A stretch of 64,000 bases of DNA from Atractiella rhizophila (GCA_021432655.1 MU271301.1:1-64000), one strand, 5' to 3'. Positions 1 through 64,000 are shown, counted from the stretch's first letter. A program made the numbers and translations. Notes: generated by a model not told the origin, from the sequence alone.

Positions 1-1315
1 TGGTCGGAGGAGCAGGGGCGGCGTCGTCGACATTGTGAACTCGATTGAGTACGCCTAATTCCTGGAAGAAACCCCGAGTCCAAATTGCCTGCTTGACTGC
101 GACGTGAGCTGCACTGTACTCCGCCTCCCCAGAAGAGCTCGCAACGAGTTTCTGAGCCTGGGAAATCCATGAGATAGGTCCACCTGCGAGCATGGCCACC
201 ACTCCAGTTTGAGAGCGCAGATTTGGAAGGAGAGTAGCAAAGGAAGCATCGGAGTAAAAAGCAAGGGGATGACGATTGTCGGCTGAGTAGACAATACCGT
301 GAGTCGGAGTGCCTTTAAGGTAGCGTAAGATGCGATCCACTGCACGAAAGTGGGCGGGTCCAGGATTGGCCTGAAATCGAGAGACGTTGGAGAGAGCGAA
401 GGCAATGTCGGGACGGGTGGCATTCGCGAGCCAACCAAGACAACCAATAACAGAGTTGAAGGACCATGATGGCTTCGAACAGAGATCTTCCTCAGACCAA
501 TCACCCTCAAAAGGTTGAAGTCGTTCATTAACATCGACAGGAGTGCGAGCAGAGGGAAGAACATCGTATCCAAAATTGCGAACCATCTCGACCGCAAAGT
601 CCGCCTGAGAGACGGAGAGAGTGCCTTTGTCCCAATCACGCTCCACTAAAGTACCCAGAAAGTTTCGAACCGGTCCTAATAATCGCATCCGGAAGGTGGA
701 GGCCAACTCACGCTGAAGTGCGATAACCTGAGACTCGACAGCCCCAACAGTAAGCGTGTCGTCAACATACACGACCAGCACGTAAAGTTCCCCATCCACG
801 TACTTCGTGAAGACACACGAGTCTGACCACAACTCGTTCCACCCTTTCGACAGCAGGTCCTTCTTCAACGTATTGTACCAGAGCTTCGAAGCCTGAACCA
901 AACCATACACACCCTTCTTCAGCGGATAAACCCAATCCTCTTTCCCCTCCACTACGAAGCCAGGAGGTTGCTTGACGTAAATCGTGAGATCATCCATGGG
1001 AGAGTTGAGAAAAGCTTGGGAATAATCGGCTTGATGGACATGAAGGCGTTCGCGGGCTGCATAGCTAAGGACGCTGCGAGTTGTGTTCCAGTTCGTAACA
1101 GGAGAATAGTTGGAGGCATGGGAGGGAGACAGAGGTTGCTGATCGCCACGGACGCAAAGACGTGCCTTGAACTCCTTCCCAGTACCGCGTAAGTGCTCTT
1201 TGATAGCAAAAACCCACTGCCACGCAATGGCCTTTACCCCATCAGGCTTCGGTTGTAGGTCACCAACTACTCCCTGACCAATCATGCCATCCATCCACTC
1301 AGATCGCATCTGTTC
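1..1315 (-). CDS. Copia reverse transcriptase + RNase H, in a different frame from gag-IN and open to the window edge
   Basis: Manual translation: EQMRSEW...WVFAIK...FKARLCVRGDQQ...QAFLN...IYVKQPPGF...YGLVQASKLW...VVYVDD (YVDD at 758-769)...TRPDIAFA...YSDASFA...SSGEAEY. It is absent from the ORF track because no stop occurs before position 1. Confidence 0.93.
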
Positions 1316-4300
1316 ACGCCACCCACTGATCTCTGAAGGGGCCATAGTAAGCCTCCTTCCAGGAGCGAGGAGGAGACTGAGGAGAAGAATCTGGGGAAGA
1401 GGCAAGGAAACACGCAAGGTCATCAGGGATGTCGGACCATCCAGAATCAAGGTGATGCTGTACACTGAAGGCATAACACCTGGAGGGAGTAGAGATGTGA
1501 GATGAGGCAAGGAGAGCACGGTCAGGAGAGATATCGACCACTTCCGGTGTCGAGCCCAGTTGTAGACACAGAGAGACGGGATCGACTATAAAATCATTAT
1601 TGAAGTAGCGCGGATTGGGCTTGAGAGGCCGGCCACGACGAGAGGCAACCACTGGTCCAGATGGAACAGGAGGGACCTGATCAGTAACCTGCACACGAGG
1701 TGAAGAGTTGGGACTCATCATCTGGGTGGGTCTTACATCCGCCACTACGCGCTGAAAGCCCCCTTCCTCGCACCCATCACCCGCACAACTAGTCACCCTG
1801 GGAGAAGAGGGCAATCCCAAGGGATCATCATCCACTCCCACCGGTTCCAAACCGCCCGAAGGAGGCACAACGATAGGGAAGGGAGCAACATCCTCGGCCA
1901 AAGGAGCAGAATTTTCAGGACGACAAGGCTCGTCGGGAAACGTGGAAGGGAAGGAATCGCAGAGAGAGAAGTTGGGAACGAAGTTGGAATTGGAGATCAG
2001 GGGCGAAGGGGCACGAGAGCCAAAGTGATCTTCGCGGAAAAGGACATGGCGTGCACGTAATACGCGTTGAAGCTTGGCTACGTAGACGAAATGTGATTTG
2101 TGCTGCACATCCGGACCCAGGTAAATGCCTTCATGAGCTTTGTTGGAGAACTTCCCAGACTGGTTGAGAACCATGGCATAAGCCGTGCAACCAAAAACAC
2201 GACAATGATCCACCGCAGGGCGACGACCCGTACAGACTTCGATAGGGGTACGATTGTTGAGAGGTTTAGAAGGGAGGCGATTGTGGAGGTGGGCAGAATA
2301 TGCGCAGGCATAAGTCCAGAATTTCTTCTCCAATCCAGCCTCGTGAAGCATGCAGATTGCAGAAGTGATAATCATCCTATGTGCCCGCTCAGCAACACCG
2401 TTCTCAGGGGAACAATACGGTGTAGTTGGCGTCTTGTTGATACCAGCATCCTGCATCCACCTATCCAATAACCCATTCATGAATTCCCCACCCCCGTCAA
2501 CTTTCCACCGTAAGATCTTACGACCACTGTTGAGTTCAATCCAAGCTCTGAAGGAGCGAAATGAGGAAATGATGTCAGCCGCTGACTTGCCGGAGTAAAA
2601 CTCAACATGAAATAGACGAGATCCGTAATCGACGTGCGTAGCCATATACAGAGAACCTCCCAGTGAAGGGACTTCCATTGGACCACAAAGATCTGTAGAA
2701 ATACACTCTCCCGGGGAGTACTCCAACCCTCCCGTCTTTCGAGGATAAGATCCCTTGGTCATCTTCCCCATGATACACGCTTCACAATCCTCCAATTTAA
2801 CATCGAACGTCTTAGGCCCACAAACGTCCATACCGTCCACCAATGAATGTTTCACCAGAGCCTCTAGACGTTCTTTTCCGGGATGTCCAAGACGTTTGTG
2901 CCACACGTCCATGGTTACAGCAGTGTTCGCGAGTAATCGATTGAGAGGAGACAGGTCGCGTGAGGCAGCAAGAGGAGGCGAAGGTGGAGAGCCGAAGGAA
3001 GGATCAGGGATGGGAGAACCATTGAGCCAATAGACACCATGCCTAAGTGAAGCTGTCGCCAGAATTGTCCCCGTGGTAGTAACACGAACAAAGACACCCT
3101 CTCGACAGAATAGAATTTCATGATCGCCATCCTTGACGATCTGCGAAACAGAGAGCAAAGGGGTGCGAATTGCTGGTACGTATAGAACTTCCTTCAAATG
3201 AAGAACTGTGGGAGAGCCGCCAGGATCCCTCGTAGAGTAGAACATCTCGCCTCGACCCATGATGGGAACCTTGACTCCGTTGCCGACCTCAACCATGTCT
3301 TCACCAGACTCAGGTTTGAAATTGTGGATGAGGTCGCGTCGATATTCCGCGGGTTTTGAACATCCGGAATCTAAACAACTTCTGACTTGAGTAGCGAAAA
3401 GAGCGAGGTTTCCCAACTGTGAGAGAGTACTGGAAGGAGTCGTAACTTTCGGAACAGGAACGTCATGCTGAACAGCAGTTTCTAGGAGGATCATGGCTCG
3501 AGTTTGTTCGACGCCATTGATATCCAGATCCAGGGTAGTGAGATCCCCGTCCCAATCGGGTTGATGAGATGATATGTAACGGGCAAAGTGCGAGATCTCT
3601 TGAGGACCACCACTCCCACCGATCTCGGACGACTTAGCCGGCCAGACAGCGTTCGTAGGAACGGAGTTGGAACCAGAGACCACAGGAGGAACGGAAGAGG
3701 AAGGAGAGGTAGTCGCCAAATGGGCAAGGGAGGTGGACGAGGAGGAGGACTTCTTAGCTCGAAACTGATCCAGCTTCTCTGGGTGCAATTGAAAACAATC
3801 AGCCTTCTTATGACCTTTCTTCCCGCAATGATCACACGTCCCAGAAAAGCGAGTGTTCGCCTGAGGATCGAAGAGAGCCCGTCGAGTGGGATGAATGTTC
3901 CCATCCGTCCTCCTCGTGAGAAATGCCTTTTCATCACCAGCAGCCATCTCGTCCCTCCCAACGATCTCGCTGATCTCCTCAATGATATCGTCGGAGGTGA
4001 TGTGTTCAACATTGAAAGGAATGGTGGGATTTGCACGCTCATGCTTGTCACGGAGAGACTTGAGGGAAGACTCCCACCGACCCATAAGATCAGATGGGAT
4101 CATCGCGAGCAAGTGGAGGGTGATAAGCTTCTCCGGACCGGTGACCTTGCCCGCAAAACGTTCAATATCGGTCCAAGTCTTGCGCACATGGTTGGCCCAA
4201 TCGACGTAAGTCGAGGCAGAGATGGGCTGAGAAACAGTGGAGAGAAAGGCCTTCCACGCCGACGTAGCTTGAAGAGTTCCAGCAGTAGAGCAACGGGACT

Positions 4301-4877
4301 TGAGGAGGGTCCAAATCGCATGCGCAGTGTGTTTCTCCATTTCCCACTTGGGCTTCGCCGCCTTAATGACATCTTTGAGTTGATCGTCCACAGAAGAGAT
4401 GAGAAATGCACGAGCTGCAAAATCTCCTTTCATCCAAGCCGCTTTCTTGTCGGGATAAAGAAAGGCTTGAGAGGGTCCGGCAGCATCGTAGAGCTCTTTG
4501 ACAGGACGGGGAGTAAAGAGTTCTCCATCACCATCCACACCAACATAGCCCCAGAGACCCATGGATTGCAGACAGGTCTCGGCATCCTCAGACCACGACG
4601 TCCATGTCGTACGTGTAAGCAGATTCTCGACCTTGGCTGGTTCGGAAGGCATGACGTCGTCGTCCCCAGATTCGAAAGATGAAACAGCGAGAGGAATAAA
4701 TGGAACAGAGTGAGCGTCTGGAAAGTCGAACGGTGCGGGAGAATCCAAAAGATTCGCAGTAGGAGGAGATAGATCTAGATCGGAGTGGTGAAGACTGAGA
4801 TCTTGAAGAGAATGTTCGAGATTGGAAACCGAAAGATCAGGATCAGGATTCTTGACGTTACGCGTTCGACGCGACAT
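1314..4877 (-). CDS. Copia Gag-protease-integrase polyprotein (1187 aa; stops just before RT)
   Basis: Zinc knuckle CDHCGKKGHKKADC; aspartic protease CLDSGCS; HHCC WHKRLGHP...CEAC; DDE core STDLCGP / KVDGGGEF / ENGVAER; RVFGC in the C-terminal part. Confidence 0.95.
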   Translation of the reverse strand: MSRRTRNVKNPDPDLSVSNLEHSLQDLSLHHSDLDLSPPTANLLDSPAPFDFPDAHSVPFIPLAVSSFESGDDDVMPSEPAKVENLLTRTTWTSWSEDAETCLQSMGLWGYVGVDGDGELFTPRPVKELYDAAGPSQAFLYPDKKAAWMKGDFAARAFLISSVDDQLKDVIKAAKPKWEMEKHTAHAIWTLLKSRCSTAGTLQATSAWKAFLSTVSQPISASTYVDWANHVRKTWTDIERFAGKVTGPEKLITLHLLAMIPSDLMGRWESSLKSLRDKHERANPTIPFNVEHITSDDIIEEISEIVGRDEMAAGDEKAFLTRRTDGNIHPTRRALFDPQANTRFSGTCDHCGKKGHKKADCFQLHPEKLDQFRAKKSSSSSTSLAHLATTSPSSSVPPVVSGSNSVPTNAVWPAKSSEIGGSGGPQEISHFARYISSHQPDWDGDLTTLDLDINGVEQTRAMILLETAVQHDVPVPKVTTPSSTLSQLGNLALFATQVRSCLDSGCSKPAEYRRDLIHNFKPESGEDMVEVGNGVKVPIMGRGEMFYSTRDPGGSPTVLHLKEVLYVPAIRTPLLSVSQIVKDGDHEILFCREGVFVRVTTTGTILATASLRHGVYWLNGSPIPDPSFGSPPSPPLAASRDLSPLNRLLANTAVTMDVWHKRLGHPGKERLEALVKHSLVDGMDVCGPKTFDVKLEDCEACIMGKMTKGSYPRKTGGLEYSPGECISTDLCGPMEVPSLGGSLYMATHVDYGSRLFHVEFYSGKSAADIISSFRSFRAWIELNSGRKILRWKVDGGGEFMNGLLDRWMQDAGINKTPTTPYCSPENGVAERAHRMIITSAICMLHEAGLEKKFWTYACAYSAHLHNRLPSKPLNNRTPIEVCTGRRPAVDHCRVFGCTAYAMVLNQSGKFSNKAHEGIYLGPDVQHKSHFVYVAKLQRVLRARHVLFREDHFGSRAPSPLISNSNFVPNFSLCDSFPSTFPDEPCRPENSAPLAEDVAPFPIVVPPSGGLEPVGVDDDPLGLPSSPRVTSCAGDGCEEGGFQRVVADVRPTQMMSPNSSPRVQVTDQVPPVPSGPVVASRRGRPLKPNPRYFNNDFIVDPVSLCLQLGSTPEVVDISPDRALLASSHISTPSRCYAFSVQHHLDSGWSDIPDDLACFLASSPDSSPQSPPRSWKEAYYGPFRDQWVA

Positions 4878-5010
4878 AAAATGCTGAAAGAAAAATGTAG
4901 AAGAGGTTTAAAGTCGCTCCAGACGTCAAAAGATTGATCGTGTTTCTGAGAAAACAATTCTTGCCACCGTGAGGAAATCGAACAGGGAATGCCTCAAGCG
5001 TCGAGGGTTT

Positions 5011-5022
5011 AGGCTCATAACC
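5011..5022 (-). promoter_or_regulatory. Primer-binding site complementary to the anticodon arm of initiator tRNA-Met
   Basis: Minus strand GGTTATGAGCCT is complementary to GGCUCAUAACC of tRNA-iMet, the internal (half-tRNA) priming known from Drosophila copia and yeast Ty5. Confidence 0.85.
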
Positions 5023-5268
5023 TGTTGGACTGGATTCCCCCAACGTGAAGGAAGACAGAACACGATCAGAATGCAGAACTATAGATAAGTGAGATACAGA
5101 CCTGGATTCCCCCAACGTGAAGGAAGACAGAACACGATGGGGAAATCCAGAAGAGGTAGACCAGCTTTATATACGTGGGTGAGCGGGAGACGTTGGGAAA
5201 CGGGAATACAAAGTGAGTGAGACACCAACAGAAAGGAGTCCACTACCCGACCAGCTGGGCATCTAACA
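5023..5268 (-). repeat. 5' LTR of the copia element (~246 bp; the outer boundary could instead be 5230)
   Basis: Begins TGTTGGA (5023) and ends TCTAACA (5268), an imperfect terminal inverted repeat with TG...CA ends. TATATAAAG on the minus strand at ~5165-5173. Abuts the PBS. Confidence 0.75.
5030..5138. repeat. 37-bp perfect direct repeat inside the LTR
   Basis: CTGGATTCCCCCAACGTGAAGGAAGACAGAACACGAT at 5030-5066 and 5102-5138 (72-bp spacing). Confidence 0.95.
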
Positions 5269-5409
5269 CCATTCACTGCGCTGCCCGTGGTGTCGAAACT
5301 ACGGCAATTTGCCACCAAAATCTTGGCTCAGCTCTTGGCTCGTTCCTTCCCAACTCGCACGACAGTTGCCCTTAACAGTTCCCACAACACCTTCTTCTAC
5401 AGCTGTAAT

Positions 5410-6096
5410 ATGAGCTCCTCCTCCACTCATGCTCCGGAACCGAGCAGCGTTCGCTCTCAAATGCGAACCGCTGACTACGTTTCGCTTATCCAAGTCGTCA
5501 CCCTGCCTCCTCTCCTGTCGTACGAGAACTGACATTATTGGCATGAAAATGACAGTTGCTCATCCTCCCGATCGCCCTCTACGTCGCCCGCTTCCAACCG
5601 TGCGACACTCCACTCCGCCAATTCGTAGCTTTCCACCTCCTCCGGGTAGCCATTCTAGCGTGGCCGGTGAAGATTTGGAAGATGCGCAGGCGCGTACAGG
5701 AAGGGCGAAAAAGGTCAGTCCATCGCTCCCTAACCGTCCATCATCCTGGAATGACAGATGCTCGGCGCGGAAGGGATGGAGATGACAATCCCATGCAAGA
5801 GGCAAATAGGAAGCGGTGGGACTCCCTCGCTGTCTTTCTTGGGTTTAAAAGCCAGATATTGGGCATTCTGTCAGCAGTAGTTGGTGCGTAAATCTGGTTC
5901 TCAATTGAACAAATGACAATGAACAAATTCTAGGCGGGATGTGGCTCATCCAAGATAGCACCTGCACATGGAAGACAAGAGGTTTGGGACAGGCAGCCCT
6001 TTGGTGTCTATTGCTAATTTGCCAAGGAGATTGATGATCTCCATAGAGAATGGAGATGGCCTGATGGCACAAACAACAGAAAAAACCATAGCATGA
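5410..6096 (+). CDS. Small multi-exon hypothetical membrane protein, possibly degenerate
   Basis: ATG at 5410, intron with CTGAC...CAG, hydrophobic exon LLILPIALYVARFQPCDTPLRQFVAFHLLRVAIL, later exons QILGILSAVVGGMWLIQDSTC. The frame across the ~5714 junction is ambiguous. Confidence 0.35.
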
Positions 6097-6336
6097 AAGT
6101 AGGAGCACACACCATCTAAGAATCTCTTCAGCTCTTTCCTGCTTCTCACCTCCAGTTGCATCTTTCTATTCCCAGTCTCCAGTAGCGTCGCCACTTTGAT
6201 CTTCATCGATTGCTCTTTGTGGGATTGAAGGTACACCATGGGAAGTGAGGGGAATATGAATGCGATTCCAGAGAGAACGGTTTCAAAAGAAAACAAAAAA
6301 TCCTGTCACTCCTGACGAATGTGAATTGGGGTTGAT

Positions 6337-9300
6337 CTATTTCTTCGTTTTGGTGCTGGTCGCTTTCTTCGCTGCCGCACCCTTCGGCTTCTTCTCCTTG
6401 ACCAGCTTATTTTTGCCCAGTGGAACTTCCCCATCTTCGTCTGCATTGGGTGCTGGTGCATCTTCATCAGGCACCTCTTCGTCGACCTAATTGGACATCA
6501 GTGAGGTCCACGCTGGAAGCCAGACCTGTCGCACCTCAACAACATCCTCCAAATCGGGTACATTGTCAGCCGCCAGCTTCTTCGTTGGCTTCCCCAAGTC
6601 TGTAGCTTTGAAGAAAGGGATAGGATGCGTTTCTTTGTTGAACCTATGACATGCAACAATTTAATAGCGTTGTGGACATCGATGAGAATACGCACTGTCG
6701 TGTAAATGCGGCCTTTGTCGCACTAGGAATCTTTTTCAGCATTGGCTCTCCTTCATTGTCACCAATGCCCAGTTCGACCAGTGCATCCCACTCGTCTTTA
6801 CTGAGATAATAATCGTCCATAGCCTGAATCACTTCATCGATTGAATCCTATTACCCGGTGATGCCTCAGGACGAGCATACCAACACAAAAATCGGACTGA
6901 CCGAACCCTTCTCTGTCAAAGGCGTGACGACCTTTTCAAAAAGGGCAGGTATATAACTTTGTCTGATCTCTCGTCGATCCCCAGATGTCTTGAGCCGCAT
7001 TCGAATCTGGATCTCCCCCAGGAGTCGCTGCAACTTGCCTTGGGTTGAGTTCTTCCCAAACCACCTATCCGGCCTCCTCAGCAAACTCGCAGATACACGA
7101 AGGAAAGCAACAGGACGCACGCAGGAAAACCCATTCCGTACCCACCGCCAGATTGGCCAGGGCCATGGCAGTAAGATGCAGGCCGCACAGTAGAAAATAC
7201 TCCATGAGTGGGAAGCAAGGACCAGTGCTGGTCGCCGCTTGATCTTTTCTCAGGTGGGTGCCTTGAATGAGCAAAGAGGACTAACCCATGAATCATCCGA
7301 TCTACGAGATCACCGTCAGAGATCGCATCAGCTGCCTTAGAAGCCAGTTCGATCTTCTTTGCTTCCGCTTCTTTGCCCGTCTTGTTTGCTGCTAGTTGGA
7401 ACTTGTACTTCAGGTAGTTGTCCTGTTCAGTGTCATAAATACTGGCACTGGATACGAGAGCCGTACAATACCTGAACAAAAAGCGGCATGGCTGAGAAGT
7501 CTTGGAAGTAGAGTTCCAATTTGTCTGTGAGAGTATGCTTTGAAGTTTGGGAGTACGTGTATGGGCTGAAGAGGGTGCTCATGAGGGTCCACGGTGTCTG
7601 AATCGTGTTTTTCTCGTTCATCTTTGACCTAGCCCAACATTTAGCTGGAAGAAACAGTTGGGCAGAGGAGAAACATACAGCGCTTTGCTTTCATCGAAAT
7701 CCATCTCTATATTTGTGCGCCGGAACATGGACAGCATCCCAAGAATCTGCCTGATATCTGAGTTTGAGCTCGAAATGATGAAGTCTACAGCCTCCTTCTT
7801 GGGTTTCATGCCTTCCCTACAACGTCGTCAGCTTCAGGAAAATAGAAAGAATAGATTGCTTACTTGAACAGGATGGACATCATTCGGCTACGGACCATTT
7901 CTACTGTGGGCCGAGAAAATTTGAGAGGATAGGTAGTAGATTGCAGAGGTTTCATTTTGGGGGTATTCGCTTCGTTAGCAATGAGAATGAGTGGTATCTT
8001 TGTCTTCTTGATCAAGGCATTCAGTGCTCCAACACCACCTCGATCACCAGCGGACATTCCGTCGACCTCGTCCATGATCATGACTGTCTTCGTGTCCTTA
8101 ATGGAGAAGACATCTATTGGTGTTGATGAAGATCCGGCTGAGGCAGAAGGAACGTTCTGCTTCAGAGGTTTAAGCTTAGGAAACGCAATCGGCATACGAC
8201 ATACATTGTTCTTCTTCACCCAGTCACCCAGTGTTCTACCATCAATGTTGCCCCTAATGGCAGTCTGCCACAGTTGTTAGCAAGGTTATGATGTGACGTT
8301 TGTGACAAAGCATACTTCCAGAAGCTTCTTGCTTCTTGTATCACTCGCGTTCATTTCGATAATCTCATACCCCAACTCCTTCGAAATCACATGAGCCGCG
8401 GTCGTCTTTCCAATGCCAGGCGGACCGGAGACGAGGACAGCACGAAAGGCACCCATTCCGTCTTTACCAGGCTTCTTAAAAGACGATTTCAAGCTCTTCG
8501 GCCTGTAAGACAGACTTGAGTTCATGGCACTCAGCCACGAAGAACGTACCAGTCAGTCAGCCAGCGCTCCAACTTGTCAACCTGTCCTTTGTTACCGCAA
8601 ATGTCCTTCTTGGAATGTGGCGCATACTTATCTGCCCAAAGCTGATCGGAGCTGCAACCCTTGTCAGCGGTAAAGAACACGACAGAAAGTGCTGGCTTAC
8701 ATCAGTGCGGGCGCGCCATTCTGACTGGATTTCGCTTGAGAACCGGCTGCCTTCAGGGCTGCTTTCTCCTGCTTCTCAAATTCAGCAACTTGGCGCATCA
8801 TCTTTTCCTGCTCTTCCTTCTGCTTTTGCTTGTATTTGGGATCGACGTCTTTCGCGGTTCGAGTTCTGATGAGGTCAAGGAGCCTGGAGTCAGAACGTCA
8901 GCGAGAAGAAACTCGAGCTAGTATGCACTAACCCATCCTCATCGATAGTTGGGATTTTGTGCTTGGCAATCAACTCCAACTTCTTGGGTCCAGCATCACT
9001 CCCAAGAACAACATACGACGTCTTTGACGACGGAGCACCAGTAATGCGACTGTTGAATTATGAGATTTCGATGACTAGCGCAGGTGGACATACCCTCCGT
9101 ATCGCTTGGCAAGCTCGATTGCCTCCTCCCTGGACAGACTCTCGCCTTCTCCTGTGAAGACGAATGTAAGCCCACTCAGACATCCGTCCTGCCCTTCTGG
9201 GATATCTTTGCTTCCAGGATTGGATGGTCCGGCTCTCGCTTGCGGGATCCATTTCGGTTTCGGTTTTGCAGAACCATCCTCTTTCGGAGCTTTGGCCGAA

Positions 9301-10019
9301 GTCGAGGCACGAGCGTTCTTTGTCGGTGGAGCATCGTCGTCCTCAGATGCAGTGTCGACTTTGTGTTTTTTCACGGGCGCTTTCTTTTTGACTGGCTCCT
9401 CCTCAGAATCAGGGACGACCTTTTTCTTTGGAGCTGGCCGCTTCTTCGGTGATGCAACCCTCTTCGTCTTTGGCCTCTCTTTCTCCTCCTCGCTCTCATC
9501 ATCGTCAACCACGAAATCATCTAAATTCTTCCCCTTTCCCTTCGACTTCTTTTTCGGCGCATCATCATCGCTGTCGCTAATAGCGGCGGCACTTCGCTTC
9601 TTTGCTACATCGCCAGACTTTCGGATCTTCTTTTTGACTGGTTCTTCCTCATCATCATCATCACTAACAACTACAGTCTTCTTCTTGGAAGAGGCAGGCT
9701 GCTTTCGCTGCTTCTTGACTGACCTGTCCTCGTCGTCACTGACAGCAGTAGTCTTTTTCGCAGAGCCGACTGATTTTCGGGGTTTTTTCTTCACTTGCTC
9801 ATCCTCTTCGCTTGATGGTGGCGCTTTCCGTTTTGGGGTTGCTTTAGCGGGTGCGGCGTCGTCAGAATCGATGTCGATGGTGATTGGATTCCCTTTATTA
9901 GACTTTGAACTCTTTTCTGGCGGCTTGGAGGAAGATGGCTGGGAATTCGTGGGAAAGAAAGATCGAATGTCTTTGCCCCCATTTGGTTTTGTGTTTGCGG
10001 CTTTCGATGTCGTTGGCAT
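6337..10019 (-). CDS. RFC1: Replication factor C subunit 1 (multi-exon)
   Basis: K/D/E-rich N-terminus; BRCT domain ([11 protein letters not shown]...AKRYGG); Walker [21 protein letters not shown]; Walker [18 protein letters not shown]1 C-terminal motifs [17 protein letters not shown] and [12 protein letters not shown]. Stop TAG at 6337. Confidence 0.96.
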
Positions 10020-10722
10020 GTTGTCGAAATCTTATGGAGGAGTCAGCATCTGACAACATTTAACTTTTAAGTGAGCAACACCAAATTAGGTATAGTCTGA
10101 AGGACGACACTACTTGGCATGAGTTGGCAAATAAAGGGAACCCTTTTGGACACTGTGCGTAAATGGACACGGGAAGTCCATATTGCTCAACATCGTACAC
10201 AAATCTACCAGGTCAGGGCGCAACCTGAAGGTTTGACCCCCAGATCGCGTAGAGTTAGGTCATATCAGCTGTTGATGGTGGGACATATTCTCGTTAAACC
10301 CTCAAACTGCAAGGGTCGTCGCCCATTGACAAAAAGAAGGCATTCCACTCTACTGAACTCAGTTTTGGACGAATACGCTGACATCCCGCCTTCAGCAATT
10401 GCGTGCCTAAGCCTGAAGATAACCTCGTTCTCTAGAGCTAGGCATCTTAACCTCAACCAAGTTGTCATACTATTCGCTCAACAAATGGCTTCCCCTGTAC
10501 CGAATTCACAGCTCACAAAACAGATTATGAAAGGTTCGTTCAACTTTGAAACAAGGTAGAGTCTCTAACTCCCTCATGCTCTCTGATAAGGGCTGAGCAC
10601 CACCATCTCCTTGAACAACTTCCCTCAAGCAAGGACTACACACCTTGCTAATTAATGACTCTGCCCCAAATCATATAGGTTATTCCCTTGTTGTACACCT
10701 AATATCCTATTCCGTAATAACG

Positions 10723-10787
10723 TTTTCGCGCAAAAATGGAGGGTTTCGACGTGTTTTCTCGCGGGAAGTTGACAATGGAAGACGCGT
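10723..10787. promoter_or_regulatory. Cluster of CGCG-core (MCB/SCB-like) elements in the RFC1/PSD1 divergent promoter
   Basis: TTTTCGCG (10723), CTCGCGGGAA (~10758) and ACGCGT (10782) within 65 bp. Consistent with MBF-type G1/S control of RFC1 (inference). Confidence 0.45.
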
Positions 10788-10918
10788 TTTCGTCGTTTGG
10801 AGCGGAACCGTAACTTGTGCGTCACGTCTTTCAGCTTTCAACAACCTCTCCTTGTATCCACGCTCGAGGCTTTGATTCTTCAGCAGTAGCTTAGGTATCG
10901 CTTAGACTATAAGGGAAG

Positions 10919-12668
10919 ATGTTCAGGACCTCAACCCGCAAGCGCGACATGCTCAAGAGCTATTTGCGCCGACGAGTACGCTGGCAGAGCTCTCAGTTTA
11001 CCCCTCCATCACACGAGCCATTCCTTCGTTCGTTGCTGGATCCATTTCTCACTCGTCATTTGCTTACAATCTGCTTCAGAACGCTTAAGGGCAAGGCTAA
11101 ACGATACCCCCACGAAATGGTACCCACTCCCTCTCGGCGCTGGGATAGCCATATTATGCTTCCTGAGTTTCCTCAAAGCCCGGACTCGCTATTCAGATGC
11201 CGAACGCCTGGCCAGAGAGAAGCAGGCTGGAGGGACAGGAGAAGGAGAAGAGAGAGTGCCTCCTGTTCGCGTAAAAGGGCCATGGCAGGTTCGTCCATTG
11301 TTTCATCAATTGGGACCTGCATGCAGACTTGGTATCCAAAGGTGCATGTAATTGGCGCACTTCCACTACGCACTATCTCCCGCATCTACGGTGCCTTAAA
11401 CTCCTATACTCTACCCGTGTGGTGCCGAGTTCCGGGCTTCAAGCTCTATGCTCTGGTCTTTGGCGTAAACCTGGAAGAATGCGAAACTGACGACCTCACC
11501 ACATATCGATCCTTGAGCGAATTTTTCATGAGACGACTGAAGGAGGGAGCACGGCCGATTGCTGATACGATACTAGTGAGTATCCTTGGCCTGCGTTACC
11601 AAAGTTGAGAACGTGCATAGGTCTCGCCTGCCGACGGGAGGATTGTGAACTTCGGAACGATCAAAGGCTCGAGGGTGGAGAGCATAAAAGGAGCATCTTA
11701 CTCACTCGATGCCTTACTTTCCGGCTCTGGCGCATCCACTCCCATTCCCTCTACTCCAGGCTCTTCCACTCCGTCCGAAACCCCGCCTTTGAACCCTGAC
11801 CATCACATTGTCTCCGAGCGGGAATTCGCGAACCTAAATGGCCTAGAGTATTCGCTCACAGATCTGGTGGCAGGAACAAAGGAGCAACAGGCAGACCGAC
11901 GGGTGGAGAAGGCGGAAGATGGAAAGGAAGGCGGAGAGACGGACGAGACTGTTGACAGAAAAAGCGCATCTCAAGAGGCGGCTGTAGCGATGGAGTTGGA
12001 GGGAGAAGGATGGGCACCGTGGAAGGGAACAAGGACAGGAACTAAGTATATCTCTTTTTCCTTTCTTGGTATCGTATGCTGATGATGTCTGGTGATGACA
12101 ATAGGCTCTTCTATACAGTTGTTTATCTCGCCCCAGGCGATTACCACCGTTTCCACTCGCCCACAAATTGGGTATGCGAACGTAGACGCCATTTCGGGGG
12201 TATGTTGTCCTCTCTTCCTCTTCAATGCCTTCCCACTTCATATCTGATGACCCGTCCACGTGATAAGGAGAACTTTTCTCCGTCTCCCCCTGGATGGTTG
12301 GAAAACTGGCCGACCTCTTCGTGCTCAACGAGCGCGTAGCCCTTCTAGGTCGTTGGCGTCACGGCTTCTTTTCCATGGTTCCCGTCGGTGCGACGAATGT
12401 CGGCTCGATCAGGATAAACTTCGACAAATCCCTGCGGACCAATAGCCCTCTGCGGCCCACCATTCCTGGGACATTCACGGAGGCCAACTACAAAAGCGCG
12501 AGCTTGACGCTCAATGGACAACCGATACGCATTGGCGAGGAAATGGGCGGATTTTGGCTTGGATCTACTATCGTGCTGGTTTTTGAGGCGCCGGAAACTT
12601 TCAGCTTTTTGGTCAAGGAGGGTGAAAAGGTGAAGGTCGGGCAAGCGCTGGGAGAGGTTAAAACTTGA
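10919..12668 (+). CDS. PSD1: Phosphatidylserine decarboxylase proenzyme, mitochondrial type (multi-exon)
   Basis: [66 protein letters not shown], and the autocleavage motif [15 protein letters not shown]. Confidence 0.96.
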
Positions 12669-13400
12669 ATGCTTCGCTATGGGGCACTCAAAGGGTTACG
12701 ATGATGGGCTCCAAAGAGAGTACATCGTGTGGACGAAGAGATTAAAAGTATGCTTGTAAGATATGGGATTAAAATCGATAAATACAACTTCGTAATCGAG
12801 TTTGGTACGCCTAGCCCTACATTTGATTTCCTAGTATTAGGGTGGCCTCAGTCTCTGCGTAGCCTACACTTCACAGTCGAAGCAACACCGGGAAGAGGGA
12901 ATTGCGAAACGTCGAAAAATGTACCGTCCCCATTTGTTATAGTCTGCATGTAGCCATGGATGCTTTCACTAGGTGTAGCCCCAGAGAAGCTTACAAGAAA
13001 ATCAAATACTGGTTCTAGAACCGTGACGAGCCCAACAGTAAAAGTTTTGCTTACGAGTATCCTCTTTTGGATAATTTGTCTGCTTCGACTCTCTCTCAAG
13101 TCTTAGCTTGTGAAAGCCACTAAAGATATGAGCAGCCATTCACTTCACTGAAATGGGTTCCTGCTAGACAAAGACTTCCGCAAGGGACCTTTGTCCTCTT
13201 ATCCGCAGCCAAAGACAAAGGGAGTTGCGCTTATTGCGATAATGTATTCTTTAGGTGTAGTTTAAGAATGACAAAGGGATCTCAATATCAGTGAATGCTT
13301 GACCTTTTAGCTCTTCAGCTAGATTTCGCTGATGCGCTGCTGTCGGCAGAGACCTGTCATAGCCGTGTATCCCTTTATCTCTCTCCATCAAAGGGAAAGA

Positions 13401-13939
13401 ATGGATAAAAGAGAACTTCATCCTCTGATGCCTGGTCCCACTAAATCAAGTTCTCAGCTTCTCTCGTCTCCTTTTGACAGAAGTCAAGATGCCCTTCATC
13501 AGCTCTCACCCTATGTACCAAAGCTCGGTAACAAAATCCAAGAGATGGTAATCCACGTCCAGTAACGCTGAGACATTTGCTGAGATGGCGCAACAGGGTG
13601 CGCGAAAAGCGTCCTTTCGACATCGGCGGTGGTAGGGTCGTAGATCCAAGCCTTCACCCGCATTATGATTATGTCGATGCAGCTTGGTATCCATGGACAG
13701 TGGAAACACGTCCTCGACACCCAGCAGAATCGGCAAGTGACTACAGAGTACTGCAACAGCAGAAATGGGAAAGACAATGGCTGCGCCAGCAGTTGCGCGA
13801 CAATGACCGATACGAACTTCCGCGGATCGACGAGTATGGCTTTTATGCTGGATTAGATCCCGTGTATGGACCGGAAAGACCAAGGTCCAACTTTCATCGT
13901 AGGTTTTCTGTTTCTCGTTATCTCCCCCGGGATTGCTGA
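13401..13939 (+). CDS. Hypothetical protein; exon boundaries uncertain
   Basis: Protein-like ORF segment REKRPFDIGGGRVVDPSLHPHYDYVDAAWYPW...YELPRIDEYGFYAGLDPVYGPERP, preceded by a plausible GT..AG intron. No family recognised. Confidence 0.3.
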
Positions 13940-15400
13940 GAACATATGTGACAGCACGAAGAATCATTCAAAATAACATCCGCGCCTGGAGAAGTGCTTG
14001 GTAAACGAATTTCTGCTCATGTTCTCTGTGTTTGGTGCCTTGCCTTGTCGAGGGCAAACGACTTCCATTTGTTGAATTTGCTTTGGTCTGAGACCAACTT
14101 TTCTTGTAATGATGTTGACGTCTCATGAATCTAAGAAATTTAATGAAAACACCATCCATCAATGTTACCAACAGACTAATATACCGACGAGACACTTTAA
14201 GTTAAGGAGAATTAGGGCAACCGCACCCGAACACTACCTAGGAAGTTCGTTCAATGCGCGCGAGGTTTTAACTCCTCCCTCCCCCAGAAATTGGAGAAAA
14301 ATGTGTTCGAGCAGAATAAAATGACTGCATATGTTCTAAGATGCTGCGAAAGACAAATCGATTACGGCGCAATAAGGAGACAAAGCACAATCTGTTGCCA
14401 GGCTCAGCTATAGGCAGAAGCTCCTCGTCAATCAAAAGACAGCAGCATATCATCTATCATTCTCGCGATTTCAAAGCAAGTCTACTTGAAGGATCCAATC
14501 AAGACCAGCTCAAAAGGAACTACTGTTTAAAATGGTGAATGCCGAACGGGCATCAGATCTGCACCAGATGTTTAGATTTGGTTGAAAAGACCTCAAAAGA
14601 GAATAGACTGTTAGTCACATGCTGTGCTCTTCCCTCATCGATGGGAGGTAACGACTTCAATGCCCAAACAAGTACTCAGGCTACTATTCATGACGAATCT
14701 CTTCAACTTGAAAACAGACGTTGCGCTCACCTTAACCAGAGGCTGCAATTGCAAGCGTTCCTACTACGCTAGTGCATAAGTTACCGCTCATCGCGACATT
14801 CAAACCAGATATCCAATGCCAATTGCAACCAATAAGCAATAAGCAATAAGGCAGCAATCAGCATCCAGCTCGAGGGTAGGGTTAGGGCCTCCGCAGGCTA
14901 TAACTTTTCACAAGGTAGTGACGTGCCTCCCACCAACGACGAACTCACAAATTTTCACCCTTACGAATCCTAACGCATTACTTTAAATCTTCCAAAGGTG
15001 CGTCTCCTTTCCTGTTTGCTGTGAAGTAAGAATATTATGGTGAAAGAAGGGAAAATTTCGGAGAACTTAGTGCGCTGGTTAGACAACTCTTGGGGTGGGG
15101 TTGTGTTTCACCGTTAGGGAGCCTGAAAGCAGACACTCAACCCTGAATATGTTCCATGGGGTTCATGAGATGAAGTCTGGATTTTTTCTGAGATTGGAAG
15201 TCCACATATGTGACTCGAGAGGAGGGAGAGTGAACCCAATGACGTATGCTTATCACTTACCAACGGCGCCAAATTGCGCCAAATACGCAAACTTTGCGTC
15301 CTTATAAAGCCTCCAGTCCTCTGCACAACATCCCGTCGTCAAACCATTGTGCTAACATTTTATTCTCTGAACCGCGCAGACAATCAACAAACGACCAAAC

Positions 15401-16001
15401 ATGTCAGCTCAAGACAAATTCCAATACTACGTCGCCCAAATCGACAAGGAACTCTCAAAGTATCCAGCGCTCAACAAGTTGGAAGCGCAGACCCAAATCC
15501 CCAAAGCCTACTCTGTCACTGCGGCCGTCGGAATCTGGGTCTTTCTCATCTTCTTCAATGTTTTCGCTGGATTCCTTAGCAACTTCTTCGGATGGGCCGT
15601 CCCCGCTTATTTCTCTTTGAAGGCACTTGAGACTCCTCAGAGCGGTGACGATCAGCAATGGCTTACCTACTGGACTGTATGGCCTCTTTTCTTCCGATTG
15701 GTCCCGGGGTATTGAGGCAAGTCATCGCACAGGTGTTCGGTGGTTTCACGGTGCTGGAGAACATGATCGAGCCTTCTGGATGGTTCCCTTACTACTATGT
15801 ATTCAAGACCATCTTCATTATCTGGCTCATCCTTCCTTCCACCAAGGTTCGTGTCTTCCAATTCATCCCTTTGATGTGACACCTCATTATCGTTGGGGGG
15901 AATAGGGAGCGCAACTCGTCTACCACAAGGTGTACAAGCCACTTCTTGCCAACGCCAAAGCAGCTGCACCTCAAGCCCCTACCCCAGCTGCCGCAGAGTA
16001 A
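15401..16001 (+). CDS. YOP1: ER-shaping protein Yop1/DP1/REEP (TB2/DP1/HVA22 family), 3 exons
   Basis: QIDKELSKYPALNKLEAQTQIPKAY, FGWAVPAYFSLKALET...DDQQWLTYW, WFPYYYVFKTIFIIWLILPSTKGAQLVY. Stop TAA at 15999-16001. Confidence 0.95.
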
Positions 16002-16491
16002 TGGTACGCCTGTCCCACTTCGCCTAGATATACGAAGCTAACCTGCGATTCACTGCAATGCAGGAGCGGACGATAGCCCAATGATAAATGATGAATACAT
16101 CACTTTTCAATTTTTCAGCGTTCAGTTTGTACCCACGAACGAATCCTGCCTCTTTCTCTTTTCACTTTCTTGCCTGATAGTTTCCGCAAATGTCTTTTGA
16201 GTGGACTGAACATGTTGGTATGGTGCAGTTTGGTGACAATGCAGTAGAATGTTACCTACCCTGATGTAGCTCACACTTTGCCCTTGCCGCGGTAATTCGC
16301 CTCCGACTGAGTAAGCGACATCTCTACAAAAACAGTCATCAGCCATTATCCTCAGCAATTAACCAACTGAAATCAACATACTCGCCAGGCTGCTTCGTCG
16401 ATTTTCTGCCTTCTCGAAGTTCCAGGTGCGCGTTCATCCATTCCTGTGTGACGGCAGACATCAATCAAATGCTGACCATCAGGTATCTTAG

Positions 16492-18216
<1,725 letters not shown>

Positions 18217-18519
18217 ATAATCGCATGCTTAGACTTAGATAACGTAGAAGCAATTATATCACCAAAACTACACAGTCCTCTGACAATGCAAGCCCGCCGA
18301 AGCAACCTTGCCGGTGATGCGCTAGCGCACCCTCGGTTTGTAGAGCGATGAGAGACTTACATGAAGGAAAGGATTAGAAAACGCTATTCTTCCTCAACTT
18401 CTCCATGGATTGCGATGTCATAATAGTTGTGCAACACAAATAGACGGAGCTTCACATTGCAATGAAGTCGAAGATCAGTAGATTAATCATCTATTTCACA
18501 GGAGGAGGAGATAGCGACA

Positions 18520-19584
18520 GTCTAGCCCACAACTTCGTCGTCCCCTGGTCTGGATGAGCATTGACCTTTTATATAGCTCTTCATTCAAAACTTTTGTCTC
18601 CTTGAATTGGTCTGGGTCAAGACCTTTCCGGTCGGTATCCAAAAAACCTGTTACCCTATCGATCTGATCCTTCTACTCCTGCCATGCCTGGATTCCTTTT
18701 TATGCTTAGCTCGCTCTTCCTTTCCCAAACAGGGTACTGGACAGTCCATGTTGTCTACGACTCGGCAGAGCGATTCACTTAGCTGTCAGCAGGATATCAG
18801 GTCGCAGCCCTGGACGGCACCATGACTTACAGGTCTTAAAGATTTGGTACAGCGGATGATTGATCAGATCGTGGTGTTTAAAACCGTGAGCCTTCAAAAA
18901 GAGTCGGGTTCCTTTCTTTTGTCAGTCGCAGGTACGCGTTCTGCAGCTTAGCCTTTTCCTTCTTCGCCAGCTCTTCTGCCTCGTATTCATCACTCATGTG
19001 CTCAAAACTCGTTGGAACGTCACAGTCCGGTGTTGGTTTGTGAATGGATAGACGAGATTGAAGAATGCTCGGGTGTTCATGGTCGAAGGAAGAGCGGCAT
19101 TGGTGCTGCATCTGCGAATCGATTACACTCGTAATTGCAGCACTCAAAGGTTCAATAAAAAATTGTCCCACGTAGATCGCGATGAAGGAAGACTGATCCC
19201 GGTGATATGTGGATCCTTCGGTACAAATCGAAGGGAGGAGCCGTTAGGTCATCATAGAAGTTGTAGGAAGTCAGAGACGGTCTCTGTCTAGCTTCCATCA
19301 AACGTGAGTATAGGAATCTTCTCTAAATCGTTCAATCCACGCCTTTCACTCTTGACCAGAGCCAGAAGATAAGAAAGAGTATCTGGCCATGGGCCACGAT
19401 CATGGTCTAGTTCTGATTTCTCGTCGTCCCAAAATCTGAGATCGGAAACCAGAGCGCCATCATCCTTAACAAATGAAAGATTGAACTCCGCGTTGGTGAG
19501 TTTCCGCTCCATCTCGACCACTTGCTCGGATATCTTCAGTCGCTGAGCCCAAGAGAGGTCATCGTCACTCCTGGAGCTTGACAT
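18520..19584 (-). pseudogene. Degenerate coding sequence with multiple premature stops
   Basis: Protein-like ORF 19288-19584 continues in frame past its TAG (IPILTFDGS*TETVSDFLQLL**). Further protein-like fragments at 18878-19171 and ~18520-18760 also contain internal stops. Confidence 0.45.
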
Positions 19585-20458
19585 GACAATGAATGGTGAA
19601 CCAACTCCATTTTCAATCGGCTGAGAAGACCAAAAGAGATTCAGGCACTGTAATACCCTACAAAACGAATATTCGCCACTTCTTTAGAAGTAATGAGTTC
19701 AGAACGTTCTTTTGAGTCGGGAAATATTTTCTTTATTATTCACTGCGTTTTTTGCTCAGTTCTGGTCAGGAATTGCGAGAGAAGAATCACAAATCACCTT
19801 CAGTAATAAGGAAATGATGGCAACTGCTGTTTTTTTGGGCTCCAACTTCAATAAGAGTTTGTGGAAGGTTCAAGTTGTGACCAGAAGCGGAATAGTAATA
19901 AATATCCGACGCTTAAAGTTATTCTGTTTCATGTAACACCACTACTTGAGTTCCACCTCAAATTATGTAAACACCACAAAGCTGGATCTAGGGTCTTGTT
20001 GGAAGCTTTTGGCAGATTCAGGAATCTAATCCGATCGTGACACCTGAACTCGTCAGCACATAGCACACAATATTGTCTGAGCAGGTCTGGGCTCCACGCA
20101 TAATTCAAGCCATTGATATTCATTGATATTCTTCGGCTGCACGTCTACTACTGTATCAAAACAACCTGCGAACTGCGCAATCAATTAAAGCCGGAAGGTA
20201 CCCTCAAGGATAATCGGGAGGAAAATGCTGAGATACAAAAGGTGAACCAAGCAGACGCAACAGAGTGTATGAACAGGTTTGATTTGAGAAATAGTGCTGA
20301 GAGTACGGATCCAATTATTAGCACTTGAGCTAAGTAAGGATTGAAACAAGGCATGAGTGCGAAGGCAAAGCGATGCACGACATAGGAACTAATACTGATT
20401 TGAAATTTCGAAAGTAAACGAACTTTTAAAACGAGGGTAGAGAAATTGCAATTCCAGA

Positions 20459-23400
20459 TTAACCCCACCAACCGTCGTCATCTTTAATTGCAGGCTTACC
20501 CATCCTCGACGGCGTAGGACTGGGAATAAACCTCGTTCGAACAGTCCCTGTACTGCCACCAGTATTTTGACGCTGAAGGACCGGCGGAGGTGGATAGTTA
20601 GCGTTGTTGGGATAGTGAGGAGTCACTGAAATAGGATTAGGACTGGCTGCAGGCTTTCGAGTCTGCTCCTGTCCTAGACGGGGGAAGTCGTTCTCATACA
20701 GGGAAGCCGTATCTCGACTTGGCGTCGGGTAGTGAGAATGTGAGGAAGAAGACGTGGGAACGTGATTGGCGTAACCATTCGGTTTGGAATGATTTGGAGT
20801 CGTGCTGTTGGATCGGTCGGGAGTCGTATAGTTCTGATATCCAGAATGAGACTGCGCGGCAGTGACTTGTTTCTGTAATCGAGCGTTCTCATCTCTGAGA
20901 GATGAAATCTCAGATGTGGAAGAGTCGAGTTTGGTTTGAGCGTCTTGGAGTTCCTTTCCAATCGACTCTCGCATTGCGAGGACCTCCCGCTCCATTTCCT
21001 CGAAGCGCGTCTGGTAGTCGATGACTTCCTTCTGCAATCGTTGCTCCGTTGCCCGACTCTGCACAAGCTCCTTCTCAACGTCGTGTTTCGCACGCAGTTC
21101 GCCCTCGAGACGGGCTAGCTCTAATTTTGTCGGTTCGAGTTCCTTAGCTTTCTTCTCCACCTCGCTGAGCTTCTGGTTTGTGCTCGCCAGAGTTTGCTTA
21201 CTCTTCGCCGAGGCATTCTGAAGATTGGACAGCTTTTCATCCTACACCCCATACTATTCAGGTCCGGTTCAAAGGACAGACAAAATTCTACCTGAGAAGT
21301 CAGTCGTTTTTCTAGGCTATTCACCTGTCCTTCTAAAGAAGCTTTTGCCTCTCTCATCTTGTTCATCTCGTTGACCCTTTCTGTCTCCCGTGCTCTGAAG
21401 TCATTCTCCAGTTCTTTCTGCTCGTCCCGCATCTGATTCGTCCGTTGGCGCAACAAGGCAGCATCCTCGTCTCGCTCCTGTTGCAGGCGTTCAACAGTCT
21501 TGTTGGCGCTCTCCAGTTGGCGTTTAGCGCTTGTAACCTCAACTTCCATCAGTCGCACTTTCGCTTGCATCTCCCCAACCTGCCGCGTATGTTCCAGGTC
21601 AGTTTGATGCCAGACGTTCTCTCGTTCTCTAGAGGAGTTCAACTGGGAAGAAAGGTTTTGAGCGTGGGTGTCGGAATCGACGAGGCGCTCCTGGAGACGG
21701 GTGGCGACATTCTTGTGCATTTCAGCATCAGTCTCCCTCCCTCTTAGTTCAGCCTGCAGAGTTTGAACCTCGCTCGATCGCTGGCCAAGTTGTGAGCGTA
21801 ATTCTCTAATTTCAGCCTCCATTCTCGTTTTCTCCGTTTGCCACAGCTCTTGAACCATGGATTTTTCGCTAGCCAGTTTGACGTTCTCTTGACGAATCCT
21901 TGCAAGATTGGCTTCAAGTTCTGTCCGTGCGTTGTATGCCTCAGTCATAGCACGAATTTCCTGCGAACTCTTTCTTAAATCTGCAAGAATAGTATTGTTT
22001 CCTACAGACAGTTTCTCTTCGAAATGTTGCCTGAGGAGATTGATAGTGTTGGCTAGAAGGTCATGACGTTCCAGGATATCGCCACCTTGGATGTCGAGGT
22101 TCTGGCATTTTACGATAATCGCTTGTATCGCTTCTGAATCCTCGGAAGAGAAACCAGAAGGTAAAGATGCTCCCAAACGTGCAGCGAGAGCACCGATATC
22201 AAGTGGCGGACGGTTAGATTGAAGGGTAAGACTGGAGGTTACTTCGGACAGAGCGGTATTGAGGTCCCCTCGAACGGAATCCACAATAAGCCCTGGGCTC
22301 GGAAGTACCTTCGATATCTCGTCGGCGAGTTTTCTGTAGTCGACGTCCACAGGTCGAAGGGATTCTAGTTGTGGACTAAGGAGTTCCGAAATGATATTCG
22401 CAGTCTCTTTCTTGTCAGATGTAAGGTCGATTAACTGCAAAGACATTAGGGTTTCTGAAATCAAGGGCATCTCAAGCATACCTGGCTAATCTGAGGTTTC
22501 ACAGCTTCAGAAAGCTTGAATATCATTAAATCGATATCCAAGGGTGGCGTCTTTAAGGTTGTCAAATGTGGAAGCAGGGCTGACGCCACCTGGCTCGACA
22601 ATATGGCTGTATCCATGGAACTTCGTTCTCTTGATTTCCCAACATCCGGAAGGCGTTCATCAAGGAGTTTGATAATGGGTTCGATGGAGCTGGTATGAGC
22701 GACAGGAGCTGGAGGATCTAAGAAGGGATCGGATGTAGACCGAGAGCGACTGTCCTGACGCTGCTCCAATATAGGTTTCAGGGTATCGAGAACTCCATCC
22801 ACAACTTCCGCGAGCCTTTCGCGCTCCTTCGTGATGTCGCCAATGACTCCTTGATTCTTGAGTTTCGTTATGATGGCGTCCGCGAATGCCTCCGCCGAAG
22901 GGACCGGAAGAGGACGAGCGTCATTTCTGGCTGTTGCAGAGCTAGTGGTCTCCGAGATATGGTTGATGATGGCAGCTAGAGCTTGGTTCAAGGTGCTTTC
23001 CATCTTCATGTGGTTATCGTCAACAACCTCTCTAATCATCTGAAATTCAGGCTTGTGATTAACGTCCTCAAGCTCTGGTAAGCCTGTATATCCCAGATTT
23101 CCACCATAGCTGACTGTCCTCCTGTTCCTATTCGCAGATTGCAAAGTGGACTGCTGAGAAAGTGCAAGTGTCAACATATCGGGCGTGATGATGTTTTGCA
23201 TCGCTGCGGCCACCCTTGTTGTGAAAGCGTCGAGGAGGGCATCTTGCTTAAGGTTGTCTATCTCCGCCTTGAAATTCGCTAGCCCTGAAATATCCTTCCT
23301 GAACGCGTCAAATTTCTCGTCCAGGATGTCCTCGATCTGGCCGAGGAGGAAATCTTCTTCCTCCGTTTCTCCCTCATAATCTCCATCCTCCTCCTCATCC

Positions 23401-26400
23401 TCTTCTAGATCTTCACTAACGGACATCTCAGTCTCCTCCTCCTGCTCTTCCGCATACTTTTGTCTCATCATCGCGACCGTCGGCGTCCTAGCTGACTCCT
23501 CTGAGCTGACCATCACGCCTTTATTCCGGGCAATAGCAGGTAATGCGACACCTTCACCTAATCCGTCATCAATGGAATACCTAGTTGCTTTCATATTGCT
23601 CGGACTCGTGCGCTGAGAAAACTGTTCCACTTCGGGCGGATTGAAGAAATCTGGAATGGGCATCCGTTTCTTGCTTTCCGGGCTGGCGGTGTTGAACACA
23701 TTCTGCTCGTGTTCAGGCATGAGAGTGAGGTTAGGGTTGTTCCTTCCCGGCGTTTGTTTGGAGATGGTGTTGAAATGTTGCGAGGGGACAGGCATAGCTG
23801 GCGCTGACCCTCTCCTTTCCCGATCCTCCATTCCCTGGGGATACAGGTACCTCCCAACCGCATAATCCCTCACATCTGCGCTCGTGGGTCTCCTTACACC
23901 TCCCAGGGTGTCATTGAACACGTCTTCGGTATCCGTCTCGCTCGGATTGGGCGATAGCCAGACTCCAGCTCTCGTTGCTTCCACGGGAACTGGGACTGGT
24001 CTCGCAGACGGTACCTGTCCAGGAAGCGGAAGCTGGTTCTGGTTTTGCGGTTGTGGCGGTCCAAAGAGACCAGGGGATATCGCTCGGATCGGCAATTGCG
24101 TTTGTGGAGGAGGAGGAGGATTACTGAAGTTCGCAGTCGGTGCACCTGCCGGCGACGTGAAGGTGAAAGTGGGCTTGAACTCTTTTGCGAAAGCGTTCAA
24201 CTTTCCAAACGTGCTTTGAGAGAGCGGATTATTCGTCGGCGGTGCCGGTTGAGGATGTGCTGGAGGAGGAGGGAGACCAGTTTGAGAGCTGATGGATCCG
24301 AATCCGGAGCCACTTCCAAACCTGAGCGTGGGCAGCTGAGGAGGAGGGTCCTGTGTGCTGCTGCCGAAAACGAATTCGGGAGCGTTGGCGTTGAGTGAAG
24401 TTCGTCTCGAATGAGACTGAGCAACAGCCTGTTGCGCCTGCAGAGCGTTTGGTTCGAAGGAATTCGCAGTGGATGGAAGGGAAGGGGGGACGGGGAGCGG
24501 TCTTGGAGGAAAGCGGAAGTTGTTGTTCACCCTGTGGGCGTTATTGGAAGAGTCGGAGGGGTGGTGAGAGTGGGAGACGCGCAAGTGGAGTTTATGATGG
24601 TGTTCTTCATCGCTCGGATTAGAGATGATGCTCTCGTCGTCGCCGCCATCAAGCCAATGGTCTGGATTCGGAACTACCTTCGTCTTCTTCTTTTGTTGTT
24701 CCTTTTTAAGCTTCCTCGCCCTCTCCTCATCTGATGGGTTCGAGTACTCGTCCTCGTCCTCGTCCATGTCCATGTCCATGTCTTCATCATCGTCCTCATC
24801 TCTCGAATAAGCACCTTCGCTCACGCTGTAGCTCTTCGAGTGGTGTCTCTTCTTTTTCCCCTCGTCCACCCCATCGCTATACCTCCTCACCTTCCTCGCC
24901 GCATTGGCCTCCACCTCATCCTCATCCTCCCTCTGGGTCTTGATCAACTCTCCGGACGTCTGCCTCAACCTTCTCTCATCCTCGACCTCCAAATCCCCCT
25001 CCGCTTGCATCTGCGGTCCACCCGCAAAATCATCGAATCCAAAGCCTCTCGCGAGCTCACTCAGACTCATCTCCTTCGCTTTTCTATCCCTCAACTCCGT
25101 CTCCACCATCTCCGCACTCATCGCGCTCTCCGTCAATGCCATGTCCGGAGCAAAAGACTGAGCAAGGGGATTGAATCCCAGAGCAGCGCCCCGTTCAATG
25201 GTGGGTGAATGTGCCGGGGACGAGACGAAGCCTTGTTGTTGAGCTGCGAACGTAGAACCGGCGAAGAAGGGCGAAATGGGCTGCGGTTGCGGAATCGCGA
25301 GCGCTGGGGTTCCACCTGGCGAACGTGGGAGAGGACGGCCCATGCCAGGCGGGAGGAGACTGGGAGATGCGAGCGGCAGCGGAGTGTGAGAGAAGGGCGA
25401 CGGAAGAAAGTTGCTGCCCCGCGCTTCGGTTTCCTAGTCTCTCTGGTTAGAACCAAGTGGGGGTAAGAGGAATTTCAAAACGCACGGCGTCGGAGGACTC
25501 GTAGATCCCACGCGAGTGTAGGTATTCCGTCAAATCAGGGAATTGGACATCTTTCCAAGCATGCTTTCCTGGTAGGTATCTTCAAGGTCCCCAAACATCA
25601 CTCCTCGTTCGACCGTCATTAAAATAAGAAATGAGAGACTCACATGTCTAAAGTAGGCGGTAATCCATCGTCACACACAAGTTCCGGATTCTCGTCAGCC
25701 CCCTTAATTTCCGGGGGTACGCTCTCCTCCCTCCCTTCTATCTCACCCTCGTTCCAAATCCTCGGACTTCGACTCCACATACTGAATCCAGCAATGATGA
25801 ACCCATTCCCTCTCGGACTCAGTGCCTCCAAGCTCTCCCTCGGTAGACGGACGATCACCTTTTTCTGTTTGATGACCGGCTGGGGGAGGACGGGAAGAGG
25901 AGTCGACGGTGCGTCTCTTCCCGGTGACGAGCCTTTGGACGCACCACCTGGTGTCATAGGAGGAGGCGCGAGAGAGCCACGCTTTTGAGGAGGCATTCGG
26001 AAGTTGTTGAGAGTATTGAGCGACAAGGAAGGGCGAGGTTGATGACCTGGACCGCCTCCTGGGTTCCATCCTGGCATGCCTGGCATGCCTCCCATCCCCA
26101 TTGCCAAGCTCGGATTGTTCTGATGTCCTCCCCTCTTAAAATTTCCCAGCGGATTCCCACCGGGAGGAATAGCCATGCTCCCTTGAGGATTGTGGAATCC
26201 TCTTCCCCATCCTGGGGTCGGAGGCTGGTTGTTGCCCATGAACATTCCCATGTTGGCCATTCCCATGTTCAGCTGTGGCGGGGGGGCTATGTTCATCCCA
26301 GCGAGGGACGGGGACTGTCCGTGCCTGCCCCCTGCGAGTGCGGCGGGCGATGATGGTCCTAGGGGGGTGCTGGGATTCGGGAAGTATGATGGGGAGTGGG

Positions 26401-26511
26401 AGTCGAAGAGGAAGGACTGCCCGTGCGGCGTTGGGGGCTGTTCCCATGCACCTCAGTATTTGCACACCCGACAAATGGCAGACTGACCATGCGCCCAAAC
26501 GGAGTAGCCAT
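20459..26511 (-). CDS. Large (~1900 aa) hypothetical protein: low-complexity N-half with PAM2-like motifs, long C-terminal coiled coil
   Basis: Long ORFs 25640-26296, 22461-25343, 21121-22479 and 20459-21160 joined by short GT-AG introns. Probable start MATPFGRM|PPTPHG. Heptad-rich C-terminal half. Ends DDDGWWG*. Confidence 0.85.
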
Positions 26512-26877
26512 GCTTGGGAGGCTACCAGAACCGAGACGAAGTGAAGTGCTCCTGCGTGGAAGCGAATGGGAAGAATCTAAGGTGGCCCTAACCCTATCAT
26601 CGAAGCAGCAGGAATATCGGGGAGGGGAAAAAGGTAACAATGGTGATCAAGCAAGCAACACTCACGCACCTGACAACCCTGTGCACATAAACTAAAAAGT
26701 ATGGTGGTACGGGCCCAACATTAACACCATGATTGGGGACAAAGGGGAAACAACACCTTTTCCGCCACAAGTATGCAATGTTCCAGTTCGATGTGATGTG
26801 TAATGCCATCATTTTAAGCTATGCTATACAACAACTATTTGTACATGTCTAATCAGTGTAAGCTTGAAGTAGTACGA

Positions 26878-29463
26878 TCAAGCAAGGTAATTGTACACAT
26901 CTCTCTTGCCATCAGCTCTCTCCATATACTCTCGCTCTATCAAGCTATCAATAGCCTTCTTCACCTCGCTCATGTCGACCTTGAAGCGATCCTTAATCTG
27001 TCCAATGAGCTCCATAATCAGCTCAGAGTGCTTCAACGTCTTCCGACTTTTCAGTATTCGAACGATGGCCGCTTCAAGGTAGGGACGACGATCTTGCAAA
27101 ACACGCTCGTTCGTCTTCTCATTCTCTTCCGTCTACATCCGTCATCATTGGTGTGAAGTACTCTTTGATATAATTAAAAAACGTACGCTTTCTTTAAGCT
27201 GGATCTGATTGATTTTTAGGCGATAGTGATCGTCTTTGAAAAGATGGTTGAACGAAAATTCGTCCGTCTCGTCCACGTCCTTGCAAGCATTGAGACCTTT
27301 CAAAGCTAATTCGGCCACGAAAGACGTACCCTTCCTTTCGGATGCTTTGTTAGAACTCTGACCTTCCCACACGCTAGACTTTGTAGAGTGAGTTTTAACG
27401 TCTTCTCCTCTGCTCAACTTGTTTCAGCTTTCTGTGACAGCAGAGAATAAATATCTTGCGCACCTAGCTTCGTCTCGTCCCTAATAGCCTCGTAGCTGAT
27501 CATCTCGTCCTCTTTCTTGTCCTCAAACAGCAGCATGATGACACACTGGCTCAAAGCCAAATTCAACTCTTTCGTTCCCCTTTTAAACTTGGTCTTCAGC
27601 GTCACGCTTGTCAACGAATGCTCGAATTGTAGTTTGCGCCCGGAATGCTTCGAGACGTAGTAATATTTGAACTTGTCGAGCTGACTCTGCATGCTTTCCG
27701 GAATAATGACGTCCATGGGAGGATATGACGGCCAATTGCCTCTAGAGAGAACGTAGACATGTAGCTCGCTGGTTGGCGCGTGTAATTTAAACAACTTCAT
27801 GAAGTCGTTCGACACCTCAATATCCTTGAACATGGTCTCAAGTTTCGCTGTCCATCCTGCTCCACACTCTGCAGGGGTCATTAGAGAAGAAAAAGAAAAT
27901 TGTAGAAGAGCATACCTTCTCGCAATTTAAGCAACAGTCGTCGTTCTGTATCTGTCGAGGCACTCTTGTTTAACAGCAGACGCCTAGCTAAATCTCTCTG
28001 GAAATGTGCCTCGAAAACGTCCTTCCCTATTCGTCATCCGTCACGAATAGTTTCACAACAACTTCCAGCAATGGTTGGACAAACCTTGAGTCAGCCTGAA
28101 GATCCAGAGTGCACCATTAAGAGCCTCCTCCATCTCCGCGTCGCTCATCTCCTTATTTCCCGTCCTCAATTTTTGGTCCACAAAGCGCGCAATACACTCC
28201 GCGGGTTTGTTCTCTCTCGCATTGATCGCACTTTCGAACGCATCCCTCTGCGCTTGCTTGAACGCCTTACTTCCCCCAAGTTTCTCCACAATCTCGTCCG
28301 ACCTCGTTTTTAGCTCCAAAAGGCATGGCACAAGCTCGTTGTCTGCAATGGGTGGTAATACGCAGGCGAGCGCGAGGGTCTTGAGATGGGACTGGAATAG
28401 GTCGCGCATCGATTTGAGGAGGTCGACCCGGCGAAGGAGGGAAGCGAGGCTCCGAATGTCGTCTAAACGTCGATCGTCCATCATGCGCGGTAAGCCCCTC
28501 TGCAGTATGATCTCACCCCGCGAACCACCTATGAGTTCTTTCAGTGCGAGCTCGACTACCTCTGTTGGGCTGAGGATCAGTAGCTCGCATCGCGCCCGCT
28601 CGCTTTTCAGCCGTGTTTGTGTATGTGAGACGTAGTCCCATGGCGCCAATTCATCCGCTATCAACCGCTCGGCCTCGGATGAATAGTAAGTGGAGGTGGA
28701 GGATACGAAGGGGGCGTAGAATAGCGACTGGTGAAGCGAATGGGAAAGACTGGAAAGATGCGACAGAACAGATGTGCAAAGAGGGAGAGAAACGTGTGTA
28801 CCGTCTCGATCGGCGGTGATGAGTGTGAGGAAGGTAGTTTGGAGTTTGGTGCCTAGGACTGATGGCAGGGATGTCCGTGAAGCGAGGAGCGAGAGAGAAA
28901 GGTCCCTGCTCAACTTTCAGACGCTGACACATCAAAGTAAGAGCAGCGAACCATAGAGATAGCAGATTTGGACGCTTTAGAACATAGTTCCTGTCCAGTG
29001 GGAGGAAGACTGCACGCATGACGAGCTATCATGGAACATAACTCAACAACCAGGGCGTCTCTGACAGAGGGAAGGAGCTCACAACTTTCCTGAAATAGGC
29101 TTTGAGCTCAGAGTCAACATGGGCTAGCCATTCCTCCTCCCGACCAACAGCCACTCTTTGCTCAAGATCCTCCACAACCTTCGCCGCCTTCAGCTCAACT
29201 TCAGCCCTGACGCCATCGTACAACATCTCGTTATCCTCCTTCGTCGCAGACGTCACCAAGCCTTCGCATGTCGAGTATAGTGTCTGATAAGGTAGACCAT
29301 TCTCGTTCGATTGATTGAACAGCTGGCGAAGTGAGGTAAGCAGGGTCGCAATGCTTGAGCTGCTTGAAGCGGGAGAGCAAGTCGACGATCGCTTATTCTT
29401 GATTACCAGCTTTTTTGGACCGCGCAAACGATCCACTTCTGCAGAGACTTTGGGGTTAAACAT
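26878..29463 (-). CDS. Cullin, most similar to cullin-4 (multi-exon)
   Basis: KKLVIKN at the N-terminus; KPAECIARFVDQKLR; GKDVFEAHFQRDLARRLLL; ECGAGWTAKLETMFKDI; neddylation domain EAAIVRILKSRK...IDSLIEREYMER...YNYLA*. The start codon is uncertain. Confidence 0.9.
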
Positions 29464-30280
29464 TTTGACAACCCTTGAAGCAGAGCGAACACGTCCTTTT
29501 GCTGTGGAGGTGCTTTTCAGAACTGCTAGAGTGGAGCAAAGTCAGGAGAAACTAAAGACGATACCAAGTCATCCTGCTCACGTGATTTCCGAAGAACCAT
29601 CGAACGTTGAATCTGCTTGGTTATAATCTGTTATAATGCTTGGTGGCCTATAGCAGGAGCAAAGCAGTACGGATCTTGGTGCGTGATGAACAGATTGTGG
29701 CCTGAGCTGCTTCAAAAGTTTGTCGATTGCGCGCCGTGGCAGCTTCATGACTGGTCTCATCAGAGTCCGCGCTGCTCAAGAGCTCTCATTGCATCTCCTA
29801 ACCTTTCCATATGATCAATACTTCACTGCATACTTGAGCGTGACTTTCTAGACAATGTTGCTGGTAAATGAATGAATGAATTCCTACGTATTCCCTTGGC
29901 CAGTAGCGGGTTGGTTCAGTCAAGTGACTGGCGTCATTGGCAGGGTCCAATCCTAGTAAAATGAAGCGTAATATCTTGTGCTATCGAATTTATGGTTAAA
30001 GAATTATGTTCTTGTATCCCATGGAGAATGAATGGAGTCGTTCAACAAGAGTCTGCCAGGCCATGACTGCAAAACGATGCAATATATCATAGCAGATTAC
30101 AGTTTTCTACATCTTCAATCTTGGTGGAGCTGCTTGAAGTGGCTTGTATGGTGTTTACCGTTGAATGAGTCTTGCTTGCTCAACTCTCTAATGTATGTCT
30201 TGGACTCTTGTTGAAGTTACTGACTCGTACCCTACCCCATAGAAAAGAAAAGAACTCCCCCGAATATTTCTTTAACAAAG

Positions 30281-31768
30281 ATGAAGGGCCTACTGGCCTC
30301 CCTTTTCTGCCTCTTTCCCAGCGCTCCACCGCCTACACCCGACATCACTCCCCCTCTTCCCCCGGAAATCATTCTTCACATCATCTCCTTCCTTCCTCTT
30401 TGCTCTCTTCGCCATGTCACTCTAGTATCGAAAGCATTCCGTGCACTCTCCCTCCCATACCTCTTCCGACACCTCGAACTCAAACACAAAAACTATAAGT
30501 CGCTCCACGACGTAATATCCGGCAATGAAGGATACCGTCGCTTTGTTCGGACGCTTAGGATGCAACAGGAGCCAGCAAGCCTCTACGACCACTGTACTAC
30601 TTGGGAAGAACTAGTACACTTTGCTGGGATGGTGCCGCAAGTGTCGGCACTGGAGATCATCACCTTCTACAAGGCAGAAGGCTCCGATGTTATACCTTTA
30701 CCAAAGATGGAGAATCTGTGTCGACTCAAGATTGTGATCTTAACACGGAGCGAGATCGATGCACACTTGCTTCTTCCCCACCTTCATTATTCAAGAGGCC
30801 TTAAGATTCTTAATCTGCGACGAACCATTCTAAGACCTTCACAGGAGACTCCGTTCACGTTCGCATTGGAGAGTTTAACGCTGCACCAGGCCGTGTGTAC
30901 AAACGCCTTGGATCTGTTCCAGGCTTCGCAGTACACGTTGACGCATCTTTCGATCGACGATATATCGTTCTCAAGAAGCGCGAAAGATATGTTCGATCTC
31001 GTGATGCTCTTCAAGAGACAGCTGCGAGAGCTCCGGATCGAATTCTTCAACCACGTCGAGTTTAGCGTCGTCAAACTAGATTTGCGTCAACTGCCAGTTC
31101 TGAAGATTCTCAAATGGTGGGAGTTTCGAATCGACGGAGCTCTTCTTTATGGTGCACCCTCTCTGCTCGGTTGCACTGGCTTGGAGGAGCTCTCGATCTT
31201 CAAACTTGGAGTTCAGACTCTCCCTGGAACACCGTCTATGCGCCTTCGCAGGATATCGCTTTACGGTCACAGACACCGATACGATGTAGAGACATGCATC
31301 GCACTTTTCTCTTCTTCTAAGCCCTCACTTCGCTCCCTCATGATGGACGGATGCTTCAACGCCCCTGCCGATTACCTTTTTCTTGTCCAATCCATATGTA
31401 CTACCCGAACGGCTGTAAGGATGGTCGCCTACGCGCAAGACAAAGGAGTGGAAGAAGTTGTCTCCAAGTCTGACATCCGTTTCTTGTCGATCAAGGGAGC
31501 GACAGACACGGTAGAACTGAGAGGTGAGAGCAAGGTTGAATACCTACATCTCACGCAGGAACACCCGGTAAAGGCTATTCTCCTCCCCAACTTGAGGGTA
31601 TTATACCTGGATTGCGTGAGCCCAAATCAAAAGGTAGGGGAGATCGATGCCAGGATCACTCTGGTGAGAGGAGTAGAAGATGAGGCGGAACAAAGGTGGA
31701 AGAGCGCGGTGGAGGAAATGCAAGATTCGATGTGCTGGGACGACGACCTGGGGAAATTGACTGTTTGA
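30281..31768 (+). CDS. F-box protein with leucine-rich (RNI-like) repeats, single exon
   Basis: F-box PLPPEIILHIISFLPLCSLRHVTLVSKAFRALSLPYLFRHL followed by repeated LxxLxL segments (LESLTL, LTHLSI, LRELRI, LEELSI, LRSLMM). Confidence 0.85.
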   Translation: MKGLLASLFCLFPSAPPPTPDITPPLPPEIILHIISFLPLCSLRHVTLVSKAFRALSLPYLFRHLELKHKNYKSLHDVISGNEGYRRFVRTLRMQQEPASLYDHCTTWEELVHFAGMVPQVSALEIITFYKAEGSDVIPLPKMENLCRLKIVILTRSEIDAHLLLPHLHYSRGLKILNLRRTILRPSQETPFTFALESLTLHQAVCTNALDLFQASQYTLTHLSIDDISFSRSAKDMFDLVMLFKRQLRELRIEFFNHVEFSVVKLDLRQLPVLKILKWWEFRIDGALLYGAPSLLGCTGLEELSIFKLGVQTLPGTPSMRLRRISLYGHRHRYDVETCIALFSSSKPSLRSLMMDGCFNAPADYLFLVQSICTTRTAVRMVAYAQDKGVEEVVSKSDIRFLSIKGATDTVELRGESKVEYLHLTQEHPVKAILLPNLRVLYLDCVSPNQKVGEIDARITLVRGVEDEAEQRWKSAVEEMQDSMCWDDDLGKLTV

Positions 31769-32827
31769 TTGAAAGGGCGTCTCCATCTCCTCTCTTCCCT
31801 TTGCCGTTAACCGACATCCCCGTCCCTTCCGGAATTTCCTCAACCAAGGACTGACGCTTCCCTAGTCCACACGGAACAGAAAAATTGGGATTCCACATAT
31901 CTACGACGATCTCCTGCTTCTGTCGCCCGTCGCTTCGAACCAAAGAATCCTTCCGTTGCGTCGTCGAAACGATGACGCGTTCATTTCATTTCATTTCCCT
32001 ACGTACCCGAATATTTTCGACAGCACGGTCCATCTCGAGCAAAGCACACCGAGATAAAATCCCTTCTCAACTACCACACTCAAGCCCAAAGCGATGCTTG
32101 AATGACGCCGCAGAATAATCCCCCACAACCTTCCCAAAGTCTTTTCTCTTTCCTTCCCGATGTACATGCGAAAGTCTCTCCCACGCGAATCTTGGTACGT
32201 CGGGAACCCTACGTAGGGTGTCGGACTGGACAGACAACAACCCACGATAGGTTGGAGCACGGGCCGCCTGCTTCTGCTTCTAGATGCAATCCGACGAACA
32301 CTATCGAAGAAGAGAAATTCAAGGTGTGGCATCATGGGGCATAGCGGAGGCGGGATCGTGAGACGATCTGGGGAACATTGGAGGGATCATTTTTAGGACA
32401 ACAACAAGGGCCTATACCCTTATGCCACTGATCGTTCGTTCGCCCTGAAGACTTCTTGCAAGTGCTTTCGTGTGCCTGTTTAGACAAGCGTAGTGCGAAT
32501 TGGGTGCAATTAATCTGTCAATGTTCTGTGACACTTCTCGAATAATGTCATCTCAAATCTTTCCGTCCGCTTTCAGGGTGCTCCGCTGCTTTGGGTTGTT
32601 CTCCAGGTGTTCTGTCATCGATCGGCACAACGTCCCCCAATTTTGGTTCCATTGCTATCTGTGAGAAGTGTCACGGAACCATTTTGGAACAGTATAAGAA
32701 CGTCGTCCACAAATGTTCTCTCACCCGCTTCAGCCTGCCTCCCCTGATTATTGCATCTTCTCCATCATATTCACCAATCACATCCACGGGTAGAGAACAA
32801 TCCACTGCCAAAATTCCAATCCAGGAT

Positions 32828-35649
32828 ATGGACATAAAGACCAAATCCTCGAAAGGTCAATTGGGATTCATCCCAAAACTGCACTCGTCCGTCTTTTATT
32901 GATATATTCGTCATTGGGATGGGGACGTGACAATCAACTTCGCAGAATGGTGGAGAATCCTCAGCTGCAGGACCTCATCTCTTGGGCTCCAGCAGGGCTT
33001 CACTTCACAGTGCACAACCATGCTGAGTTCTCCAAGAAGGTATTACCTAACGTGAGCACTTGGCTTCTTCTAAGTGACGGCTGTTGACCATGCGGTTATG
33101 TTTGGCATTTCAGTTCTTCAAACATTCGAATTGGCAGAGCTTGTATGTCACTCCCTTCCATTTAGTCGTTCTACAAACGGAGATTCTGCACTCGTGCTGA
33201 CATAGATGTGGGGTGGTGCAGCGTCAGGCAGCTCAACAGTGAGCCTCCCCTTTCTTCTCCACAGATCGCGATCTTTGTCTAATCCGATCCGTTCTTCGAG
33301 TGTACGGCTTCCACAAAGTATGTCGCTCATTCTTCTAAGAATACATCGTTAAACTGAGGAATGCGCTGCGACAGGTCAACGACATGTTTACAGGCGTCCA
33401 AAACACTTCCGACAAGTCTTCCACCATTTGGGAATTCCAACACTCCGAGTTCCGTCGTGACGAGCCTGAGCTCATGAGAAACATCAAGCGGAAGACGGTC
33501 ACACGGAACAATGCGCATTCGTCTTCGAGAGGAAGCGGCATCAAGGGAGAGAAGGCCCAGATTGTCGAGCTCAGCCATTCCGGAGATGAGGACGAGAGCA
33601 ACGACGAATTGATGGACGCTCCGATCATGGGACGGTTCCCCATTATGCAGCAGAGGAGGTCGTTCACTGGGAGTTCGGTGCCAGCATCGTACACATCGAC
33701 GAATCGACGGCCAGCAACATCGGATGCCAGATACGAGCATCGACCCTGCATTTCATATCCAGTACAACCAACTGCAGTAGTCGTGGAAGACATCCCCTTC
33801 GCACATACTATCGATCAAGTTCAACTACGCCCTCCCTCATTCCCCGCCTCTTCTGCGATTTCTGTACCCCCAGCACCTGCCCCGATCCTTGAACGACCAA
33901 CTCAACCTCCTTCTTCAGCTTCTTCTCACTCCTCATGCTCTCCACAACCTTCTTTCCCATATGCCCCTCCACCTCCACTCGTGGATCGAAAATTCAGTGC
34001 TGCAGAACTCGCTTACGCTCCATTGGGCATGCCAACGCTGACAACAACCACCTCGGCTACCTCTATCTCAACATCTGCACACGTACACGTTCCTCTTTCC
34101 ACAATCCAACAGCGGCCTACGACTCCCACACCGAGCTTGTTGGATCTCCAACAGGCCTTGAATGGACTGGATCGGCGACTGTCAGATCTTAGTCAAGAGC
34201 TGTACAATTCGCGCAACGAGACTCTGTTGGAGAAGGAGCGGACGAGCGAGATTTTGAAGGCAATGATGAGAGCAGTGGTGCGGATGGAAGCGGGAGGAAT
34301 TGTCGATGAGGATATTGAGAGGGCGAAGGCCAGATTGATAGAGTTGGACAACGAGATCGAGGATCAGAAGCAAAAGCAAAGGCGGAAGTTGGAGCAGACG
34401 ATTGCTCACCATCATCCCCTTCCACCTCAACCACATCTGACTCCATCCGGAACCCACCTCACTCACCCCAATTCTTTGCAAAATCTGAGGGAAAATCAAG
34501 GCGTATTCAACGAAATTTCATACTCTCACCATCTCGGTCATCATACGCCACAGCTCCCTCTCCCCCCAGTCGCACATCGAGCTACTCTGCTCAACCGCCC
34601 TTCAACAACCGGAAGCAAGAATGACCTCCTGCTCCCTCCTCCCGTCAGATCGAACTACGACGAATTCGCCTTTCGGCCACCAAGCCCTCCACTCACGATG
34701 AGCTCGAGCATCTCTTCCAATGGGAATGGGATCACATTGGCCCCAGGACAAAAGACAACCCTTCCTTCGATCCATAGCTTGATCAACGACATGGATCTAG
34801 GAATTGTGGGGGAAAAGCCGATGTGGGAAGAAAAGGAGATGGTGAAGCTTGTTGGATCTCCAACAGGCCTTGAATGGACTGGATCGGCGACTGTCAGATC
34901 TTAGTCAAGAGCTGTACAATTCGCGCAACGAGACTCTGTTGGAGAAGGAGCGGACGAGCGAGATTTTGAAGGCAATGATGAGAGCAGTGGTGCGGATGGA
35001 AGCGGGAGGAATTGTCGATGAGGATATTGAGAGGGCGAAGGCCAGATTGATAGAGTTGGACAACGAGATCGAGGATCAGAAGCAAAAGCAAAGGCGGAAG
35101 TTGGAGCAGACGATTGCTCACCATCATCCCCTTCCACCTCAACCACATCTGACTCCATCCGGAACCCACCTCACTCACCCCAATTCTTTGCAAAATCTGA
35201 GGGAAAATCAAGGCGTATTCAACGAAATTTCATACTCTCACCATCTCGGTCATCATACGCCACAGCTCCCTCTCCCCCCAGTCGCACATCGAGCTACTCT
35301 GCTCAACCGCCCTTCAACAACCGGAAGCAAGAATGACCTCCTGCTCCCTCCTCCCGTCAGATCGAACTACGACGAATTCGCCTTTCGGCCACCAAGCCCT
35401 CCACTCACGATGAGCTCGAGCATCTCTTCGAATGGGATCACATTGGCGCCAGGACAAAAGACAACCCTTCCTTCGATCCATAGCTTGATCAACGACATGG
35501 ATCTAGGAATTGTGGGGGAAAAGCCGATGTGGGAAGAAAAGGAGATGGTGAGAGAGGCTGCGAGCGTCCCAAAGAGGAGGTGGAGCGACGTAGCGGACGA
35601 ACAGGAGGTGGCTGAGGGAGGGTTGGAGAAGAAGACGAGAATCGAGTGA
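32828..35649 (+). CDS. HSF-type DNA-binding transcription factor, with an internal tandem duplication in the last exon
   Basis: Spliced DNA-binding domain FIPKLHS|MVENPQLQDLISWAPAGLHFTVHNHAEFSKKVLPN|FFKHSNWQSF|VRQLN|MYGFHK|VNDMF...WEFQHSEFRRDEPELMRNIKRK, then a coiled coil. As assembled the frame stops at 34904; the presumed original C-terminus ends at 35649. Confidence 0.9.
34134..35551. repeat. Tandem direct duplication, 712 bp + 706 bp
   Basis: 34134-34845 is repeated at 34846-35551. The differences I could see are one 6-bp AATGGG indel and two nearby substitutions. Confidence 0.97.
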
Positions 35650-36682
35650 GCCCCGTTCGATTTTCCTGTCTTTTTCCACTGGAATGTCGCTTGCTGTTGC
35701 TGTTGGTGTTGAATGTATCAAAACGCGTTTGCATTCGGTACCGTTCAGCATATGGGATCAGTTGATTGTGAAAAAATCTTTCCCTTAATATCCCCTTAGC
35801 TTAGTACTTCTTGGTTGTTGATAAAAGTCTCGTTCTCCTCTATCCACTTCCTCACAAACTCTTAGCCTTATCCAGTCCATCGGTATACTCGTCAAGAGCA
35901 TATTTAATTCGCCACTGTCTTTCTTCGTTTTTCCTCTTGTCGATAGTGATCATTTCTCCCATTCTTGTGAACGATCAGGCATTATTCACGTTCGTCCTGA
36001 CATTGGCTGTTGTATTCGTCAGATTTCTTCCTCCCTTTCTTCATGTCATCTCATCTCTTGTATTTTTTGTGTTGAACTCGTCACAAACTACGTATCAGAG
36101 AAACAAGAATTAGGTTGTCTTCGTTTCATCCGTCCTTCGTGCAATTTTGGCCTACTACATCAGTTACCCTCAATGAAATAGTAATCTATAATTTACACAC
36201 AATACGTGATGGTAGATTGAGGGCAAAGTATCGACTTCACGACCTTAGCGATGTTGTTACTGATGCATGTCATCTGGAGCGTAAAACAATTTTGGTTGCT
36301 CCGCTACTAGTACCCCCCATCGTTTCGTTGTCAAGTCAGAATTGCAAGTGGAAGTTTCTTACTCCCGCTTAGAGCTCGCCGTATGCCGCTCAGAGCAACA
36401 CTCAAAAAATTCAAGACTGCATGATCAGATATTTGTTGAGAATGATTTCAATTTATTCTTGTTCCGTTCATCATCTTCCATCAAAGAGAACACAAATGCG
36501 ACCAACAGCTTCGAACGAGTCAACGATTCACAGGAAATCCACAAGTGTCGAAAGAAGTGGCGTGGCAACTTGCCTTGTTGAAGATTGAAGAAAAAGAATG
36601 AGGTAAAGTTGCAGCAGAGAGAAACAGAGAGTTTGCATCTAGGACGAAGTGACAAAAGGGAGAGTGGAGGGTGGTACAGGCA

Positions 36683-39600
36683 CTATCTCGTATACGGTAC
36701 AAGAAGCGGGTCGTAATCATCCTCAAATTCTTTGTCCACAATGCCTCCAGTCAACGTGGCGTCCTTTTCCATAGCAGGGGCAGAAAGAGGCGAATTCTCG
36801 ACACGAGTCGAGGCTGAAGACCAGACGTCGTTCCAGAGAGAAGTGGGGACTTTTGGAGCTGTCATTGAAGAAGCCGGCGTGAACGGAGAGTAATGTTGAC
36901 CAGTGATACCAGGCATGGCGGCTGAGGCATTCGGAAGTTCGATGGAGAGCGTAGACGAGCGACTGCCCCGAGTTTTCGTTTGAGGGCTGAAACTCTTCGC
37001 ATCTGGGTTCAGGGCAGCAGGGCGACGGGGAGGAGCAGCGCGTTGAGTGTCGTAACCAGTGAAGTATGGGCCATAAGCAGCAGCCGGTAAGTTTGTCGTT
37101 CGTGGAGTTGGAGAGATAGGTTCAAACACCAGGCCATCATCCCGTCGAGGAAGAGCCATACCTCCCAATTCTCCAACCGATCGATACCCAATTTCTTCCC
37201 CATCTTCATCAGATAATCCGTAGTGTGGCCAAGATCCCAAGTTTGAAGGCGGAGCATCCTCTTGCTGTTCCAAGAGATCGAACAGTTGCGAAGGGAGCAA
37301 GGCAGCCTGATGCGGAGTCACGGGGCTTGCGGGAACCGCGGTGGGAGCCTCAGACTCTGGGGTAGACGTAACGGCGTCCGTTGGGAGCAGACCATTGTTC
37401 ATGAACTGGAATGGAAGCGAAATAGGCGGGGCGTGGCAGGTAGAACCGAGACCGAAAGAACCAAATGGCGCAGATTCCTCTTGAATCAAGGAGTTCCTTT
37501 TCGACGAAAAGTTAGAACCAGAGCCGATGGCACCATGCACGTTTTCCATAGAGCTTGAAGACCTGTTAGCAGAATTTTTCCGATCGCGGTAGTGTTGTAA
37601 TCGATGTTCGTAGAAACCTGGCAGAGCGAATGGCGGCTCATGCGCAGAAGCAGATCCCACAGCACCAATAGAGGAGGCGAGAGAAGATTTCGGGTGGAAT
37701 TCGCTGGAATAGGCCGAGAGAGCAGACGCCGTCGGAAAGGACACAGCTTCGTGAGCGTCCTCCTCTGGCATCATCTTGAGTGGTGAGTCCTGCGAATCTG
37801 TCGGGGAACAATCGGGACTGTTAGCGACTGGAACGGATGTGCATGTTTCAGGTGTCGACACATAGACAACACCACCGGTAACAATTTGAGGCAGCGTAGA
37901 AGGAGGAGATGAGTCGACAGAAGGAGGTTTGGGAGCCGCAAGGATGGCCGAAGGGACAAAAGGCTTAGCAGCGTGAGCTCGTAAACCCCTCCGACCTCTT
38001 CGCCTCCGCTCAAGTTGCTCCTTCTTTTCCGTAACCTCCTTTTGTAACCTCTGAAGTTTCTCAGAGCCAGCAACGAGATTCTCCGCATTCTTCATCTCTT
38101 CCACTTCCTCGACCGCCTTCTCTTTCTTCTTTTTCAACTCCTTCTTCAGCTCCTCCACCTTCTTCTCTCTCTCATCCTTCTCCTTCTCCTTCCTCTCAAC
38201 TCTTGCAATATCCACCTTCGCCCTTTCCAGTTTGTTTTCCGCATCCCTTCTCCTCTTCTTCACCTCATCCAACTTCTTTTCCTCCTCCTTCTCCACTGCT
38301 TCAACTTCTCTCTTCTGCTCTTCAAGCTTTTTGACTTTGGATTTCAGATCGGATCGCACTCGATCTTCTTCCTTCTTTCTATCTTTGAGATCGTTAAGTT
38401 CACTTTGGAGTTTGGATTCCTGGGTTTCGAAGCTAGTTTCTACTTCGTTGATTTGAGCTTTGAGATTGGATACAACTGTGGAGTTCGGTGTCGTTGGTGT
38501 TGGAAGCGAGGCCGACGGCGCGGCGTTTGAGGCTGCACCACTAACATTACTACTCTTGGAGGCCGGTTCGCTACCCGATCTGGACCGCTTGTCCCTTACA
38601 GAATGCGGATTTGGATTCGAGTTTCCTCTCGATCTCGTGCCTTCCAAAGCAGCGGGAGACTTCGGCGTTGCAGTGTTAATGTCGTCTTCCACGCTTCGAT
38701 TCGAATGTTGACGGTCCAGTGTGTTCGCGTTGAGATATCCGGTTGTCGTAGAGGGAGTAGAGGTCGAAGTACGCGTCTTACCCGTCCGCTTGAGCGCTGC
38801 AGGACTGATGGGACTCGGACGACGTTGGCCAGCGCGGAAGACGGGCTGGCGTACGATGTTGTAGAGGAGCGAGCAGAAGACCGATGGTAGGTGGTAGGAG
38901 GAGCGAGCCCGTTAGAGCCGGTCGAAGCGGATAGGTTCGTGTTCGAGGTATTAGAGTGTTGGAAGGCAGCAGGAGAGTCCGAGGAGTCTGACGCCGCTTC
39001 TACCGCTCACTATTTTAACGCAGACTCAAATGAAGAGAGACTAGTATATACCTTCCTCCAATTCATCCTCATCCTCAATGTGAACCCGGAACTTGACCTC
39101 CTTTTCACCATCCTCATTGACGCCTTTGACGACCTCAACATTGTAAGGGACCTTTCCTTCCAAGTCGGTCTCCTCCTTCACTTCCTCCATCTTGATTACG
39201 CTCTTCCCAACCCTCTCGATATCCTCATTCGCGTCATCATACAGTCCATCGTCAAGTTTCCACCACCTCCCGAAAGCGCCGAGATAGAACCCCTCACGAC
39301 TGGTCATATTGAAAGACTGGACATCGGTGTTCATCATTAGAGACTTGGTCTTCTCCTTTGCAAGTGGATCCACGAGGGGAAGAGCGAGGTTGGGAGACGT
39401 TTTGGAGGATGCATTCTTTAGGAACTCATGCGTCGAAGCAGTCGAAGATGGCTTCTTCTTCCTTCCAGTCGCTGCAAGACTCTGAGTAGAAGAAGCATGA
39501 CGGTCCGACAGACGCTGCGGTTGAAAAGAGTTCGACACAGCATTGGACATAACAGCCGTGGAGAAGAAAAGGTAGCTCCGTATGACATACGGAGGAGTCC

Positions 39601-39793
39601 TAAGGGTTACTTTGATCCTAAGAATGCAAATGAGCGTCGCAGGCAGAGTGGTGTGAAAAGGCTTACCGATTATTGAAAGTCAAGACATGAGGGGTATTCT
39701 CCACTGGAGAGTGAAGTTTCCTCAAGTGCCGATGAAACGTAAGATCATTCAGGAAATGTCGAAAGAGCGCTTCGTTCGGATTGGTGAGGTAGG
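36683..39793 (-). CDS. Hypothetical protein with a central coiled coil and low-complexity C-terminus (5' exon unresolved)
   Basis: Exons AYLTNPNEALFRHFL...HVLTFNNR, SLRTPPYVIRSY...YLGAFGRWW, and the 669-aa terminal ORF with a K/E coiled coil. A GCTAAC...TTAG acceptor at ~39794 implies an upstream exon. Confidence 0.75.
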
Positions 39794-40787
39794 CTAAGAA
39801 AGAGGAAGCAAATGTTAGCAAAAGATAGAGTCGTCGGCATGGCGGCAAAGTAATGAGGACTTTGCCGTCCGTCTCCGTCCCAAATTCTTCAACCAGATCC
39901 CTCCCAACAGGGCAACAGTACAGGGACGTAGAAGCCCAAAATCATCCCAGCGGAAGCGGAGAAGTGGATAGTGCAGAAAATGACCCGTGGTCAGATGTAA
40001 TATTCGGCGTTTTACCCGATGACCAGGCAACGCAACCAAATAGTGTTGTAGGCCGGGAAAATAGGAGAGCAGGAATACCCAAATGGGTGCGAATCCCACC
40101 TATATTGATATGCACAATTGTGATTCGGCAATGCGAGGAGAAGTCAAAAACAATTCCATGTTCCAATTGTGGACTATAATCAAACACACGCCTCCAACGC
40201 AGGGGATATTATGTCTTGGACAAATTGGGAGCTAAATAGCTATCCAGTAATACTCTACGCTACCATTCCTCATATCGAAGGAGAAGAGACAGAGAATGGA
40301 TGCCGGAAACAGGCGACTCACCGATGAGAAGGACGATAGCGTAAATTAAGTAATAATTCCACAACTCCTTCCTGATCGTGAAATTGAGCACCAACCAAAT
40401 CCACCTCAGAACCAGTTCCAACCACATCCTTGCTGATCGAATCCCCCAATCCAATCCGAAATATGCACGGTCCTCCCACAATATGCTTGTGAAATGCAAA
40501 ACCCGAAATTGGCTTCGTTACGAAAGTTGTCAGAAGTCGCCCCAGCCTCAAATATCCAGGATATCTGGGTGCAGGACAGTGCGATCGCAGTCTGACGACC
40601 TCTGGCTGGGAGGGTGAAAAGATGTGGCTGATGGATTGAATGCTTTTTAACAAGTTCGATGTTGGGCGGACTTGCAAATGTTTAGCGTAACCCTAACCCT
40701 ATGCCAGCCGCCGACCACCCGAACGAAGGGCACTAAATAACTCCTTATCGTGAATTTATCTCGCTAACATAAGAAATCAACAGAAAT

Positions 40788-41361
40788 ATGTGTACGTCTC
40801 CACTGTTTAGCCGGGGAGTGCTGATCTTGGTGGGGGTAGCCCAGAATTATATTGTCGTTTTCAAGAAAGACCTCGTCAAGGCAGAGGTGCGTCATATTCC
40901 TCATCCTCGCCTTTTAACTGGCAGTAGCAGCTGATCCATGTGGATATTATTGCAGGATGTAGACACGCACATCGAGACGCTTACGTCCAAGTATCAAGGT
41001 GTGACAGTGAACAAGAAGCTTGATGGTTCGTGCTTCCACTGTACCTGCTTTCATCCTTCACATCGCTGACGACAGGAGGTGTTGCGTGTAGGCAAGCTAA
41101 TCAAAGGCTTCGTCTGCTCCGTTCCGGACGGCTCAGACTTCCTGCAGTCCGCGCAAGAGCAACACGATGCCATCGCTTACATTGGTGAGCTCCTTTCCTC
41201 TTCCCAACCCATGCCAGTTGCGACTTCCGACTATCGGCAGGCCGCCGGAAGATAGCTTGTTGAGGCAAGATCCTGATCGGATCTTTAGGAGGAGTTTGAA
41301 GAGCATATCTGACGTTGTTTGGGGTGATTTAGAGCCTGATCAAGAGATGAAGACCCAATAG
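40788..41361 (+). CDS. Peptidase inhibitor I9 (POIA1/Pbi2-like, free subtilisin-propeptide fold), 5 exons, ~80 aa
   Basis: Manual splice gives MSQNYIVVFKKDLVKAEDVDTHIETLTSKYQGVTVNKKLDGKLIKGFVCSVPDGSDFLQSAQEQHDAIAYIEPDQEMKTQ*. YIVVFK...KGF...YIEPDQ is the I9 pattern. First coding exon is 4 nt (ATGT). Confidence 0.85.
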
Positions 41362-41824
41362 ACTGAATCCAAGACCTCAGGACCTGTACTTTGGAAGATG
41401 TTGCAACTTGCTCCTGAAGTTGCTGGCTAATATTAAATATCACGTGTTGTATCCAATATCCAGCTCTTGTATGTCTACTTGCCATGTTGGAAATCGAATG
41501 CAGCTTGTTAGTTACCATATTACTTGACTTCGTGAGCGTTGAGTGATCTCCTCCTTTCAGTATTTTTGTCCATTCTCCCAGGAAAGCGGTCTTCGGTGCT
41601 TTGTTTTTCTCTGAATCTTATAATCCTGAGCTTCAAATACGAGGACACGCAATATATGGTAGACATCACTTTCCTACTTTAGACAACTCCAGCAGCTTCA
41701 TCTTCATCTCCTTTGTCAACACTCCCGAGTGACGTCACTGCCGCTGTCACTTTACGCCTGCCGTGACAGCCTGTCGAAAAGAGAAAACACCAACCTGGCT
41801 AATACTAACGACCTCAAAAACAAC

Positions 41825-42898
41825 ATGGCAGCGCCAGGGATCGCCCCTCCGGCGACATCGCCCAACAAACCGATCCTCTTCACGTTTCCATCGACCTCAG
41901 CCGTGTCATCGGCGCTCGCAGATTTCGTGATCAGACATCAAAACGAGGCATTGGAGAAGCGCGATAAGTTTAAGATTGCCCTCAGCGGCGGGAGTCTGCC
42001 TAAGATCTTGGGAGCGGAATTGGGAAGGAGAGAGGGTGTCAGGTGGGGTGATTGGTGAGCATATCTTTGCTTTCGTTTTGTTTGCGAGGGTTGTGTGTAG
42101 TGCCGGTTTTGAGTTTGGTTGGTTGGAAAAGGGAAATATTCTTCGCTGACGAGCGTATTGTGCCTCTCGATTCGGAGGACTCGAACTACAGAGCATGCAA
42201 GGAAGAGCTCTTCTCCAAAGTCCCGATTCCGGAGGCGAACATTCATCCTTTGAACGTCGACTTGCTCGATAAGCCGGAAGAATGTGCGGAGGAGTACGAG
42301 CAGCAGCTCATCACTTCCTTCGCAGGCAAGAACGCGGTGGCGTTTCCCAGGTTTGACCTCATTCTGTTGGGTATGGGACCGGTAAGCTGATTACGTTAAA
42401 AATTTTGGATCGCGCTGACCAATGCCCATTTCGTTGCGGGACGCAGGACGGGCACACCTGCTCGCTCTTCCCGGGCCATCCTTTGCTCAGCGAAGAGCTC
42501 CGCTGGGTCGCAGCCCTGGACGATTCGCCGAAGCCTCCACCGAAACGCATCACGCTCACTTTTCCCGTGCTGAACCATGCCGTCCGTCTCTCCTCCTCTC
42601 CTCCTCTTCCTCCAGATCGAACAAAGACTGATCAAGGTTGAATGGACAGTACAACTGTGCCTTTGTGGCCACGGGAGAAGGCAAGAAGGAGACCCTCCGC
42701 ACCATTTTGGATAAACCGGAGGAGGGTCTGCCCTGTTCAAGGATTGTACCTTCTCAGCCCGGTAAGCCCTTACCTCTTCTTCTACTGTGACATAACGAAT
42801 GAGCTGACGGGCTGAGATGTGCAGGGAAGGTTTATTGGTTCGTGGATGAACCGGCGGCGAGCTTGGTGAAGTATGGAAAGCAGGAATTTAAACTGTGA
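41825..42898 (+). CDS. 6-phosphogluconolactonase (SOL3/PGLS family), multi-exon
   Basis: [83 protein letters not shown]. Ends EFKL*. Confidence 0.95.
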
Positions 42899-43342
42899 GC
42901 TGCAAAGCTGCAAAGCTTACAGCCTACGAGAGAGGAACATTTGATCGAGTGAGAGACTTTGAAGCAGCAGATGATAGATTTAAATATGTGATTCGAATTG
43001 GAGATATGAGAAGCTTGACAGTGAAGAATGAAATGATATTTGTATTTTTACATCTCGTATGCCTCCTTCAGATGCATAGTCCCGATTGCTGTCACACTGT
43101 CCACTTCTGCCCTATTGCGGTAGCATAGCTTCCTGTGACTTCATCATCTAGATGTATTATCTGAGATGCCGGATTATTGCCGCTATTGAACCAACGGGAA
43201 GAACTTTGTTTTGAGGAAGCCGATCGGGATGCTCCGAGGAACAGGAAAAAGGTCGTCATCATCAGAACAGGGTTATGACATATTCGTCGACACATTCCCC
43301 AACATATTCCAAGCGTAAGAAGTAACCAGCCAGGATAACAAC

Positions 43343-45393
43343 ATGGCATTGCAAATCTCCATTGACAATAGCACACCGCTGCTGCTCGTCGGCCTCCTGT
43401 CCCTTCTCCTCGTCCATCTCTTCCTCCGACCCTCCCTCCTTCCTCCCGTCCACCCATTCCTCTGGGGTCGCCAGTCCAACTTTTCCAACGTTCGCAACAA
43501 GAACGAGAGCCCCGTGTTTACCTCTGCCGCGCATGGAAACGGTGGCATGAACGGATTTGGACGGGATAAGAAGACAACGTTGGATTGCCTGGGAACGTTG
43601 AGGTGGGCGGATGGAGTAGTGGAGATCAGAGCGCTTGCAGCGGAGATTAAGAGCTTCATGGCTGAGAAGTCTGAGGCGCCCGGAAGTGGAGGAGTCGGAG
43701 TTTGGGCTGGAGAAGAGGAAGAAGGCATTGGTACGACCCTTTGTTTTGCTTTTGATGAGTCGGGTTGGATATTGGATACCTTGCGACATGCTTGGAATAA
43801 CTTGAATAGGGAAGGAATTCATGCTGACGAGTGCCTCTGTGACAGCCGAAATCGTAGTCTCCCTAGCGTGTATCCTCGCCGAAACACCCCTGTTCAGTTT
43901 CCCACGCAACTCCATCCCACCCGCTTCCACCGTCCCGCCACTCTCTCTTCTCTTTGTAACCTCCTGGACATTTTCGAAGGCGCGAGACTTCCTGCAGGCA
44001 TCGAACCCGCAACAGAAACCAGTCATTGTCTGGCTCGGTAAACCCTTCCATCGGTCCAACTAATGAAGGGGAATGCTGAGTGGTTTTCTGGATGGAACAG
44101 GAAGAGGAGCAGACGAGGGACTGGAGATGCTTAATGGAACGGCAGGATTGAAGATTAGGCGAGGGAGCGACCTCGTGTCTACTGGGAAGGATAAGACATG
44201 TTCTGGTGTATTGGACTCCTGTATGCGTTCTCCTTTCCACACTGAATACTGTTACTCATCCTCTTATTCTACCCAGCCTCTCAAAGAGTACTCATGACTT
44301 CTCGTTCCGAGGAAGGGAAGAACCACAAACTGACGCATAAGGTTCCTCCTCCCTCTGATTCATTTAAATGCCCCTTTGAATTGATGCATGAATGAACAGG
44401 CATTGGCAACCTCTGTTTTGGCTATCCAAGCCCTCTTTCCCTCCACCCCCACCGAACCTAACGCGCCGCCTTCCAACCTCTCCTCCCACGACCGTGTCCT
44501 CGTCGCTCTTGATACTTACACTCCTTTGGCGCTCGCTACTGTCTTTGCGGCTCTCAATAAAAATGCAGAAGTGTTGCTGAGCGGGTCGGAAGAGGTGAAC
44601 TTACTCAGTATGGCGGAAGTAGTCAAGCCAACAGTCATCTTTGCGTATGTGCCACTTCAATTTGTCAACCGTGTACAATGCTGATTGTGATTGTGATCGG
44701 TCTAGGGAAACGAAGCACCTGGAACGTCTGTCGAGGATTCTAGAGAAGAGAGCGCAGTTGAAACATGGGCGTATCTTTGGGAGAGCGTTGAAGACGAAGA
44801 TTGGGTATGCGAGGGAGGGAGTGGTATTGAAAGACAGTTGGGCGGATCGGTTCGTTGCCCATCTCGTTACCATCAATGTGTGCTCATTGTTGAATCGCAG
44901 CTGGGTATTCCAAGATGTCCGCAACGAATCCAGCCTATCCGATGTTCGATGTATCGTCTCTGTTTCCAACGGGGACAAAACTCCTCTAAAGATGTTGGAT
45001 CTCCTCCGATCCATCCTCGGTTGTCCAGTCATCTCCCTCCTCTCCCATCCCACCGTCCCCTCCCCTCTCTTCGCCACACAAGCGTACGACATGCAAGTCC
45101 ACCGCCTCTCTCACCCCGCTGCGCCAGACGAACACGAGATGCACTACGGACCGCCTGCGCATGGGGTTGAGGCTAAGTTGGTGGACGTCAGCGAGAAGCA
45201 GGTCCAAAATGGATACTATGCGGGAGAGATACTGGTCAAGACGGAAGGCAGGACTCAGGTCGTCGAGCCCCAGGACGATGAATATGTCGACCTCGCTGCT
45301 TCCACTGTATCGCAGGAAGAATGGCTTCGCACTGGTTGGAAAGCGGAGCTGAGGAAAAACGGCACAGTTCGTCTCCTTGGGGGGAAATTGTAG
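43343..45393 (+). CDS. Membrane-anchored AMP-binding (acyl-CoA synthetase-like) protein, divergent
   Basis: N-terminal TM helix followed by PPVHPFLWGRQSNFSNVRNKNESPVF; later HYGPPAHGVEAKL, GEILV and WLRTGWKAELRKNGT, which resemble degenerate ANL motifs. Multi-exon. Confidence 0.6.
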
Positions 45394-45563
45394 TGTTCAC
45401 TAGATAGAGTCCATGTTGATGCGTGCCATGCTCGGTGTAAATGTTTCAACGGAAAACGAGGAATCACATTCCATCTCGACCCTTCATAGTGAACAGAAGA
45501 TACGAGTAACAACTTCGAAGAATTATCTAAATGAAGTCTATTAATCATCGAGCCAAGTTGGTA

Positions 45564-48171
45564 TCAATGGCCCCAATACTTGAGCTCAAAATATCGGAAA
45601 ATGGGATAGGTGACGCAAGTGAACCCTTGAAAAGCACGTCAATTGGATTAGACTATCCCTGTAGAAAAGATGATGGAACTCACCAGCTGAAAGCTCGAAT
45701 CCGATATCTCCTCCGAACGCAGGAATACCGATCTTCTTCCCGATCACGCCAACGTACCAAACTTGTGCCATCCCGAGAACAGCACCTGCCACTCCACACC
45801 CCAACGCGAGGAAAGAGGCGACACCGAGAGGGAGGAGACGCCAATTGTTGAACTCGTCCGGTCGGTAGTTGGCAAATCTTCCTTTGCGGAAGATGAAGTG
45901 TTCCTGCCATGAACGCAGATTGACGAGTGTGCTTGTAGACATAGAAGGACGTACCTCTATCACGATACTCGCATAGATTGCAAGCCAATAAGAAAGGATG
46001 ACAAGCATGGTATCGAGCCATGATTCGAAGTGATTGGCACCGACCTGATGGGGAAGACTTAAAGAAATTTAACGGGTCAAGAAAAACCCCACAATCGCCA
46101 ATGCAATGTATATGCCTGTCGTGGGCATCAATAAGGAATGTTCATACAGCAGCATAAAACGTACCGGTTCCAACGAGGACAAGGAACATGCGCGGTATAG
46201 CCTGAGCAACTGGCCCCAGCGCTTGGAATGTGAGTGCAAACGAATCTAACAGAAGTGTTAGTGAATGTCAAAGAAAGAGCATGGGACGCGGACAGAGATT
46301 GGGGATGCTATGACAGAGTACGATAAGCCGTCAATCCTCACGAGGATGAAAAAAACACATACTTGTTTCCCACTGTTAAGTTCAAATCAGCGCTGCTCTT
46401 GCAAAAGAGCACAGAGAGGATCGCGCACCAATTGACAATGCCAACAGAACCAAGAGGAATTGCCCAAACCCGCCCAATGGCGAAAGGCCAGCCCCAAGCA
46501 GTCCTCCAATCCCGTCACGAAGGTAACGTTCTTCCCAAGTTGGCTTGTTCAGAAAAGTGGTCATCATTCCCGCACCCAGACTCTCTATGAGAACCGTGGG
46601 AATGTTAAGTCCTGCATAGGTCCAGAGAAAGAGCTTCCAGCTGGGAGAATCCTCAGGATAGTTCACCGAATAGTCAGCAGCCAGAGAGACCCAACCCAGG
46701 CCTTGATTTGCAGTTCTCAACTTCATAAACCTGAAAGAAAAAAAAAAGCAAAACCAAAACCTTAAAAAAACAGAAATCAGCTCCATAGTCCTCCCAAGAT
46801 TAAAAATGGGACTGACCAACAATAGCAGCCCCAAAAGACAGCACAGATGCGGCCTCGACAGGAGAAGGATTGGCTTCGTTCCAGCCTTGGGTCGTCATGT
46901 GTGGAATTCCTTCTCCCGCTATCCATATCTTTTGCTTAGCTTGATCATGGGTCTGCACAAGTAGCTCACCAATAATGATGAATATAACTAGTGCGGGGAT
47001 CTACGTGCTCCTTCAGCAGGTCCTCAAATGATCGAATTAGAGCATACCCATGTGTACCTACCATAGAACGATTACAAACGGAAACAACAGACGGAGGGAA
47101 AAGACGCACTTCTCATAAATGTGTACAAACTTGTACCCCATAAAACTGACGACTAATGTCATGGCGGCAATAATGACTTTGCAGCAAACGTCAGTGCTGT
47201 CCGTGTAACAAACAAAATGGAATCTGCACCAATAGCGGCTGCTTCAGGGATACGGTGGCTCTGGCTCACAGCACGGAGAGTCTCTCCACCGACGATAGAG
47301 TTGATAGTACTCCATCCAATGCATGCAATGAGATTCAGCACAACAGGGATGTAGTTGGTCCAGTAGCCGAAGCTGAATCTGCGAGCAGCTAAGCTAAGAT
47401 GTCAATTAGGACGTTCTGGAGAGGGCTTACCGACTGAGGGTCATCTGTCTGAGCTGGGACGTTAGTCCAGTTTGCTCTCAGCAGGAATCCGAAGGGCGTA
47501 CCGAAGGCCAAGCTAGAGAACAAGTAAGCTATGTTTTCCGCCGTCAGACTTTCAAACGTACTTTGGGTCCAAAGGTGGAAAAGAGAGCGACGGGTAAGGT
47601 CGAGAGCAGATTAAAGAATAAGATGGTGAGGATAGCCGGTCTCAAGTCCAATCCAAATACCTATGACAGCCAGGTCATCCAAACTTCCGATTCAATCGAA
47701 GAAGGACGTACACTAGCCCCGAGAGTCTATCTCGTCATTGGGCTTGTCAGGAGCATATTTAAGGATATGAAGGTAGTGCTCACGCCCAATGAAAAGGTCG
47801 ACACAGTGCAGTTTGCCGCAAACCACATCGTGAACGCTTCAACGCACTTTTGTCAGCTCTGGTAGTAAACAGCCATGACGAACTCACAGTCATACAGATG
47901 TTTTTGGGTCCTTTCGGATGGCAGCTTCCTCTCAATCCCAGAGGTTTCCAGACCCCATCTATCGAACCGTTGCACTAGATCCCACAGCTTCCGTTGAAAT
48001 TCCCATGTCGTGTGAGGAGTCGCGTGCTACTGCGAAGGTGGAAAATACCTTTTTGAAGACACCCTTATCCCTCGGGATGTAAACTTCATCATGTGACCCT
48101 ACAGGTGCGACGGAGGTCGTGGGACCTTTCTCAACGTCGTCGAGGGAGTGCTTCTTCTCGTCGTAAGACAT
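45564..48171 (-). CDS. FCY2: Purine-cytosine permease (NCS1 family), ~19 exons
   Basis: GLETSGIER, FTMWFAANCTVSTFSLG, TFGPKLGLRQMTLSRFSFGY, LNLIACIGWSTINSIVGG, GLGWVSLAADYSVNYP, NNIPNLYSFAL, VLGMAQVWYVG...GGDIGFEL. Ends ELKYWGH*. Confidence 0.93.
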
Positions 48172-48420
48172 GTCGTTTGAGCAAGCCCGGAAGGGAGAGG
48201 ATCGAAAAACTTGAAGCCATGATGTTCTTATACCAATTTACGGGATTGACAGGAAGTACCACGGCGTAGCGTGCTTGACTCTATCTGTTGAGTGTTGATC
48301 TCTATGACCACGATAAGGGCCATCCTGCACCTTCGTCCAAAATAGACTCACAACTTTGATAACACACAACACACTTATTTTGGCTATTCGCCATTCTCTT
48401 GGCGCGGACGGCCCACCGAA

Positions 48421-49244
48421 ATGCTCTCCGGATCGTCCTCTTCCTACCGAACTCCTCCACAGGAAGCGCCGTCTGCCGAAGATGTGGCGTTCATGCAGTA
48501 TGCTGTCGATGAAGCAGTTAAAGGAGCCAGAGAAGGGGGTTTGTATATTTCTGTATTCGTGACTTCAATGACATCTGCGTGCAGGAGTTCCCATAGGAGC
48601 TTGCCTAGTGTCGAAAGACGGAAAAGTGCTAGGAGTTGGGAGAAATCTGCGCGTCCAAGAAGGAAGCGCCATAAAGGCAAGCCAGCAACCTTTCGTGGAT
48701 GTTTTTGATTGAAATTGATAAATTGATAACTGTGCAGCATGGGGAGACTTCTTGCTTGGAAAACATCGGAGTAAGTCGCCAACTCTCCCCATGTGCTTTC
48801 GGTCTGATTCTACGATGACTGTAGAGGCTGCCAGCAGCAATATACAAAGGTTCGACGATGTACACCACACTCTCTCCCTGCTCAATGTGTACCGGTATGG
48901 CACAAATTGCTTCATCTCTGAAAGCCTCGCCGAGCTCTCACACAACAGGCGCCATGATTCTCTACGGAATTCCTAAGGTGGTGATAGGAGAGAACGAAAC
49001 ATTTTTGGGTGAATTGTTGTTCATCCTACGCTGCTTCGGAGAGTGTACTCATTTTCTGGGAAGGTGCTGAAGGTATTCTGAAGGATTTTGGAGTCAAAAT
49101 AATCAATCTCAGTCAGTTGATTTACATTGACCATTTCCAACTTGCTCTGATAGACTTACAGACCTCGAAGTTTGCAAGAAACTGATGGCTCAATTTATCG
49201 CAGACAAGCCAGAGATTTGGAACGAAGATGTGGGAGAGGATTGA
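48421..49244 (+). CDS. FCY1: Cytosine deaminase (fungal Zn-dependent type), 7 exons
   Basis: GAREG|GVPIGACLV...GRNLRVQEGSAIK|HGETSCLENIG|RL...TMYTTLSPCSMCT|GAMILYGIPKVVIGEN...FIADKPEIWNEDVGED*. HxE and PCxxC zinc motifs. Confidence 0.96.
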
Positions 49245-49502
49245 ACAGTCCATGTAACACACTTTCTGGCCCCGATACGTGGAACTTGACTGCTGTTTAT
49301 GGGTTCTCATCATTACTTTATTCTCCTAAAGTTGTGTCCCTAGACTTTTACCGACAAGTGATTCAGCTAGAAGGAAGCACAGCATTGATTTGGTGTTTCT
49401 TAAGAGCTACCCAGATCACCTCTCCCTGCTTTTTTGCTCTCCGTCAACTTGATACATGTATCTTTAATAACATGAAGTTTTCACTACATATGGTACATTT
49501 GG

Positions 49503-50336
49503 TCAAATCGCTAGCACTCCTTTGGTACTGGGTACCTGCCCAGCAGCTACTCCTTGCTCTATGGTGATCGCTTCTCGAATGGCAAGTGCCAACGCCTTGA
49601 ACGCTGATTCCGCCCTTAATGCAAGCTATCTTAGTTCAGGGGCAGGACAAAGGGCGAAAGCGAACTTGTGATGGTCGTTCTCCCCCTTAAGCACGTCGAT
49701 GTGTAATGTTACACCAGCAGCAACGGCAAAAGAGTGAAAGATGTGTGGAAACATCTCTATAGTTGTACACATTAGACTGAGAGGGCCCTGAGGTAGAAAA
49801 CGGATCACCAGTTGAGAGATCCCCAACCTTTTCGCGTTTCATCATCAAGTCCTTCGGGGTGCAGACGCAGTACGGTCGGGAGGAGATGTCAATGACTGCT
49901 CTGCTGAGCGCCTTTGATACTAGTCAATTAAGGGAACTGACATATGTAAGAAAAATCAAGAGACTGACCTCATCCAGAGGAGCATAACCCGTCCCATATC
50001 TCCTGATACCCTTCCTCTCCCCGAGTGCAGCTTTGAAAGCCTCTCCAAGTGCAAGAGCGCAGTCTTCCGCCGAATGATGATCATCAATCCAGAGATCACC
50101 CTTACACTCTAGAGTAAGCGACATATGGCCATGCTTCGCGAGAGCTGTGAACATCTTGCTGTCATGGCTCAGCTGGCTATTTGGAAACGACGCAATAAAA
50201 TACGAACATGATCTAGAAATCCGATTCCAGTAGCCACTTTGATGTTTTGTGTTGCTCCTGGCTCATGATCCAGCGTCAGAGTACAGGAAATGGACGTCTC
50301 TGAGGTATTGCGCGAAACGGTGGCCTGACGAATCAT
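49503..50336 (-). CDS. HIS3: Imidazoleglycerol-phosphate dehydratase, multi-exon
   Basis: [79 protein letters not shown]. Confidence 0.97.
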
Positions 50337-50512
50337 CGAGTATATCTACAATGGACCTTAATCGGCAAACAGGTGGCGATAGTAAGTGATTCAGCTCACC
50401 TATGCTCCTTCCTAAACTCCTTGATTAAGAAACCAATCAAAATCCAGCGTAATCATTTTGATCAGAAGTCATGTGATGCGACCAAACACGGCAGCCAGAG
50501 AGTTGAACCACA

Positions 50513-51425
50513 ATGCAATATCGACCTCCGTACGCCTCTCCACTGTCTTTACCCTCAACTTCCACCAACTATCGACCTCAAACTTCCTCAGGCCTTTACC
50601 GGCAGACCCAAATCTCAAGGGACGAGGCTGAGGATGACATCGTCGAGATTGAGGACCCGAACGTTGCAGAGGAAGAGGAGGAGCTGGGATTAGGAGAGGA
50701 AGATGACTGGAAAAAGACGGAGGAGGAAAAGAAGGAACGGTTGGGGTATGCATGCTTCTAAGCTTCGAATCATGATTGGGTTGCGTCGTTGGCGTTACAC
50801 TCAGCCTCCCTGCAAACTATTACAGCGTTGCACTGTTAGACTAACATGCTTCAGCTTGAAAGCTCTGCAAGCAGCTGTCAAACTACGATTGGATGTGCTA
50901 TGACAACGCTCTGTCATAGGCTTGTGCGCAGAACCAGAAGTTCCGTTATTGATCTCTACCTTGCCAATATGTTGTAGGCTCCTACTATCAAAGTTCTCGC
51001 CTGAACAGTTAGATCGCTACGAGCACTACCGACGTTCAGGTCTCAACAAAGGAAAGGTCCAACAAGTACGCGTCCTCTCGACTTTTCGCTTCTCCTGACA
51101 GCGGGAGTCTGACCTGTGGATACTTAGTTGGCGAAGATTGCGTTGAGCCAAAACGTTTCTCCTCAAGTCATCACTGTCCTACGCGGTTCAGCTAAAGTCT
51201 TCGTTGGAGAAGTGACGGAGAAGGCACGCGCTTTTCAAGCTTCAAAAGGAAGGAGTGGGCCTTTGACACCCGACGACATCCGGGAAGGTGCGCATCTTTC
51301 TTCTATGGGAGAGCGACTCACGTATTGAATAACTACCCACGGTCATAGGATATCGAGTTTACCTTGAAGAGCATCCTGATCTTGCTTCACAGGGTTCAAA
51401 TGGGAAGGCGATGTTCACGCGGTGA
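50513..51425 (+). CDS. TAF11: TFIID subunit TAF11 (histone fold), 4 exons
   Basis: LLLSKFSPEQLDRYEHYRRSGLNKGKVQQ|LAKIALSQNVSPQVITVLRGSAKVFVGEVTEKA...GPLTPDDIREGYR. Confidence 0.88.
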
Positions 51426-51931
51426 TGAGACGGATGGTAGTGTAGTCTCCGAATGAATAGCGTTGTAATATAACAATCTTTGTTGATTGCACCTCGAAAA
51501 AAACTAATTAAAGGACACAGGCCGAAAAGGGAAGATGAAACTAATTGGACGTTCTTGCACATGAGATTTATGCTTGATGCTAATTAGTAATTGGACAGAA
51601 CGATACCCAAAGACCAATCCAAAAGTACCTGATTATATTGGACATGAAAGTCAAAGCAATTACTGATGATGAATGGATGGATTAAGTGATCAATGCAGCA
51701 TGACTTGTTCCTTCAGAACGCAAATAAACCCAATTAGAAGGGGTGGGAGAACTGAGAACGTTAAACTTGACTGGAGGAGGCTGTGTAATAACCAATGAGT
51801 ATAAAGAATAGAGCTAATAAATCGAACTGAGAAATGGAAGACGAAATATGGTACGAGAAATTCAAAAACAAATACTGGAAGAGAACGCGACGGTCGCTCC
51901 TCCGTTGTTTTGAGCATCTTCTGTCGAGAAC

Positions 51932-53263
51932 TTAGCCTCGTAGATCATGAGGCTTCACAAGCCGACCTTCGAATCTGAGATATTCAATAAATCTAAGAAT
52001 GAACTCGACTTGGTTCGGAGTTTCTATCGCTTTGACACTAGACATAGCATGAGACCGTTTGTCCATTGAACGACGGGAAGGAAGAACGCACCTTCTACGC
52101 CACCTAACAAATTCGATGAGGTTCTCCACCGTCTCTAAACATGTCTCGCCCCTCTCTCTGGGATAACCAGCTCCCATCTTAGCAAGCCAACAACAAGCCA
52201 TTAATCCGGCTCTCCCCACGCCACCTCTACAATGCGCAAGTACGTTTTTCCCCTTCAAAGTGTAATCTTTAACAACCATGGAGACAATCTCGTCCACTCG
52301 CTCAATTCCTTCCTGCCCTTCCGGAGCCCCTCCCTCAATCATAGGTATGCGTACGATCCGGAGCCCAAACTCGTCCGCCGTACTCTTGTACTGAGCCCAA
52401 GAAACACCAAGAAAGGAGAGCTCCTCGTCTGAAAGGCAACAGATGATGAGCTCCACCTTAGCATCATTCTTTATACGCATGAGGTCGGCACGAATACAGC
52501 GGTTAATACCCCTGCGGTTTGATCCAGGTTGGGCATTGCTGGGCTTGGTAGGAGAAGTAAGGCGGACCTTCTTCCCTGGCATCGAAGAGAGGAGAAGATT
52601 GCCTATCTGTGGATGGGGGCTGACCAACGGGGAGAAAGTAGCGGCCAAGAAGGCGTTGAGATCCGAATTTAAGATCCAAGGAATTGTAGATTTGTGGGTT
52701 GGTTGATAGATCGGCATGAAGAGAGGATGTGGAGGCGGAGTTGGTCGGTTCAAGTGAGCGTGAAGATGAGACAGCAGTTCGGGAGGGAAAATGAGAGACA
52801 TGTTGATGGGATGACTCTGGCTCGTCTTGATTCCTGTGGAGAGAGGAGTGAATAGGGGAGAAGAGACAGCATCCAAAATCGCTTCCGCGGTGGATATAGT
52901 CTCTTGGGTTTCTGGGTAGCGGATGATGGGGATGTTTCCATCCGACATCGCCTTGTGGATGAGAGGAGGAGGCTGCGGAATGACCCTATAGCTCTCCGCC
53001 ACTTTTTCGTTCTCCCAACTCGTTTTCTGCTGTGACTGAATGGCTTGGATTTGAGCTGCCTGAACCAGAAAGTGGTTGCTCGTGACACCAGCCCCAGCTG
53101 CAGGAACTTGATCCGTATTGTTACGCTTGAGTAAGGAGTACTGCGAGAGATAGTATTGACTGCAGAGTCGTTCGATGGCTGGAGAAAAGTGAGGGGGCGG
53201 TGGATCTTGAACTTGGGTTTGAGTGTGGACAGGGTGAGTGTATGGGAGAAGTTTGGTAGCCAT
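51932..53263 (-). CDS. Dual-specificity/PTP-like phosphatase (CDKN3/KAP-like)
   Basis: Catalytic HCRGGVGRAG (CX5R); GNLLLSSMPGKKVRL; AIETPNQVEFI. Probable 54-nt in-frame intron at 52038-52091. Confidence 0.85.
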   Translation of the reverse strand: MATKLLPYTHPVHTQTQVQDPPPPHFSPAIERLCSQYYLSQYSLLKRNNTDQVPAAGAGVTSNHFLVQAAQIQAIQSQQKTSWENEKVAESYRVIPQPPPLIHKAMSDGNIPIIRYPETQETISTAEAILDAVSSPLFTPLSTGIKTSQSHPINMSLIFPPELLSHLHAHLNRPTPPPHPLFMPIYQPTHKSTIPWILNSDLNAFLAATFSPLVSPHPQIGNLLLSSMPGKKVRLTSPTKPSNAQPGSNRRGINRCIRADLMRIKNDAKVELIICCLSDEELSFLGVSWAQYKSTADEFGLRIVRIPMIEGGAPEGQEGIERVDEIVSMVVKDYTLKGKNVLAHCRGGVGRAGLMACCWLAKMGAGYPRERGETCLETVENLIEFVRWRRRCVLPSRRSMDKRSHAMSSVKAIETPNQVEFILRFIEYLRFEGRLVKPHDLRG

Positions 53264-53419
53264 TATAAGGTATTAAGATAAGTTATTCTGCGCAAAATAG
53301 TATCAACGCAATCGTTTTCTTAGGGGAAAAGCTGGGAAAAGTGACTTGCCTTCTCGTTCCTGGTCGTTTCCTGTTTCACAAATTTCACGTGCACCAACGC
53401 ATCAACCACAATTCTTCCA

Positions 53420-56400
53420 ATGGCTCAGGACAAGATTAAGGAGGAGGTAGATGTATCAGTCCCAGCGGCGACAAAGCGAGCGTATGAAGACGACGAGGAT
53501 GACACGCCAACCCAGTCGAAACGCGCCAGAGTGGAGCAACCTGCAGAAAACGCATTAATTTACCAGCACGATGACCTTGCGTTACAAACAGGGACGGGGG
53601 AAACTCAGTGCGAAGTTGGGCTAACAGTTCCCGAGCAGGAAGAGGAAAAGAACGTAGTGCAGAAGAAGGAACTTACAAAAGTGGAAGTGGCGGATGGGCA
53701 GGTGGAGCAGAATGTAGGAGAACACGGATCAATGGAGGTAGACGGAGAACCCATAATCGACGTGCCACCTGCGGTTGACATCAAAGAATCAGCGTGCGTG
53801 GTCTCATCTATAGCTCTACTCAAGGGTCATAAAGCAAACTAGTCCCTGGCTGTATCTATTGCGTTTCTGGAGACATAATGTACATAAGCGCCAGAGACCT
53901 CAATTCGAGTGGGCACAAGATGACACCAGTTCGTCACTTCTTACCGCTGTTATGATCGCATGCTGAACCTTTTGTAGCCCAAAAGTGGGGTTGTTCCCTT
54001 AACATGTTCATTCCTCCAGCCTCCACGCGTTCCTTCACCGTTGAGCCCTTGTATGAAACCAAGGAAGAGGCGAAAGATGCAGCTGCTCGAATTGTCATCA
54101 AATACGGAGTGCCAGAGCAGGCGGCCGAAGCTGCGAAGAACGAACAGGAGAGGAGACATAAGGCAAATCAAGGGCTACCAGCTCAGGCGGCGCGCGAGAA
54201 AGAGAAAAAACTGGAAGCCCAGCATGTACTTGCAGAGAAGCCGTCGCTGGTAGTGCAGCGGGATATGGCTGAGAGCGGTGGCGATCAACCCATCAGCTTG
54301 CTTTACCAAACAATGGCGCAGAACATGGGAAACGGACATAACCCCAATTTCGAATTCGGCATCGATGCTACGAGTGGGTTTTACCTCTGTAAAATCGTGG
54401 ATAGGTCTGAGTTTTATTTTCTGTATAGGTCAATTTCACACTGCCACCTTGACCGTCAAAGTTCTACCCACGTTAACGAAAACATACGTCACGCCGCAAC
54501 CTTACAAAACACGAAAATTAGCGAAGGAGGCTATTTGCCGAGCCGCCATCAAGGACGGTATAATCAAGATCATTCAGGAGGAGCATTCTTTAGCTGCTAG
54601 AAAGAAGCGAGGAGAGGTCTCTGAGCATGAGACGGAGGATGACAATCCGCCTCAGCAACTTCACGTTATGTGCACCCGATTCCTTGGGAGTTCAAGTACA
54701 CTCATTTACGAGTACAATTGCCGTCCGTCATTCTCTTACATTTTTCCTGTGCACGCCGAAGGGTAAAGTAGCATCAAATGGGCTTTTCGGAGCGACCGTG
54801 AAAATCAAGATCACACCTGAAGACATCCGATCTTTCAAAGTGGAACCGAACTTCAAGTCAAAGAAGGACGCTCGCAGAGAGGTGTCGCGTGTCGCGCTCG
54901 CTGGTGGCCTCTTGGAAGTGCTGAAGCAACTGAAGGATGAGAAAACGGATAGCACACTGGAAAACGTGGCTGGCAGAGATGGGAAGAAGAAAGCCGGCCA
55001 GTCCATCCCTAAGCCTGGCACTCACATGGACAAGAATGCAGATGAACTTGAGAAGTAAGACTATCGTCCCTTCGCTGCTACGAAACTTATGTTCTGGCCA
55101 AGTGCGGTTGGGTATCTTAATCTTTGTTTTCAGACATGGCATGGCAACATTGCTCCTCTTTCGTGGGAATTTTCAGTCTCACCACCAGCCAAGACGGGTG
55201 CTACCCTTTTCGTCCGCCTGTCGCCTTCCCTCACTCGCAAGTATACTGTTCCAGCGACCTATAAAGGAAAGAAGGATGCGAAGGAAGCGGTGGCCAAGAA
55301 GGCAATTAAGGACGGCTTGCTAGGACTCATTCGTCCGAAGAAATCTGATTTTTCCCGGACACATTTGCGAGGCGGCATGGTTGGACGCGGCGGATCATCG
55401 TTCGACAGGGGTGGGACCTTCAACAATCGACCTTTCTTCCCACAAAGTCAATTGCCTGCTTCTCAGCTCAACACGATCTCGCCAAGTTTTCAGGTTCCTC
55501 ACATGCAACCAGCACTAGGAGGACCAAGCATGACTGGGAGTAACATTTTTGCCGCTCAAGGTCAACAGATGCTGGACTCGCAACAGCATAACCCCTTCAT
55601 GATCCAGCAGCGATTGCAACAACAACAAGCGGAGCAACAACGCTTCGGTAATCAGAGTGGAAGCGGTATGTATAATAACGGAATGCAGAATCAACAACCT
55701 GGCAGCGGAGCATTCTCTTGGGTAGCACCGAATCAGCAACAGCCAGGCAACGCTACTTGGGGCATACCGCCTCACGATCAGATGATGCAAATCGTACAGC
55801 AGCTGGATGACTTTTGCCTAGAATGGATGGGTCCTGGTCATTTGCCTCAGTACGAGGTTCATCGAGACGAGAGGAGTGCGTAAATCCATGGCTTGTGTAA
55901 ATTATGCCTGACTATCACATCAGCTGGTCTTTTCGGTTGCGGTGTCCGAATCCCGATTACCCCTGCGAACATAAAGTCATTTTGGACGAGGCACGAATTC
56001 ACCGCTAGAAACGACGCTCAAGAGGCTTGCGCCCGCATTGCGATGCAAGATGGGATCATCGACACTGTAAAACGAGAGTTCCCCCCAATGACCAACTTGA
56101 GCAGTCCCATGCCAGCGCCTAGTATGGGTAGCGGGGGGATGAACACTGCTTCTCAAGGTGGTCTTGGTGTCTTCGGCTTCAACGGAAGTAACGCCTTCCC
56201 CAACATGCACACTGGCCAAGGAGGCTTTCAACAAGGAGGAAGAGGTGCCGGAGCCTTCGGAAGAGGAGGTGCCTTCACTGGTCGAGGTGGCACTCAAACT
56301 AGACCTATTAAATCCAACAATACATCCTCGTCGGCAAAGGGTGCTCCGCACAAAACAGTCGCCTCTCACAGTGAATCGAAAAGTCGTAAAGGCGAAAGCG

Positions 56401-57109
56401 CAGTCACACAACTCAACAAGACTTGCCAATATGTCATTGGTAGTGAACCTCAAGATATGCCAGAGTACGAATTTCTCACGGATACGACGGGGAGCAAGTT
56501 TGGGGCTGTCGTTCATGTTCCTCTTGATTCAAACCAAACGACGGTCTTTAGTATCCCTTCTAGCTTCACGAGCAAACGAGAAGCAAAAGAGGCTGTCGCT
56601 AAGTTAGCCATCGATCAAGGAGTTCTTCAGCAAATCAAGGACAAAGCTGAGAAGCGGTGCGCTCTCCTATATCACCTCTATGGCGCTGAAGCGGCGTCTT
56701 GCAGCATCGACCAGATTCAATCGTCGCTTAAAGACGCTAACCAGCCATACAGTCCTCTCAAGATTGGTCAGAAACCACAGTCCGACCGTCCTAAAACATT
56801 TGTCCACCAGTTGCAAGGTTTGACATTGCTCATTTTGCGGGGTGATAATCTCACGCAGATGTTGTAGAGTTCACACGAAGCCACAATCTCCCGAAACCTG
56901 TTTTTACATCAGAGACCGGTCCCGCTCAAGAAGGTGGCGACGGCAAGGAGCAGGTCCTTAGAGTTTGGGTCGTCATTGGTGACCTCAAGTTCGAGCTGGA
57001 CAAAGAGCGTTTTGGGAAAGAGCACGATGGTAAAGAGCGTCTTGCTGCCAGGGTTCTCAAGCATCTTCAAAAAGAAGAGTCGGAGAGGCTCGCTGCATCT
57101 ACCTCTTAA
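53420..57109 (+). CDS. Protein with ~7 dsRBD-like repeats plus RGG and Q/N-rich segments (multi-exon)
   Basis: Recurring (Y/F)xxKxxAKExxAxxAxxxG helix, each preceded by a beta-strand pattern and a PxxxLxxxCQ-like helix; GRGG repeats; QQRLQQQQAEQQ tract. Stop TAA at 57107-57109. Confidence 0.75.
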
Positions 57110-58022
57110 ACCATTCCTGCATTCTTCCCTTCCGTTGACTTTTCATTTAGCGATACTTAACATTAGCGTTTGTCTCGGATTCGAGATGAGATTTGCACCG
57201 CATGTGTCATCTCTTATTCGAAATCAGAGAAATCAGCGGATGTGCTTCATTACTTTAAAACATCATGAAAGCCATGACGCCCGTGGTGAAACTGCAGCAC
57301 AGAGATGAGAGGATCGTTCACTCTTGTGCAAGCCAGCATATTCTTCCCTTTTCTGTGGCCTTCACTTCTAACCTCTGCATTTGAAGAGAAGGAGACGTCA
57401 AGGTTGCTACAACCATGATGAGGATTCTCTCATTGTACCCACTAGACGTGTTGCTTGTCCGCATTTGAAAGGTGACATTCCAATGATTGTTCTTTTGCTT
57501 CTGGGACACATTTATTGAGCGAACTACCTCGGTTTGCGGTGTGTATCTGTTTCGCTCCATCACTCCCTTTCTCCCCTTGATGACGACATGCAGAAGAGGT
57601 ATTTCAGAAAGTGTAGTCTCTTTTGGGGCTCAGGCGCAACTCTTTTCAGCCTGTTGACTCTTGTGCTCAGCAAGTAGGCAATGATAGGTCATTCCGATGC
57701 GGCTGATGGAGGTTCGCCTGATGTCTACCTTTCTTCGAGAGCCAATCTTCTTTTAAATATAGGGAGCTCTGGGAATTCTATGTGTGGGCTCTCTTTTCCG
57801 TATGGATATCGATGGCGAAGGAGGAATTCTTCAACATAGAAGCTCCACTTACCATTTTGCGGCAGGATATGGCTGTCCCATTAGCCCCACCCATCTGAAA
57901 CGCAGCAGGGGTTAGAAAATGCTTCGCTGTGGAGTGATCATTCACTGATGTGCAAACCGATCAAATGGCAGTCTGATCTGACGATGTCATCAATCCATGA
58001 AAGTTATCCACGTAGCATACAC

Positions 58023-60029
58023 TCATTGTCTCCTCTTCCCGCTGTCACTAATGATTACTCTCCCTCCTTTTCCATTATCCTCCAAAATGTCAGTCTCAGG
58101 GCTTCTGTTACCACTCTCTAAGCTGTCCAATTCAGTAGAACGACCGTGTTCATCTCTGAGATAGAACCACCATGCTGTTCACCGCGATCAACCATCAATC
58201 ATGGATGAAGAGATTCCTTACCTGGGAGAGCGACGCTAGCGTGGATGTTTTGTAAAAGATTTGAAGGTCATCGAGATGAAACTTACAAAAGAGCACCAAC
58301 AACGTTTCCAATAAACGCGGGAATCAATGATTTCCAAATATATTTGCCTGTGGTCAAGTCGCCACCTGTGCGCACAACATTATAAAGCATTTGATTCAGA
58401 ATGCAAAAAGGTTACCTTCCATAATAGAGAGTGGGATAGAGAACATATTCTGGTGACGATCACGGAGTCAGTAATTGAACGAAAGATAATAATGGGCGAG
58501 GATTTACCGCTAGATTCGGTGAAGACATATAGTTAATATTAGTGAAGTATGCTGATATAGAGTGGCTCACCTCTGTGATGTTCACGATTGTTAATGCTAG
58601 CCGGTTCGAACTCCGAAGTAAAGCAAAGCACTCACATGACGTGATCATATCCTGCCGCCACGAAAAGCCATATTGGCAACCACAGAGCAACAATCTTCGA
58701 AACTGTTTCATTCGAACCTGCCGCAACCCAAACAGCGAGACAGACGAGCTGTTTAATGGACGTGCGTGAATAAATGCAACAAGGATTCAGTTCATCAAGG
58801 TGGACCAACCCAGTTACAACCTGCGAAACCTGAGCTTATTGCGGCCGTTTTTGGAAAGATACGCACCAATTCCTCGCAAGAAGATTTGATGCCACTCAGG
58901 TGTATTGACTTTGGTATTCACGAAGTGTATGACGTATGTGTGGTAGGGCTCGCTGTCAGCAGGAGCCAAATCAGGCTTGGTACGTCGCTAGCGACAGAAA
59001 AATAGGCGGATGGATACCTGCTGAGGACGCCAGAATCTGCGCGGGTGTCAACGAATTGTGATGCTGGGAAATGAAGTACCTACATTTGACTAAAATTGCG
59101 GCTATTGGAAAACATTATTCGAACGGTTGCAGTCTCGGGCGATGAACACAACTTGCCTGTCTAGATGCCCTTTGAGGATTCTATCATCAGTTGTAGGGGG
59201 AACAACTTACAAACAAAGATCCAGCTGTGGACACAGTTAAGTTTGAGAGAGGTTGTAACTAATAGGGAATAGAAGCATCGACTCACCCAAATTGCCAAAA
59301 AATACAACCAGCCAATTCAAGCCTAGTGACCAGAATGGCACTCGACGCCTCAGGACTGCCATAGGAAAAGTGAACATATTTGAGGTTAGGAGTTCCTAGA
59401 TCCAAAAATAGTTGGAAATGGAGCCATCCGTGAACCAGGTGACGCACTTGGCCAGTTAACACGATTAACTGTGGTTCAGGTACTTCAACATGAACTTGGC
59501 GCCCACACAGTAAGACGACGAACCGTCAACCCGATAGGGAAAGTGAATCCAGCGATCAATTTCGTGAGTCCAGGGTTATTTGTCGTAAGCGTTGGGGATC
59601 CGCCAGAGACTATTATTGATAAAAGATTCCCATAGCTTAGGAACACGCCTATTCCAAAGAGTGCAGAATTTGCTTCTGTCAGGTGAACCTTTCGAGGGAG
59701 AGAAAACACGCCTGCCAAAAACTACGAAGATAATCAGCACTTCGCTGGATGAGAGAAGGGGAGGTGACGGACCGCTTTCAGAAATATCACCTGATCCGCT
59801 CTATTAACAATGTATCTTGATACGCAAATGAACGAGCTCACATCTTGGCGCGTTTTGTGCTTCGCCTAAGGCATTACCCTAAGACAATAATTTTTTGTCG
59901 ATAAATCTTCTCACCAAAGCAGCTTCAACGAAAAAGTATGCAACTGAAGAGAAATAAGTCGAGTTCAATCCAAGAGCGAACCTTACCCTGATTGGGCTGG
60001 AGCGTGGCTGGTGTGAGCGCAGAAGCCAT
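58023..60029 (-). CDS. Formate/nitrite transporter (FNT family), 21 exons
   Basis: Manual splice: IFLKAFLAGVFLSYG...PGLTKLIAGFTFPIGLTLIVLTGQELLTSNM...NWLVVFFGNLAGSLF...WHQIFLRGIGCNWLVCLAVW...SKIVALWLPIWLFVAAGYDHVIANMFSIPL...LIPAFIGNVVGA. These are FNT signature motifs. Confidence 0.92.
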
Positions 60030-60543
60030 CTTTCAGATTGTTCCGCTGCTGGCCAAAGGGGAGCTTCACTGCAGTACCTCCTTTATAAATGCGTGCGACC
60101 GCAAAGACAGACGAAATGTAAGACGGAAGAAGCTTTGACGCCCGTCATGAAGGCAACTTTCATAATAATAGCAACCAGACGCATGTCGAACCAACTTTCC
60201 CCAGAATGCAATTGAGCAGGACGCCGAGGCGGAATACTGACTCGTCAGGACAGCTTGGGGTAGCGTAGCGGGGACTTTAATTTTTGGCTTGCTCCGCTCG
60301 TCGGGTGAAAGCCAAAAATCTACGAGAAACGGGGTGAATGTTGAATAGGTAATTGATATTCCAGCAGGGAGTGTAGATGTACAGAACCAAGGCAATCCTT
60401 GCTTTAAAACCTGGGAGACGAATAGTGAGAAAACTTCATGATGATATGGCAACCTCTATGCGAAGTCTTGTTCAAACCGTAAAACTTTGATGCAGAAAGA
60501 ATGAATAAAATGGGTTGACGAGCTGAGCTGGGAGACCGAAGAA

Positions 60544-63500
60544 CTAATATCGGTCTTGATTGGGGATACTCCGCTTTTTCGCATGCGAGGGGGCACCGCG
60601 GTCGTGAGCGCTAGAATACGAGGCGTTATTGCCGTTGGGTCCGAAGTACGCTTGGGGAGGATACTGATTGGGCGAGGGGGAAGGAGGGTAGGACATGGAC
60701 GATGGGTCCCTATTGTAATCAGAATAGGCGCCTTGGCTGTTGGGATGGCCGCCCCTGTGCCCTTGACGCGGATTCTCATGTTCGTCGTCCCATCCAGAGT
60801 CCATCATGAGCTCCATTTGGTCTGCTTTGACCATATCGCTGTCACGAGAGTACTGACTGTAATTGTCTGCGCTGTATAAGCCGACAGGCGGAGGGTGATC
60901 GCCAGCTACAATCCCTTTTTAGTACTCTCATTCTTGCGCATCAAATAAAAGATTTACTTTGATCATAAATGGGCATCTGAAATCCCCACCTATCTTCGTC
61001 GCCGCTAAACATCGAAGTCGTATCAGAACCTCCATATTGTGACCCTTCGAAGATTTCAGAGTTGACGCCAGCATGGAAATGTTTAGTCCCGAAAGCTTTC
61101 TCAGCTTCCCTCTTCCTCTTTTCCTTCCTCAACCTGGTCCTTTCCCAGTCTTCCCATCTCCTCAAAGGGACCGTGTCCGAGCTCACAGTTCCACTATCAT
61201 CACCATGTCCTTTATCTTTCCCTTCTCCTGCCACTTTCCTCGTCTCTCCCCAAGAGAAATCATCGAAATGCCAGAATGAATACACCGGTAATATCTGATA
61301 ACGAAACTCAGTGAATACCCTTTTGACAGAACAAGAGAAACTTGGCGTACAAAGTTCCACACCGGCAAAGCCAAGAGATAGATGAACATCCACAGGATAT
61401 AGACAATTTTTCTAGTTGTCAATAAGATTAAAACTGCAGGCAGTCCCAAAACTGCCCCGAGTAGAAGTAGTGGTATAGCGTCTGCGAAGTTGTTGGGGGG
61501 ATTGAGGATGTAGTTGACGATAAGTGTGTAAGTGAGGGAAATAGCGACAGGTAGAACGACTGTCCCGATTAGTTCCATAAAGACGACGAACTGCATCGAG
61601 AAGCAAAAAGTTCCACAAAGATTCGGTACGCGCACTAGCTCCATAAGATTGTGAATAGTGGAATTGATCCATCTCCTTCTCTGGGAGAGAAGGACTTTGA
61701 ATTCGTCCGGCGCAATGGTTCGACACTTGGCCTGAGGACAGAACATCATCTTCCTATTGGGAAACGTGCGGATCATGAGCGTTGTGAGGAATCGATCTTC
61801 ACCAAGAAGGAGCAGGTTCTTTTGATGCAAAGTTGAGACCACGCTCTGACTGTATTCCAAACAGATTTGAGGTTGAACGAGAACGGGAATCCAATCGCCA
61901 TCGTTGTTCTTTCGCGCTTTGAGTCGGTACATCGAGAAACAACCCGGAAGACAAGTCACACCGCCGAAAACTGACTCGAAACCTTTCGCCAGATGATGGG
62001 AAATGAAATACCTTCAAATCTTGTCAGCATCGCAAGAATAAAATAGCGGAGGGACACACTCAAAGACCTGAATAGCCGTAACCCAGGACTGTCGCTTGTT
62101 TGCAATTCTTGTCTCTCCGCACACGCCCATGATGGTGCTATCATGCTGGCAACAATTTACGAGGTGTTTGATAGAGTCTCTGTAGACCTTAGTATCGGCG
62201 TCAACCTAACATTGCGTATTCACCATCAGCAACTGTTCAAGTTATGTAAGGTCCGCACGCACCATTAGGCAAACCTCAAAGAAATCAGGGGTAACACCCA
62301 TGAGCGCATTAGTTTTCCGGAAGAGATCGTAGTCCAAAGGCGTCATCCGATCATTGTAAGTGACCCGAGAAAAGAAATTCATGAGCACCATTTGCGAGTC
62401 CCTCTTTCCCCTGTTCCCTGGCTTCGCTTCGTGAGCTTCTTCGGGTGGTCCGCATTTTACAATGACGACTATTGGTGTCCTGTGACCTTTGACCCTAGCT
62501 GCTCTCAGCAAAGGCCATCAGTCACATCCCAAACATGCGAGAAAAGGAAATCGGCGCACTGTAATGACCAGCATAAACCTTCGCCATATTATGAGCCTTT
62601 TTTCCAGCTCCAACAGCACCATAGCTCATCGGCTGCGGGTCTCTGAACCTCGAATCAACCTCAATCATGTTGACAACGATATCGGGAGTGGACATCTTCT
62701 CTCCGCTTCCCGTAATGAGACCGTCGCAAACAACAAAGATCAGCTTTCGGGCATCAGAATAGTCTGAAGCGGCAATGGAAGAGAGGGTGTTGCCGATTCC
62801 TTCTTCTCCCTCCGAATAACAAGTGACGAGCGCGACGCAGAAAAGTTCAGCACCAATGGAAGCCATAGAGATGAGTCCGTTCTGGTCCAGCGCTTGAACC
62901 GAGCCCTCTTTCCCACCCTTGACCAGTTTGTTGTGTTTCTGTGCCTTGGGACCCACCCATGGCGCCGCTCCATTCTTATTTCCCACGTCAATGTTGGCGC
63001 CTTCAGGCATGACAGCTGGCGAGATAACGTTCCGCTTGAGATTCCTGGGAGGCTTGACGAGTGTTTCAGAAAGGAACCAGTTGAAGACACAGGCCATGGC
63101 GAAGCGGGCAAGAACGATGGAGAGGATGACGAAGAGGGAAAGGTAGAGGAAGAGCTGAGAGACGAAACAGCCTGGTGTTATTTTGTCGATATGTCCCGCG
63201 TAATATTTGTCGGAGAGGCAGTCCATGGCGGGTTTGAGCTCATTGGAGGAGACGAAGAGACGGGTCGCGTCTTTGCCGCTGGAGGGGTCCATGGTTCGAA
63301 GAACGAAGCGGATGGCAGTGTCCACTGGATCGTTTGGTATGGCTTGAGGGACGGCAGCCATGTAAGGAGCTAAATTGAGGACGTTCCCATCGAGGACCAA
63401 GAAATCGGTCTCGTTTGCGACTCCATCCCAATCATATCCCGGCTCCTTCGTCACATTCTGCAATCCCAAGGCCGCGAGGTTCGAGAAGCTGAGATCTCCA

Positions 63501-64000
63501 GCCGCACATGAGGCGAATTGAGATGTACTCGAGTTGGCGCACAGGTTGGCGGTGGCGTAGCGAGCGGTATTGCCAGCGCATGAGGGGTATGTCACCTTGG
63601 TACGGTCGAACAGTGCGGTGATATCCAGCCCGCTCTCTTGATTGGCGAGCTTGGCGAAATCTACTCCTGCCACCGGTTTCGATCCTGTGGTATTGAAGAG
63701 CCAGCCGTTGATGCCTACGAGACCGGGGAGGGATCCCAACCTGACGTATTCCGCTGGTCCGTGATTGCTCGAGTTGGGGCAGAGGACGGCCGATAAACCG
63801 ATGGTGACGAAACCCACGATGCCTCCGAGGAGCAGAGCGATGGTACAAAGAGCCACCTTTTCTCTCCAAGCGCGTTGGGTAGGCAAGTCCTTCATTCCCC
63901 CGATCCAGTCAAGCAAGAACGGAGGAGCCCACCAAGTGCAGCAGTAGGAAAAGAAGGTCCACGGCTTGAACCACCCATCGTCGTCTCCCTTCATTTTGGA
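60544..64000 (-). CDS. Chitin synthase, division 2 (class IV-like); 5' end at or beyond the right window edge
   Basis: [10 protein letters not shown], cytochrome-b5-like segment, [70 protein letters not shown]. No DEK-C tail seen. Confidence 0.95.

Follow-up and report, generated by a model that had tools for sequence, protein, structure and literature searches.

Basidiomycetes and ascomycetes are both known to have exons of one to three nucleotides. In Coprinopsis cinerea, the long-read annotation holds 89 gene models in which an exon measures no more than 3 nt, with 57 two-nucleotide exons (in 50 genes), 13 of one nucleotide and 27 of three, and omission of most of these 1–3-nt exons leads to a premature stop (PMC12230235). 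We describe here a gene of Atractiella rhizophila, contained in a 64,000-nt stretch of DNA (GCA_021432655.1, MU271301.1:1-64000; hereafter the window, with positions counted from its first letter), in which two exons of 2 nt very probably follow one another directly. As in Coprinopsis, these are constitutive, internal exons within the 1–3-nt class, in an intron-rich basidiomycete with short introns (PMC12230235). They differ from the Coprinopsis catalogue, as it is described, in being consecutive, in lying within a channel protein's most conserved motif, and in belonging to a different subphylum; neighbouring 2-nt exons may nevertheless already be on record in the full Coprinopsis exon table.

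In the account given of the Fusarium P450 gene CYP621A, an ultra-short exon likewise lies in a conserved motif, keeps the frame and lies between an AG and a GT; it was noticed through an "intron" of about twice the usual length and confirmed with public RNA reads (PMC12940212). That exon is a single nucleotide in an ascomycete gene that is mis-annotated in most records, whereas the Atractiella gene has two exons of 2 nt and a correct deposited protein; the same report cites exons of 2–5 bp for Arabidopsis, Drosophila and humans (PMC12940212). Adjacent micro-exons, of 5 bp and 12 bp and again within a conserved coding stretch, are described for a plant Peptidase M1 gene in the Zygnema paper, according to which they arose by stepwise intron gain and were verified by RNA-seq; unlike the Atractiella exons they are larger, belong to a plant lineage and are accompanied by exons and introns of other sizes (PMC11096116). 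Among the titles and abstracts of papers on consecutive, tandem, adjacent or successive micro-exons, we found animal and plant cases and none with two adjacent 2-nt exons.

In recursive splicing, an acceptor AG abuts a regenerated donor GT at a zero-length ratchet site, and the mRNA retains no nucleotide from it. In a stwintron (spliceosomal twin intron), an internal intron breaks up the donor, branch element or acceptor of an external one. The Atractiella layout resembles recursive splicing and stwintrons, as these are described, in that an acceptor is followed directly by a donor and successive reactions act on the same few nucleotides. Neither category was found to apply: each of two sites contributes 2 nt to the mRNA, which sets the layout apart from a zero-length ratchet, and the donors and acceptors of all three introns are uninterrupted, so that a non-nested path explains the mRNA and no stwintron is called for. 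An earlier suggestion, made in a first-pass annotation of the window, was that splicing here is ordered or recursive-like; ordered removal stands as a reasonable expectation, and strict recursive splicing was dropped because of the 2 nt kept per site. What is unusual is the tandem arrangement of two 2-nt exons together with the presence of 20 introns in 927 coding bases, and we see in it an extreme example and not a new principle. Its interest lies in providing RNA-backed, neighbouring 2-nt exons within the functional core of a channel protein.

The host gene and its product

The product of the gene is a predicted channel of the formate/nitrite transporter family, whose members are pentameric channels for formate, nitrite or related anions. 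Translation of one exon, 62 residues long, led to the deposited protein annotated as "putative formate/nitrite transporter" of Atractiella rhizophila (308 aa; here P0001). P0001 matches the Pfam profile PF01226 with 264.1 bits (cut-off 34.6; E 1.3e-78), residues 19–261 falling on positions 6–240 of the 240-position profile. When aligned to solved channels, YDHVIANMF of P0001 falls opposite LEHSVANMF (9v2a) and FEHCIANMF (3kly), and the histidine of the P0001 motif is therefore the central histidine of the family. The conserved E-L-(F/L)-T stretch, which we take to be the second constriction loop, is also present, GQELLTSN of P0001 lying opposite GAELFTGN (9v2a) and GGELFTSS (3kly). A spacing of exactly three residues from the histidine to the asparagine, and an invariant alanine, were found in 121 of 121 homologous proteins. 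The best protein relatives of P0001 are P0003 (67% identical) and P0002; the nearest named ones are all from Agaricomycetes, at 64% identity or less, and Atractiella itself is presumably a member of the subphylum Pucciniomycotina.

Introns interrupt this gene about once every 46 nt of coding sequence, and all 20 are between 43 and 65 nt long. Seven of the 21 exons measure 14 nt or less; besides the two of 2 nt there are one of 4 nt and four of 10–14 nt. Elsewhere in the window, stop-free frames of 1197, 990 and 742 codons are found, so that other genes have long exons and the intron density belongs to this gene and not to its neighbourhood. An introner-like origin was considered separately and rejected: a blastn-short comparison of all 20 introns against the window returned chance-size matches of 11–22 nt only, with no repeated intron family within the window.

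Splice layout at the histidine motif

Read on the minus strand, the window sequence has three introns of 63, 61 and 58 nt between ...GTCAT and AATATG..., the first two separated by AG and the last two by CG (Table 1; the three introns are referred to as A, B and C in this order). The coordinates and splice letters that the first-pass annotation had assigned to the interval 58450–58635 agree with the sequence exactly. Both 2-nt exons are flanked by canonical sites, CAG/AG/GTGAGC and TAG/CG/GTAAAT, and the joined exons restore Ile215-Ala216 and the reading frame to give D-H-V-I-A-N-M-F. Omission of one or both exons, that is, the loss of 2 or 4 nt, shifts the frame by simple arithmetic, as had been pointed out before. 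Branch-like motifs were located in all three introns (TTAAC at -22 in A, CTAAT and TTAAC at -33 and -27 in B, CTGAC at -22 in C), and in each of them the acceptor used is the first AG 3′ of the motif, as read by eye from the sequence. The proposal that every one of these 58–63-nt introns has a donor, a branch point and an acceptor of its own is thus borne out at the level of recognisable signals.

Table 1. Positions of the transporter gene and of selected exons and introns in the window.
Feature	Position	Strand	Remarks
Formate/nitrite transporter coding region	58023..60029	-	21 exons, 20 introns, 308 codons plus stop; unique path to P0001
3′ untranslated region	57966..58022	-	up to the poly(A) site, from the X1 contig
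Intron 5, GC-AG	59649-59711	-	63 nt, donor GCGTGT; follows a 10-nt exon; in frame if retained; removed in RNA contigs
Exon 10, ACAG	59157..59160	-	4 nt; followed by a GC-AG intron; use of the upstream acceptor seen in X12 record 4
Intron 10, GC-AG	59102-59156	-	donor GCAAGT; follows the 4-nt exon; removed in RNA contigs
Exon 15	58636..58748	-	113 nt; ends ...GAT CAC GTC AT; holds the channel histidine; contig pieces 58636-58749 in 4 of 4 runs
Intron 15 (A)	58573..58635	-	63 nt, GTGAGT...CACAG; interrupts the Ile215 codon in phase 2; absent from RNA contigs
Exon 16, AG	58571..58572	-	base 3 of the Ile215 codon and base 1 of the Ala216 codon; required by the unique canonical path; letters present in mRNA contigs
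Intron 16 (B)	58510..58570	-	61 nt, GTGAGC...TCTAG; interrupts the Ala216 codon in phase 1; loci L054 and L013 have an intron in this codon position and phase
Exon 17, CG	58508..58509	-	bases 2 and 3 of the Ala216 codon; letters present in mRNA contigs
Intron 17 (C)	58450..58507	-	58 nt, GTAAAT...ACCAG; phase 0, at the Ala216/Asn217 boundary
Exon 18	58416..58449	-	34 nt; begins AAT ATG TTC (N-M-F); RNA contig pieces 58414-58450

An exhaustive path search was carried out on the minus strand between 57900 and 60100, allowing exons of 1 nt or more and GT/GC-AG introns of 30–300 nt, and demanding a translation identical to P0001. Exactly one path reproduces P0001 letter for letter; it starts at 60029 and includes both 2-nt exons. 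Within the 186-nt gap alone, exactly one canonical path spells the four letters, whether the minimum intron is set at 20, 30, 38 or 45 nt. When the gap was shuffled by mononucleotide, with the donor hexamer and its last 3 nt held fixed, a canonical path of any kind was possible in 14 of 20000 shuffles; a chance look-alike of CAG/AG/GTGAGC in the middle of the gap is therefore unlikely. The three introns fall within the 43–65 nt range of the gene. With our own homology-guided spliced aligner and P0002 (55% identical) as the guide, both 2-nt exons were recovered. In controls, P0001 as the guide returned 20 of 20 introns and P0002 returned 16 true introns, only the 4-nt exon being missed. The expectation that gene predictors would miss the layout did not hold, since the deposited P0001 reads GYDHVIANMF and a guide of 55% identity recovers both exons.

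RNA contigs and competing readings

RNA data came from four runs (X1, X2, X12 and X23), aligned out of 24 listed with part of the stretch and all available as Logan contigs. X1 is a root metatranscriptome recorded as RNA, and the kind of X2, X12 and X23 is guessed or unknown; together they represent at most four samples from four studies, under at least three organism labels. Being assembled, such contigs are silent on levels, rare isoforms and splicing order. Contigs from all four runs carry exactly four added letters between 58636 and 58449. X1 and X23 have a joint from 58450 to 58636 with GCT (plus strand) in between, and since the alignment absorbed another base at 58450, where it matches the final intron base, the letters number four and not three. 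The same joint is present in X12, where record 2 leaves 40 letters between its pieces, by arithmetic 37 of exon 18 plus 3; in X2 both contigs break at the junction and their loose ends carry the same letters. The mRNA thus reads ...GTCAT-AG-CG-AATATG... in contigs of four of four runs, as had been predicted for this junction.

Spliced RNA contigs span exons 1 or 2 to 21. The X1 contig lies between 57966 and 59944 and covers 942 letters, by arithmetic the combined length of exons 2–21 plus one chance-matched base, and at 57966 it ends in 26 loose T (plus strand), corresponding to the poly(A) tail of a minus-strand mRNA. From its length and its tail we conclude that the entire 21-exon model is carried by mature mRNA. 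Intermediates or lariats of introns A, B and C (for example, ...CACAGAG joined directly to CGGTAAAT...) were absent from the contigs of the four runs, as were the skipped joints 58636 to 58509, 58571 to 58449, and 58636 to 58449 without inserted letters, in a data type that drops rare variants.

Two further X12 contigs retain introns. Record 3 (58515–58664) is colinear with the window through intron A, the 2-nt exon AG and the larger part of intron B, and represents unspliced RNA, or DNA. It comes under another organism label and has four differences from the window; the two that are listed lie at 58564 (intron B) and 58602 (intron A), and no listed difference falls on the AG exon or its adjoining splice sites. 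In record 4 (59100–59316, minus strand), a 50-nt intron (59161–59210) is spliced out and the introns on both sides are retained, from which it follows that the acceptor before the 4-nt exon ACAG is used on its own. Around the ACAG exon, this contig captures introns being removed out of sequential order.

The shift of frame on skipping invites the reading that the 2-nt exons serve as a regulatory switch, in which condition-dependent skipping would bring in a premature stop, mRNA decay and loss of the channel. Every skip takes out 2 or 4 nt and so always shifts the frame, and a micro-exon switch has been reported for Xlr2 in Trichoderma, a filamentous fungus (PMC11121469). We regard a switch as very improbable here, because the contigs of four of four runs, which drop rare variants, contain the fully included form alone, and because the five other exons of 4–14 nt in the same gene point to general intron crowding rather than to a dedicated device.

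The mature RNA contigs fit a single 4-nt exon, AGCG (58511–58508), just as well as AG plus CG. These four letters are contiguous in the genome, intron B ending in AG, and are followed by the donor GTAAAT; AGCG would then lie behind one 124-nt intron (58635–58512) with a GT donor and a CT 3′ end, and the AG/AG/GTGAGC at 58575–58565 would be fortuitous. Such an intron is about twice as long as the longest of the others in this gene (43–65 nt), and we know of no recognised intron class with a CT acceptor. A strong, donor-like GTGAGC, preceded by YAG and the right two letters, would have to have arisen by chance at a 63 + 61 nt split, against the scarcity of any canonical path in the shuffles, and a real intron occupies the position of intron B in two related loci, L054 and L013 (see below). 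A 4-nt exon is accordingly a highly doubtful alternative. An error here in the genome assembly or in the RNA contigs, or an origin of the four letters other than splicing, is negligibly probable: we found nothing in favour of it beyond the fact that the RNA evidence consists entirely of assembled contigs, and against it stand an identical junction in four runs (at least three organism labels, one root metatranscriptome), the letter-for-letter match of P0001 to the window via a unique path, and X12 record 3, which is unspliced and colinear with the window over the stretch given above.

The motif [FY]-D-H-[VI]-[VI]-A-N-M is therefore very probably split by three short, separate GT-AG introns of the U2 type (63, 61 and 58 nt), with the exons AG and CG between them. 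We favour two exons of 2 nt over one of 4 nt because they belong to the only all-canonical path, because such a path is rare in shuffles, because the intron sizes are usual ones, because a CT acceptor belongs to no class known to us, and because relatives have an intron at position B. The original proposal, that two consecutive 2-nt exons complete H-x-x-A-N-M, is upheld on the strength of the RNA contigs of four runs, the unique canonical path and the relatives' intron.

With two 2-nt exons, intron definition would pick out each intron separately, from the donor and the branch-like motif it carries and from the AG that comes first 3′ of this motif. As each acceptor and the next donor are 2 nt apart, neighbouring introns would presumably not be bound by spliceosomes simultaneously and would be removed successively, in any order that leaves a continuous RNA. 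Exon skipping would need introns of 121–186 nt, beyond the 43–65 nt range, which would favour inclusion of the tiny exons. The layout is probably a side effect of how extremely crowded with introns this gene is, and not a regulatory device. It would mean that intron-definition splicing in fungi tolerates an acceptor-donor spacing of 2 nt twice in succession, and it should serve for testing spliced aligners and gene predictors and for studies of splicing order and minimal exon size; knowledge of the channel itself is unchanged.

Intron positions in related loci

A metagenome scan yielded 59 loci, 48 of which hold both [FYW][DE]H and NM[FLIVMY] within 450 nt. The two motifs are colinear in 7 of the 48 (cDNA-like or intronless) and are separated by one gap of 67–82 nt in 36, by 60–61 nt in two (L008 and L010) and by 118–127 nt in three (L013, L014 and L054); two consecutive 2-nt exons were found in 0 of these 48 loci. 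Intron positions in the relatives were obtained by reading the DNA and by spliced alignment of 22 of the 59 loci to P0001. An intron after base 1 of the Val214 codon is present in 16 of 16 intron-rich loci (12–16 introns, 55–64% identical). L054 (4057–4190) and L013 (4174–4315) have an extra intron after base 1 of the Ala216 codon, in the position and phase of intron B, and their two introns enclose a putative 6-nt exon, TTGTTG or TCATTG. In L008 (1438–1515) and L010 (3607–3685) the intron lies one base beyond the position of intron B. Taken together, the homologues have five intron positions within 9 nt around the H-V-[VI]-A-N codons.

L054 and L013/L014, with their putative 6-nt exon at this site, resemble the window in gene family, in motif and in having a downstream intron in the Ala codon in phase 1, and differ from it in that the upstream intron is placed 4 nt closer to the 5′ end (in the Val codon, phase 1) and the third intron is absent. 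A tree joins L054 and L013 (support 96/93) and leaves the window unplaced, and the position of intron B that they have in common may be ancestral or convergent. One possible, tentative reading is that the histidine motif of fungal formate/nitrite transporter genes is a hot spot of intron sliding and pile-up, the Atractiella layout having come from an ancestral 6-nt micro-exon after the upstream intron moved by 4 nt and a third intron was gained. Were this so, the locus would represent the tightest workable intron packing, three introns with 2-nt spacers and strictly successive removal, and would offer a natural substrate for work on minimal exon length under intron definition.

Over the whole gene, the 20 intron positions of the window have two in common with the 12 positions common to the 16 intron-rich loci, one after residue 38 in phase 0 and the other after residue 138 in phase 1. 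The comparison implies what appears to be massive intron turnover between the Atractiella and metagenome lineages. In this comparison, which runs over L012–L058, two or three more introns of the gene lie 2–8 nt from positions occupied in the intron-rich relatives.
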